Shown: positions 1 through 35,361 of the stretch, one piece after another | Position numbering within the stretch: position 1 is the first letter of the stretch | Layout: every line of letters begins with the position of its first letter | DNA from: Pseudomonadota bacterium | GTDB lineage: Bacteria > Pseudomonadota > Gammaproteobacteria > Ga0077536 | Direction of reading: 5' to 3' | Assembly: GCA_031418675.1 (NCBI GenBank) | Contig: JANOXY010000744.1 | Coordinates: forward strand, 1-35,361 | Length of the DNA stretch: 35,361 nt | Made by a program: the position numbers and the translations under genes | Notes under the pieces: generated by a model | What the model was told of the DNA's origin: nothing | Databases searched by the model: none | What the model saw: only the letters and a program-made list of their open reading frames with translations

Positions 1-2699
1 GCGATAGTCTGCGTATTACCACTCAACAGACTCGAGCTCGAGGTCAGAGAGACCGTGCGGCCGGTATTGATCACCAAGCCGTTGGTGTCCGCGTCCGCAC
101 CATCGTTCGACGTCAGCGTCAGGCTCGCCGGCACCACCAGATCCATATCCAGCAGCACATCGGTAAAGGTACTGGAAAGCGTCATTGCCAGCTTGCCGAT
201 GCTGCCGTTCTGTCGCAGCGTGCCCCCTTTAATCTCACCACCTGCCAGGTTTATAACGCCTGTCGTGTCGTTGAACACGAAGATCTGCCCGCTGTTGTCG
301 TAAATGCCTGTGAGATTGATGCCACCGGTACCACCGGTGCCGAGGTTGTTCAGCGTGCCAAGCTGACTAAAACTACCGGCAACATTCACCGTGCCGCCAT
401 TAGCCCGCAAGATCCCACCACCGTTATCCAGATTGGTGACCGTGATGGTCTCACCGGCATCCGCCACTATCAGTGCCCGATTGATGGTGTTGTTGAAGGA
501 GATGCCGATGTTTCCCACGGTGTTCGCACCGCTACCCGAGATCGTCAAGCCCGAACCCAGAGTTGTCACGACTGCGGACGAAAAATTATTGCCGAGGAAA
601 CTCACACCCGCCGAACTGTTGCCGTTAAACAAGATGGTGCCGCTACCACCGATAGTCTGGGTGTTCTGCGCGACCAGTGCTGCGGCTGCGTTGATAGTCA
701 CCGTGCGACCGGCGTTGATTACTAGCGCGTCGGCATCAGCATCTCTGGCGCTGTCGGTGGTTCCGAGGGTACCGCTTATTGTCAAGTCCGCATCCAGAAC
801 AACATCGGTAAAATTACTGCTGACACTCGCGATCACCTCGCCGCTACCAAGCTGCCGCAGGGTCGCGCTCTGCACCGTTGCACCGGCCATCGTGGCGGTC
901 GTCGCCGTATTGAAGAGCAGGGCACCACCGCCAAGATCGATATTCGCAGCGCTGGTATTCAGGCGCGTTGCTGCGCCGGCCCCGTTCTGCGGATTGTTCA
1001 AATTGAGCGCACCACCATTGGTGGTAATCGCCGCTGAAATATCCAGAGTCGCGTTGGGATTGACGCTGCTGCTACCCGCATCGCCGGCCGTCAAGGTAAT
1101 CGCACCATTGCTGGTCTTAATCGCGCTGTTCACCGCGATATTGCCACCGGCACGCACAGTGAATGATTGGCCACTGCGGGCAGAAAAATCCAGCCCGCCG
1201 CTCAGTCCAGCATTGATGGTGAAATTGCGATTAGCCTGCAAGCTGACATTGCCGACCAATGCCTCAAGCGCTTCGTCGCTAAGGGTGAAATCATCAAGCG
1301 CGCCATTGGTGCCGTTGCCAGCAATATCGTCGCCGAACAGAATCGATGCGTCGGCGCCACCGACCTGGTTGTTATTAGTGGTGGTGGTGTCGGTGATGGT
1401 GATATCACGCGGGTCGAGCAGAATGCGCCCCTGCTTGCCGCGGGATGCACCCACGTCAACATTGCCACGCAGCGCGAGCTGTTCCTTGCCTGAGACTTCG
1501 ACCTGACCGCCGTCTCCACTGGCCGCGCCGCCGCGTGCACTGATGGCGCCATCAAAACGTGTCTCTTTATTCGACCACACCACGACATCGCCACCGGCGC
1601 CCTGCTGGCGCGCATTGGCGGTGATGCGGGCACCTTCCACCACGGTGGTCTTGTCAGCATTGGCAACTTTGCGCTCTTCGCCATGCCAACCACCGCCGAT
1701 GCGCACTTCGCCGCCCGCCGTCGCACCACTGGCCTCGATCGCGGCATGCGCCAACACGCCGACACGCTGACCCGTGACGACGACCCGTCCACCGCCCGTT
1801 TCAACGCCCGTGGCATCCAGCTTGCCGTCGATCACGGTCGTGCCCGTTTGGCTTTCGACCCGGATCTCGCCGCCGCTCGCGCCGCGCGCACTAAGCACGC
1901 CCTCGGCACTTTGTGTGATGTCGGTCTGGGCCGATAACACGATGCGCCCGCCGGCATCGCGGGACAGGGTATTGGCGCTGATGGTGCCACTGTTTTTGAG
2001 GGTGCCCGCGAAGACACCTACGGCGCCCTGCTCGGCCAGCAGTTTGCCGAGGTTGAGCACGCGGTCGTCTGGCGCCTGCACCTGGAAAGTCACATCATCC
2101 ACGTCGAGACTGGTCAGACGAACGCCCTGCCCGGCCGCCAGAATCAACTGACCTGCTTCAACACGCAGGGTGCCGGCGTTTTCGATACTGGGCGCGATGA
2201 AAACGATCTCGCCACCGCGGGCCGCTTTGATATAGCCCTCGTTCTTGATCGCACCCGCTGCACCGGAGGCGTTGAAAGCATAGCGGCCTGCGATGAAATC
2301 GGCGTCTTTGATATCGAGGGTAGAGGCGATCAGGCCAGCGGTATCAACCCGCGCGCCGGCGCCGAAGGCGATGCCGTTGGGATTGATCAGGAAAACTTTG
2401 CCGTTGGAGACCAGGCGCCCGAGGATGGCCGAGGGGTCACCACCGGTGACGCGGTTCAAGACGGCGCTTTTGTTCGATTGCTGCACGAAGCGCGTGAGCT
2501 CGCCACGCCCGATGGAAAACCCCTGCCAGTTGATGATGGCACCCGGTGAATTGGCGATGTTCAGAATGCCCGCCGCCGGGCGAGACAGGCTCGCCTGGCC
2601 GTGGGCAACAACACCACCCGTCGGGTTGGCTTGCGCGGCACCACCGCTCAATAAGCCAGCCACAACACCTGCGAGCAATGAACGCGGCTTGTTCGACAT
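1..2699 (-). CDS. Two-partner-secretion exoprotein (TpsA, filamentous-haemagglutinin family). About 899 N-terminal codons are in the window; the 3' end runs off the left edge.
   Basis: My own minus-strand translation from the ATG at 2699..2697 gives MSNKPRSLLAGVVAGLLSGGAAQA/NPTGGVVAHGQASLS.. (Sec signal). A TPS domain follows (ILNIANSPGAIINWQGFSIG, VLNRVTGGDPSAILG, VFLINPNGIAFGAGARVD). Next comes the conserved GGEVRIGGGWHG..VVVWS..ARGG..SGDGGQVEVSGK..ILLDPRDITI block, then G/N/T-rich beta-helix-like repeats. I found no in-frame stop down to position 1, which explains its absence from the ORF track. It lies directly downstream of a TpsB gene. Confidence 0.85.
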   Translation of the reverse strand, partial: MSNKPRSLLAGVVAGLLSGGAAQANPTGGVVAHGQASLSRPAAGILNIANSPGAIINWQGFSIGRGELTRFVQQSNKSAVLNRVTGGDPSAILGRLVSNGKVFLINPNGIAFGAGARVDTAGLIASTLDIKDADFIAGRYAFNASGAAGAIKNEGYIKAARGGEIVFIAPSIENAGTLRVEAGQLILAAGQGVRLTSLDVDDVTFQVQAPDDRVLNLGKLLAEQGAVGVFAGTLKNSGTISANTLSRDAGGRIVLSAQTDITQSAEGVLSARGASGGEIRVESQTGTTVIDGKLDATGVETGGGRVVVTGQRVGVLAHAAIEASGATAGGEVRIGGGWHGEERKVANADKTTVVEGARITANARQQGAGGDVVVWSNKETRFDGAISARGGAASGDGGQVEVSGKEQLALRGNVDVGASRGKQGRILLDPRDITITDTTTTNNNQVGGADASILFGDDIAGNGTNGALDDFTLSDEALEALVGNVSLQANRNFTINAGLSGGLDFSARSGQSFTVRAGGNIAVNSAIKTSNGAITLTAGDAGSSSVNPNATLDISAAITTNGGALNLNNPQNGAGAATRLNTSAANIDLGGGALLFNTATTATMAGATVQSATLRQLGSGEVIASVSSNFTDVVLDADLTISGTLGTTDSARDADADALVINAGRTVTINAAAALVAQNTQTIGGSGTILFNGNSSAGVSFLGNNFSSAVVTTLGSGLTISGSGANTVGNIGISFNNTINRALIVADAGETITVTNLDNGGGILRANGGTVNVAGSFSQLGTLNNLGTGGTGGINLTGIYDNSGQIFVFNDTTGVINLAGGEIKGGTLRQNGSIGKLAMTLSSTFTDVLLDMDLVVPASLTLTSNDGADADTNGLVINTGRTVSLTSSSSLLSGNTQTI

Positions 2700-2906
2700 A
2701 GTCCCTGGTCCAGCTAATGGCACTTAGCGTCGTGATCGACGGGTGTGCTCGAATTCAATGGACGTTGATAACCGATTTACGCGGGTGACGCTAGCGACCT
2801 TTTCACGCTCGCAGGGTGTGGGGTTTGTAAACGAGTATGAAGCCCTACGGCAGGGACGACCTGCCCTAGAAACAGCGCTGTGAAGGCATCAAACGCCGGA
2901 CTCGAT

Positions 2907-4469
2907 TTAGTAGCGGTAGGTCAAGCTGACATGACACTTGGTGCCGCTGGCGCTGCGGTCCCGCGCGTCGTCGATATCCTGGCCATAATCCACCGCCAGC
3001 GAGAGCTGCTGGCGCCATTGCCAGCGCAGCCCCAGCCCGGTGCTCGCGATCACGTCGTGGTCGATTTCCCCCACCTGGGAGAAGTAGCGCTCAACGTGGC
3101 CAGCGTCGAAAAAAGCCAGTAGACGCAAGTTATAAGGCAAAGGTGGCGCCCAGATCTCGATGCCTAAGCGCTCACCGTCGTCGCCCGTGACGCCGCGTTC
3201 CTGAAAACCACGTACCGAGCCGACGCCACCGACGCCAAATTGTTCGCCGGCGATCATGGCCTCGCTGGCGACCTGGCCCTCGAACATCACGACCGCCTGC
3301 CATTCACGGGGCAGGCTGGCGGTCACCCGCGTCTCGTAACGAAAAGCGTCCCAGCCGGCGCGGGATTGTTTGCGCGCGCGCTCGTAGTTGCGGCCGTCGT
3401 TGTGATCGCCACCACCGAGGTTGCGCACGTAACTCAAATTCAGATCGGCCGTCAGCCAGCTGCCACGGTAAGCACCCTGATAACTCAAGGTGAGCGGTCG
3501 ACTGCGCACCTGGCCGCCGATGGGCCGGCCCTGGAAGCTGACCTTGTTAACAAACAGGCGATCGTCGATGCCGATGCCGACTTGCTGCCGCCACGGCCCG
3601 ACTTGATTCAAGTACTGGCTGTAGGCGTAGCCATAAAAATCACCCGCACCGCTGACATCAAACACGTCCTGGATGCGGCCATTGTTGATGTCGGAATGGG
3701 CGTAATAGAAGGTGCTGACACCGGCCAGGCGGTAGGTCGGCATGCGGTAATTAACCACCGCTTGTTTGACGTTTTCAGTGTCTTCTGGGGAGGTGGTGTA
3801 GATCACCGTCGCCGCGTCATCCATGCCCAGCAGATTGGAATGCTGGGCGCCGACCGCCAGACGGGTGGTAGCCAGATCGGGCGTACCGAGGTTGTTGAAG
3901 TTGGCAAACACCGCCCACGGGCGGCGGTCTTGCACAGCCAGTTCGGCATCGATCTTGTCGGGCTTGTCGGACTCTTTCAGATTCAGGGTCAGATGCCGAT
4001 CCGGGTGATCGTTGGCCAGGGCGAGCGAGCGCGCCAGACGCTTGATATTGGGTGTGGCGTCGGGCTTCAGGCTGGGCGCGGTGCGCCGCACATTGGCTTC
4101 GGAGAAATGTTTGTTGCCGCTGACCGACACCGTGCCCAGAGTCAGGGCGCTGACCTTGAGCTGCACGGTTTCGTGCTCAACGGTCTGCGGTGGCAAGACC
4201 ACCCGATGGAAAATAAAGCCCTTGGCGCGCAGCGCCTGCTCAAGACCCTTGGCCGCGGCGGTCAGGTCCGACAGACCGTGTTTGACACCTTTGAACGGTT
4301 CGAGAATGGCGTCGGTCGCCGCGGCCGGCAGGGGATTATCACCACTGACTTCGTAGTGATTGACGGCAAAACCAGCCGGCTCTTCGGCCACCGCCACACC
4401 CACCATGGCGCAAGCGGCAAACACTCCTGCAAGGGCGCGCGCCGCGCGCGATTTGGCCGGTGTAACCAC
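2907..4469 (-). CDS. TpsB outer-membrane transporter (ShlB/FhaC/HecB haemolysin activation/secretion family)
   Basis: The ORF is open from 4562. I prefer the GTG at 4469, preceded by GAGGGA, which gives the signal peptide VVTPAKSRAARALAGVFAACAMVGVAVA/EEP. A POTRA-like region follows (FHRVVLPPQTVEHETVQLKVSALTLGTVSVSGNKHFSE), then a beta-barrel ending in an aromatic residue (..VSLTYRY). It is adjacent to a TPS-domain gene. The start is uncertain (4562 is the alternative). Confidence 0.85.
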   Translation of the reverse strand: MVTPAKSRAARALAGVFAACAMVGVAVAEEPAGFAVNHYEVSGDNPLPAAATDAILEPFKGVKHGLSDLTAAAKGLEQALRAKGFIFHRVVLPPQTVEHETVQLKVSALTLGTVSVSGNKHFSEANVRRTAPSLKPDATPNIKRLARSLALANDHPDRHLTLNLKESDKPDKIDAELAVQDRRPWAVFANFNNLGTPDLATTRLAVGAQHSNLLGMDDAATVIYTTSPEDTENVKQAVVNYRMPTYRLAGVSTFYYAHSDINNGRIQDVFDVSGAGDFYGYAYSQYLNQVGPWRQQVGIGIDDRLFVNKVSFQGRPIGGQVRSRPLTLSYQGAYRGSWLTADLNLSYVRNLGGGDHNDGRNYERARKQSRAGWDAFRYETRVTASLPREWQAVVMFEGQVASEAMIAGEQFGVGGVGSVRGFQERGVTGDDGERLGIEIWAPPLPYNLRLLAFFDAGHVERYFSQVGEIDHDVIASTGLGLRWQWRQQLSLAVDYGQDIDDARDRSASGTKCHVSLTYRY

Positions 4470-4697
4470 CGATATCCCTCTGTTACAACGAGCGCGGCGG
4501 GGCGCTGACCCGGTTTTTGTTCTGCCGAGGATGGCGCCTCGATCGGGCAAGCATGATGCCATACATCGTCTTAAACCCGATAACTCGACATGGGATTAGG
4601 TTTAGTCACAGCCATCGCTCAAGCCCGTGATTCAAGCCCGCGCGCGCAAACGCCGCTACCGGGACAAGACCTGAACCGGGTGCGCCCAGAGACGCCG

Positions 4698-5129
4698 ATG
4701 TTCCATCAATCCCTTGCCCTCATGCTCGTCACCGCCGGACTGGCCGGCTGTGCGACACCAGACTCATCTTCCCAGCGCACCGAGGTCGCGTCAGTACAGG
4801 CCGTTTATGTCGAAGTGGCGTCGGACATCTATGTCAGCGAGCGTCTGTTGGCCGCCGCACCGGCCGAGGACTACTGGGTCAAACTCGCACTGCCCGATGG
4901 CCAAGGGCAGGACACCACCACCATGGCGCGGGTGCCCGCGCAACTGGTGCTGGCGGCGGGTGATACGGTGTCCGTCGCGCTGGCGCCGATGCCGGGTCAT
5001 GGTGATAGCGTCGCGGTAAAACGACCTAACCGCGTGCTCGATGTCATCAACACCCGCACTCTGGCCCAGACCAACACTCCGCCGTTGCCCGCATCCATCG
5101 AGCGTTTGCTTTTGCCCACCAGCCCCTGA
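4698..5129 (+). CDS. Hypothetical lipoprotein
   Basis: The internal ATG at 4698 gives MFHQSLALMLVTAGLAGC-ATPDSS, a lipobox (LAGC) signal. I recognise no other family motif. It is divergent from the TPS locus. Confidence 0.5.
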   Translation: MFHQSLALMLVTAGLAGCATPDSSSQRTEVASVQAVYVEVASDIYVSERLLAAAPAEDYWVKLALPDGQGQDTTTMARVPAQLVLAAGDTVSVALAPMPGHGDSVAVKRPNRVLDVINTRTLAQTNTPPLPASIERLLLPTSP

Positions 5130-5214
5130 GCCGGCGGCTGGCCGCCATTGATGGTGCGACGCAGGCGCAACACACCATCGATGCCATAATTCCTCAACAC
5201 CGAGGAGTTTTTAC

Positions 5215-6078
5215 ATGGCCCATCACACTGCATTTCAATCTGGCAAAGTTGCCGTCATTACCGGCGCGGCCGACGGCATTGGCCGCGCAGCGGCCCAAGC
5301 TTATGCGCGTTTGGGCATGCACCTGCTGCTGGCCGATCGCGACGTCGAGCGCCTGACCGCTACCACCGAAGAAGTGCGCAACATCGTCGCCGCGCAGGAT
5401 GGCCGCGTGGTGTCTCAGGTGATCGATGTTGCACAATTCGAGCAGGTGGTGGCGCTGAAAGAGCGCGCCTACGCAGAATTCTCGCGGGTCGATGTGTTGA
5501 TGAACAACGCCGGCACCAGTCAGCCCAGCGGCGCGTGGTCGGCGCTGCCGGCCTGGCAGCACATCTTAAGCGTCAATCTCTGGGGCATCGTGCACGGTGT
5601 GCAGGCCTTTACTGAGGCCATGATCGCCCAGGGCAGCCCGGCCTTGATCATCAACACCGGCTCCAAACAAGGCATCACCAATCCGCCCGGCAATCCCGCC
5701 TACAACGTCAGTAAAGCCGGAGTGAAGTCCTTAACCGAATCCCTGCAACACGAGTTGCGCAACACCAGCGGCTGCCAGGTGAGCGCCCATCTGCTGGTGC
5801 CGGGCTTCACCTATACCGGCTTGACCCATATCGGCGCGCCGCGGGTCCGCGCTACGTCTAAGCCCGACGGTGCGTGGCTGCCGGAGCAGGTTATCGATTA
5901 CATGCTGGCTGCGATTGCACGCGGCAGTTTTTACATCATCTGTCCGGACAACGAAGTAAGCAGCGCCGACGATGCCAAGCGCATGGTGTGGGCGGCATAT
6001 GACATGGCCGACGATCGTGCGCCGCTGTCACGCTGGCAGGGTGATTACCAGGACGCGTTCAAGAACTTCAAAGTGTAA
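5215..6078 (+). CDS. Short-chain dehydrogenase/reductase (SDR) family oxidoreductase
   Basis: TGxxxGIG cofactor motif (VAVITGAADGIGRAAA), NNAG, and the catalytic YxxxK (YNVSKAG). A GAGGAG Shine-Dalgarno lies 7 nt upstream of the ATG. Confidence 0.85.
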   Translation: MAHHTAFQSGKVAVITGAADGIGRAAAQAYARLGMHLLLADRDVERLTATTEEVRNIVAAQDGRVVSQVIDVAQFEQVVALKERAYAEFSRVDVLMNNAGTSQPSGAWSALPAWQHILSVNLWGIVHGVQAFTEAMIAQGSPALIINTGSKQGITNPPGNPAYNVSKAGVKSLTESLQHELRNTSGCQVSAHLLVPGFTYTGLTHIGAPRVRATSKPDGAWLPEQVIDYMLAAIARGSFYIICPDNEVSSADDAKRMVWAAYDMADDRAPLSRWQGDYQDAFKNFKV

Positions 6079-6094
6079 GTGTCACTCAAGCGCC

Positions 6095-6120
6095 GCTGCG
6101 CTGCGCGACTGCAGCGCAGC
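6095..6120. terminator. GC-rich hairpin between convergent genes (candidate bidirectional terminator)
   Basis: GCTGCGCTGC-gcgact-GCAGCGCAGC forms a perfect 10-bp stem. It lies 17 nt after the SDR stop and 14 nt after the CMD-gene stop. There is no clear U-tract. Confidence 0.4.
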
Positions 6121-6134
6121 GACAGCTCGGATGC

Positions 6135-6458
6135 TCAGCAACAAGACTTGGTCGTCGGCTGTGTGCCCACGGGCGGACAGCAAGCCGTTGCTTGTGCCAC
6201 CGCTTGCACTTCATCGGGACCACAGCAGGGAGCGTCGGCAACGATGCCGGTCAGCGCCGCCGTCGCGGCCGCCAATACCTTGTCCGCAGGCACGCGCTTG
6301 ATTTTGTCGGCCAGTTGGATGGCTTCGCTAATTTCGGCATCGCTCAAACCAGCCTTGCGTGCTTCGGGCACGTGGTAGTCGATACAGGGAATGCAATTGG
6401 CGGCGAGGGCCGCGCCGAGGGCAACGAGTTCGCGGTCACGATGGCTGAGGGTCGTCAT
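6135..6458 (-). CDS. Small carboxymuconolactone-decarboxylase (CMD/AhpD-like) family protein with a Cys-Cys-rich C-terminal tail
   Basis: Minimal CMD fold signature: LSHRDRELVALGAALAANCIPCIDYH (CxxC) ..GLSDAEISEAIQLA. The tail is ADAPCCGPDEVQAVAQATACCPPVGTQPTTKSCC. An AAGGAA Shine-Dalgarno is present. It starts 50 nt downstream of the preceding ORF on the same strand. Confidence 0.75.
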   Translation of the reverse strand: MTTLSHRDRELVALGAALAANCIPCIDYHVPEARKAGLSDAEISEAIQLADKIKRVPADKVLAAATAALTGIVADAPCCGPDEVQAVAQATACCPPVGTQPTTKSCC

Positions 6459-6508
6459 GGTGTATTCCTTGAGTGCTTGTGTGGATTGTCTGATTCAGGT
6501 TCAGGTGT

Positions 6509-8392
6509 TCAGCCGCAGCAGCTGCGTGCGGGTGTCACTGCGGGGATGGCTGGCACTGGTTTTGATATTCCGGCACAGCAGCTCGCGTCGACAGCCGGTG
6601 TCGAGAAGTTTGTGTTTGGCGCATTGACTGCCACGGGCCCACAGCATGGAGCTGGGGCCTGATCTTTAACGGTGGTGGCTTGTGTCACATTGCAGACGCC
6701 GGTTTCAGGTAACTGTAGATCAACACGATCAGCGGCCGCAAAATCACCCGCAATGGCCGCCACCACCGAGCGTACCTGCTCAAAGCCGGTCATCATGAGA
6801 AAGGTGGGCGCGCGCCCATAGCTCTTTACACCGACGGTGAAAAAGCCGGGCTCAGGATGGGACAACTCACGGTGACCATGGGGGCGTACGCTGCCGCAGC
6901 TATGCAGATTGGGATCAATCAAGGGTCCTAGTGCAAGGGTGGATTCAATCGCCGGGTCGAGCGATAGACGCAGTTCGCTGGTCATCTCCAGTGCAGGTCG
7001 CTGGCCGGTGGCGCAGACGATCTGATCAATACCCGACAAATGCACGACCTGTTGATTGGCAGCCAAACCCGTCACACGCAGTCCAGCCTCCGTGCGGGTT
7101 ATCTCAGTGATGTGCAGGCCACTGAAAAATTCCAGCTGACCGGCGTCACGCAGGGTTTTCAGCGCCGTGCCCAACTGACCACGGGCGGGCAGCGCGTCGG
7201 CGTCACCGCCGCCAAACACGCGGATTGGGTTAAGGTTGCGTACGGCCCATACCAGTTGTGTGCCCGCTGCGCTGCCCGCCAGCTCGGCCAATGCCAGCAG
7301 CGTGTTGGCCGCCGAATGACCGGCACCCACCACCAGGGTACGTTTGCCCGCATAGCGCGCGCGCTCTAGACCAAGTACGTCGGGAATACCGTAGAAGATT
7401 GTTTCGCGGTGCTCACGTTCGCCCAGGGCCGGTAAGCCGCTCGCACCAAGCGGATTGGGCGTGGCCCAGGTACCGCTGGCATCGATCACGGCACGTGCCC
7501 GATGTTCGCTGACCACACCGTCGCGCACGACTCGCAGTACAAACGGGGCCGCTTCGCGCGCCGCAGATTTGACCTTGTCGAAACCCTCGCGGGTGACGGC
7601 GAGCACCGCGGTATTCAGATGCAGCGCGGCGGCGACACTCGGTAATCGCGCGAAGGGTTCGAGCGCGCGGCTTACGACTTCGCCAGCCAGCGGCAATTTT
7701 TCACCCCCCGGTGCTTGCCAGCCGCTCGTCGAGAGCATGGCGGCCATGGTGTCATCGACGTTGTAACGCCAGGGTGAAAACAGACGCACGTGAGCGTAGT
7801 CGAGCAGATTCGCGCCGACACGTGCGCCGGCTTCAAAGATCAGCGGCGTGATACCGCGGGCAAGAAGATGTGCGGCGGCGGCCAGGCCGACCGGCCCAGC
7901 ACCAATGACGGCGACCGGTAAATCGTTCTGCATGGGCCGCGCCTCACGCAAAATCAGCATCATCAGCGTGGCGGAGGCTGGACACGCGCCCTGGAATTCG
8001 GCCGAGCCAGACAAAGCCAGCGGCGCCTGAGCGCGTGGCTCACGGATGAAGCCAAAGCGCGCAAAATAATCCTCAGCGGTTGCGGTCAGGAGATAGAGCC
8101 GCGCGATGTCCCGTCGTTGTGCTTCGTGCAGCAGCTGCTCCAATAACCGACGACCAATTCCCTGGCGCTGGAGCGCTGGACGCACCGCAACTGAGCGCAA
8201 CAAGGCAACATCGCCGCTGATCTCGGCGCCGGCGCAGGCGACAATTTCGCCACCCATCACCGCCACCATGAACGTGTGCAGATGATCACGCGCGCCATCG
8301 CGCGGCAAGCCATTGGCGAGCAGCAATGCCTCGATGGCAGGCCAGTCCGCGTTGTTGGCGGGTCGCAATGCAAGAGCAATATCCGTTGACAT
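6509..8392 (-). CDS. Fusion protein: N-terminal ArsN2-like GNAT N-acetyltransferase, an FAD/NAD(P)-binding flavoprotein (ArsO/CzcO-like class), and a Cys-Cys-rich tail
   Basis: Residues ~1-150 are GNAT (GDVALLRSVAVRPALQRQGIGRRLL, ..LYLLTATAEDYFARFGF, ..AEFQGACPASATLM), resembling my recollection of ArsN2. A dinucleotide fold follows (VAVIGAGPVGLAAAAHL), then HVRLFSP and a second GxGxxA (LVVGAGHSAANT). The protein ends PETGVCN..APAPCCGP..DASCCAG..ARSCCG. An AGGAG Shine-Dalgarno lies 8 nt upstream. Confidence 0.8.
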   Translation of the reverse strand: MSTDIALALRPANNADWPAIEALLLANGLPRDGARDHLHTFMVAVMGGEIVACAGAEISGDVALLRSVAVRPALQRQGIGRRLLEQLLHEAQRRDIARLYLLTATAEDYFARFGFIREPRAQAPLALSGSAEFQGACPASATLMMLILREARPMQNDLPVAVIGAGPVGLAAAAHLLARGITPLIFEAGARVGANLLDYAHVRLFSPWRYNVDDTMAAMLSTSGWQAPGGEKLPLAGEVVSRALEPFARLPSVAAALHLNTAVLAVTREGFDKVKSAAREAAPFVLRVVRDGVVSEHRARAVIDASGTWATPNPLGASGLPALGEREHRETIFYGIPDVLGLERARYAGKRTLVVGAGHSAANTLLALAELAGSAAGTQLVWAVRNLNPIRVFGGGDADALPARGQLGTALKTLRDAGQLEFFSGLHITEITRTEAGLRVTGLAANQQVVHLSGIDQIVCATGQRPALEMTSELRLSLDPAIESTLALGPLIDPNLHSCGSVRPHGHRELSHPEPGFFTVGVKSYGRAPTFLMMTGFEQVRSVVAAIAGDFAAADRVDLQLPETGVCNVTQATTVKDQAPAPCCGPVAVNAPNTNFSTPAVDASCCAGISKPVPAIPAVTPARSCCG

Positions 8393-8460
8393 GATGGGCG
8401 CTCCTGGCCGGTAGTTCTTTTGTTCGACGTAGATTCTTGTAATGCCTTGCGCTGGACAGG

Positions 8461-8814
8461 TCAGCGCGCGCGTTTAGCCTTGCGCGGTGCCGGTACCTCG
8501 CAACACACAGTGGGTGCACATTGTTCGCGGCTACCCCCACAACACTCCTCCGTCAGATAGGCGATGATCTCCAGCATCACCGGCAGATTGGCGCGATAAC
8601 GTTGGTATCTGCCTTCCGGTGTCACGCTCACCAAACCGGCCTGGCTGAGTGCTTTTAAGTGGAAGGAGAGATTGGTGGGTGCAATGTCCAACGTGGTGGC
8701 CACTTCGCCGGCGACCATACCGCCCATGACGTTTTTCACCAGCAGCCGGAATACGTCCAAGCGCACGCCTGAGGACAGACATTCGAAAATTTGCGTTGCG
8801 GTTTTTTTATCCAT
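8461..8814 (-). CDS. arsR: ArsR/SmtB-family metalloregulator with an AfArsR-type C-terminal As(III) site
   Basis: The winged-helix region (VRLDVFRLLV..GEVATTLDIAPTNLSFHLKALSQAGLVSV..EGRYQRYRA) has no CVC site in helix 3. The C-terminus IAYLTEECCGGSREQCAPTVCC resembles the Acidithiobacillus ferrooxidans ArsR motif YLTENCCHGTRDC. I prefer the ATG at 8814 (MDKK..); the longest ORF starts at a TTG at 8829. Confidence 0.85.
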   Translation of the reverse strand: MDKKTATQIFECLSSGVRLDVFRLLVKNVMGGMVAGEVATTLDIAPTNLSFHLKALSQAGLVSVTPEGRYQRYRANLPVMLEIIAYLTEECCGGSREQCAPTVCCEVPAPRKAKRAR

Positions 8815-8820
8815 GATTTG

Positions 8821-8849
8821 ACTATACAACTATTGTTGAAACGATCAAC
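8821..8849 (-). promoter_or_regulatory. Candidate sigma70 promoter of arsR with an overlapping inverted repeat (possible ArsR operator)
   Basis: The minus strand reads TTGATC (8848..8843), a 16-nt spacer, TATAGT (8826..8821), 6 nt, then the ATG at 8814. The inverted repeat GTTGA-aacga-TCAAC (8835..8849) overlaps the -35 box and the spacer. This is pattern matching only. Confidence 0.35.
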
Positions 8850-8988
8850 TGTTTTTTTCAGCACCTGCTGCCGTTGCACGCCAGCTCCTCGCGCCGCAAC
8901 GCCAGCGCGCAACCTGGGTGTCACATTGGGTCCTTAACCTGCCGCATTCGTGAGGCGAAATGGCAGGGGAGAAGACCAGGAATTCATC

Positions 8989-9504
8989 ATGGACAAATAC
9001 GCGCCCGACCCGCAGCCCACCTACCACGTCCTGTTTCTCTGCACAGGAAACTCAGCGCGCTCAATCATCGCCGAGGCCTTGATGAATCACCTGGGCCGTG
9101 GCCGCTGCCGTGCTTACTCCGCCGGCAGTCATCCCACTGGCAAGGTCAATCCTTTGGCACTGGAGATGATCGAGGATTTATCCCCCTACCTCTCAAGCCC
9201 GCGCAGTAAACGTTGGGAGGAATTTGCGCTGCCCGGCGCGCCTACGCTCGATTTTGTTTTTACGGTCTGTGACAGCGCCGCCGGAGAAGTTTGCCCGCAG
9301 TGGCCGGGGCAACCCATGACCGCTCACTGGGGCATAGACGATCCGGCGGTGATGGTCGGTAGCGACGCGCAAAAGCGGCGTGCGTTTGAGCAGGCAACCT
9401 TGCAGTTAAAACGACGCATCGAATTGTTCTTGAGTTTGCCGCTGGAGGCGCTGGACACACTCGCCTTGCAGCACCGTCTCGACGACATCGGCCGCAGGGT
9501 ATGA
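8989..9504 (+). CDS. arsC: Arsenate reductase, LMW-PTPase / thioredoxin-coupled type
   Basis: P-loop VLFLCTGNSARSIIAE, plus a downstream Cys pair (TVCDSAAGEVCP) as in Trx-coupled ArsC. I prefer the ATG at 8989 (MDKYAPD..); the longest ORF starts at a GTG at 8950. The gene is divergent from arsR. Confidence 0.85.
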   Translation: MDKYAPDPQPTYHVLFLCTGNSARSIIAEALMNHLGRGRCRAYSAGSHPTGKVNPLALEMIEDLSPYLSSPRSKRWEEFALPGAPTLDFVFTVCDSAAGEVCPQWPGQPMTAHWGIDDPAVMVGSDAQKRRAFEQATLQLKRRIELFLSLPLEALDTLALQHRLDDIGRRV

Positions 9505-9558
9505 AGTGGCCGGGTGCTCATGAAGTCTGATTCACGCGGGCACCACCGATTCGCAACA

Positions 9559-9600
9559 GCGCAACGCATCACCCCGCTGTGATGCGTTGCGCGCTTTTAA
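9559..9600 (+). terminator. Rho-independent terminator after arsC
   Basis: GCGCAACGCATCAC-cccgct-GTGATGCGTTGCGC forms a perfect 14-bp stem (9559..9592), followed by GCTTTTAA. It lies between the convergent arsC and thiolase genes. Confidence 0.6.
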
Positions 9601-9607
9601 ATGCGAC

Positions 9608-10849
9608 TTAGAGTGTTTCGATGATGATCGCCGGTGCCATACCACCGGCCGCGCACATCGTCACCAGGCCGCGCTGCTTGCCTTGCCGCTCGAGTTCGTC
9701 GAGCAGGGTGCCGACCAGGATAGAACCGGTGGCGCCGATCGGATGGCCCAAGGCAATCGCACCACCGTTGACGTTGACCTTGGCGCGGTCGAGTTTCAGG
9801 TCACGAATGAATTTTTCCGCGACCACTGCAAAGGCTTCGTTGATTTCAAACAGATCGATGTCGCCGATGGTGAGGCCAGCTTTGGCCAGCACTTTTCTGG
9901 CGGCCGGCACCGGTGCATTCAGCATCAAGGTCGGGCAATCACCGATGTTGGCGGTGGCAACGACGCGCGCGCGCGGTTTCAAGCCGTGTTTTTTGACATA
10001 GGCCTCGGACGCCAACAGTAAACCACCGGCGCCATCGACCACCCCCGACGAATTGCCGGCATGGTGAACAAAGTTCACATCACCCAGCTCGCGATACTTC
10101 TGGCGGATCAAACCGCCATAGGTATTGCCCGCTTCGTCGACCACCAGCTCGGCCCAGGCACCAAATACCGGCTTCAGCCCAGCGAGGGTTTCAAGTGTGG
10201 TATCGGGGCGCGGAAACTCATCGTGATCCAGCGCCAGACTGCCGTCCAGGTTGTACACCGGGATTACCGAACGCAGGAAACGCCCGTCCTTGATTGCCGC
10301 CGCGGCGCGTTGCTGCGACATCAGCGCCAGCTCATCGACCGCCTTGCGATCGATGCCTTGCATGGTGGCGATGAAATCGGCACACACGCCCTGTTGAGAT
10401 TGTGGATGCATGGCGCGCAGATGCAGGTTGCCACGATCGAGCATGGGTGGCTGCTTGGGATCGGCGATGGAAGCCACATAACTCATCATCTCGGTGCCGC
10501 CCGCGATCACCAGATCCTCCATGCCGGACATGATCTGGGCCGCCGCGAGGCTGACGGTAGTAATACCTGAACCGCAGAAACGATCGAGCGTCATGCCCGA
10601 GGCACGAATGTCATAACCAGCGTCAAGTGCCGCCATGCGACCGAGATCCGCGCCCTGGGCGGCAACCTGTGAGCTGGTGCCCCAGATGATGTCATCCACA
10701 TCGGCGGTGTTGAGCGAGTTACGTTCGGCCAGGGCCTTCAGTACCGTCGCGGCAAGATGCTGCGGGTGGAGATGGGCGAGCGCACCCTTGCCCACTTTGC
10801 CCACACCGCGTGGTGTGCGACAGGCGTCGATGATGTAAGCGTTATTCAT
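9608..10849 (-). CDS. Acetyl-CoA C-acyltransferase (thiolase family)
   Basis: N-terminus AYIIDACRTPRG, active-site Cys context RFCGSG, and C-terminal NVNGGAIALGHPIGATG and MCAAGGMA motifs. Confidence 0.9.
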   Translation of the reverse strand: MNNAYIIDACRTPRGVGKVGKGALAHLHPQHLAATVLKALAERNSLNTADVDDIIWGTSSQVAAQGADLGRMAALDAGYDIRASGMTLDRFCGSGITTVSLAAAQIMSGMEDLVIAGGTEMMSYVASIADPKQPPMLDRGNLHLRAMHPQSQQGVCADFIATMQGIDRKAVDELALMSQQRAAAAIKDGRFLRSVIPVYNLDGSLALDHDEFPRPDTTLETLAGLKPVFGAWAELVVDEAGNTYGGLIRQKYRELGDVNFVHHAGNSSGVVDGAGGLLLASEAYVKKHGLKPRARVVATANIGDCPTLMLNAPVPAARKVLAKAGLTIGDIDLFEINEAFAVVAEKFIRDLKLDRAKVNVNGGAIALGHPIGATGSILVGTLLDELERQGKQRGLVTMCAAGGMAPAIIIETL

Positions 10850-10908
10850 GATTCAATTCCCCGTAATGGATAGCAGGCGTAGCGCCGCAGCGCACGCAAT
10901 AAAAAACT

Positions 10909-11277
10909 TCAGGCTTGCAAGCCATCGAACATCACCCGCTCATCACCGATGAAGGATAGGCAGCCTCCAATGTCGATGAAGCGCAGTTCGTCAGGTTTAA
11001 TGATTTCCAGATAGCGCGGTTCGCGGAAGGCCTCGATCATTGCCGCGCGGCTATCGAACCAGATCTCACCAACACCATCGTAGTCGGGAATGTCTCCAAA
11101 CAAAGACCCGGCTGCGGCCTGACCCGGTGCGGGATGGTATTGAATGTATTTCCGCACGTTGCGCATGAACTCCGGGATGCTCTTGACCAGCGGCCCGTGG
11201 TGTTCGAACCAGTAACGGCTGAACTCGTCGGGACTCATGCCGGACTTACGACGTACAAAGACGATCATCGTGATCAT
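10909..11277 (-). CDS. EthD-domain protein
   Basis: Starting at the internal ATG 11277: MITMIVFVRRKSGMSPDEFSRYWFEHHGPLV .. DYDGVGEIWFDS..A, which is an EthD-like pattern. The upstream extension to 11379 is Arg/Pro-rich and overlaps the preceding gene. Confidence 0.7.
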   Translation of the reverse strand: MITMIVFVRRKSGMSPDEFSRYWFEHHGPLVKSIPEFMRNVRKYIQYHPAPGQAAAGSLFGDIPDYDGVGEIWFDSRAAMIEAFREPRYLEIIKPDELRFIDIGGCLSFIGDERVMFDGLQA

Positions 11278-11329
11278 AGCCTTGCCTCTTGATTGGTTTG
11301 TTTTCCGCCTTCGGTGCTGGCACCGACCG

Positions 11330-13459
11330 CTAGTCGGCGCGGGCGATCTCGACCAGATTATCGGAAAAGCTCGGCGCATGGCCGAGGTTCGCGAACTCTG
11401 CCGAGCTTATGGTATTGACCGTGCCACGATTTAATTGCCGCCAGTAACCGAGCGTCGTCACCACCAAGCCGGCATTGACGTCGTCGCTCACCCGCGCGCG
11501 TGCTACAAAACTTCCACGCTCGTTAAACACTTTCACCGCATCACCATCGTGAATATTACGCGGGCCGGCGTCGGCGGCGTTGAGCAGGAGAAACTGCTCG
11601 CCCTGGCCTTTGATCTTCGCTTCGATGTTGCCATAGCAGGAGTTCAGGAAGCCGTGGCTCTTGGGCGAAACCATGCTGAGCGGATAACGGGCCGCCAGGC
11701 GTGGATTGCTGTGGGCGCTCTCGCGCGGCGCGACGTAGTCCGGCAGCGCGTCGATAGCCTCACCACCCTGCAGGGCTTCGTACATCTGGCGAAAGGGTGG
11801 TGGCACAAAATTGCCGTGGGCTGCGAGGCTGGACTTGAATTCGCACTTGCCCGAGGGCGTCGGAAAATTACCCTCGCGATGGGGCGCCCTGTCGTCGGGG
11901 CTACCGAGCACCAGTCGGGCGTAACCGTCACGGCGCAAGCGCGCCAGATCAATGCCCGCGCAGACCGGCGCGTCCCAGGCCACAAACTGTTCCAGACATT
12001 GTGCATCGGACCACTGCAGTCGCTCGTCGCTGTAGCCCATGTAACTCGCCAGCTGACGAAAGATCTCGGCATTGGACCGCGCTTCGCCCGGCGGCTCCAC
12101 GCACTTGGCGTTGTAGGTCAGATAGTTATGACCCCAGGCCAGGATGATGTCTTCCATTTCGGCGCCCATGGCCGCCGGCAGCACGATGTCGGCATAACGC
12201 GCGGTATCAGTCAGAAAATGATTGGCCACCACCAGGAATAAATCCTCGCGCAACAAGCCAGCCACAATTTTGTCGGTCTCAGGGGCTTGGGTAACGGGAT
12301 TGGTGTTCCACACCATCATGGATTTGATCGGCGGATCCATAGGGATCTCATTGGTGAGATGGCGCCCTATCTGAAGGTTGTTGATCACGCGCGTGCCGGC
12401 CGGGATCCAATCGGCACGACACATCACGTCGAAACGATAGGGGTGTTCCCACACCGTCAAGGCGAAGATGCCACCACCCACCTGACGCCAGGCGCCAGTC
12501 AGCGCCGGTAGGCAACACACGGCGCGTATGGTCTGGCCACCACCGTGGTGCCGCTCGAGCGCCACACCGATCCTGATCGCTGCCACACGCGCCTGCGCAT
12601 ATTCGCGGGCGAGCTGGCGGATGTCAGCCGCTGAAACACCCGTGATGTCCGCTGCCCATTCCGGCGTGCGGGTCTTGGCGCGCGCGGCCAGTTCCGCAAA
12701 GCCCTCGGTGTACCGCGCAACGTAGTCGTGATCGATCAAATCGTCTTCGATGAGCACATGGATCAAGGCCATCGCCAGCGCACCGTCGGTGCCCGGCCGC
12801 GGCGTGAGGTGCCAGTCGGCTTCTTTGGCGGTGCGCGATTTATAGGCATCGATCACCACCACCTTGGCGCCGGCTTTCTGGGCTTCTTTGACGATATGCC
12901 AGTGGTGCAGATTGGTACTGACGCTATTGCAGGCCCAGATAATGATGTAGTCGGCGTGTTTGAAGGATTCCGGATCGGTACCACCGCTCGCACCATAGGT
13001 CATGAGCCAGGCGGTGGCCGAGCCCTCCCCACAAAAGGTGCGCTCCGTAACGGTCGCGCCCATGCGGTTAAAAAACGCATCACCACTATTCAGGCCATGC
13101 ACCAGACCCTGATGACCGATATAGCTGTAGGGCACGATGGCCTGGGGGCCGACCTCGGTGATGATGGCCTGCCAGCGCGACGTGATCGTAGTCAAGGCCT
13201 CATGCCAGGAAATTGGCTCGAATACATCACCGCCTTTGGCACCCACTCGCCGCAGGGGATGGAGCAATCGATCGGGATGATAGTGTCGTTTTTCGTAGTC
13301 CTTGAGCTTCACGCACAAACCACCGCGTGTCATCGGATGTGCGGGATTGCCACGCACACCGACCAGCTTACCGGCCGCCACTTCGAAGACCATGGCGCAG
13401 GTGTCGGGGCAATCGTGCGGGCAGCCGCCGGGGTGCAGGGTGCTTGTTGGGGCATTCAT
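11330..13459 (-). CDS. Molybdopterin (bis-MGD) oxidoreductase, MopB superfamily; cytoplasmic; substrate unknown
   Basis: N-terminal [4Fe-4S] motif GGCPHDCPDTCAM..GGLCVK. There is no twin-arginine signal. Also present: the candidate Mo-ligand region TFCGEGSA, MopB-type blocks (IIIWACN, VVVIDAYKSRTA) and a C-terminal beta-barrel domain (IHDGDAVKVFNERGS). Confidence 0.85.
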   Translation of the reverse strand: MNAPTSTLHPGGCPHDCPDTCAMVFEVAAGKLVGVRGNPAHPMTRGGLCVKLKDYEKRHYHPDRLLHPLRRVGAKGGDVFEPISWHEALTTITSRWQAIITEVGPQAIVPYSYIGHQGLVHGLNSGDAFFNRMGATVTERTFCGEGSATAWLMTYGASGGTDPESFKHADYIIIWACNSVSTNLHHWHIVKEAQKAGAKVVVIDAYKSRTAKEADWHLTPRPGTDGALAMALIHVLIEDDLIDHDYVARYTEGFAELAARAKTRTPEWAADITGVSAADIRQLAREYAQARVAAIRIGVALERHHGGGQTIRAVCCLPALTGAWRQVGGGIFALTVWEHPYRFDVMCRADWIPAGTRVINNLQIGRHLTNEIPMDPPIKSMMVWNTNPVTQAPETDKIVAGLLREDLFLVVANHFLTDTARYADIVLPAAMGAEMEDIILAWGHNYLTYNAKCVEPPGEARSNAEIFRQLASYMGYSDERLQWSDAQCLEQFVAWDAPVCAGIDLARLRRDGYARLVLGSPDDRAPHREGNFPTPSGKCEFKSSLAAHGNFVPPPFRQMYEALQGGEAIDALPDYVAPRESAHSNPRLAARYPLSMVSPKSHGFLNSCYGNIEAKIKGQGEQFLLLNAADAGPRNIHDGDAVKVFNERGSFVARARVSDDVNAGLVVTTLGYWRQLNRGTVNTISSAEFANLGHAPSFSDNLVEIARAD

Positions 13460-13853
13460 TAGCGCTTTTTTTCCAGGCCACGAAGGCAGTCGAATCTAGC
13501 AGAAGGCCTGCACACCGGATATGGAAGGCCCCGCACTGCAGTGCACCATCACGTCGTGCCTGATCATTACGGCGCGCTGCGGGCGACCCTTGGGGCTGGT
13601 ACCCATAAGCCGAGCGTGGTATTCATTCGCCCGCGTTGGCGCAGCCTCTCAGCACTTGATGACATGCAAGCTATAGCACTAGCCGCCCCATCGACGGACG
13701 GGGGTGGTCGCCATCAAACACCGCGATTGAACATGGAATTTTACGAAGCGTTGCCCGCTCGCACCGCCAGCCATGCCGCTGCTCGGTGCGGATACCCGGT
13801 GGGCCCTGCTCAAAAATCACCCTGACAAAAACAACGAGACTTTGTTAGCGACT

Positions 13854-15122
13854 ATGACCTTATCGTCCTACGCCACACCGGAATTCATCGCCGCCGTGAT
13901 CTTCGGCATCGCCGTCATTCACACCTTCTCCACCAAGTTTTTCGCCCATCTCGCCCAGGTATACCCCAAACACGCCGGACTGTGGCACCTGCTTGGCGAA
14001 GTCGAAGTGGTCTTCGGCCTATGGGCCTTTGTCATGATGATGGCGCTGTTCTCACTCACGGGGCGCGACGTCACCATCAACTATCTCGAAGCGCGCAATT
14101 TCACCGAACCCATGTTCGTGTTCGTGATCATGGTGATCGCGGCGAGCAAGCCCATACTCAACACCGTTATCGCGGGCGTACATGGGATCGCCACGTTTAT
14201 TCCCATCCGTCGCGAAGTGGCGGTCTATTTTTTGTGTCTGTCGGCGGTGCCTTTACTCGGCTCGCTCATCACCGAGCCGGCCGCCATGACCCTCGCCGCC
14301 TTGATGCTGCAGGACTGTTATTTCCGCCGCGACCTCTCGACCAATTTGAAATACGCGACCTTGGGTGCCTTGTTCGTGAACGTCTCCATCGGCGGTACCT
14401 TGACCAGCTTCGCTGCCCCACCGGTACTGATGGTGGCGAATAAATGGGGTTGGGACTCCGCCCATGTGTTTTTGAACTTCGGTTGGAAGGCCGCCGCGTC
14501 GGTATTTCTCACTGCGATGATCGTGACCTGGCTGTTTCGCAAGGAGCTGGTGGGCAAAGGTTGTTTCGACGGCGCGTGCTCGCAAATCGATACGCCCAAA
14601 ACCGTCGCAGCCATCCACATCCTGTTTCTGGTCGGGGTGGTGGTGTTCGCCCACCACTCCGAACTGTTCATGGGCTTGTTTCTGTTCTTTCTCGGTTACA
14701 CCGAAGCCTATAAGCAGTATCAGGATCGTCTGATCCTGCGCGAAGGCCTGCTGGTGGCGTTTTTTTTAGGCGGGCTGGTGGTGCTGGGTGGTCTGCAGAG
14801 TTGGTGGTTGCAACCTGCGCTCGCGGGTGTTGAACCCAATGTGCTCTACTACGTCGCCACGGCTCTGACGGCGATTACCGACAATGCTGCCCTGACTTAC
14901 CTGGCGTCCCTGGTCGAAGGCGTGTCGGATGAATACAAATACGCCATCGTCGCCGGTGCCGTTACCGGCGGCGGCCTGACCATCATCGCCAATGCCCCCA
15001 ATCCCGCTGGCGTTGCCATCCTCAAAACCCATTTCACCGACGAGACCATCAGCCCCTTGGCACTGTTCATCGCAGCGACACCACCCACTTTGCTGGCGAT
15101 TGTTGCGTTTCAGGTGTTGTAG
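13854..15122 (+). CDS. Polytopic membrane protein, DUF1504 / putative Na+/H+ antiporter family
   Basis: Starting at ATG 13854 (MTLSSYATPEFIAAVIFGIAVIHTFSTKFF..LWHLLGEVEVVFGLWA). It has many hydrophobic helices. The family call comes from remembered N-terminal conservation only. Confidence 0.6.
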   Translation: MTLSSYATPEFIAAVIFGIAVIHTFSTKFFAHLAQVYPKHAGLWHLLGEVEVVFGLWAFVMMMALFSLTGRDVTINYLEARNFTEPMFVFVIMVIAASKPILNTVIAGVHGIATFIPIRREVAVYFLCLSAVPLLGSLITEPAAMTLAALMLQDCYFRRDLSTNLKYATLGALFVNVSIGGTLTSFAAPPVLMVANKWGWDSAHVFLNFGWKAAASVFLTAMIVTWLFRKELVGKGCFDGACSQIDTPKTVAAIHILFLVGVVVFAHHSELFMGLFLFFLGYTEAYKQYQDRLILREGLLVAFFLGGLVVLGGLQSWWLQPALAGVEPNVLYYVATALTAITDNAALTYLASLVEGVSDEYKYAIVAGAVTGGGLTIIANAPNPAGVAILKTHFTDETISPLALFIAATPPTLLAIVAFQVL

Positions 15123-15182
15123 AAGCAGTTTCCAAATTGGTTCGAATCGGGGCGATTGCTTGGGCGTGAGACGCGCGGTTTG

Positions 15183-15234
15183 AATGTGCGAATAAATTCG
15201 CACCTACCAATGTGCGAATAAATTCGCACCTACC
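15183..15234 (+). repeat. REP-like palindromic element, two perfect tandem copies
   Basis: AATGTGCGAATAAATTCGCACCTACC occurs twice back to back (15183..15208 and 15209..15234). The core is GTGCGAAT-aa-ATTCGCAC. The element lies between the convergent DUF1504 gene and fdsD. Confidence 0.85.
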
Positions 15235-15250
15235 GGGCGTGGCGAGCTTG

Positions 15251-15463
15251 TCAGGCCGCAGCGCCCATTCTCAGCACTGCGGCACGTGCGTCGTCACAAA
15301 GCCCCGCTCCACCCTGCATTGCATGGGCGATGATTTGCGCACGCATGCGTGGATCCCAGAAGCGCGTCAGATGTTGCGCGATGATCTCAACGGCATTGTC
15401 GGGATCGGCCACTTGATTGGCAGCGATGTCGTTGACCATTTCGACCAGACGTTCGATATCCAT
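15251..15463 (-). CDS. fdsD: NAD-dependent formate dehydrogenase delta subunit
   Basis: A 70-aa protein, MDIERLVEMVNDIAANQ..HLTRFWDPRMRAQII, matching the FdsD pattern. It is the last gene of the fds operon. Confidence 0.8.
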   Translation of the reverse strand: MDIERLVEMVNDIAANQVADPDNAVEIIAQHLTRFWDPRMRAQIIAHAMQGGAGLCDDARAAVLRMGAAA

Positions 15464-15469
15464 AGGCGC

Positions 15470-16336
15470 TTAGCTGCCGCCTTCGATGATGCGTTCGGCG
15501 TGACTATAGATAACGAGATCCGCCCCGCGTACAAAGGCCGCGAGTGTCAGCTGGCAGGTTTGCGCGAGGTGCACGGCCCGCGCGGTTGGGGCTGAGACTG
15601 CTGCCAGCACGGCGATGCCAGCCATCGCTGCTTTCATGACAATTTCATAACTCGCGCGGCAGGTCACCAGGGCGAAGCCTGGCGGGTAATCACCTTTGAT
15701 GCGCGCGCCGATGAGTTTGTCGAGCGCGTTATGTCGGCCGATATCTTCACGCACCGCGATCACGTCACCGCTCAGATCGATCCAGGCTGCCGCGTGCACG
15801 GCGCCGGTCGCACGATTGATGGGCTGGACCATCGCCAGCGCAGCGCTGGCGCGGGCGATGGCGCCTCGTTTTACCTGCGTGGTCGCTGTGACCGGCGCTG
15901 GTGTACGCATGGCATCTTCCACCATGCGCTTGCCACACAGGCCACAACCCGAGCGTCCGGCCATGGCACGCGGCTGTTCGCCCTGGCCTGAGCCGAGTCG
16001 CGATGGAATAACGAGATCCACTTCAAGACCATCGGCCAGCACGCGCTGTTCAACCAGCACCAGATCGCGGGGCCTGCTTATCAGGCCTTCGGTGTAGGCA
16101 AAACCCATGGCGAAGTCGTCGAGATCGGCTGGCGACATCAGCATCACCGCATGGGGTTCGCCATTGCACAGTACGGCGACCGGTGTCTCTTCGGCCAGTT
16201 GATCGGTGACCTGCTCACGCACGCCAGCACGCCAGCGTGTCACCTCGACCTGGGCGAGCGGCGCCGGCCAGTGCGTGTCTGTGCTCACCTCAGCGTGTGA
16301 GGGACGAGCGTTCTTCAAGAAACTTCTTTTGTTCAT
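15470..16336 (-). CDS. fdhD: Formate dehydrogenase accessory sulfurtransferase FdhD (FdsC)
   Basis: Conserved GRSGCGLCGK loop and EDIGRHNALDK motif. The start is uncertain: the ATG at 16336 overlaps fdsA by 47 nt, and an alternative GTG at 16288 lies 1 nt after the fdsA stop. Confidence 0.85.
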   Translation of the reverse strand: MNKRSFLKNARPSHAEVSTDTHWPAPLAQVEVTRWRAGVREQVTDQLAEETPVAVLCNGEPHAVMLMSPADLDDFAMGFAYTEGLISRPRDLVLVEQRVLADGLEVDLVIPSRLGSGQGEQPRAMAGRSGCGLCGKRMVEDAMRTPAPVTATTQVKRGAIARASAALAMVQPINRATGAVHAAAWIDLSGDVIAVREDIGRHNALDKLIGARIKGDYPPGFALVTCRASYEIVMKAAMAGIAVLAAVSAPTARAVHLAQTCQLTLAAFVRGADLVIYSHAERIIEGGS

Positions 16337-19139
16337 CGCTGAAGCGGCGATAACGCTCCTGCCAGGCCGAAGGATGGGTGACTTTCACCACCTGGACGGC
16401 GGTGACTTTATATTCCGGGCAATTGGTCGCCCAATCGGAGTGTTCGCTGGTAATCACATTGGCGCCGGATTCCGGAAAGTGAAACGTGGTGTAAACCACG
16501 CCCGGCTGCATCGCATCGCTGACATGGGCACGCAACACGGTGTCGCCCGCCCGACTCTTGATGCCCACCCAATCACCGTCCACCACACCACGGGTTTCCG
16601 CATCATGGGGATGGATCTCAAGGCGGTCTTCCCGATGCCATGCGGTGTTGCTGGTACGACGAGTCTGGGCACCGACGTTGTACTGCGAAAGAATGCGGCC
16701 GGTGGTGAGGATCAAGGGATACTTGTCATTGCTGCGCTCATGGCTGGGCACATAGGGTGTCAACATGAAACGACCCAGACCACGGGTGAAGGTCTCTTCG
16801 TGCATGGTGGGCGTTCCATCGGGCACCTGCTCGTTGCACGGCCACTGGATACTGCCCAATTGATCGATGCGCGCAAAACTGACACCGGTAAAGGTTGGGG
16901 TGAGGCGCGCGATCTCGTCCATGATCTGGGACGGATGGTCATAGTCCATGGTGTAACCAAGCGCGGCCGACAGCATCAGCGTCGCTTCCCAATCCGCCTT
17001 GCCACCGAGTGGTGGCATCACCCGCCGCACCCGCGAGATGCGCCGCTCGGCATTGGTGAAGGTGCCGTCCTTTTCGAGGAAGGACGAGCCCGGCAGAAAG
17101 ATGTGCGCGAATTTGGCGGTTTCGTTCAGGAACAGGTCCTGCACGATGATGCATTCCATGGCTTCCAGGGCCGCGATCACATGCTGGGTATCGGGATCCG
17201 ATTGTGCGATGTCCTCCCCCTGTATGTAGAGTCCGCGGAAACTGCCATCGAGCGCGGCTTCGAACATGTTGGGAATACGCAAGCCCGGCTCGGCGTCCAG
17301 CGTCACACCCCAGGCCGCTTCAAACAGAATGCGCGTCGCACTATCGGACACGTGACGATAGCCAGGGAACTCGTGGGGAAAAGAGCCCATATCGCAGGAG
17401 CCCTGCACATTGTTCTGTCCACGCAAGGGATTTACCCCAACACCTTCGCGCCCCAGGTTGCCCGTTGCGAGGGCGAGGTTGGCGATGCCCATGACCATAG
17501 TCGAGCCCTGACTGTGCTCAGTCACACCTAACCCGTAATAGATCGCGGCACTACCTGCGGTGGCATAGAGCCGTGCCACGGCGCGCACTTCGGCCGCCGG
17601 CACGCCGGTGATGATTTCCGTTTGTTCAGGTGCGTGTTCCGCAGCGCCGATAAACTTGCGCCACTTTTCGAACGCCACCGGATCACAACGCGCGGCGACA
17701 AAATCATGATCGATGAGGTCCTCGACCACGATGACGTGGGCAATGGCATTGATCAATGCAACATTGGTACCCGGTTTTAACTTTAAATGATGGGCCGCTT
17801 CGACATGGGGCATGCGCACGAGGTCGATACCACGCGGATCGATCACCACCAGTTTTGCACCGGCACGCAACCGACGGATCATGCGCGAGGCAAACACCGG
17901 ATGACCATCCGTCGGGTTGGCACCGATCACCACGATCACATCGGCATAGGCCACCGAATCAAAAGCCTGGGTGCCGGCCGATTCACCCAGGGTCTGTTTT
18001 AAACCATAGCCGGTGGGTGAATGGCAGACACGCGCGCAGGTATCGACATTGTTATTACCGAAGGCCGCACGCACGAGTTTCTGCACCAGATAGGTTTCTT
18101 CATTGGTACAGCGAGATGAAGTAATGCCACCAACCGCATCCTTGCCGTACTTGGCCTGGATGCGCTTGAGCTCGCTCGCCGCGTGCGCAATGGCTTCTTG
18201 CCACGACACTTCGCGCCAGGGTTCATGGATGCTGGCGCGGATCATGGGTGAGGTGATGCGATCGGGATGGGTTGCATAACCAAACGCAAAACGCCCCTTC
18301 ACGCAGGCGTGACCATGATTAGCCTGGCCATCCTGGTTGGGCACCATGCGTATTACTTCGGCACCCTTCATCTCGGCGCGGAAAGAACAACCGACCCCGC
18401 AATAGGCGCAGGTGGTGATGACACTGTGTTCCGGCTGGCCGCGCTCGATGATGGATTTTTCACTTAAGGTGGCGGTTGGGCAGGCCTGCACACAGGCGCC
18501 GCAGGACACACACTCGGAACTCATGAAGTCCTGCTCCAAGCCGGCACTGACGTGGGAATCAAAACCGCGGCCACTGATGGTCAGCGCAAACGTGCCCTGC
18601 ACTTCATCGCAGGCCCGTACGCAGCGCGAACAGACAATGCACTTGCTGGGGTCGAAAGTGAAATAAGGATTGCTCTCGTCTTTGGCTTGCTCGCAATGGT
18701 TCTCACCGGCATAACCGTAACGCACTTCACGTAAACCGACGGCGCCGGCCATGTCCTGCAATTCACAATGACCGTTGGCCGGGCAAGTTAAACAATCGAG
18801 CGGATGATCGGAGATGTAGAGCTCCATCACGTTACGGCGCAAGTCGGCCAGACGATCGTTCTGGGTGGTGACCTGCATGCCCTGGCTGGCGGGTGTGGTG
18901 CATGACGCGGGTGTGCCCTTCATGCCTTCCACCTGCACCAGGCATAAACGACACGAACCAAACGGCTCGAGACTATCGGTCGCACACAGTTTGGGTACGG
19001 CGATGCCGGCCAGGGCTGCTGCCCGCATCAGTGAAGTACCGGCCGGCACCGTCACTTGATGACCGTCGATGGTGAGGCTCACGCTGTCGGCGTTATTGAC
19101 CGCCGGCGTGCCGAGATCGGTTTCGTCGATTGATCGCAT
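16290..19139 (-). CDS. fdsA: NAD-dependent formate dehydrogenase alpha subunit (Mo-bisMGD with a NuoG-like Fe-S N-terminus)
   Basis: Cys clusters CATDSLEPFGSCRLC, CIVCSRCVRAC, CVSCGACVQACP and CAYCGVGC, followed by a MopB catalytic domain. It is a continuous ORF with no in-frame TGA, so it is the Cys-type rather than the Sec-type. Confidence 0.9.
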   Translation of the reverse strand: MRSIDETDLGTPAVNNADSVSLTIDGHQVTVPAGTSLMRAAALAGIAVPKLCATDSLEPFGSCRLCLVQVEGMKGTPASCTTPASQGMQVTTQNDRLADLRRNVMELYISDHPLDCLTCPANGHCELQDMAGAVGLREVRYGYAGENHCEQAKDESNPYFTFDPSKCIVCSRCVRACDEVQGTFALTISGRGFDSHVSAGLEQDFMSSECVSCGACVQACPTATLSEKSIIERGQPEHSVITTCAYCGVGCSFRAEMKGAEVIRMVPNQDGQANHGHACVKGRFAFGYATHPDRITSPMIRASIHEPWREVSWQEAIAHAASELKRIQAKYGKDAVGGITSSRCTNEETYLVQKLVRAAFGNNNVDTCARVCHSPTGYGLKQTLGESAGTQAFDSVAYADVIVVIGANPTDGHPVFASRMIRRLRAGAKLVVIDPRGIDLVRMPHVEAAHHLKLKPGTNVALINAIAHVIVVEDLIDHDFVAARCDPVAFEKWRKFIGAAEHAPEQTEIITGVPAAEVRAVARLYATAGSAAIYYGLGVTEHSQGSTMVMGIANLALATGNLGREGVGVNPLRGQNNVQGSCDMGSFPHEFPGYRHVSDSATRILFEAAWGVTLDAEPGLRIPNMFEAALDGSFRGLYIQGEDIAQSDPDTQHVIAALEAMECIIVQDLFLNETAKFAHIFLPGSSFLEKDGTFTNAERRISRVRRVMPPLGGKADWEATLMLSAALGYTMDYDHPSQIMDEIARLTPTFTGVSFARIDQLGSIQWPCNEQVPDGTPTMHEETFTRGLGRFMLTPYVPSHERSNDKYPLILTTGRILSQYNVGAQTRRTSNTAWHREDRLEIHPHDAETRGVVDGDWVGIKSRAGDTVLRAHVSDAMQPGVVYTTFHFPESGANVITSEHSDWATNCPEYKVTAVQVVKVTHPSAWQERYRRFSDEQKKFLEERSSLTR

Positions 19140-19160
19140 TGTCCGTGCTCCGTCTGTGGC

Positions 19161-20714
19161 TCAGGCCGCGTCGCGACCGGCGCGCACAAAATCTTCGGGA
19201 AAATGTTCCAGGGCCGAGAGCACTGGAAAGGGCGCCATGCCGCCCAGGGCACATAAAGAGGCACTGATCATGGTGTCGCACAGGTCGCGCAGGGTGGCGA
19301 GGTTACGGGTCACCTCGCGGCCCGCGATGATGTGATCGATAAGCTCACGTCCACGTACCGAGCCAATTCGACAGGGCGTGCACTTACCGCAAGATTCAAT
19401 CGCGCAGAATTCCATGGCGAAGCGCGCCATCGCCGCCATGTCGACGCTGTCGTCAAACACCACCACACCGCCGTGACCGAGCATGGCGTGGCGTGCGGTG
19501 AAAGATTCATAGTCCAGTGGCGTATCAAAATGTGCACGGGGCAGATAAGCACCCAGTGGTCCCCCGACCTGGGCGGTGCGCACCGGCCGTCCGCTGGCAC
19601 TGCCGCCGCCCCAGTCGAAGATCAATTCGGCCAGGGTCAGACCAAACGCCTTCTCGATCAGCCCGCCGTATTTCACATTGCCGGCCAGTTGAAACGGCTG
19701 GGTGCCACGTGAGCGACCGCGCCCGTATTCAGCGTAGAACTGTGCGCCGTGCTGAAGGATGACCGGCACCGTTGCCAGGGACAGCACGTTGTTGACCACC
19801 GTCGGCTGACCGAACAAACCCTTGTGAGCCGGCAGGGGCGGTTTGAAGCGGATCTGACCACGTTTGCCTTCCAGGCTTTCCAGCAGCGAGGTTTCTTCGC
19901 CGCAGATATAAGCACCGGCGCCGCGCCGTACTTCGAGATTGAAGGTGTGACCACTGCCGAGGATGTTGGTGCCGAGATAGCCGGCAGCGCTTGCGATTTC
20001 GATGGCACATCGCAAGCTGCGCTCGGCGTGGGGATATTCGCTGCGAATGTAGATGTAGCCTTGGCTGGCACCGACCGCGAGGGCCGCGATGGTCATGCCC
20101 TCGATCAAGAGCAAGGGGTCACCCTCCATCAACATGCGATCGGCAAAGGTGCCGGAATCACCTTCGTCGGCATTGCACACGATGTATTTTTGCGCAGCGT
20201 CTGTATCGGCCACGGTCTTCCACTTAATGCCGGTCGGGAAAGCCGCGCCACCACGACCACGCAGGCCACTATCGGTCACCGCTTTCACAATGCCAGCGGG
20301 TCCGATTTCAAGCGCGCGCTCCAGCCCGGCGTAACCGTCGTGGGCGAGGTAATCATGCAAAGACAAAGGATCGATCACGCCCACGCGGCGAAAGGTCAGT
20401 CGTTCCTGATGGCGCAGCCAGGCGAGGTCCGCCGTCGCGCCCAGTGCCAATACATGCTTGCCACCGCGCAGGAAATCCGCGTCGAACAGGCTGGCGACGT
20501 CACGCGCCTGCACCGGGCCATAGGCCACACGTTGACCATCCACTAGCACTTCAACCAGCGGTTCCAGCCAGTACAGTCCACGCGAACCGTTGCGCACCAC
20601 CTGGATGTCAAGATTGCGGGCACGGGCTTCGGCCGTGATGGCCTGGGCCACGGCTTGCGCACCCACGGCGAGCGCGCCGGCATCGGCCGGCACATAAACA
20701 GTGACAGCGCTCAT
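19161..20714 (-). CDS. fdsB: NAD-dependent formate dehydrogenase beta subunit (NuoF-like, FMN/NAD-binding)
   Basis: GRGGAAFPTGIKW and ESCGKCTPCR motifs. I chose the ATG at 20714 (MSAVTVYVP..), which overlaps the fdsG TGA as ATGA. The ORF-track extension to 20948 is an Arg/Ser-rich out-of-frame read through fdsG. Confidence 0.9.
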   Translation of the reverse strand: MSAVTVYVPADAGALAVGAQAVAQAITAEARARNLDIQVVRNGSRGLYWLEPLVEVLVDGQRVAYGPVQARDVASLFDADFLRGGKHVLALGATADLAWLRHQERLTFRRVGVIDPLSLHDYLAHDGYAGLERALEIGPAGIVKAVTDSGLRGRGGAAFPTGIKWKTVADTDAAQKYIVCNADEGDSGTFADRMLMEGDPLLLIEGMTIAALAVGASQGYIYIRSEYPHAERSLRCAIEIASAAGYLGTNILGSGHTFNLEVRRGAGAYICGEETSLLESLEGKRGQIRFKPPLPAHKGLFGQPTVVNNVLSLATVPVILQHGAQFYAEYGRGRSRGTQPFQLAGNVKYGGLIEKAFGLTLAELIFDWGGGSASGRPVRTAQVGGPLGAYLPRAHFDTPLDYESFTARHAMLGHGGVVVFDDSVDMAAMARFAMEFCAIESCGKCTPCRIGSVRGRELIDHIIAGREVTRNLATLRDLCDTMISASLCALGGMAPFPVLSALEHFPEDFVRAGRDAA

Positions 20715-21190
20715 GGCGCTGCCTCCACCTCGCGCAGCAGCGCTTCGAGACGCGCCAGATCGAGACGGCCGTACAGATGGCCATCGATCATCGCAGCCGG
20801 CGCGCAGGCACAGGCACCAAAACAATAGGCGGCTTCGAAGTTGATGCCGTCGCTGGTTTGATCTTGCTCGGCGCTGAGTCCCAGACGCTCGCGTATACCT
20901 GCTTCCAAGGCCGCGCCACCCATGGACTGACAAGCTTCTGCGCGACACAAGCGCAGCACTCGCCGCGCGGGCGGCGTGCGTTTGAAGTCGTGATAAAAGC
21001 TGAGCACGCCGTGCACGTCGGCGCGCGATAGATTGAGATGGTGGGCAATGGGATCAACGCACGCGTCGGGTATAAAACCCAACGCCTCCTGAATAGCATG
21101 CAGGACCGGCAGCAGTGCACCAGGCGCAGAACCGTGATCGGCCAGGGCGCGGGTCGTGGCTTGCTGCCGCTCCAGTTCAGAAACGGTCAT
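20711..21190 (-). CDS. fdsG: NAD-dependent formate dehydrogenase gamma subunit (NuoE-like 2Fe-2S)
   Basis: LLPVLHAIQEALGFIP, CRAEACQSMG and CFGACACAP motifs. It is the first gene of the operon. Confidence 0.9.
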   Translation of the reverse strand: MTVSELERQQATTRALADHGSAPGALLPVLHAIQEALGFIPDACVDPIAHHLNLSRADVHGVLSFYHDFKRTPPARRVLRLCRAEACQSMGGAALEAGIRERLGLSAEQDQTSDGINFEAAYCFGACACAPAAMIDGHLYGRLDLARLEALLREVEAAP

Positions 21191-21495
21191 GCAGTTCTCC
21201 GACGAACCCCATCGACGCCATCGCCGTCCGACGGATTCTGATTATCTCAAGGTCGAATAGCTCGGCGCTGACGCGGCGCGTCGTGCAAGGTTAGCGTCGA
21301 ACAATCACCTTGAATGGTAGCACGCCGATCCTGAGCTCGCGGCGTCTATCGCCGCGCGTCGGCCTGGTGGCGCGCGCGCAGCCAGGAATTACGCGGTGGT
21401 CTGTCCACTACGAAGCCTGGGAGCGGCTATGCTACTGCCGCGATCAGGCGCTGTTGCACGGCGCAAACTCACCATAAGAATGAAGGAGAGGGGAC

Positions 21496-23580
21496 ATGCG
21501 AGCGAGTATCCTGAGTTGGCTGTTTTCACTGTTGCTGCTGAGCTGCGGTGCACAAGCGGCGGACACCGTGGTCGACGACGCCTATCTCGCAAACGGTGGT
21601 GATGGCAGCAACTGGCCGGCCTATGGCCGCACCTCCACCGAGCAGCGCTACAGCCCGCTCGATCAGATCAATGCCGGCAACGTCAAGCAGCTCGGCATCC
21701 AGTGGGTGCTGGATCTGCCCAATGAGCGTTCGCTGATCGCCACGCCCCTGGTGGTCGACGGCGTGCTGTATTTCACCGCGAGCTACAGCCGCACCTACGC
21801 GGTCGACGCGCGCAGCGGCAAGGTGCTTTGGGAGTTCGACCCGAAAGTCATCGAACGCGCCGGTGATCGTCTGCGCATCATGTGGGACATCAACCGCGGC
21901 CCGGCCTACTACAAGGGCAAGGTCATCATCTCCACCGTCGACGGCCGGCTGGTGGCGATCGACGCCAAAAACGGTCAGCAGTTGTGGGAGACCATGACGG
22001 TCGACCCGCGCAAGTCCTATTACGTGAACGGCGCACCCAAGGTATTCCGCGACAAGGTCATCATCGGCAACGGCGGCACCGAGCACGAAGCGGCCCGCGG
22101 TTACGTCACCGCCTACGACGTCAACACTGGCAAACAGGCCTGGCGCTTTTACATCGTGCCGGGCAACCCGGCCGACGGTTTCGAGAGCAAGGCGATGGAG
22201 ATGGCGGCCAAAACCTGGAACGGTGAATGGTGGAAACATGGGGGTGGTGGCAACACCTGGAACGGCATGACCTATGACGCCGAGTTCAACCAGGTACTGA
22301 TCGGCACCGGCAACGGCTCGCCGTGGAACCAGAAGATCCGAAGCCCGGGCGGCGGCGACAATCTGTTTCTCTGTTCCATCGTGGCGGTCGACGCCGACAC
22401 CGGTGAGTACAAGTGGCACTACCAGACCAACCCCGGCGAAACCTGGGACTACAACGCCAATATGGACATCGTGCTGGCCGACGTGAAATTAGGCGGCCAG
22501 ACCGTGAAGGCGCTGTTGCAGGCGCCCAAAAACGGCTTCTTCTACATCATCAACCGCGCCAATGGTGAACTGCTGTCGGCGGAGAAATTTGGCAAGGCGA
22601 CCTGGGCCGAACGCATCGATCTCAAGACCGGCCGCCCGGTGGAGGTAAAGGGCGCGCGTTACGAGGACGGTGAAGAAGTGGTGTGGCCCGGCCCCTGGGG
22701 TGCGCACAACTGGCACGCGATGTCCTACAACCCCGACACCGGCCTGGTTTACATCCCGGCCTTCGACATGCCGGGTGCCTACAAGGACAAGGGTATGGAC
22801 ATGGCCGGCTGGCAGTCACCCCATTTCCGCGTTGATCCCGGTGTCGAGTTCAGCGGTGAGGATGCACCCGCCGACATCGCCCAGGCCCGTCTGCTCGCCT
22901 GGGATCCGCTCAAACAGCGCAAAGCCTGGTCCCACGATCTGCCGCCGATGTGGAATGCCGGCACCATGACCACCAAGGGCAATCTGGTATTCCAGGGACG
23001 AGCCGATGGCGCGTTCGTGGCCTATGACGCAGCCAAGGGCACGGTGCTGTGGTCGATAAAGATGGGGTCGGGGATCTCGTCGGCGCCCGTCACCTATACG
23101 GTCGATGGCAAGCAGTACGTCTCGCTGCTGGTGGGTTGGGGCGGTGGCGGCACCATCCTGGGATCTCTGGCTGCGCAGCACGGCTGGAAGTACCGCGTGC
23201 ACCCGCGCCGGCTCTACACCTTTGCCCTGGACGGCAAAACCCCAGTGCCACCTTCTCCGCCACCGGCCATGGCCCAAGTCCTGGACCTGCCGGCCTTTAA
23301 GATCGACAGCGCGCTCGCCGAACACGGCCGCAAGCTATATGCCGGCGTCTGCCTCTACTGCCACGGTGCCGGCATGGTGTCCGGCGGTACGGCACCGGAT
23401 CTGCGCGAGTCGCCCATTGCCAGCGATCGCGAAGCATTCAAGAACGTGGTGCAAAACGGTGCCCTGGTCATGAACGGCATGCCGCAGTTCAAGGAGCTGC
23501 AGGATCGGGACATCGATGCTTTGCTGCACTTCATTCGGCTGCGCGCGCGCGAGTCCAAGCCCGCCATCGCGGCGAAATAA
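21496..23580 (+). CDS. PQQ-dependent quinohaemoprotein alcohol dehydrogenase (type II ADH-like, with a C-terminal cytochrome c domain)
   Basis: Signal peptide ..LLLLSCGAQA/AD. Strong resemblance to qhEDH/ADH-IIB blocks (WPAYGRT..QRYSPL, VIIGNGG, RGYVTAYDVNTGK, SPGGGDNLF, APKNGFFYI, GAHNWH). C-terminal haem c site CLYCHG. An AAGGAGAG Shine-Dalgarno is present. Confidence 0.9.
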   Translation: MRASILSWLFSLLLLSCGAQAADTVVDDAYLANGGDGSNWPAYGRTSTEQRYSPLDQINAGNVKQLGIQWVLDLPNERSLIATPLVVDGVLYFTASYSRTYAVDARSGKVLWEFDPKVIERAGDRLRIMWDINRGPAYYKGKVIISTVDGRLVAIDAKNGQQLWETMTVDPRKSYYVNGAPKVFRDKVIIGNGGTEHEAARGYVTAYDVNTGKQAWRFYIVPGNPADGFESKAMEMAAKTWNGEWWKHGGGGNTWNGMTYDAEFNQVLIGTGNGSPWNQKIRSPGGGDNLFLCSIVAVDADTGEYKWHYQTNPGETWDYNANMDIVLADVKLGGQTVKALLQAPKNGFFYIINRANGELLSAEKFGKATWAERIDLKTGRPVEVKGARYEDGEEVVWPGPWGAHNWHAMSYNPDTGLVYIPAFDMPGAYKDKGMDMAGWQSPHFRVDPGVEFSGEDAPADIAQARLLAWDPLKQRKAWSHDLPPMWNAGTMTTKGNLVFQGRADGAFVAYDAAKGTVLWSIKMGSGISSAPVTYTVDGKQYVSLLVGWGGGGTILGSLAAQHGWKYRVHPRRLYTFALDGKTPVPPSPPPAMAQVLDLPAFKIDSALAEHGRKLYAGVCLYCHGAGMVSGGTAPDLRESPIASDREAFKNVVQNGALVMNGMPQFKELQDRDIDALLHFIRLRARESKPAIAAK

Positions 23581-23588
23581 GGTGGGCC

Positions 23589-23612
23589 CCGGGACGGCAC
23601 TGGCCGTCCCGG
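23589..23612. terminator. Hairpin between convergent genes (candidate bidirectional terminator)
   Basis: CCGGGACGG-cactgg-CCGTCCCGG forms a 9-bp GC stem, located between the ADH stop (23580) and the TrpB2 stop (23627). Confidence 0.4.
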
Positions 23613-23626
23613 CGATCCGTCGTGGC

Positions 23627-24988
23627 TCAAGCCACTTCGGGCACCGCGCGCATCGCTGCGGCGATGGCCGCTTCCGATAACTCGAGATCGACCATCTCGC
23701 CGCGCAGATACTTGTCGTAGGCGGCGAGATCCAGGTGCCCGTGGCCGCACAAAGCCGTGAGGATGACGCGCGACTCACCACTTTCCCGACAGACCAGGGC
23801 CTCACGCACGGCTGCCGCGATGGCGTGGGTCGGTTCCGGGGCCGGCACGATGCCTTCGCTGCGGGCAAACTGCAGCGCACGCGCAAAACATTCCCGCTGC
23901 GGGATCGCGATCGCTTCCACCAGACCCAGCGCATAAACATGGGAGACCAGTGGTGCCATGCCGTGGTACCGCAGACCGCCGGCATGAATGGCCTCGGGAA
24001 TAAAACCATGGCCGAGCGTATGCATCTTCATCAATGGCGTGAGGCCGGCGGTGTCACCGAAGTCGTAACGATACTGACCCTTGGTCAGACTCGGACAAGC
24101 CGCGGGCTCGACAGCGCGGATGACGGTCTTGATGCGACCGGCCAGCTTCTCCCGCAGGAAGGGAAAGGCCAGGCCGCCAAAGTTCGAGCCGCCGCCGGTA
24201 CAGGCCACCAGCACGTCGGGGGTTTCGCCGATTTTTGCGAGCTGCAGCAAAGTCTCTTCGCCGATGATGGTCTGGTGCAGCAACACGTGATTCAGCACGC
24301 TGCCCAGGGTGTAACGCGCATGGGGATCGGCGGCGGCTTCTATTACCGCCTCCGAAATGGCGATGCCCAGCGAGCCCGGGTGATCGGGATCACTCGCCAG
24401 CAGCTCGCGCCCGAAGGCGGTGCGATCCGAGGGGCTGGAATACACCTTGCCACCCCATAACTCCATCATCGTGCGGCGCTGGGGCTTGGCCCGATAGGAG
24501 GCCGCCACCTGCCAGATCTCGCAGTCCAGCCCGAACTGCGCACAGGCAAAAGCCAGCGCGCTGCCCCATTGGCCTGCCCCGGTTTCGGTGGTGAGCCGGC
24601 GCACACCTTCCTGGGCGTTGTACCAGACCTGTGGCACGGCGGTATTGGGTTTGTGTGAGCCCGCCGGGCTGACGCCTTCGTACTTGTAGTAAATGCGTGC
24701 CGGGGTATCGAGCAGCTTCTCGAGCCGGTGCGCGCGGAACAGCGGGCTGGGGCGCCACAGTCGATAAACATCCAGCACCGCGCCGGGAATGTCGATGTAG
24801 CGCGCGGTGCTCATTTCCTGCTCGATGAGCGCACGCGGAAAAATCGCCGCGAAGTCGTCCGCCACCGCCGGCTGATGGGTGCCCGGATGCAGAGGCGGCG
24901 GCGGTGGTACCGGCAGATCCGGCACGATGTTGTACCAGCGCGTGGGCATGTCCCGCTCGTCCAGCAGGATCTTGGTCTGTGTGCTCAT
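23627..24988 (-). CDS. TrpB-like PLP-dependent enzyme (tryptophan synthase beta-like, TrpB2 class)
   Basis: N-terminus [20 protein letters not shown]-lysine context [11 protein letters not shown], and the GGGSNFGG loop. About 450 aa, typical of TrpB2. No other trp genes are nearby. Confidence 0.85.
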
Positions 24989-25195
24989 GGCTTCGGGCTC
25001 CGCAGGGAAATTTCAGGGGACTGCCGCAGCCGATGATAGGGGGTGGTCACGCAAACCAGAAGCCCGCGCGCACAGCCGAGTCCGCAACGGGCCGCTGGGA
25101 AATTGATGCGGATGGTGCGCGCTGGCGGGACGCACCCGCGCCGTCGTGCATCACCTGGCTGCTAGACTCGCAGCCCCACACCCGGAGTATTGGCC

Positions 25196-25822
25196 ATGGC
25201 CCGCGTTGCAATCGTTCAGACGGATGTCATCGATGATCCCGTCATCCAGGAAATCTTCGACTGGGTGAGCACGGTCGAAGGTGCGGTGCCCAATCACTTC
25301 CGCATCGAAATGAACTTCCCGGAACTGCTCAAGGCCAAGCTCGGCACAACACGGGTGTTATGGCAGATGGGTGAGTTGAACCTGGACGAGGTGCAGCACG
25401 TCGGCATCCTCGTATCGCGCGCCAACGGCTGTCCCTATTGCACCGCCGCGTTCTGCACCATTCTCAACTATGGCCTGGGCAGCGCCGAGGACTATGTGCG
25501 GACTCTGGCCGCCGAGGGTCTGGATGCAATCACCACGCCGCGCCTGCGAACGCTGCTGGCGTTTGCGCTGCGCGTCAACGCCGACGCACGTGGTATCACC
25601 GATGCCGACGTTGATGGTCTGCGCGCGGTGGGCTTGAGCGACAAGGGTATCGTGCAACTCATCCACCTCGTGTCCGACTTTGCCTCCTACAATCGTCTCA
25701 ACCTAGCGGTGGCCACCGATTACGACTACCGCGACATGTGGCGCACACTGGCCTTCAACTGGCAGCCCGGCAGCGGCGAACCACCGGGCGACAATACACG
25801 CGGTCTGCCGCGACAGGCTTGA
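25196..25822 (+). CDS. Carboxymuconolactone decarboxylase / AhpD-like family protein
   Basis: CxxC core VSRANGCPYCTAAFC. The ATG at 25196 is preceded by GGAG; the track start at 25190 is a TTG. Confidence 0.7.
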   Translation: MARVAIVQTDVIDDPVIQEIFDWVSTVEGAVPNHFRIEMNFPELLKAKLGTTRVLWQMGELNLDEVQHVGILVSRANGCPYCTAAFCTILNYGLGSAEDYVRTLAAEGLDAITTPRLRTLLAFALRVNADARGITDADVDGLRAVGLSDKGIVQLIHLVSDFASYNRLNLAVATDYDYRDMWRTLAFNWQPGSGEPPGDNTRGLPRQA

Positions 25823-25880
25823 ACACCAACCGCGTGCCGGCCCTGGGTGGGCCGGTTTGTTCAACGGCAGATCACGACCT

Positions 25881-25964
25881 GTAGGTGCGAATTTATTCGC
25901 ACATTCAACCCCGGAATCTCGCTTGGGAGCACACGATCGAATGTGCGAATAAATTCGCACCTAC
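25881..25964. repeat. REP-like element, inverted pair (same family as 15183..15234)
   Basis: GTAGGTGCGAATTTATTCGCACATT (25881..25905, inverted) and AATGTGCGAATAAATTCGCACCTAC (25940..25964, direct) are separated by 34 nt. The pair lies between the convergent CMD and cupin genes. Confidence 0.85.
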
Positions 25965-25980
25965 GCGATGACCGCGACGC

Positions 25981-26340
25981 TTACAAACGCTCGTCGTCTT
26001 CCGCGCGCCACGGTGGACTCACCACTGCGATAAAACGCAGCAGCTCATCGCCGATATTGTCTATCCACTGTTCGGCCCGGGGCGGGATCACCACCGTATC
26101 GCCCACCGTCAATTCACAGGTCTCGTCATCCACATGCATGTTTCCCCGCCCGGCGAGGATGAAATAGATCTCGGTCTGAGCCAGCCGATGGCGATAACTG
26201 CTCTGCCCAACTTCCACCTCGGCCACGGCAAAAGAATAGGGCAGATCAACAGCGTCGTTTTTGCCGTGCAGCAGTTCGAAGATGCGGCAGCCATCATTGG
26301 CCAGCAGGGGTGCACAGGCGGCGAGGGATTTGGTGAACAT
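25981..26340 (-). CDS. Cupin-domain protein
   Basis: A 119-aa protein with a cupin_2-like pattern (..SYRHRLAQTEIYFILAGRG.M.VDDE..ELTVGDTVVIPP..). Confidence 0.65.
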   Translation of the reverse strand: MFTKSLAACAPLLANDGCRIFELLHGKNDAVDLPYSFAVAEVEVGQSSYRHRLAQTEIYFILAGRGNMHVDDETCELTVGDTVVIPPRAEQWIDNIGDELLRFIAVVSPPWRAEDDERL

Positions 26341-26358
26341 GGGTGTGTCTCAAACAGG

Positions 26359-26383
26359 CTGGGCGGATTGTAATCCGCGCCAG
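26359..26383 (-). terminator. Weak candidate terminator hairpin downstream of the RTX-repeat gene
   Basis: CTGGGCGGATT-gt-AATCCGCgCCAG forms 11 bp with one bulge, followed on the minus strand by CCTGTTTG. The U-tract is poor. Confidence 0.3.
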
Positions 26384-26449
26384 CCGGGAGGCAGCTCGCG
26401 TAACGGCCTTACGCCACGGTCAGAAGAGCCAGCTGCCCCATCACCAACG

Positions 26450-28135
26450 CTAGCGTCTCGCTGCCACTTCAAATTGACTTTTGAAGGATTCCGGCAGCGT
26501 TGCGCGCCCGAACCTGACCTGGGTCCTGACATTGATGCCATAGGTCCCCTCGAGCGCCGTAGCGCAGCGATTGTCCCCAGAGCGCGGCTGGTCGTTGCGC
26601 GACAGTTGGAATTCATCCGGATAACGCGGCGCCAGCCTGAAACCTGGCGGTACCACCATCCCCGTCAGGCGCGGCGCCACACAAAAGTCACCATCGGGTT
26701 CGCGCACGAGGAATTCCTCGATTTCCGCGCTACCGCCGGCGGCAGCGGTGCTGAACTGGATGTCCGCGCTTTGCCCGAGCAGATATTGTTTTAGTGCCGG
26801 TGACGCCACAGCGAAGCCGACTGAATATTCACAACTCTGTTTGGGATCAGGATCTGTTGGACAGATATCGGTGCTGGATCCCCCATTGGCGCTGTCGTTA
26901 TTAACGTCCGTGTCGACGGTATTCAGATAATCCGACCCCGTGCTGCCGAGCAGCTCATCATCGCCGGCATCACCGTACAAAACGTCGTTGCCGTCGCGAC
27001 CGTTGAGGCTGTCGTCGCCCTCCTCACCGTGCAGCAGATCATTGTCGATACCGCCGTCCAGCGCATCGTCGTCTCGACCGCCAAACAGATCATCGTCGCC
27101 GGCCTCGCCGAATAATCCGGCGTTAGTGCCCAGAAAAGCGGTATCGCGATCGTTGCCATCTTCGCCTTTTAAGGTGTCCTCACCCGGGCCACCGCGGAGC
27201 AAATCGGAGCCGTCGCCGCCTTCCAGCGTATCGTTGCCAGGCCCGCCGAAGAGCCCGCCCTGGACTTCAAGGGGCACGAGTTCGATGCGGTCATTTCCCG
27301 CCTGACCGTCGAGGAAATCGTCCCCTTCGTCACCCGACAATCTGTCGTTGCCTATACCACCGTAAAGTTTGTCGTTTTCATCCCCACCACCGAGGGTGTC
27401 ATTGCCACTTCCGCCCCATAGTTTGTCCGTGCCGGCGCCGCCGAAGACCGAGTCGTTGCCACTATCACCGTAGAGTTCGTCGTTACCGCCGTTACCATTA
27501 ATTTCATCCTTGCCTCCGTCACCATGGATGGTGTCGCGACTGCCCGTGGTCAGCGTGGCGTTTTCACCGTAGAGCTGGTCGTTGTCAGGACCTCCGTTGA
27601 GGATGTCCCGGTCTTCGTCACCAAACACGACATCGTCGCCGGAGCCGGCAAAGACGGTATCTATGCCGGGTCCGCCGTGGATTTCATCACTCCCACCAAA
27701 ACCATCATCGCGAATGTAGTCGTCGCCATCGTCGCCAAACAACTTGTCGCCTTCAGCGCCCCCTTCGATCTCGATCTCGTCACCCGATCCACCATGAACT
27801 TCATCGACGCCTGCGTTGCCATCGAGGATATCGTTGTCGGGACCGCCAAACACCCGGTCTTCGCCATCATCGCCCATGACCGTATCGTCACCAGTGCCGC
27901 CGCAAACAATATCGTTGCCGCCCAGTCCATTGATGGTGTCCTTTCCGCCGCGGCCATCTATCCAGTCCTTTTCTGGCGTGCCTATCAGCACATCGTCACC
28001 ATCGGTACCCTCGATGACGGTGTACCCATTCGGTACGGCAGGACAATCGTCCGCGCCGGCGGATGGCACGCAAACCACCGATAAGATAGCTGCCAGACAT
28101 GGCAACAGAGCTCCCTGGATTTTTTCGCGCCCCAT
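26450..28135 (-). CDS. Secreted calcium-binding RTX-repeat protein with an N-terminal Sec signal and a non-repeat C-terminal domain
   Basis: The internal ATG at 28135 gives MGREKIQGALLPCLAAILSVVCVPSAGA/DD. About 385 aa of nonapeptide GGxGxDxUx-type repeats follow (e.g. GGAGTDKLWGGSGNDTLGGGDENDKLYGGIGNDRLSGDEGDDFLDG). The last ~130 aa form a Cys-containing domain with no repeats. Confidence 0.8.
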   Translation of the reverse strand: MGREKIQGALLPCLAAILSVVCVPSAGADDCPAVPNGYTVIEGTDGDDVLIGTPEKDWIDGRGGKDTINGLGGNDIVCGGTGDDTVMGDDGEDRVFGGPDNDILDGNAGVDEVHGGSGDEIEIEGGAEGDKLFGDDGDDYIRDDGFGGSDEIHGGPGIDTVFAGSGDDVVFGDEDRDILNGGPDNDQLYGENATLTTGSRDTIHGDGGKDEINGNGGNDELYGDSGNDSVFGGAGTDKLWGGSGNDTLGGGDENDKLYGGIGNDRLSGDEGDDFLDGQAGNDRIELVPLEVQGGLFGGPGNDTLEGGDGSDLLRGGPGEDTLKGEDGNDRDTAFLGTNAGLFGEAGDDDLFGGRDDDALDGGIDNDLLHGEEGDDSLNGRDGNDVLYGDAGDDELLGSTGSDYLNTVDTDVNNDSANGGSSTDICPTDPDPKQSCEYSVGFAVASPALKQYLLGQSADIQFSTAAAGGSAEIEEFLVREPDGDFCVAPRLTGMVVPPGFRLAPRYPDEFQLSRNDQPRSGDNRCATALEGTYGINVRTQVRFGRATLPESFKSQFEVAARR

Positions 28136-28396
28136 GGTGATTCCCTTATATGTGATTCTTCGTGTAGGCAGCAGACAACGCGCGGCACGCAGTGTCAACG
28201 CCAGCCGGTCGCTGTTTCAGGTAATTTCTCCCATAACGATGTCAAACATGCGTGGACACCGCGACCTTGGCAGGCCCGCGCTGGCGGTTTTTCTCGCACT
28301 GCGCGGCCAGCTGATTAAAATGACGCCACACGACCTGGCGCCGGCTAGACCGGCACTGCAGGCGCACGCCAACCACGCGATTAAAGAGGCCTGCCC

Positions 28397-30052
28397 ATGA
28401 GCATCGACGTAGAAAATTTTCGCAACCGTCGCAACGACGATCGTTGGAACCGCGTGTCGGTCGGCGACATCATCGAACGTATAACTTGGAGCACGCCAGA
28501 TAAAGTGGTCCTGGTGTGCACCCCCGACGCCACCGTCAATCCCGCCTATCAGCGGGTGACCTACGCGCAGGCCAATGCCCTCATCAATCAAGTTGCCAAT
28601 GGCCTGCTGGCGCTGGATCTGGCACCGGCCACACGCATCGCCATGTTCTGCGACAACTCCAATGAAGCATGGCTGACCAAACTCGGGATCGCCAAGGCCG
28701 GCATGGTCGCAGCGCCGGTGAACGTGATGATGGCGCCCGACGTCATCCTCGAAACCCTGGCCCACGTCGATGCCAAGGTGGCGATCGTCGATCAGCCCCA
28801 ATGGGACAGGCTGGGTGATCAGCTCACTCCCGCCGGCATCAAGCCAGTGATGTCCATCGGTGGTGGCAAGACCGGCGTGGCGGTGAGCTTTGAAGACTTC
28901 ATCGCCGCCCATGGTGAGTCTGAGCCCGATGTCCGGATCCACGGCGACGATGTATGGGAAGTGCTGTTCACCTCCGGCACCACGGCGCGCCCCAAGGCCG
29001 TGATGATCTCCCACACCTACACCTACATGACCGGTTATAGCCACGTGCTGACCATGACCCGTGGCCTGGATCACGAGTCCGATATCCGCCACGCGGCCTT
29101 CACGCCCATGGTCTTCCACATTGGCGATCACGCCTGCATGTTCGGCCCGCTGATGGCGGGCGGCACGGTGATCATCGGGCGCAAGCCCGACGGCCATGTG
29201 ATGGCCGAGACCTGCACCCGCGAGCGGGTGACCTGCCTGTTTGGCGGCTCACCACAATTTGTTGAGAGCATCATCCGCGCCGTTGAAGAGCGGCCGTTTG
29301 CCTACGACTTGAGCTCGATTACCGCCATGCACTTCGGCTGGGCGCCCCTATCGCCGGGCTCGCTGGCCGCATTCCGGCGGCTGTGCAGTCCGCAGGTCAA
29401 GATCTACGAGATCTGCGGCCAGACCGAAGCGGTGGCCTGCCATCGTTTTTTTATCGACCGCCATGTTGATATGTATCTGCGCGAAGCACCCGCGACCAAC
29501 CATGTCGGCCTGCCGAGTCCGATCATGGCGGCCACGGTGTTCGACGAAAACGGCCAGGACCTGCGTGGGCGCAAAGGTGTGGCGGGCGAAGCGGTGTATC
29601 GCAGCCCGGCCATGTTCTCCGGTTATTACCGCGACCCCAAAGCCACCGAAGAAGCGCTGGCCGGCGGCTGGTTTCATTCCGGCGACAGCTTTGTCTACCA
29701 CGACGAGGGTGTGCGCTTGATGGTGGATCGCTACAAAGACATCGTGAAATCCGGCGGCGAAAATGTCTCGACCATCCGCGTCGAAGCGATCCTGCAGCAA
29801 CATCCGGACGTGCAGCGCGCCGCGGTGGTAGGTATGCCCGATGAACGCTGGGGTGAAGCGGTGACCGCCTGCATCATCCCGGCGGCGGGCAAAACCATAG
29901 ACGACGCCGCGCTCATTGCCTTCGCACGCGAACGACTGGCGGGCTTCGAGACGCCTAAGCGTATTGTGGTGATGGCAGAGTTCCCGACCACCGTCGGCGG
30001 CAAGATTCTGAAGTACAAAATCCGTCAGATGTTGAGCAACCCTGCGAGCTGA
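28397..30052 (+). CDS. AMP-dependent synthetase/ligase (acyl-CoA synthetase family)
   Basis: Motifs FTSGTTARPKAV, GWFHSGD, DRYKDIVKSGGENV and a C-terminal GKILK. An AAAGAGG Shine-Dalgarno is present. Confidence 0.9.
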   Translation: MSIDVENFRNRRNDDRWNRVSVGDIIERITWSTPDKVVLVCTPDATVNPAYQRVTYAQANALINQVANGLLALDLAPATRIAMFCDNSNEAWLTKLGIAKAGMVAAPVNVMMAPDVILETLAHVDAKVAIVDQPQWDRLGDQLTPAGIKPVMSIGGGKTGVAVSFEDFIAAHGESEPDVRIHGDDVWEVLFTSGTTARPKAVMISHTYTYMTGYSHVLTMTRGLDHESDIRHAAFTPMVFHIGDHACMFGPLMAGGTVIIGRKPDGHVMAETCTRERVTCLFGGSPQFVESIIRAVEERPFAYDLSSITAMHFGWAPLSPGSLAAFRRLCSPQVKIYEICGQTEAVACHRFFIDRHVDMYLREAPATNHVGLPSPIMAATVFDENGQDLRGRKGVAGEAVYRSPAMFSGYYRDPKATEEALAGGWFHSGDSFVYHDEGVRLMVDRYKDIVKSGGENVSTIRVEAILQQHPDVQRAAVVGMPDERWGEAVTACIIPAAGKTIDDAALIAFARERLAGFETPKRIVVMAEFPTTVGGKILKYKIRQMLSNPAS

Positions 30053-30054
30053 GC

Positions 30055-31401
30055 CTACTTGCGCCGGAAAGCCGCACCGGGATGGCGACTCGGCAGCGTG
30101 GGATAACCGAAGATCTTTTCGCGCAGCGGACCGGGCCCATACTCGGTCTGCATCAACCCGCGCTGTTTGAGGATAGGTGCCACACCCTCGATGAAGTCGA
30201 CGAAGGTGCCGGGTGTGGTGGCGTAGACCAGATTAAAACCATCCACACCCGACTCACCATAGGCCGCGAGCTTGTCTGCGATCTGCTCAGCACTGCCCAC
30301 TATCCATTGCCCGCTCATCTGGCGGCGTGCGAGGTCGCCAAAGGTCAGCCCGCCTGCGGGCGCGTGGGCAGCAAAGCTTTTCAAAAAACCGAGCACGCCG
30401 TTGAATTCGTGATCGGCGATCGGTTGTGAGGGATCAAAAGCACTCAGATCAGCGCCGAGGTGCCCACTCATATGGGACAGCCCACCTTCGATGGACAACA
30501 TCTCATTCAAGTCGGCAGCCTTGGCCCGCGCCTCGCCCTCGGTGCCACCGATCACCAAGGACACCGCCAGACAGATCTTGATGTCTTCCGGTCTGCGCCC
30601 GTAACGGACGGCCCGCGCGCGGAGATCGGCAATCAACTCGCCGCGACCACCACCGGTGATAAAAACACACTCGGCATGGCGCGCGGCAAACTCGCGCCCC
30701 CGATCGGAAGACCCGGCCTGAAACAGCAGCGGTGTACGCTGCGGTGATGGCTCGCAAAGATGCGGCCCCGGCACGTCGTAATAAGGGCCATGGTGATCGA
30801 TGCGATGGACCTTGGTCGGATCGGCATAAACGCCACTTTCACGATCACGCAGCACCGCGCCGTCTTCCCAGCTCGCTTCCCACAGTTTGTAGAGCACTTC
30901 CAGATAGTCGTCACCCCGCGCATAACGATCGTCATGGGCCGGCAGATCCCCGTAGCCGAGATTCTGCGCTGCGTTGGGCAGATAGGACGTAACGATATTC
31001 CAGGCCACGCGCCCTTTGGTTAAATGATCAAGGGTGGAAGCACGCCGTGCGAAGTTGAAAGGATGCTCGGCAAAAATTGATCCGGTATAAGCAAAGCCCA
31101 GATGTTCTGTCGCATGGGCCATGGCGGGAATGAGCAGCGTCGGATCATTGACCGGGATCTGCATTGCTTCGCGTATCGAGGTCTCCGGGCCGCCTTTGTA
31201 GATGTCGTAGGTGCCCACCACATCAGCGAGGAATAAAGAATCGAACTTAGCGCGCTCGAGCAGCTGCGCGAGGTCTACCCAGGGATCGAGCGAGGCGTAT
31301 TCCAGCTGGCGGGTATCGGCGCGGCGCCATAGGCCATGGTGGATATGGGACACGCAGTTCATGGAGAAGGCGTTGAATAGGAGGCGTTTGGGTGGCGGCA
31401 T
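30055..31401 (-). CDS. LLM-class flavin-dependent monooxygenase (NtaA/SnaA/DszA family)
   Basis: Starting at ATG 31401: MPPPKRLLFNAFSMNCVSHIHHGLWRR..DSLFLADV.., typical of the N-terminus of two-component FMN monooxygenases of the NtaA/DszA class. The longest ORF starts at 31434. Confidence 0.8.
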   Translation of the reverse strand: MPPPKRLLFNAFSMNCVSHIHHGLWRRADTRQLEYASLDPWVDLAQLLERAKFDSLFLADVVGTYDIYKGGPETSIREAMQIPVNDPTLLIPAMAHATEHLGFAYTGSIFAEHPFNFARRASTLDHLTKGRVAWNIVTSYLPNAAQNLGYGDLPAHDDRYARGDDYLEVLYKLWEASWEDGAVLRDRESGVYADPTKVHRIDHHGPYYDVPGPHLCEPSPQRTPLLFQAGSSDRGREFAARHAECVFITGGGRGELIADLRARAVRYGRRPEDIKICLAVSLVIGGTEGEARAKAADLNEMLSIEGGLSHMSGHLGADLSAFDPSQPIADHEFNGVLGFLKSFAAHAPAGGLTFGDLARRQMSGQWIVGSAEQIADKLAAYGESGVDGFNLVYATTPGTFVDFIEGVAPILKQRGLMQTEYGPGPLREKIFGYPTLPSRHPGAAFRRK

Positions 31402-31499
31402 GGCGGGTGGATTCCGGTTGGTGGGCAGGAGCATCGTTGCGAAGGCGAGCAGTACCGACGCAACAGCGTTATGGCGTAGCAGCGGCGCCCTCCGCGTTG

Positions 31500-32480
31500 T
31501 CAGGACTTACGCATGAGTTCCTCGCTGCGATCGGTGGCGGACGGCGGCGCCGGCGACAGCGCCGCGATCTCAGCGCGCAGTGCGGTGTTCATATCAATGT
31601 TCACCGCATCCAGCGACGCCTGCATCTGCTCAACATCACGCGCCCCGATGATCGGCGCCGTCACCGCCGGATGGGCCGCGACCCAGGCCACTGCCATGCT
31701 GACCGGATGCACATCGCGTGCAGCGCAGAACTCGGCAAAGCGGGCCGCGACGTCGAAGGCCCAAGGCTCAGCATAACGCTGCGCATACATCGGATTCTGG
31801 TTGATGCGACCTGCCACGGTAGCGCGATCGCCGGCGTACTTGCCCGATAACAAACCACCGGCCGATGGTCCGTAGGGTACAACGCTCAGGTGGTTGGCCG
31901 TGGCCATCGGCAGGATCTCGATCTCGGCGGTGCGTTTGAGCAGGTTGTACATCGGTTGAATGAGTTGCAGCGGTGCCCAACGGTTGGCGCGTTGGATATC
32001 GAGTGCGGCCTGGGTCTGCCAGGCGGTGTGATTGCTGAGGGCGGGATAAAGAATCTTGCCGGCACGCACCAGATCTTCCAGGCCACGCAGGGTCTCTTCC
32101 AGCGGTGTACGCGGGTCCTGATTGTGCACGTAGTAGATCTCGACGCGGTCGGTGCCCAGGCGTTTAAGACTGGCCTCGCAGGCGCGACTCAGGTGGCGGC
32201 GTGATGCGCCCTTGGCGTTGATGTCGCTGCCCATGGGATTGAAACCCTTGGTGGCAATCACGAGATCGTCGCGATGGCCCTGCATCAGCTTGCCGAGGAT
32301 TTCTTCGGCACGACCGGCGTTGTACTGATCGGCGGTGTCGAAAAAATTGATCCCTGCGGTGCGCGCGGCCTGATACATCGCCGCGCAGGCTGATTCATCG
32401 GCTTCGCCACCAAAGGGCATAGTGCCCATGCACAGTTGCGATACGGCGATACCGGTGCGACCCAGGGGACGAAATTTCAT
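31500..32480 (-). CDS. Aldo/keto reductase
   Basis: MKFRPLGRTGIAVSQLCMGTMPFG..INFFDTADQYNAGRAEEILG. A GAGGAC Shine-Dalgarno is present. Confidence 0.85.
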   Translation of the reverse strand: MKFRPLGRTGIAVSQLCMGTMPFGGEADESACAAMYQAARTAGINFFDTADQYNAGRAEEILGKLMQGHRDDLVIATKGFNPMGSDINAKGASRRHLSRACEASLKRLGTDRVEIYYVHNQDPRTPLEETLRGLEDLVRAGKILYPALSNHTAWQTQAALDIQRANRWAPLQLIQPMYNLLKRTAEIEILPMATANHLSVVPYGPSAGGLLSGKYAGDRATVAGRINQNPMYAQRYAEPWAFDVAARFAEFCAARDVHPVSMAVAWVAAHPAVTAPIIGARDVEQMQASLDAVNIDMNTALRAEIAALSPAPPSATDRSEELMRKS

Positions 32481-32518
32481 GCGTCAGGTCCTCGAGCAAT
32501 GGCGTGGCGGGGGCACAT

Positions 32519-33532
32519 TCAAGACGGTGGTGCGGTATCCAGCACTTGCCGTGCGGCTTCCAGTTCGCTGAGCGTGCCGTTTGCCACGGCGGTTTGCAGT
32601 TGTGCGAGCGCAGTGTCGCTGAAGGCATGCAGCCGCGTGCGTGCGAGTTCGATGACACGGGTTTCCAGGCGCGCACGAATCGATCGCTGGCCCGCGCGCG
32701 CCAGACCGACCGCTAGGCCGTGGCGCTCGATTTGATCCGCCAGTGCCACCACACCGCGGCCGTCGATCGCGGTGGTTTCCAACACCTGAATACGCCAACG
32801 GGGATCGTGTTCCGAACGATTCAGCGCATCTTCCAGCGCCAGCACCGTGGGGCCGGCCGCCAACTGATCGGCCTTGTTGACCACCGCGATGTCGGCGATC
32901 TCGAGCACACCGGCTTTGATGGCCTGTAATTCGTCACCCATGCCCGGCGCACAGACCACAACATTGGTGGTTGCGACGTCCGCAAGTTGCACTTCCGATT
33001 GGCCAGTGCCGACGGTTTCGATGATCAACAAATCGAAGCCCGCGATCTGCAGCAGATCGAGCACGCGCGCAAAAGCGCGGGTCAATCCACCGAGATGGCC
33101 GCGCGCGGCAAACGAACGCACATACACGCCGCTATCGGTTGCGTGGCGCAACATGCGCGCGCGATCACCGAGCACCGCGCCACCGCTGCGCGGGCTGGAC
33201 GGGTCAACCGCCAACACCCCCACCACGGCGCCACGAGTGCGCAGTTCAGCGACATAACTGTCGATCAAGGTGGACTTGCCGACCCCGGGCGCGCCGGTAA
33301 AACCGACCACCGGACAGGCTTGTGACGGCACGCCGATTTCGGCGTGGATCACTTGCGCCTGCGGGCCATCGGTTTCGAGCACGGTCAAGGCACGCGCCAG
33401 CATGCGTCGTTCACCAGCAACGACACGGGCGCGCCAATCGGGTGGTAGTTCGCGACTCACAATGTCATCGGCGCGTGCCTCAGCGCCCGACGATGTCGTG
33501 CACGTATTGGGTAATGGTCGCGAGTTTGGCAC
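32519..33532 (-). CDS. meaB: Methylmalonyl-CoA-mutase-associated G-protein chaperone MeaB/ArgK
   Basis: P-loop GFTGAPGVGKSTLID, the IIETVGTGQSE switch, and VVNKAD (NKxD). The longest ORF overlaps the upstream gene by 53 nt. An alternative GTG at 33460 (VSRELPPDW..) would leave a 19-nt gap instead. Confidence 0.85.
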   Translation of the reverse strand: MPNSRPLPNTCTTSSGAEARADDIVSRELPPDWRARVVAGERRMLARALTVLETDGPQAQVIHAEIGVPSQACPVVGFTGAPGVGKSTLIDSYVAELRTRGAVVGVLAVDPSSPRSGGAVLGDRARMLRHATDSGVYVRSFAARGHLGGLTRAFARVLDLLQIAGFDLLIIETVGTGQSEVQLADVATTNVVVCAPGMGDELQAIKAGVLEIADIAVVNKADQLAAGPTVLALEDALNRSEHDPRWRIQVLETTAIDGRGVVALADQIERHGLAVGLARAGQRSIRARLETRVIELARTRLHAFSDTALAQLQTAVANGTLSELEAARQVLDTAPPS

Positions 33533-33896
33533 CGGGGGTGAAAACTTCGCGCACGCCCAAGGTCTTCAGATAGGTGATGTCGGTTTTGGGGATCACACCA
33601 CCGCCCAGTACCGGGATATCTTCGCCACCGCAGGTCTTTAGACATGCCATCAGATCGGCAAACACCACGTTGTGCGCGCCCGACAGAATACTCACGCAGA
33701 TCACATCAACGTCTTCCTGCACGGCGGTGTTGGCGATGATTTCCGGCGACACACGCAAGCCGGTATAGATCACCTCCATGCCCGCATCACGCAGGGCCTG
33801 GGCCAAGACCTTGGCACCGCGGTCGTGACCATCGAGACCGGGCTTGGCCACCAGAATGCGGATCGGCGTTGCGTTACTTTGTCCAACGGCACTCAT
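33480..33896 (-). CDS. Cobalamin-binding small subunit of a split acyl-CoA mutase
   Basis: B12-binding motif RILVAKPGLDGHDRGAKV (DxHxxG), plus ..SILSGAH.. and VLGGGVIP. Its ATG overlaps the large-subunit TGA as ATGA. Confidence 0.85.
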   Translation of the reverse strand: MSAVGQSNATPIRILVAKPGLDGHDRGAKVLAQALRDAGMEVIYTGLRVSPEIIANTAVQEDVDVICVSILSGAHNVVFADLMACLKTCGGEDIPVLGGGVIPKTDITYLKTLGVREVFTPGAKLATITQYVHDIVGR

Positions 33897-35361
33897 GGCA
33901 AGGTTCCCGCTTGTGGACGGTATTCACCAAACACCGCAGTCAGGGTGCCGCAGATCTCGCCGATGGTGGTATAGGCTTTCACCGCGTCCAGCAGTGGGTA
34001 CATAAGATTGCCTTTGCCACGCGCCTCGTCTTCAAGCACGCGCAGGGCGCGTTGCACGGCGCCGTTGTCGCGCTCGCTGCGCAGGCGGGTCAAGCGCTGC
34101 AATTGTGCCTGCACACTTTCTTCCGACGGTCGATGCAGGTGGATGTCGTTCTCACTCTTGTCCTGGAAACGATTGACGCCCACCACCACCTGCTCGCCAT
34201 CTTCGATGCGACGTTGCAGGGCGTAGGACGAACGCGCGATCTCGGCCTGCACGCGACCTTCTTCGATGGACTTCAACATGCCACCTTCGGCTTCGATCTT
34301 GGCGATGGCCTTCACCACTTCCCGTTCGATCTCGTCGGTCAAGGCCTCGACATAATGGGAACCCCCAAGCGGGTCGATCACTTCGCCCACGCCACTTTCA
34401 TAGGCCAGCACCTGCTGAGTGCGCAGGGCCAGCGTGGCCGAGTGCTCTGAAGGCAAGGCCAGGGCTTCGTCATAGGCGGCAGTATGAAACGACTGCACAC
34501 CACCCAGGATCGCCGACAATGCATGCAGCGCCACACGCACGACGTTGTTGTCCGGTTGTTGGGCGGTCAAGGTACTGCCGGCCGAGCCCGCGCCGGTGCG
34601 CCACATCCACGAGGCCGGGTCGCGAGCACCAAAACGATCGCGCAGCAGCTTCGCCCACAGGCGGCGCGCGGCGCGGAACTTGGCGGCTTCGGGAAATATT
34701 TCGCAGGACGCGGTGAAGTTGAAAGCCAGGCGCTTGGCGAAAGAATCGATTTCCAGGCCACGTTCGAGGCAGGCTTCGATATAGGTGATGGCATTGGCCA
34801 GTGCAAAAGCCACTTCCTGCACCCGCGTCGAGCCGGCTTCGCGAATGTGATAACCGCAGATGTTCATGAAGTTCCAGCGCGGCAGATGTTTGGAACAGTA
34901 CTCAATGATGTCGATGCTCAAACGCAGCGACGGGCGCGGCGGGAAAATATAAGCACCGCGCGCGATGTATTCTTTCAGGATATCGTTCTGGGTGGTGCCA
35001 CTGATCTGTTCAGGTTTGAGGCCTTCTTTTTCAGCAACCGCGACATACATGGCGAGCGCCACCGAAGCGGCGGCATTCATGGTCAAGGACGGGCTGGCCT
35101 TTTCCAGCGGCAGGCCGCGGAAGATGGTTTCCATGTCGGCCATGGAATCAACCGCCACACCGACCACACCCACTTCGCCGCGCGCGCGGGGATCGTCGGA
35201 ATCCATGCCGAGCTGAGTGGGCAGATCAAAAGCAACCAGCAGGCCGCCTTGACCCTGGCCGAGCAGATACTGAAAGCGCTCGTGGGTTTCAGCAGCAGTA
35301 CCAAAGCCTGCGTACTGACGCATGGTCCACAGCTGGCCGGTGTACATCGAGGGATAGATAC
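33893..35361 (-). CDS. Methylmalonyl-CoA mutase-family large (catalytic, TIM-barrel) subunit; the 5' end runs off the right edge
   Basis: The frame stays open upstream of the ATG at 35347 (..IYPSMYTGQLWTMRQYAGFG). Blocks include LVAFDLPTQLGMDSDDPRARGEVG, GTTQNDILKEYIARGAYIFPP and NNVVRVALHALSAILGG. Confidence 0.85.
   Translation of the reverse strand, partial: IYPSMYTGQLWTMRQYAGFGTAAETHERFQYLLGQGQGGLLVAFDLPTQLGMDSDDPRARGEVGVVGVAVDSMADMETIFRGLPLEKASPSLTMNAAASVALAMYVAVAEKEGLKPEQISGTTQNDILKEYIARGAYIFPPRPSLRLSIDIIEYCSKHLPRWNFMNICGYHIREAGSTRVQEVAFALANAITYIEACLERGLEIDSFAKRLAFNFTASCEIFPEAAKFRAARRLWAKLLRDRFGARDPASWMWRTGAGSAGSTLTAQQPDNNVVRVALHALSAILGGVQSFHTAAYDEALALPSEHSATLALRTQQVLAYESGVGEVIDPLGGSHYVEALTDEIEREVVKAIAKIEAEGGMLKSIEEGRVQAEIARSSYALQRRIEDGEQVVVGVNRFQDKSENDIHLHRPSEESVQAQLQRLTRLRSERDNGAVQRALRVLEDEARGKGNLMYPLLDAVKAYTTIGEICGTLTAVFGEYRPQAGTLP

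Follow-up and report, generated by a model that had tools for sequence, protein, structure and literature searches.

The analysed stretch of 35,361 nt (hereafter the window) carries a real and conserved operon of the arsenic-resistance type, from which the efflux pump has been lost while only the enzymes remain. The operon comprises arsR, a gene for a GNAT::flavoprotein fusion and a gene for a small CMD protein, and arsC diverges from it (Table 1). Its enzymes belong to already named arsenic-gene families, making it an unusual variant and no new kind of system. We consider it moderately probable that the locus is an accessory ars operon reduced to a pump-less state, in which trivalent, thiol-reactive metalloids are detoxified by chemistry and not by export.

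Table 1. Features of the operon and its divergent arsC gene, in window positions
Feature	Position	Strand	Residues	Remarks
CMD gene	6135-6458	(-)	107 aa	ORF call
CMD C-terminal tail	6135-6254	(-)		Cys pairs 78-79, 93-94, 106-107; ends KSCC
AhpD/CMD core	6255-6458	(-)	aa 1-68 of CMD protein	invariant motif NCxPCxxYH
Fusion gene (GNAT::flavoprotein)	6509-8392	(-)	627 aa	ORF call
Fusion C-terminal tail	6509-6691	(-)	aa 568-627 of fusion	Pro/Ala-rich; Cys pairs 583-584, 605-606, 625-626; ends SCCG
ArsV-like NAD(P)H/FAD flavoprotein domain	6692-7936	(-)	aa 153-567 of fusion	
ArsN2 N-acetyltransferase domain	7943-8392	(-)	aa 1-150 of fusion	
arsR	8461-8814	(-)	117 aa from ATG	ArsR/SmtB repressor
Putative sigma-70-like promoter	8821-8848	(-)		TTGATC-16-TATAGT; 3' end 6 nt before arsR ATG; consensus match only
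arsC	8989-9504	(+)	171 aa	low-molecular-weight-phosphatase (LMWP)-type arsenate reductase; monocistronic, divergent from arsR
Hairpin	6083-6133	(-)		G+C-rich; operon end, between CMD and convergent SDR gene
Terminator hairpin	9559-9592	(.)		between arsC and convergent thiolase gene; 14-bp stem, 9 G-C pairs, then T-run

ORF calling reproduced the gene boundaries of the first-pass annotation, its gaps of 68 nt (arsR/fusion) and 50 nt (fusion/CMD) and its divergent arsC, which proved to be LMWP-type. A Shine-Dalgarno sequence (GGAG/AGGA) precedes both the fusion gene and the CMD gene. The putative promoter before arsR was the sole promoter-like match within positions 5900-9700; placed as it is, it points to an arsR transcript with little or no leader. 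The GC hairpin 3' of CMD, given earlier as 10 bp, is real and has a 13-bp core (-37.3 kcal/mol, z = -3.74; 0/200 shuffles folded equally well); the terminator scan missed it because it has no U-tract. The terminator 3' of arsC is strong, and therefore nothing downstream is co-transcribed with this gene. Searches by tblastn with ars references found no match for Acr3, ArsB, ArsK-like MFS, MIP, ArsA, ArsD or ArsH in the whole window, and Pfam scans assigned its 20 other large ORFs to housekeeping genes only. An arsenic transporter is thus absent across the 35 kb, in agreement with the earlier description of a unit without a membrane protein.

The gene order was found unchanged, with proteins 86% identical, in L106 and L107, two metagenome assemblies independent of each other; this repetition makes the order more than chance. 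In relatives at 71-74% identity the same site, flanked by the thiolase and SDR genes, holds acr3, arsD, arsA, an ECF sigma factor gene and a second arsA, which marks the pump-less form as a lineage-specific reduction. The dN/dS values of the fusion and of CMD were 0.124 and 0.123, those of ArsR and ArsC 0.056 and 0.146 (dS ~0.5-0.7), and that of the flanking housekeeping SDR 0.09, indicating that the pump-less operon is under purifying selection (dN/dS about 0.12). An ArsR-linked, enzyme-only unit, as first proposed, thus holds in this lineage. As a design principle, "enzymes instead of a pump" does not survive: the closest syntenic relatives have acr3 and arsDA at the same site, and of the 38 flavoprotein-family loci flanked by 5 kb or more at both ends, 37 have a membrane ars protein within that distance.

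The regulator scored 55.4 bits against NF033788 (cut-off 55) and matched Pfam HTH_20 and HTH_5. Alignment with E. coli ArsR and relatives revealed no CVC motif in its DNA-binding helix; the cysteines cluster at the C-terminus (C91, C92, C99, then C104 and C105), and the sensor appears from sequence to be AfArsR-like. ArsC matched Pfam LMWPc (53.4 bits) and scored 67.6 bits with TIGR02691, under the cut-off of 174.3; it has the P-loop CTGNSARS (C18) together with C94 and C102. Its ortholog in L106 is 82% identical and supports the ATG start in Table 1.

Profile searches upheld the three domain assignments made earlier (GNAT, flavoprotein and CMD/AhpD). The GNAT region (aa 16-145) scored 146.9 bits against the NCBIfam ArsN2 equivalog NF040501 (cut-off 125). 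Residues G78 and G80 in the acetyl-CoA loop RQGIGRR are invariant, as is C137 in FQGACP, and the closest solved structures are amino-acid/glutamate N-acetyltransferases (5yge, 5yo2, 2r8v). The arsN2 genes have been described as an ars-operon GNAT clade nearest the N-acetylglutamate synthases and were left uncharacterised (Nadar et al. 2019, PMC6465285).

The second half of the fusion is a two-Rossmann flavoprotein (aa ~155-565) with a Pfam Pyr_redox_3 match, the motifs GAGPVG (164-169) and GAGHSA (356-361) and 758 representative relatives at E < 1e-30. Invariant across 84 relatives were H497-S498-C499-G500, H505-G506, K523-SYGRAP and C567. The best Foldseek match was the bacillithiol disulfide reductase YpdA/Bdr (7a76, TM 0.69 on target), followed by TrxR-like reductases and then by N-hydroxylases and FMOs; these model-based matches do not favour a monooxygenase reading. 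The canonical FMO motif FxGxxxHxxxY/F was not found in the flavoprotein sequence. Confidence in the AF2 model is low (pLDDT < 50) at aa 476-530, the segment conserved most strongly, and for this reason the model gives no active-site geometry.

To place the flavoprotein family, we assembled 97 non-redundant loci, a sample biased to fusion relatives because the metagenome scan was queried with the fusion alignment. The family is ars-linked across Alpha- and Betaproteobacteria, Bacillota and Actinomycetota (four phyla by our count), typically in the order (arsR|marR)-flavoprotein-arsK-like MFS. The regulator directly upstream was ArsR in 27/84 loci and MarR in 18/84, an ArsK-like MFS gene lay directly 3' in 43/68, and ArsC lay within 5 kb in 27 of the 38 well-flanked loci. 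The possibility raised in the first-pass annotation that such gene trios occur mainly outside ars contexts was contradicted by these neighbourhoods, overwhelmingly of the ars type (ArsR or MarR in 45/84, besides the ArsC count). Of the 47 loci flanked by 3 kb or more at both ends, 27 had an ArsN-type GNAT gene close to the flavoprotein, and in Rathayibacter the flavoprotein gene and a GNAT gene overlap by 4 nt.

ArsV is said, in work by Zhang et al. in 2022 and Chen et al. in 2021, to be an NADPH-dependent flavin monooxygenase of ars operons. On two plasmids of Ensifer adhaerens, arsR is accompanied by a gene of this flavoprotein family, whose 471-aa product shares 50-52% identity with the window domain, and by arsK, which scored 513 bits with the ArsK model (cut-off 400); this arsR-flavoprotein-arsK order makes it very probable that the family is ArsV; a review links E. 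adhaerens with ArsV/ArsK studies (PMC10080717). A MarR bearing Cys pairs is encoded directly upstream of the flavoprotein in Roseateles, Mitsuaria, Piscinibacter and Paenibacillus, which for Roseateles and Paenibacillus agrees with the MarR_ars position upstream of arsV in a preprint (10.1101/2021.08.12.456183) reporting that ArsV oxidises MAs(III), Rox(III) and Sb(III). Identity of the family with published ArsV, an oxidase of organoarsenicals and Sb(III), is thus very probable, though circumstantial, by matched gene context; the name is absent from the database annotations of the family, and NCBIfam holds no ArsV model. The earlier view that the operon's chemistry is uncharacterised accordingly went too far for ArsN2, recognised by a curated model, and for the flavoprotein, very probably ArsV; it still fits the substrate of ArsN2, the part played by CMD and the purpose of the fusion.

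Full-length ArsN2::flavoprotein fusions were found in more than 120 clusters. ArsN2::flavoprotein::CMD triple fusions (P0010, P0012), an ArsR::flavoprotein fusion (P0126) and a flavoprotein::MFS fusion (P0147) were also present, and these fusions and neighbourhoods suggest functional coupling of the parts. The ArsN2::ArsV fusion is widespread, labelled only 'ArsN2', and appears to be undescribed.

The CMD protein scored 51.3 bits against Pfam CMD (cut-off 23) and 40.3 bits against the AhpD core TIGR00778 (cut-off 27.8). Its CxxC is C22/C25, and C22, P24, C25 and H29 were invariant in 23 homologs. CMD was present in only 4 of the 38 well-flanked loci, and elsewhere, outside ars contexts, it pairs with an ECF sigma factor; it may therefore act in regulation and not in catalysis. 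This small AhpD-like CxxC partner, fused in some relatives and usually ECF-sigma-paired, appears to be undescribed.

Vicinal-cysteine C-terminal tails are common to ArsR, the fusion and CMD as well as to the MarR regulators in their neighbourhood, and likewise appear to be undescribed. Among 40 fusions the terminal CC was invariant and C583/C584 were at least 90% conserved; in flavoprotein-family tails at least one CC pair occurred in 82/83 and at least two in 70/83. The terminal SCC of CMD was kept in nearly all homologs. The chance expectation of CC is 0.013 for the fusion tail, which is disordered in the AF2 model, and 0.009 for the CMD tail. The three tails of the window together hold 8 CC dipeptides in 131 residues, compared with 1 in the remaining 8442 residues encoded in the window.

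In the reading we favour, ArsR, with its AfArsR-like C-terminal Cys cluster, would repress the promoter abutting its own start codon and let go of it on binding a trivalent metalloid, and the derepressed operon would yield the bifunctional ArsN2::ArsV-like enzyme. The flavoprotein half would draw on NAD(P)H, FAD and O2 and turn trivalent organoarsenicals and Sb(III) by oxidation into far less toxic pentavalent forms, with substrate capture by the invariant C499 and C567 and the flexible Cys-pair tail. The ArsN2 half, a relative of N-acetylglutamate synthase, might acetylate the amino group of an amine-bearing arsenical, possibly a glutamate-like compound akin to arsinothricin or hydroxyarsinothricin. 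In that case a single protein would disarm two hazards, that of the trivalent species as thiol reagents and that of the pentavalent species as antimetabolites. CMD may serve the flavoenzyme as a thiol-disulfide or peroxide redox helper, either keeping the Cys tails reduced and metalloid-free or clearing peroxide from uncoupled flavin turnover. The divergent ArsC would reduce arsenate, and export would be left to transporters encoded beyond the window.

It is unlikely that the module is instead reductive, with flavoprotein and CMD forming an NADPH-driven thiol-disulfide reductase pair in the style of TrxR/Trx or ArsT/ArsX. The flavoprotein, possibly via C-terminal Cys pairs as in high-Mr TrxR and MerA, would reduce the CxxC of CMD, which would recycle the Trx-coupled LMWP ArsC or free metalloid from As-thiol adducts. 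The disulfide reductases heading the structural matches, the missing FMO signature, the invariant AhpD-type CxxC-H motif of CMD and its fusion to the flavoprotein C-terminus in P0010 and P0012 all suit this arrangement, as do the Trx-type Cys triad of the neighbouring ArsC and the trxB that adjoins the flavoprotein in actinobacterial and Paenibacillus loci. TrxR and MerA have redox-active C-terminal Cys pairs, which the terminal SCCG of the fusion resembles. However, the flavoprotein lacks an internal CxxC, has Val in GAGPVG where the YpdA motif GGGPCG has Cys, and scored only 29.5 bits against the YpdA model TIGR04018 (cut-off 339.9). Moreover, the strongest partner of the family is the ArsK-like exporter and not ArsC or CMD, and a member beside MarR_ars is reported to give resistance via MAs(III) oxidation.

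Less probable again is that the CMD gene stands outside the enzymatic module and is left over from a signalling pair of CMD and ECF sigma, in which it was sensor or partner; the sigma gene would have been lost along with acr3 and arsDA, leaving only arsR and arsN2::arsV as the functional unit. In relatives, 30-90 nt 3' of CMD, lies a gene for a SigZ-like ECF sigma factor whose C-terminus is Cys-rich, both in ars contexts (L001, L002, L009, L021, L108, L110) and on the non-ars L023, L024 and P0297 contigs; this sigma gene is absent from the window. For some ECF groups, CMD genes are on record as conserved neighbours (ECF41; PMC3426412). Nevertheless, CMD is intact in the pump-less, sigma-less lineage, with its dN/dS measured at dS 0.60, and there carries extra CC pairs that sigma-linked non-ars homologs lack; its translational fusion to the flavoenzyme, its own Shine-Dalgarno and its place 50 nt behind the fusion gene with no terminator between also speak against a leftover. 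That the whole locus is a functionless, decaying remnant of a larger ars island, after loss of acr3, arsD, arsA and the sigma gene, is very improbable. The full gene set at the same site in syntenic relatives and the lack of a transporter in the window would fit such decay, but all four ORFs are intact, the same reduced arrangement persists in a relative diverged to dS about 0.6, dN/dS (0.06-0.15) is similar to that of the flanking SDR, and catalytic motifs and Cys tails are conserved.

Compared with known systems, the acetyltransferase resembles ArsN2 (NF040501, PMC6465285) in passing the curated cut-off and in its ars operon location, and standalone arsN2 genes sit in a like module, marR-arsN2-MFS-CMD-ECF sigma (L021); it differs in being the N-terminal domain of a bifunctional protein. 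ArsN2 has no published substrate, whereas ArsN1 acetylates arsinothricin. The flavoprotein shares with ArsV the two-Rossmann build of about 410 aa plus tail and control by ArsR or MarR_ars, usually with an ArsK-like MFS gene 3', but here has ArsN2 fused N-terminally, no MFS partner and a CMD gene 3'. ArsO (arsRBOCT, Streptomyces sp. FR-008, NF040505) is likewise a NAD(P)H flavoprotein linked to ars genes and falls in the same broad superfamily, but it belongs to a separate family (window flavoprotein 36 bits, cut-off 425). The FR-008 plasmid carries arsO and, four genes off, a flavoprotein-family member followed by an MFS gene. The AhpD/CMD proteins of As/Se metabolism (the arsenosugar-associated peroxidase-like TIGR04169, the ArsM/AhpD selenoprotein NF041537 and MduS NF045649) resemble the window CMD in their short AhpD core with CxxC(H) and in adjoining arsenic-handling enzymes, but it falls far under their cut-offs (e.g. 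23.7 bits vs 120) and has a Cys-pair tail ending KSCC and usually an ECF sigma partner. The Cys pairs of ArsD, the C-terminal Cys pair of MerA and the C-terminal redox pair of TrxR are vicinal-cysteine hand-off elements for metal(loid)s, and the tails share with them adjacent cysteines, a flexible terminal segment and a soft-metal(loid) detoxification system; unlike those elements, the tail here, with its putative metalloid binding, recurs within one module on four unrelated families (ArsR, MarR, ArsV-like and CMD).

Three minus-strand ORFs and a divergent arsC were confirmed in the ORF list (see the table of features), and the first-pass description of an arsR-controlled operon carrying enzymes instead of a pump proved accurate. 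The intergenic gaps were 68 nt between arsR and the gene for the ArsN2::ArsV-like fusion and 50 nt between the fusion gene and the gene for CMD, an AhpD-like CxxC protein, and a Shine-Dalgarno sequence preceded both of these downstream genes. The -10 hexamer (TATAGT) of the predicted promoter ended 6 nt 5' of the arsR ATG. Window positions 8815-8850 showed no Shine-Dalgarno sequence, so that arsR may be translated from a leaderless mRNA. The hairpin 3' of the CMD gene was stable (-37.3 kcal/mol, z = -3.7) and without a U-tract. The arsR product scored 55.4 bits against NF033788 (cut-off 55) and appeared to be of the As(III)-sensing AfArsR type, which has a C-terminal Cys-Cys-x(5-6)-Cys site and no CVC in helix alpha-3. 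It had an HTH and C-terminal C91, C92 and C99 and lacked the ELCVCDL sequence found in E. coli ArsR; its cysteine spacing was one residue longer than in AfArsR. The ArsC protein had the LMWPc fold with P-loop Cys18 plus C94 and C102, and its score against the thioredoxin-coupled ArsC model TIGR02691 (67.6 bits) did not reach the cut-off of 174.3.

Features of the operon, the rest of the window and related loci (L-numbers), with forward-strand positions for the window
Feature	Position	Strand	Remarks
arsR	8461-8814	-	117 aa counted from ATG; ORF list
ArsN2::ArsV-like fusion	6509-8392	-	627-aa ORF; ORF list
CMD	6135-6458	-	107-aa ORF; ORF list
arsC, low-molecular-weight-phosphatase type	8989-9504	+	171 aa; divergent from arsR
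Sigma-70-like promoter	8848-8821	-	TTGATC-16-TATAGT; consensus match, sole such match in the region
Terminator, strong	9559-9592		14-bp stem; between arsC and the convergent thiolase gene, serves both
Best-conserved flavoprotein stretch	6860-7040		aa ~476-530 of the fusion
EthD-domain ORF	10909-11379		156 aa as listed
Molybdopterin oxidoreductase gene	11330-13459		overlapped at its end by the EthD-domain ORF (50 nt)
Two-partner-secretion transporter, ShlB/FhaC type	2907-4562		unrelated to the operon
RTX-repeat protein	26450-28198		582 aa, nine HemolysinCabind stretches; unrelated to the operon
CMD-ECF sigma pair	L009:9909-10917		
CMD-ECF sigma pair	L021:6001-6941		
CMD-ECF sigma pair	L023:6001-6871		
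CMD-ECF sigma pair	L108:9955-10917		
CMD-ECF sigma pair	L110:3802-4772		
MarR gene	L013:7504-8010		directly upstream of, and overlapping, fusion or ArsN2 gene
MarR gene	L014:7522-8010		as for L013
MarR gene	L021:3678-4175		as for L013
MarR gene	L112:3391-3840		as for L013

The claim that no efflux pump or membrane ars protein belongs to the unit also held, and it held for the whole 35-kb window, in which nothing similar to Acr3, ArsB, an ArsK-like MFS protein, MIP, ArsA, ArsD or ArsH was detected. A pump elsewhere in the window was rejected, the other large ORFs being housekeeping genes, including those for formate dehydrogenase, a Na+/H+ antiporter, PQQ dehydrogenase and methylmalonyl-CoA mutase. 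Several relatives shared the synteny of the interval bounded by the thiolase and SDR genes. In loci L108, L109, L110 and L009 (71-74% identity), acr3 with or without arsC diverged from arsR-arsD-arsA-fusion-CMD-ECF sigma, and at 86% identity two independent assemblies (L106 and L107) had the exact order of the window, with arsC divergent from arsR-fusion-CMD. Comparison of the window with L106 (dS ~0.5-0.7) gave dN/dS values of 0.124 for the fusion, 0.123 for CMD, 0.056 for ArsR and 0.146 for ArsC, and of 0.090 and 0.030 for the flanking SDR and thiolase genes. The same pump-less order in two assemblies and the low dN/dS indicate that the enzyme-only operon is maintained by selection, and on this comparative evidence the absence of a pump is a reduction that has been conserved. 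The same grounds (dN/dS 0.06-0.15; order repeated in L106 and L107) led us to reject an assembly artefact and a decaying pseudogene remnant.

In the relatives at 71-74% identity, besides the arsDA genes upstream of the fusion, a second, convergent gene for an ArsA-like ATPase lay beside the SDR gene (L108:10925-12703, L110:4769-6535 and L009:10933-12710), split into two ORFs in L009. Every syntenic relative had a conserved block of Mo-enzyme, EthD and thiolase genes adjoining its ars site. The EthD orthologs in L106 and L108 are 122 aa long, suggesting that the true start of the EthD-domain ORF in the window is probably an internal ATG.

Acetyltransferase genes of the GNAT family linked to ars operons (arsN) were first noticed around 2009, and the acetyl-CoA binding loop of GNAT proteins follows Q/R-x-x-G-x-G/A. 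Residues 16-145 of the fusion scored 146.9 bits against NCBIfam NF040501 (the ArsN2 equivalog, cut-off 125), spanning profile positions 1-131 of 133. The loop was intact (R76-Q-G78-I-G80-R-R). Neither G78 nor G80 varied among 40 fusions; C137, within FQGACP, was invariant in the same 40 and was found in a standalone ArsN2 as well. The fusion gene lay directly 3' of arsR and divergent from arsC, and its relatives lay in ars clusters, ars-operon location being the criterion for ArsN2 in Nadar et al. 2019 (PMC6465285). Judged by profile match and placement, the GNAT domain is ArsN2. In that study, ars-operon GNATs form two clades: ArsN1, kin to phosphinothricin acetyltransferase and with demonstrated arsinothricin acetylation, and ArsN2, kin to N-acetylglutamate synthases and uncharacterised in 2019 (PMC6465285). 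No later assignment of an ArsN2 substrate was found in our literature searches. By sequence, the nearest solved structures to the GNAT domain were amino-acid and glutamate N-acetyltransferases.

Residues ~155-565 of the fusion matched generic models only, namely Pyr_redox_3 and, weakly, ArsO (NF040505, 36 bits against a cut-off of 425) and YpdA (TIGR04018, 29.5 against 339.9). When 1.8 billion representative proteins were scanned in full with HMMER, 758 relatives were retrieved at E < 1e-30, many of them standalone proteins of 410-480 aa, and the dinucleotide motifs for FAD and NAD(P)H (GAGPVG, 164-169; GAGHSA, 356-361) were conserved across 84 relatives. Other architectures were a 572-aa ArsR(HTH_5)::flavoprotein (P0126), a 602-aa flavoprotein::MFS fragment (P0147) and a 676-aa GNAT::flavoprotein with a longer N-terminus (P0123), some of which may be gene-calling read-throughs. 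On annotated plasmids, the standalone flavoprotein gene was flanked by arsR and an MFS gene in Ensifer, Hydrogenophaga and Shinella; it also occurred in ars clusters of Bacillus, Arthrobacter, Streptomyces, Paenibacillus and Rathayibacter, mostly beside arsR, marR, MFS or ArsN-type GNAT genes.

Neighbourhood statistics were drawn from 97 non-redundant loci annotated by tblastn with reference ars proteins, the bulk of which came from a metagenome scan using the fusion alignment as query, a single-protein contig scan having given 8 loci. The ArsN2::flavoprotein fusion was present in 19/97 loci. Of 84 evaluable loci, 27 had arsR and 18 had marR directly 5' of the flavoprotein gene; a gene for an ArsK-like MFS protein stood directly 3' in 43/68, and Acr3 or ArsB was found within 5 kb in 19/38. 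In Rathayibacter, the flavoprotein and GNAT genes overlapped by 4 nt. Loci L032-L034 (e.g. L033:7001-10493) had the order marR-arsN2::flavoprotein-MFS-ArsN1-like GNAT, and the presence of both acetyltransferase types in one operon implies different substrates.

Two Ensifer adhaerens plasmids carried arsR, a gene for a 471-aa flavoprotein homolog and arsK, the last with an ArsK-model score of 513 bits (cut-off 400). In the gene table of a review, which cites the ArsV/ArsW paper for this entry, arsK of Ensifer adhaerens ST2 is given as a gene for methylarsenite efflux (PMC10080717), and the MarR_ars preprint places marR directly 5' of arsV in Roseateles and Paenibacillus (10.1101/2021.08.12.456183). 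In Roseateles, Mitsuaria, Piscinibacter and Paenibacillus, we found a gene for a MarR of ~165 aa, with a Cys pair near the N-terminus and further cysteines at the C-terminus, directly 5' of the flavoprotein gene. The ArsV genomic signature was thus recovered as arsR-homolog-arsK in E. adhaerens and as an upstream Cys-pair MarR in Roseateles, Mitsuaria and Paenibacillus, and this context makes it very probable that the flavoprotein family is the published ArsV. The name ArsV was attached to no homolog in the sources checked, the E. adhaerens homolog clusters being named 'FAD-dependent oxidoreductase'. The MarR regulators of L013, L014, L021 and L112 had a Cys pair near residues 27-33 and probably belong to the MarR_ars subfamily of the preprint; the C-terminal ...SCCP...KSCC tail of the three proteobacterial ones among them, whose sequences were examined, was in the style of the CMD tail.

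An ArsO identity was rejected on its profile score, which sets the fusion apart from the ArsO of arsRBOCT clusters, and on the Streptomyces sp. FR-008 plasmid pSSFR1, where arsO is a separate gene. There (L111:4250-9639), an arsRBOCT-type cluster adjoined a second arsR and another NAD/FAD oxidoreductase gene. An ArsV-like family member followed by an MFS gene lay four genes from arsO, indicating two distinct coexisting genes.

The AlphaFold model built on the alignment of 40 fusions (mean pLDDT 72.9) was confident for the GNAT and two Rossmann domains and of low confidence at residues 476-513, 523-530 and in the tail (560-627). Invariant in 84 relatives (51-76% identity) were D493-P494, H497-S498-C499-G500, H505-G506, K523-S-Y-G-R-A-P and C567 in LPETGVC, the conservation of C567 being partly by construction, as this residue anchored the sequence extraction. 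These invariant residues clustered in the poorly modelled segment, and the His/Cys-rich cluster looks like a family-specific substrate site. The best-conserved stretch of the flavoprotein reads DPNLHSCGxVxPHGHxEL...GxKSYGRAPxFL, with H497, C499 and H505 invariant. It coincides with the least confident region of the model (pLDDT ~30) and may form a loop, peculiar to the family, that binds metal(loid)s and has no solved counterpart.

The CMD protein is a minimal AhpD-type domain (PF02627, 51.3 bits, cut-off 23; TIGR00778, 40.3 bits, cut-off 27.8) with an invariant NCxPCxxYH motif (C22, C25, H29). Its relatives with solved structures are small CMD hexamers whose function is unknown. An arsenosugar-associated peroxidase-like protein was rejected (TIGR04169, 23.7 bits against a cut-off of 120). 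The CMD gene stood directly 3' of the flavoenzyme gene in the window, L106, L108 and L110, and 3' of the MFS gene in L001 and L002; in the homologs P0010 (765 aa) and P0012 (731 aa), CMD was fused to the flavoenzyme C-terminus. As judged from fusions and adjacency, CMD is functionally tied to the flavoenzyme. Nearly every CMD gene of the family had, 30-90 nt beyond its end, a gene for a SigZ-like ECF sigma factor (182-201 aa) with a Cys-rich C-terminus (e.g. ...CDVYRDSDSVFRCARC); the sigma gene was absent from the window, where it has been lost. The pairing also occurred in loci without ars genes, suggesting that the primary role of CMD may be redox or metalloid sensing, and CMD with the ECF sigma factor looks like an undescribed sensing pair.

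Vicinal cysteine pairs are ligands of As(III)/Sb(III) or Hg(II) in ArsD and MerA. The fusion ended after C567 in a Pro/Ala-rich tail of 60 residues with three CC pairs and final residues SCCG, the CMD protein had three CC pairs beyond its 68-residue core and ended in KSCC, and the ArsR tail comprised CC-x6-C followed by a second CC. Eight CC dipeptides fell within the 131 residues of these three tails, compared with one in the remaining 8442 residues that the window encodes. Flavoprotein-family tails contained at least one CC pair in 82/83 cases and at least two in 70/83, many sharing the motif CCGGPAP...D-A-CC...G-C-G-C-G; the terminal CC was invariant in fusions and nearly so in CMD homologs, and MarR regulators adjoining fusions had the KSCC end as well. 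By analogy with ArsD and MerA, we infer that the tails would capture trivalent metalloids. The occurrence of Cys-pair tails in four protein families of one module suggests a common metalloid-binding device, which would be useful in biosensor and bioremediation design.

It is reasonably likely that the operon is an oxidative-plus-acetylating detoxification module. The flavoprotein half would supply an oxidase step, resting on the link to ArsV, and the ArsN2 half would acetylate a glutamate-like amino-arsenical, a proposal based on its kinship to N-acetylglutamate synthase, the precedent of ArsN1 and arsinothricin, and the strong association of ArsN-type GNATs with the flavoprotein (fusion in 19/97 loci, any such GNAT nearby in 27/47, both ArsN types in L032-L034 and the overlapping genes in Rathayibacter). 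The main rival, in which flavoprotein and CMD form a TrxR/Trx-like reductase pair, would fit the fold match to YpdA and the fusion of CMD to the flavoenzyme in some relatives, and we regard it as unlikely. Foldseek against the PDB ranked the bacillithiol disulfide reductase YpdA/Bdr (7a76; E 8.5e-18, TM 0.69 on target) first, followed by TrxR-like ferredoxin reductases and then by diamine/ornithine N-hydroxylases and FMOs, so that the fold does not choose between oxidase and disulfide reductase. Orthology to YpdA was rejected on the TIGR04018 score despite this closest PDB fold.

The NADPH site of class B FMOs is preceded by the motif FxGxxxHxxxY/F, which was absent from the fusion at F333-Y-G-I-P-D-V-L-G-L-E, where Val and Glu occupy the His and Tyr/Phe positions. 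An analogy to the N-hydroxylase and acetyltransferase of hydroxamate siderophores was rejected, as Lys_Orn_oxgnase scored 16.2 bits (cut-off 21.3), the GNAT was ArgA-like and not IucB-like, and every context was ars. A more specific form of the oxidative-plus-acetylating reading is speculative and, in our estimate, improbable as a whole: ArsN2::ArsV with its AhpD-like helper would be a two-step resistance enzyme directed at organoarsenical natural products of the amino-acid type (trivalent compounds of the arsinothricin pathway or a relative yet to be discovered), combining As-centre oxidation and amino-group N-acetylation in one polypeptide, with the vicinal-cysteine tails as a portable 'metalloid-capture tag' attached in evolution to ArsR, MarR, enzyme and redox helper. 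If true, it would settle the long-standing question of what ArsN2 does and add a new hand-off principle to arsenic detoxification.

Each part falls within a known kind, be it the accessory ars gene set under ArsR control, ArsN2, the ArsV-like flavoprotein or the AhpD-like protein. The literature searched held no description of the ArsN2::ArsV fusion itself, which accounts for more than 120 protein clusters carrying the NCBI name 'ArsN2', nor of the CMD partner, the common Cys-pair tails or a pump-less lineage under purifying selection; searches for arsRVK, ArsN-ArsV fusions and AhpD in ars operons returned nothing relevant. In current annotation, the fusion of 600 aa is called 'ArsN2' over its full length and the standalone oxidase is called 'FAD-dependent oxidoreductase', and such labels would hide a widespread organoarsenical-detoxification gene from arsenic-cycling surveys. 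One recent survey counted a single arsV gene in its metagenome-assembled genomes. The frequent fusion of ArsN2 to the oxidase and the co-occurrence of any ArsN-type GNAT near the flavoprotein gene (27/47 loci) narrow the candidate ArsN2 substrates to amine-bearing organoarsenicals, and the main value of these results is that ArsN2 function becomes directly testable. A canonical ars operon includes an efflux protein (ArsB, Acr3, ArsK, ArsP, ArsJ or MIP), and at least one membrane ars protein lay within 5 kb in 37/38 related loci, whereas the unit in the window is without one; this pump-less lineage suggests that selection can maintain enzymatic transformation alone.

Follow-up and report, generated by a model that had tools for sequence, protein, structure and literature searches.

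The two cysteine-tailed genes and their arsenic operon

The stretch of DNA analysed (the window; 35,361 nucleotides, contig JANOXY010000744.1 of the Pseudomonadota assembly GCA_031418675.1) contains an ArsR-headed operon on the reverse strand, in the order arsR, arsN2V and cmd, and a divergently oriented gene encoding an arsenate reductase (arsC) homologue. The genes and features of this locus, in window positions, are as follows.

6135..6458, reverse strand, AhpD/CMD-family gene (107 aa; PF02627 51.3 bits, TIGR00778 40.3 bits)
6138..6248, reverse strand, C-terminal tail of the CMD protein, residues 71-107, predicted to be disordered (AlphaFold2)
6222..6227, 6177..6182 and 6138..6143, reverse strand, CC codons of the CMD tail (from the ORF)
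6509..8392, reverse strand, fusion gene (ArsN2 GNAT, ArsV-like NAD(P)H flavoprotein and cysteine-pair tail, 627 aa; from the ORF)
6512..6691, reverse strand, C-terminal tail of the fusion protein, residues 568-627, predicted to be disordered (AlphaFold2 pLDDT)
6641..6646, 6575..6580 and 6515..6520, reverse strand, CC codons of the fusion tail (from the ORF)
6524..6583, reverse strand, 60-bp 'linker+SCC' unit bounded by AGCTGCTG repeats (DNA alignment with the related locus L092)
6692..7945, reverse strand, ArsV-like flavoprotein domain, residues 150-567 (50% identity to an E. adhaerens protein)
7946..8392, reverse strand, ArsN2 N-acetyltransferase domain, approximately residues 1-149 (NF040501 profile)
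8461..8829, reverse strand, ArsR/SmtB repressor gene, head of the operon (NF033788 and PF12840 matches)
8950..9504, forward strand, homologue of the LMWP-type (thioredoxin-coupled) arsenate reductase ArsC (PF01451; TIGR02691 below cut-off)

The region singled out by the initial annotation, 6135-6690, runs from the CMD gene through the tail of the fusion protein, and its interpretation was supported in part by the arsenic operon setting: ArsR, an ArsN2 domain that passes its NCBIfam cut-off, the ArsV-like flavoprotein and an LMWP-type ArsC in divergent orientation are all encoded here. An AAGGA ribosome-binding site is located 8 nt 5' of the CMD gene, 50 nt past the stop codon of the fusion gene. 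The window ArsR has the C-terminal sequence ...EECCGGSREQCAPTVCCEV... (CC-x6-C-x5-CC). Neither arsA nor an efflux gene adjoins the operon within the window, and a search for near-identical DNA in plasmids found none.

Regarding the fusion protein, its N-terminal domain scored 146.9 bits against the ArsN2 profile NF040501, for which the curated equivalog cut-off is 125, residues 16-145 being aligned to positions 1-131 of the 133 in the profile. The only Pfam matches of the flavoprotein domain were Pyr_redox_3, Pyr_redox_2 and NAD_binding_8, and a dimerisation domain was not present. This domain has 50% identity (E 1e-151) to an FAD oxidoreductase encoded between arsR and arsK on E. adhaerens plasmids, the comparison gene belonging to two strains other than the strain of this species from which ArsV is described. 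ArsV has reportedly been characterised from Ensifer adhaerens ST2 and Achromobacter As-55. In the NCBIfam scan of the flavoprotein no ArsV model was matched; its genomic context is of the ArsV type, with ArsR encoded upstream in the window. In the related loci L001, L002, L005 and L006 a MarR protein with CC...CC cysteines is encoded upstream of the fusion homologue, and an MFS gene is located downstream of it in L001 and L007-L009; arsV itself is often succeeded by the gene of an MFS exporter of the ArsK type. As the gene marR_ars is reported to lie upstream of arsV (bioRxiv 10.1101/2021.08.12.456183), the occurrence of MarR_ars-type repressors upstream of fusion homologues favours an ArsV-like identity.

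Several other assignments were rejected: the ArsO flavin monooxygenase (36 bits against NF040505, with an equivalog cut-off of 425), MerA or another class-I disulfide oxidoreductase (no CxxxxC by the FAD site and no C-terminal dimerisation domain) and the HdrB-type CCG domain (PF02754 was absent from the Pfam matches of both tail proteins). The only invariant cysteines in the flavoprotein body are Cys499, in an HSCG loop, and Cys567, in LPETGVC. A sequence search of the PDB found no close solved relative; in a fold search the bacillithiol disulfide reductase YpdA/Bdr was the best match (TM about 0.8 on target), TrxR-like FNR was also matched, and class-B monooxygenases were nearly equal in score. 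The fused form has more than 8000 homologues (counted as clusters), the ArsV-type family comprises 3805 representatives at 50% clustering, and the homologues include a natural GNAT-flavoprotein-CMD triple fusion.

The CMD protein belongs to the AhpD/CMD family, with scores above the cut-offs of both PF02627 (23 bits) and TIGR00778 (27.8 bits), and the sole NCBIfam model past its cut-off is domain-level. The AhpD active-site signature is complete (E10-x11-C22-x2-C25-x3-H29) and is invariant in 46 aligned sequences; its spacing was compared with that of Mycobacterium tuberculosis AhpD, which we take to be E118/C130/C133/H137. Going by the sequence, the invariance of these catalytic residues argues for an enzymatic activity of the CMD protein. 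At 107 residues it is close in length to small CMD proteins in the PDB that are hexameric and measure 96-112 aa, whereas the cysteine-pair tail and the association with arsenic genes or a SigZ-like sigma factor are not known from any characterised AhpD protein.

Conservation, predicted flexibility and comparison of the two tails

The fusion protein ends in ...VKDQAPAPCCGPVAVNAPNTNFSTPAVDASCCAGISKPVPAIPAVTPARSCCG, with the pairs C583/584, C605/606 and C625/626, and the CMD protein in ...ADAPCCGPDEVQAVAQATACCPPVGTQPTTKSCC, with the pairs C78/79, C93/94 and C106/107. The initial annotation had noted three CC pairs in each tail, an APCCGP hexamer common to both and a terminal position of the last pair, all of which were found in the two ORFs. 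When the residues of each protein were shuffled, three or more CC pairs arose in 57 of 200000 trials for the fusion protein and in 494 of 200000 for the CMD protein; conservation across homologues is the stronger argument for the tails. A terminal CC (within the last five residues) was detected in 115 of 120 fusion homologues and 102 of 117 CMD homologues, and it is kept down to about 55-60% identity and also in many relatives at 40-50%. Among divergent metagenome relatives of the CMD protein, 41 of 67 distinct sequences have a terminal CC and a further 11 end in CxC. The expectation that orthologues would conserve these tails thus held for the terminal pair and failed for the number of pairs, which varies from 1 to 5 in fusion homologues, so that three pairs are not themselves conserved, and from 0 to 3 in CMD homologues; the modal cysteine totals are 6 and 3, respectively. 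Some members of both families have no cysteine tail. In the fusion family, C583/584 and C625/626 are kept in at least 90% of aligned relatives, the first CC is located 14-15 residues past C567 in 95 of 159 relatives, and the terminal CCG is nearly invariant.

The tails had also been described as flexible, and very low AlphaFold2 confidence together with an Ala/Gly/Pro/Ser-rich composition suggests disorder. The fusion tail has block-mean pLDDT values of 31-36 (residues 561-627) inside a segment below 50 (558-627) and is docked nowhere on the body of the model, while in the CMD model residues 6-70 form four helices and the tail behind them has block-mean values of approximately 45-53. In these models both tails are probably disordered.

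The proposal of a tail module shared between the two proteins was not supported. Their similarity is barely above that of shuffles that keep the CC pairs (Smith-Waterman score 59 against 41.3 +/- 7.8, a score that 2.6% of shuffles reach), and at family level the mean score is 34.2 against 31.0 for the shuffles, a difference of 3 score units. Homology of the two tails is thus unproven, the likeness lying mostly in composition and CC units, and as judged from their sequences they are analogous, not demonstrably homologous. Nor do the tails co-vary, a possibility that the initial annotation had raised: in L092, a syntenic relative 86% identical, the 60-bp unit is missing and the fusion tail has two pairs, while the CMD tail still has three. 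A hand-off of substrate between these two proteins was likewise unsupported, with an ArsV-like gene present in only 2 of 31 CMD loci (of at least 5 kb) and fusion homologues also occurring without any CMD gene.

The metal(loid) interpretation of the initial annotation was supported by a strong enrichment of CC-ended tails on arsenic-cluster proteins, regulators among them. CC-ended tails were detected in 8 of 10 ArsV-like and 3 of 4 ArsD proteins of related loci and also on MarR_ars and some ArsR and ArsM proteins, against a background of about 4 of 569 other ORFs, one of which turned out to encode ArsM. Their recurrence on ArsD, ArsM, ArsR and MarR_ars makes such tails a feature general to arsenic clusters, not one private to this pair.

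Candidate metalloid-capture arms and the redox alternative

Paired cysteines are already familiar from proteins that handle arsenic or mercury, and the tails at this locus are a variant of that device. The arsenic metallochaperone ArsD of R773 has the vicinal pairs Cys12-13, Cys112-113 and Cys119-120; it binds Sb(III) as well as As(III) and delivers the latter to ArsA. The tail proteins resemble it in having several vicinal cysteine pairs, C-terminal ones included, on an ars-operon protein, and the ArsD homologues of related loci end in ...KSCC or ...GSSCC; however, neither tail protein matches PF06953, the ArsD fold with its Cys12-Cys13-Cys18 site, whereas genuine ArsD genes can be recognised in related loci, and arsA or an efflux gene does not adjoin the operon. 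The mercuric reductase MerA is an NAD(P)H flavoenzyme that catches a thiophilic ion with two adjacent cysteines on its flexible C-terminus, from which the ion moves to cysteines deeper in the active site. The window flavoprotein shares the C-terminal vicinal pair on an NAD(P)H flavoenzyme, but differs from MerA in having more than one such pair, and has neither the CxxxxC by the flavin nor the dimerisation domain. Regarding ArsV, reportedly an NADPH-dependent flavin monooxygenase (Zhang et al. 2022, Environ Microbiol 24:752, as described in bioRxiv 10.1101/2021.08.12.456183), the E. adhaerens protein encoded between arsR and arsK also has a cysteine-rich tail, whereas the window protein carries ArsN2 in front of this domain and ends in a tail of another subtype with three pairs, which the E. 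adhaerens tail motif CCGGPA...ACC...GCGCG does not match. Acidithiobacillus-type ArsR has an As(III)-sensing CC...C at its C-terminus, and for MarR_ars mutagenesis is reported to have shown that cysteines are needed for the response to As(III) and Sb(III), the sensing residues being Cys36, Cys37 and Cys157 (bioRxiv 10.1101/2021.08.12.456183). These regulators share with the window tails a vicinal pair and further cysteine(s) near the terminus and the same gene clusters, such cysteines being present on the window ArsR and on the MarR proteins beside fusion homologues, but theirs are allosteric sensor sites on DNA-binding proteins, while the window tails are on enzymes.

The reading that we tentatively prefer, although we put it at slightly less than an even chance, is that each tail serves as a flexible arm whose dithiols bind trivalent arsenic and antimony species and present them to conserved cysteines of the enzymes. 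Methylarsenite, aromatic arsenicals, Sb(III) and As(III), all of them trivalent and thiophilic, would be candidate ligands. Within the flavoprotein, the metalloid would move from the first pair (fixed in position, about 14-16 residues past Cys567) and from the terminal pair to the site of the invariant Cys499 and Cys567 for flavin-dependent oxidation, and conversion to the pentavalent state would free it from sulfur; the tail of the AhpD-like protein would act in concert with the E-x11-CxxC-x3-H redox centre. We infer the binding and the delivery to the active site, and the oxidation step is proposed from published ArsV work. Variation of pair number by gain and loss of units is easier to reconcile with avidity or capture than with a precise catalytic relay, and the modal totals of 6 and 3, as multiples of a three-sulfur As(III) site, favour metalloid binding. 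The arsenic gene context, the conservation and low model confidence of the tails, the invariant C499 and C567 with the constrained offset of the first pair, the enrichment of CC-ended tails in arsenic clusters and the MarR_ars mutagenesis also speak for this reading. Several observations count against the tails being capture arms: YpdA/Bdr is the top fold match of the flavoprotein, the ArsV identity rests on 50% identity to the gene of another strain, the terminal CCG is similar to the redox-active GCCG/GCUG of large thioredoxin reductases, the redox CxxC site of the CMD protein is complete, the fusion tail is docked nowhere in the AlphaFold2 model, cysteine tails are missing from some members of both families, and the CMD family is mostly tied to a SigZ-like sigma factor and not to ArsV. 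In a full-text literature search, with the primary ArsV papers outside its scope, nothing relevant was found on C-terminal cysteines of ArsV, on AhpD in an ars operon or on CMD proteins with ECF or anti-sigma factors. Detoxification by ArsV-type enzymes extends to methylarsenite, roxarsone-type drugs and antimonite. Capture arms, if that is what the tails are, would account for the way in which a flavin monooxygenase obtains metalloids that are scarce and bound to thiols, the same logic would apply to the AhpD-like arsenic-cluster protein, ArsM and ArsD, and the tails could provide simple peptide tags for binding or biosensing of arsenic and antimony.

A redox relay is the main alternative to capture, although a rather unlikely one. 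Large thioredoxin reductases, which are NADPH flavoenzymes, have a GCUG/GCCG redox centre on a flexible extension of the C-terminus, and the window fusion likewise ends in a penultimate vicinal pair followed by Gly, so that its terminal Cys-Cys(-Gly) could be a redox-active vicinal dithiol/disulfide. The flavoprotein would then act as an NADPH disulfide reductase of the YpdA/TrxR kind, with its own tail or that of the CMD protein as substrate and with electrons passing to the AhpD-type CxxC and onwards to peroxide, an oxidised protein thiol or a pentavalent arsenical. The top fold matches, weak matches to YpdA models in NCBIfam, the near invariance of the terminal CCG and the full AhpD signature of the CMD protein are in line with such a relay, as are the natural triple fusion and NCBIfam models in which AhpD domains are fused to ArsM, selenoprotein forms included. 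However, the window fusion belongs to another fold class, has multiple pairs and has no N-terminal CVNVGC-type disulfide; a CxxxxC or CxxC redox pair by the FAD motif was not found, C499 and C567 being far apart in sequence. A relay would need a single pair, yet 1-5 variable pairs are present, and electron relay would be senseless on the DNA-binding regulators and ArsD that have similar tails. The nearly equal fold scores of class-B monooxygenases also speak against it, as does the description of ArsV as a monooxygenase (bioRxiv 10.1101/2021.08.12.456183).

SigZ-like sigma factors and free-standing mini-proteins

An ECF sigma factor gene is the same-strand downstream neighbour of the CMD-CC gene in 26 of 33 cases; the aligned sigma sequences have conserved cysteines in common, and one of them, scanned against NCBIfam, had SigZ as its best, sub-threshold match. 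A SigZ-like sigma gene was not detected within the window.

This gene neighbourhood bears on a further explanation, which we regard as quite improbable: that the tails merely sequester metalloids in the manner of a metallothionein and feed no active site or, in a variant, that the CMD tail is a thiol switch signalling to a partner regulator, the downstream SigZ-like ECF sigma factor. The cysteine-bearing sigma factors beside CMD-CC genes would suit it, together with free-standing Cys-rich mini-proteins adjoining SigZ-family sigma genes and the variable copy number of the pairs. However, the CMD gene of the window has no such sigma gene and follows the flavoprotein gene, with arsR before that, the invariant AhpD catalytic residues point to an enzyme, and the first pair of the flavoprotein is constrained in position near an invariant cysteine. 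That the tails are functionless low-complexity extensions arisen by chance is very hard to credit, since despite their simple composition, variable length and absence from some family members, the terminal CC is retained in most homologues of both proteins and is strongly enriched over background ORFs.

Regarding the wider distribution of such tails, a 32-aa motif defined in the present analysis (CCGGPA..D..ACC..DE..K..G..GCGCG) was made into a profile from alignment A8, and hmmsearch matched it to the tails of the E. adhaerens and Bosea ArsV-like proteins and to free-standing mini-proteins. The window tails were rejected as copies of this motif, the profile matching no window ORF at E<=1e-3. 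Cysteine-pair tails and mini-proteins of 55-75 aa (CCGG...ACC...GCGC...KSCC) could constitute one portable class of metalloid carrier, maybe wired to SigZ and serving ArsV-type flavoproteins and other arsenic enzymes in fused or separately encoded form, a broader reading that we consider doubtful both for the single class and for its clients. Under the same reading, the conserved cysteines of SigZ-family sigma factors may make them direct thiol sensors of arsenic and antimony. Were it true, it would provide the orphan SigZ family with a stimulus and a regulon and add a new type of chaperone to the arsenic field. The free-standing mini-proteins and the linkage to SigZ-like sigma factors point to an unstudied thiol-based metalloid response. 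A free-standing small gene with a related tail motif was also found in an operon with a short-tailed ArsV-like flavoprotein, and the occurrence of the motif as a separate small gene suggests that such tails can act as autonomous modules.

Gene organization and conservation of the Cys-Cys tails

The genes encoding the two proteins with Cys-Cys tails and their arsenic-related neighbours are arranged as follows:

6509..8392, minus strand: ArsN2-flavoprotein fusion gene (ORF, 627 aa, C-terminus ...APAPCCGPVAVNAPNTNFSTPAVDASCCAGISKPVPAIPAVTPARSCCG)
6135..6458, minus strand: CMD/AhpD-family gene (ORF, 107 aa, C-terminus ...ADAPCCGPDEVQAVAQATACCPPVGTQPTTKSCC)
8461..8829, minus strand: ArsR/SmtB repressor gene, upstream of the fusion gene (C-terminus EECCGGSREQCAPTVCCEV)
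8950..9504, plus strand: gene for an LMWP-type ArsC homologue, divergent from the ArsR gene

The fusion and CMD genes lie head to tail with a 50-nt gap, an AAGGA ribosome-binding site precedes the CMD start codon, and gene order is identical in a metagenome relative of 86% identity. The ArsN2 domain of the fusion scores 146.9 bits against NF040501 (cut-off 125), and after it comes an NAD(P)H flavoprotein domain of the two-Rossmann type (Pyr_redox_3). The 107-aa protein matches PF02627 and TIGR00778, placing it in the CMD/AhpD family. Its residues E10, C22, C25 and H29 are invariant among 46 aligned relatives, with the spacing of the AhpD active-site signature Glu-x11-CxxC-x3-His. A Cys cluster containing two vicinal pairs closes the operon's ArsR as well, so that CC motifs occur near the C-terminus of three consecutive gene products. 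Ten neighbouring ORFs scanned (~2.9-23.6 kb) encode an SDR, thiolase, EthD, molybdoenzymes and a two-partner-secretion transporter, and none of the ten was recognised as an arsenite efflux gene. Between the CMD gene and the SDR gene (5215..6078) convergent with it lies a GC-rich palindrome (CGCTGCGCTGC...GCAGCGCAGCG, ~6096..6123), a probable bidirectional terminator, though unreported by a simple terminator scan.

The three Cys-Cys pairs per tail described in the initial annotation are exact in both ORFs, and shuffling the residues of each whole protein gave at least three pairs in 57 of 200000 trials for the fusion and 494 of 200000 for the CMD protein. Conservation in orthologues, which that annotation had proposed to check, was confirmed: CC lies within the last five residues, mostly as RCCG, in 115 of the 120 top-ranking fusion homologues (identity 62-99%), and 102 of the 117 CMD homologues in which an anchor could be recognised have a CC end, usually KSCC or CCG. 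Pair number varies from 1 to 5 in fusion homologues (modal tail cysteines 6, best 120; typical layout CCG, then CGxxxCG, then CCG) and from 0 to 3 in CMD homologues (modal tail cysteines 3, C...CC). In a fusion alignment including relatives of 43-58% identity, no variation is seen at C499 (IDPNLHSCG) or C567 (LPETGVC), and C583/584 and C625/626 are at least 90% conserved; the middle pair falls below this level. Across 159 flavoprotein sequences the first tail pair falls 14-15 residues past C567 in 95, and in 136 the last pair either forms the C-terminus or stops a single residue short of it. Distant flavoprotein representatives often have a CC end, some lineages having no Cys tail; among 67 distinct metagenome tails of divergent CMD relatives, 41 end in CC, 11 in CxC and 15 in neither. 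AlphaFold2 modelling suggests that both tails are disordered, with block-mean pLDDT of 31-36 for fusion residues 561-627 (below 50 throughout 558-627) and ~45-53 past CMD residue 70.

Relationship between the two tails and a portable Cys motif

The proposal that the two tails form one shared module finds little sign at the sequence level, since their Smith-Waterman score of 59 is barely above shuffles that keep CC units (41.3 +/- 7.8, 2.6% reaching 59), as is the between-family mean (34.2 real, 31.0 shuffled). Nor did the tails co-vary: L092, the syntenic relative of 86% identity, lacks 60 bp of the fusion tail (one linker plus SCC; window 6524..6583, L092:6600-6900) and its CMD tail still has three pairs, which indicates that the tails evolve as units are gained or lost. 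The indel is in frame and flanked by AGCTGCTG direct repeats, suggesting slippage or recombination between Cys-pair codons. The two genes are a non-obligate pair; fusion homologues without a CMD gene exist, and of 31 CMD loci of at least 5 kb, 14 have recognisable ars genes and only 2 an ArsV-like gene. Naturally occurring GNAT-flavoprotein-CMD triple fusions (P0130, 765 aa; P0132, 731 aa), located in an ACR3-arsC / arsR-D-A cluster (L003:6001-8298), indicate that flavoprotein and CMD can act in one pathway. In these fusions of ArsN2, ArsV-like flavoprotein and CMD, the first CC of the flavoprotein tail is retained, and linker sequence now stands where the terminal pair used to be. The initial interpretation stands in part: the tails are conserved, with little sign of a shared module and no co-variation of pair numbers, and hand-off between the two window proteins is possible with no specific support.

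A true portable Cys module does exist, of a subtype other than the window tails. Many ArsV-like tails (Ensifer adhaerens, Bosea and others) share the 32-aa motif CCGGPAkaDasACCxlDExkKAeGesGCGCg, whose profile does not match the window tails and retrieves 246 free-standing proteins of ~55-75 aa; examples are:

P0390-P0509; L094:5001-5210, L096:4001-4192, L098:4001-4222: Cys-rich mini-proteins (CCGG..D.ACC..DE.KKAEGESGCGC...KSSCC), homologous to the ArsV-like tail motif

KSSCC is the ending of many that were inspected. No Pfam domain is recorded for any of the mini-proteins, and neither of the two scanned (P0430, P0393) matched an NCBIfam family. An ECF sigma gene is nearby in 3 of 5 mini-protein contexts, the one scanned being of the SigZ family. 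The operon at L098/L099:344-4222 encodes a SigZ-family sigma, PIG-L, an ArsV-like flavoprotein (48% identical to the window's, with a short tail), MFS and a mini-protein, so arranged that the tail is encoded as a separate gene; it is possibly a regulon for the orphan SigZ family. Its sigma scores above the TIGR02959 cut-off and carries CC both in its linker and beyond region 4.

The ArsV-like flavoprotein and CC ends in arsenic clusters

The window flavoprotein is likely a member of the ArsV family. ArsV was described from E. adhaerens, and tblastn against plasmids detected relatives on two E. adhaerens plasmids, where the gene is situated between arsR and an annotated arsK inside an arsenite-oxidase island. 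Its product shares 50% identity with the window domain across 473 residues (E 1e-151). Stand-alone flavoproteins (Bosea, a Beijerinckiaceae MAG, Enterovirga) occur in ACR3-arsR-X-MFS arrays. The ArsV gene often has a MarR_ars repressor gene upstream, whose product senses As(III)/Sb(III) through Cys36, Cys37 and Cys157 (bioRxiv 10.1101/2021.08.12.456183). Similarly, MarR genes precede fusion homologues in Piscinibacter, Roseateles and two proteobacterial MAGs, encoding proteins with an N-terminal CC and a C-terminal CC...CC.

The fusion model (mean pLDDT 76.7) best matches bacillithiol disulfide reductase YpdA (TM ~0.8 on target), followed by TrxR-like ferredoxin reductases and class-B N-hydroxylating and flavin monooxygenases; the predicted fold alone fits monooxygenase and disulfide reductase alike. 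The most conserved flavoprotein motif, IDPNLHSCGxVxPHGHxELxHPEPG (residues ~476-504, window 6692..7000; H497, C499 and H505 invariant), has pLDDT below 50 and may need a cofactor, partner subunit or metalloid for folding.

CC-ended tails are a general property of arsenic-cluster proteins. The loci collected contain 661 ORFs whose C-terminus is intact; among these, CC lies within the last six residues in 8/10 ArsV-like, 14/30 CMD, 3/4 ArsD, 1/1 MarR_ars, 2/14 ArsR and 1/5 ArsC-like proteins, and in only 4/569 others. The single ArsC-like protein is a fusion of ArsC with ArsM, and the four others include an ArsM homologue, which adds ArsM to the CC-ended arsenic proteins. Both adjoin a CMD gene, the fusion (L083:1632-2993, plus strand; NF008823, 364 bits) ending ...STGACC and the homologue (L047:4766-5845, minus strand) ...GGACC. 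CC-ended tails occur on as many as four different proteins (MarR, fusion, CMD, ArsD) in two MAG loci, and a K-S-C-C ending recurs in CMD, ArsD, MarR_ars and mini-proteins.

Possible functions of the tails

The favoured, still tentative reading is that the tails are flexible dithiol arms binding trivalent As/Sb species: the flavoprotein tail would present these for oxidation at the site of the invariant C499 and C567, and the CMD tail would cooperate with its own CxxC centre. Vicinal-cysteine metalloid sites are already known in ArsD, ArsR, MarR_ars and MerA; in the window, comparable vicinal cysteines occur on an ArsN2-ArsV-like flavoenzyme and an AhpD-like protein, as C-terminal tails that are probably disordered and can expand unit by unit. 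The main rival, a redox relay through the tails, draws on the YpdA-like fold, the resemblance of the terminal CCG to TrxR, the CxxC of AhpD and the fusions of ArsM with AhpD that NCBIfam models cover, and is less likely. The chief ground for reading the tails as metalloid ligands, not electron carriers, is the CC enrichment, which includes regulators whose cysteines were shown to mediate the As(III)/Sb(III) response. A third reading, slightly less probable again, is that the tails purely buffer or sense. It draws on ECF sigma genes, of which the window has no SigZ-like one and which make up 26/33 same-strand downstream neighbours of genes for CC-ended CMD proteins (loci within L013-L091). Examples are:

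L014:6397-6960 and L018:829-1392: ECF sigma genes (~187 aa) linked to CMD genes with a CC end

Aligned, these sigmas share conserved cysteines within DEMNxC (linker) and CxFYRDxxxVxRCDRK (C-terminal); in an NCBIfam scan of one of them, SigZ was the best hit, below cut-off. The mini-proteins and the SigZ-like sigma link are more novel leads than the tails themselves. The upstream neighbour of CMD is a gene for a DGC-domain (PF08859) protein in 9/45 loci (L021, L030, L034, L038, L043, L050, L053 and others).
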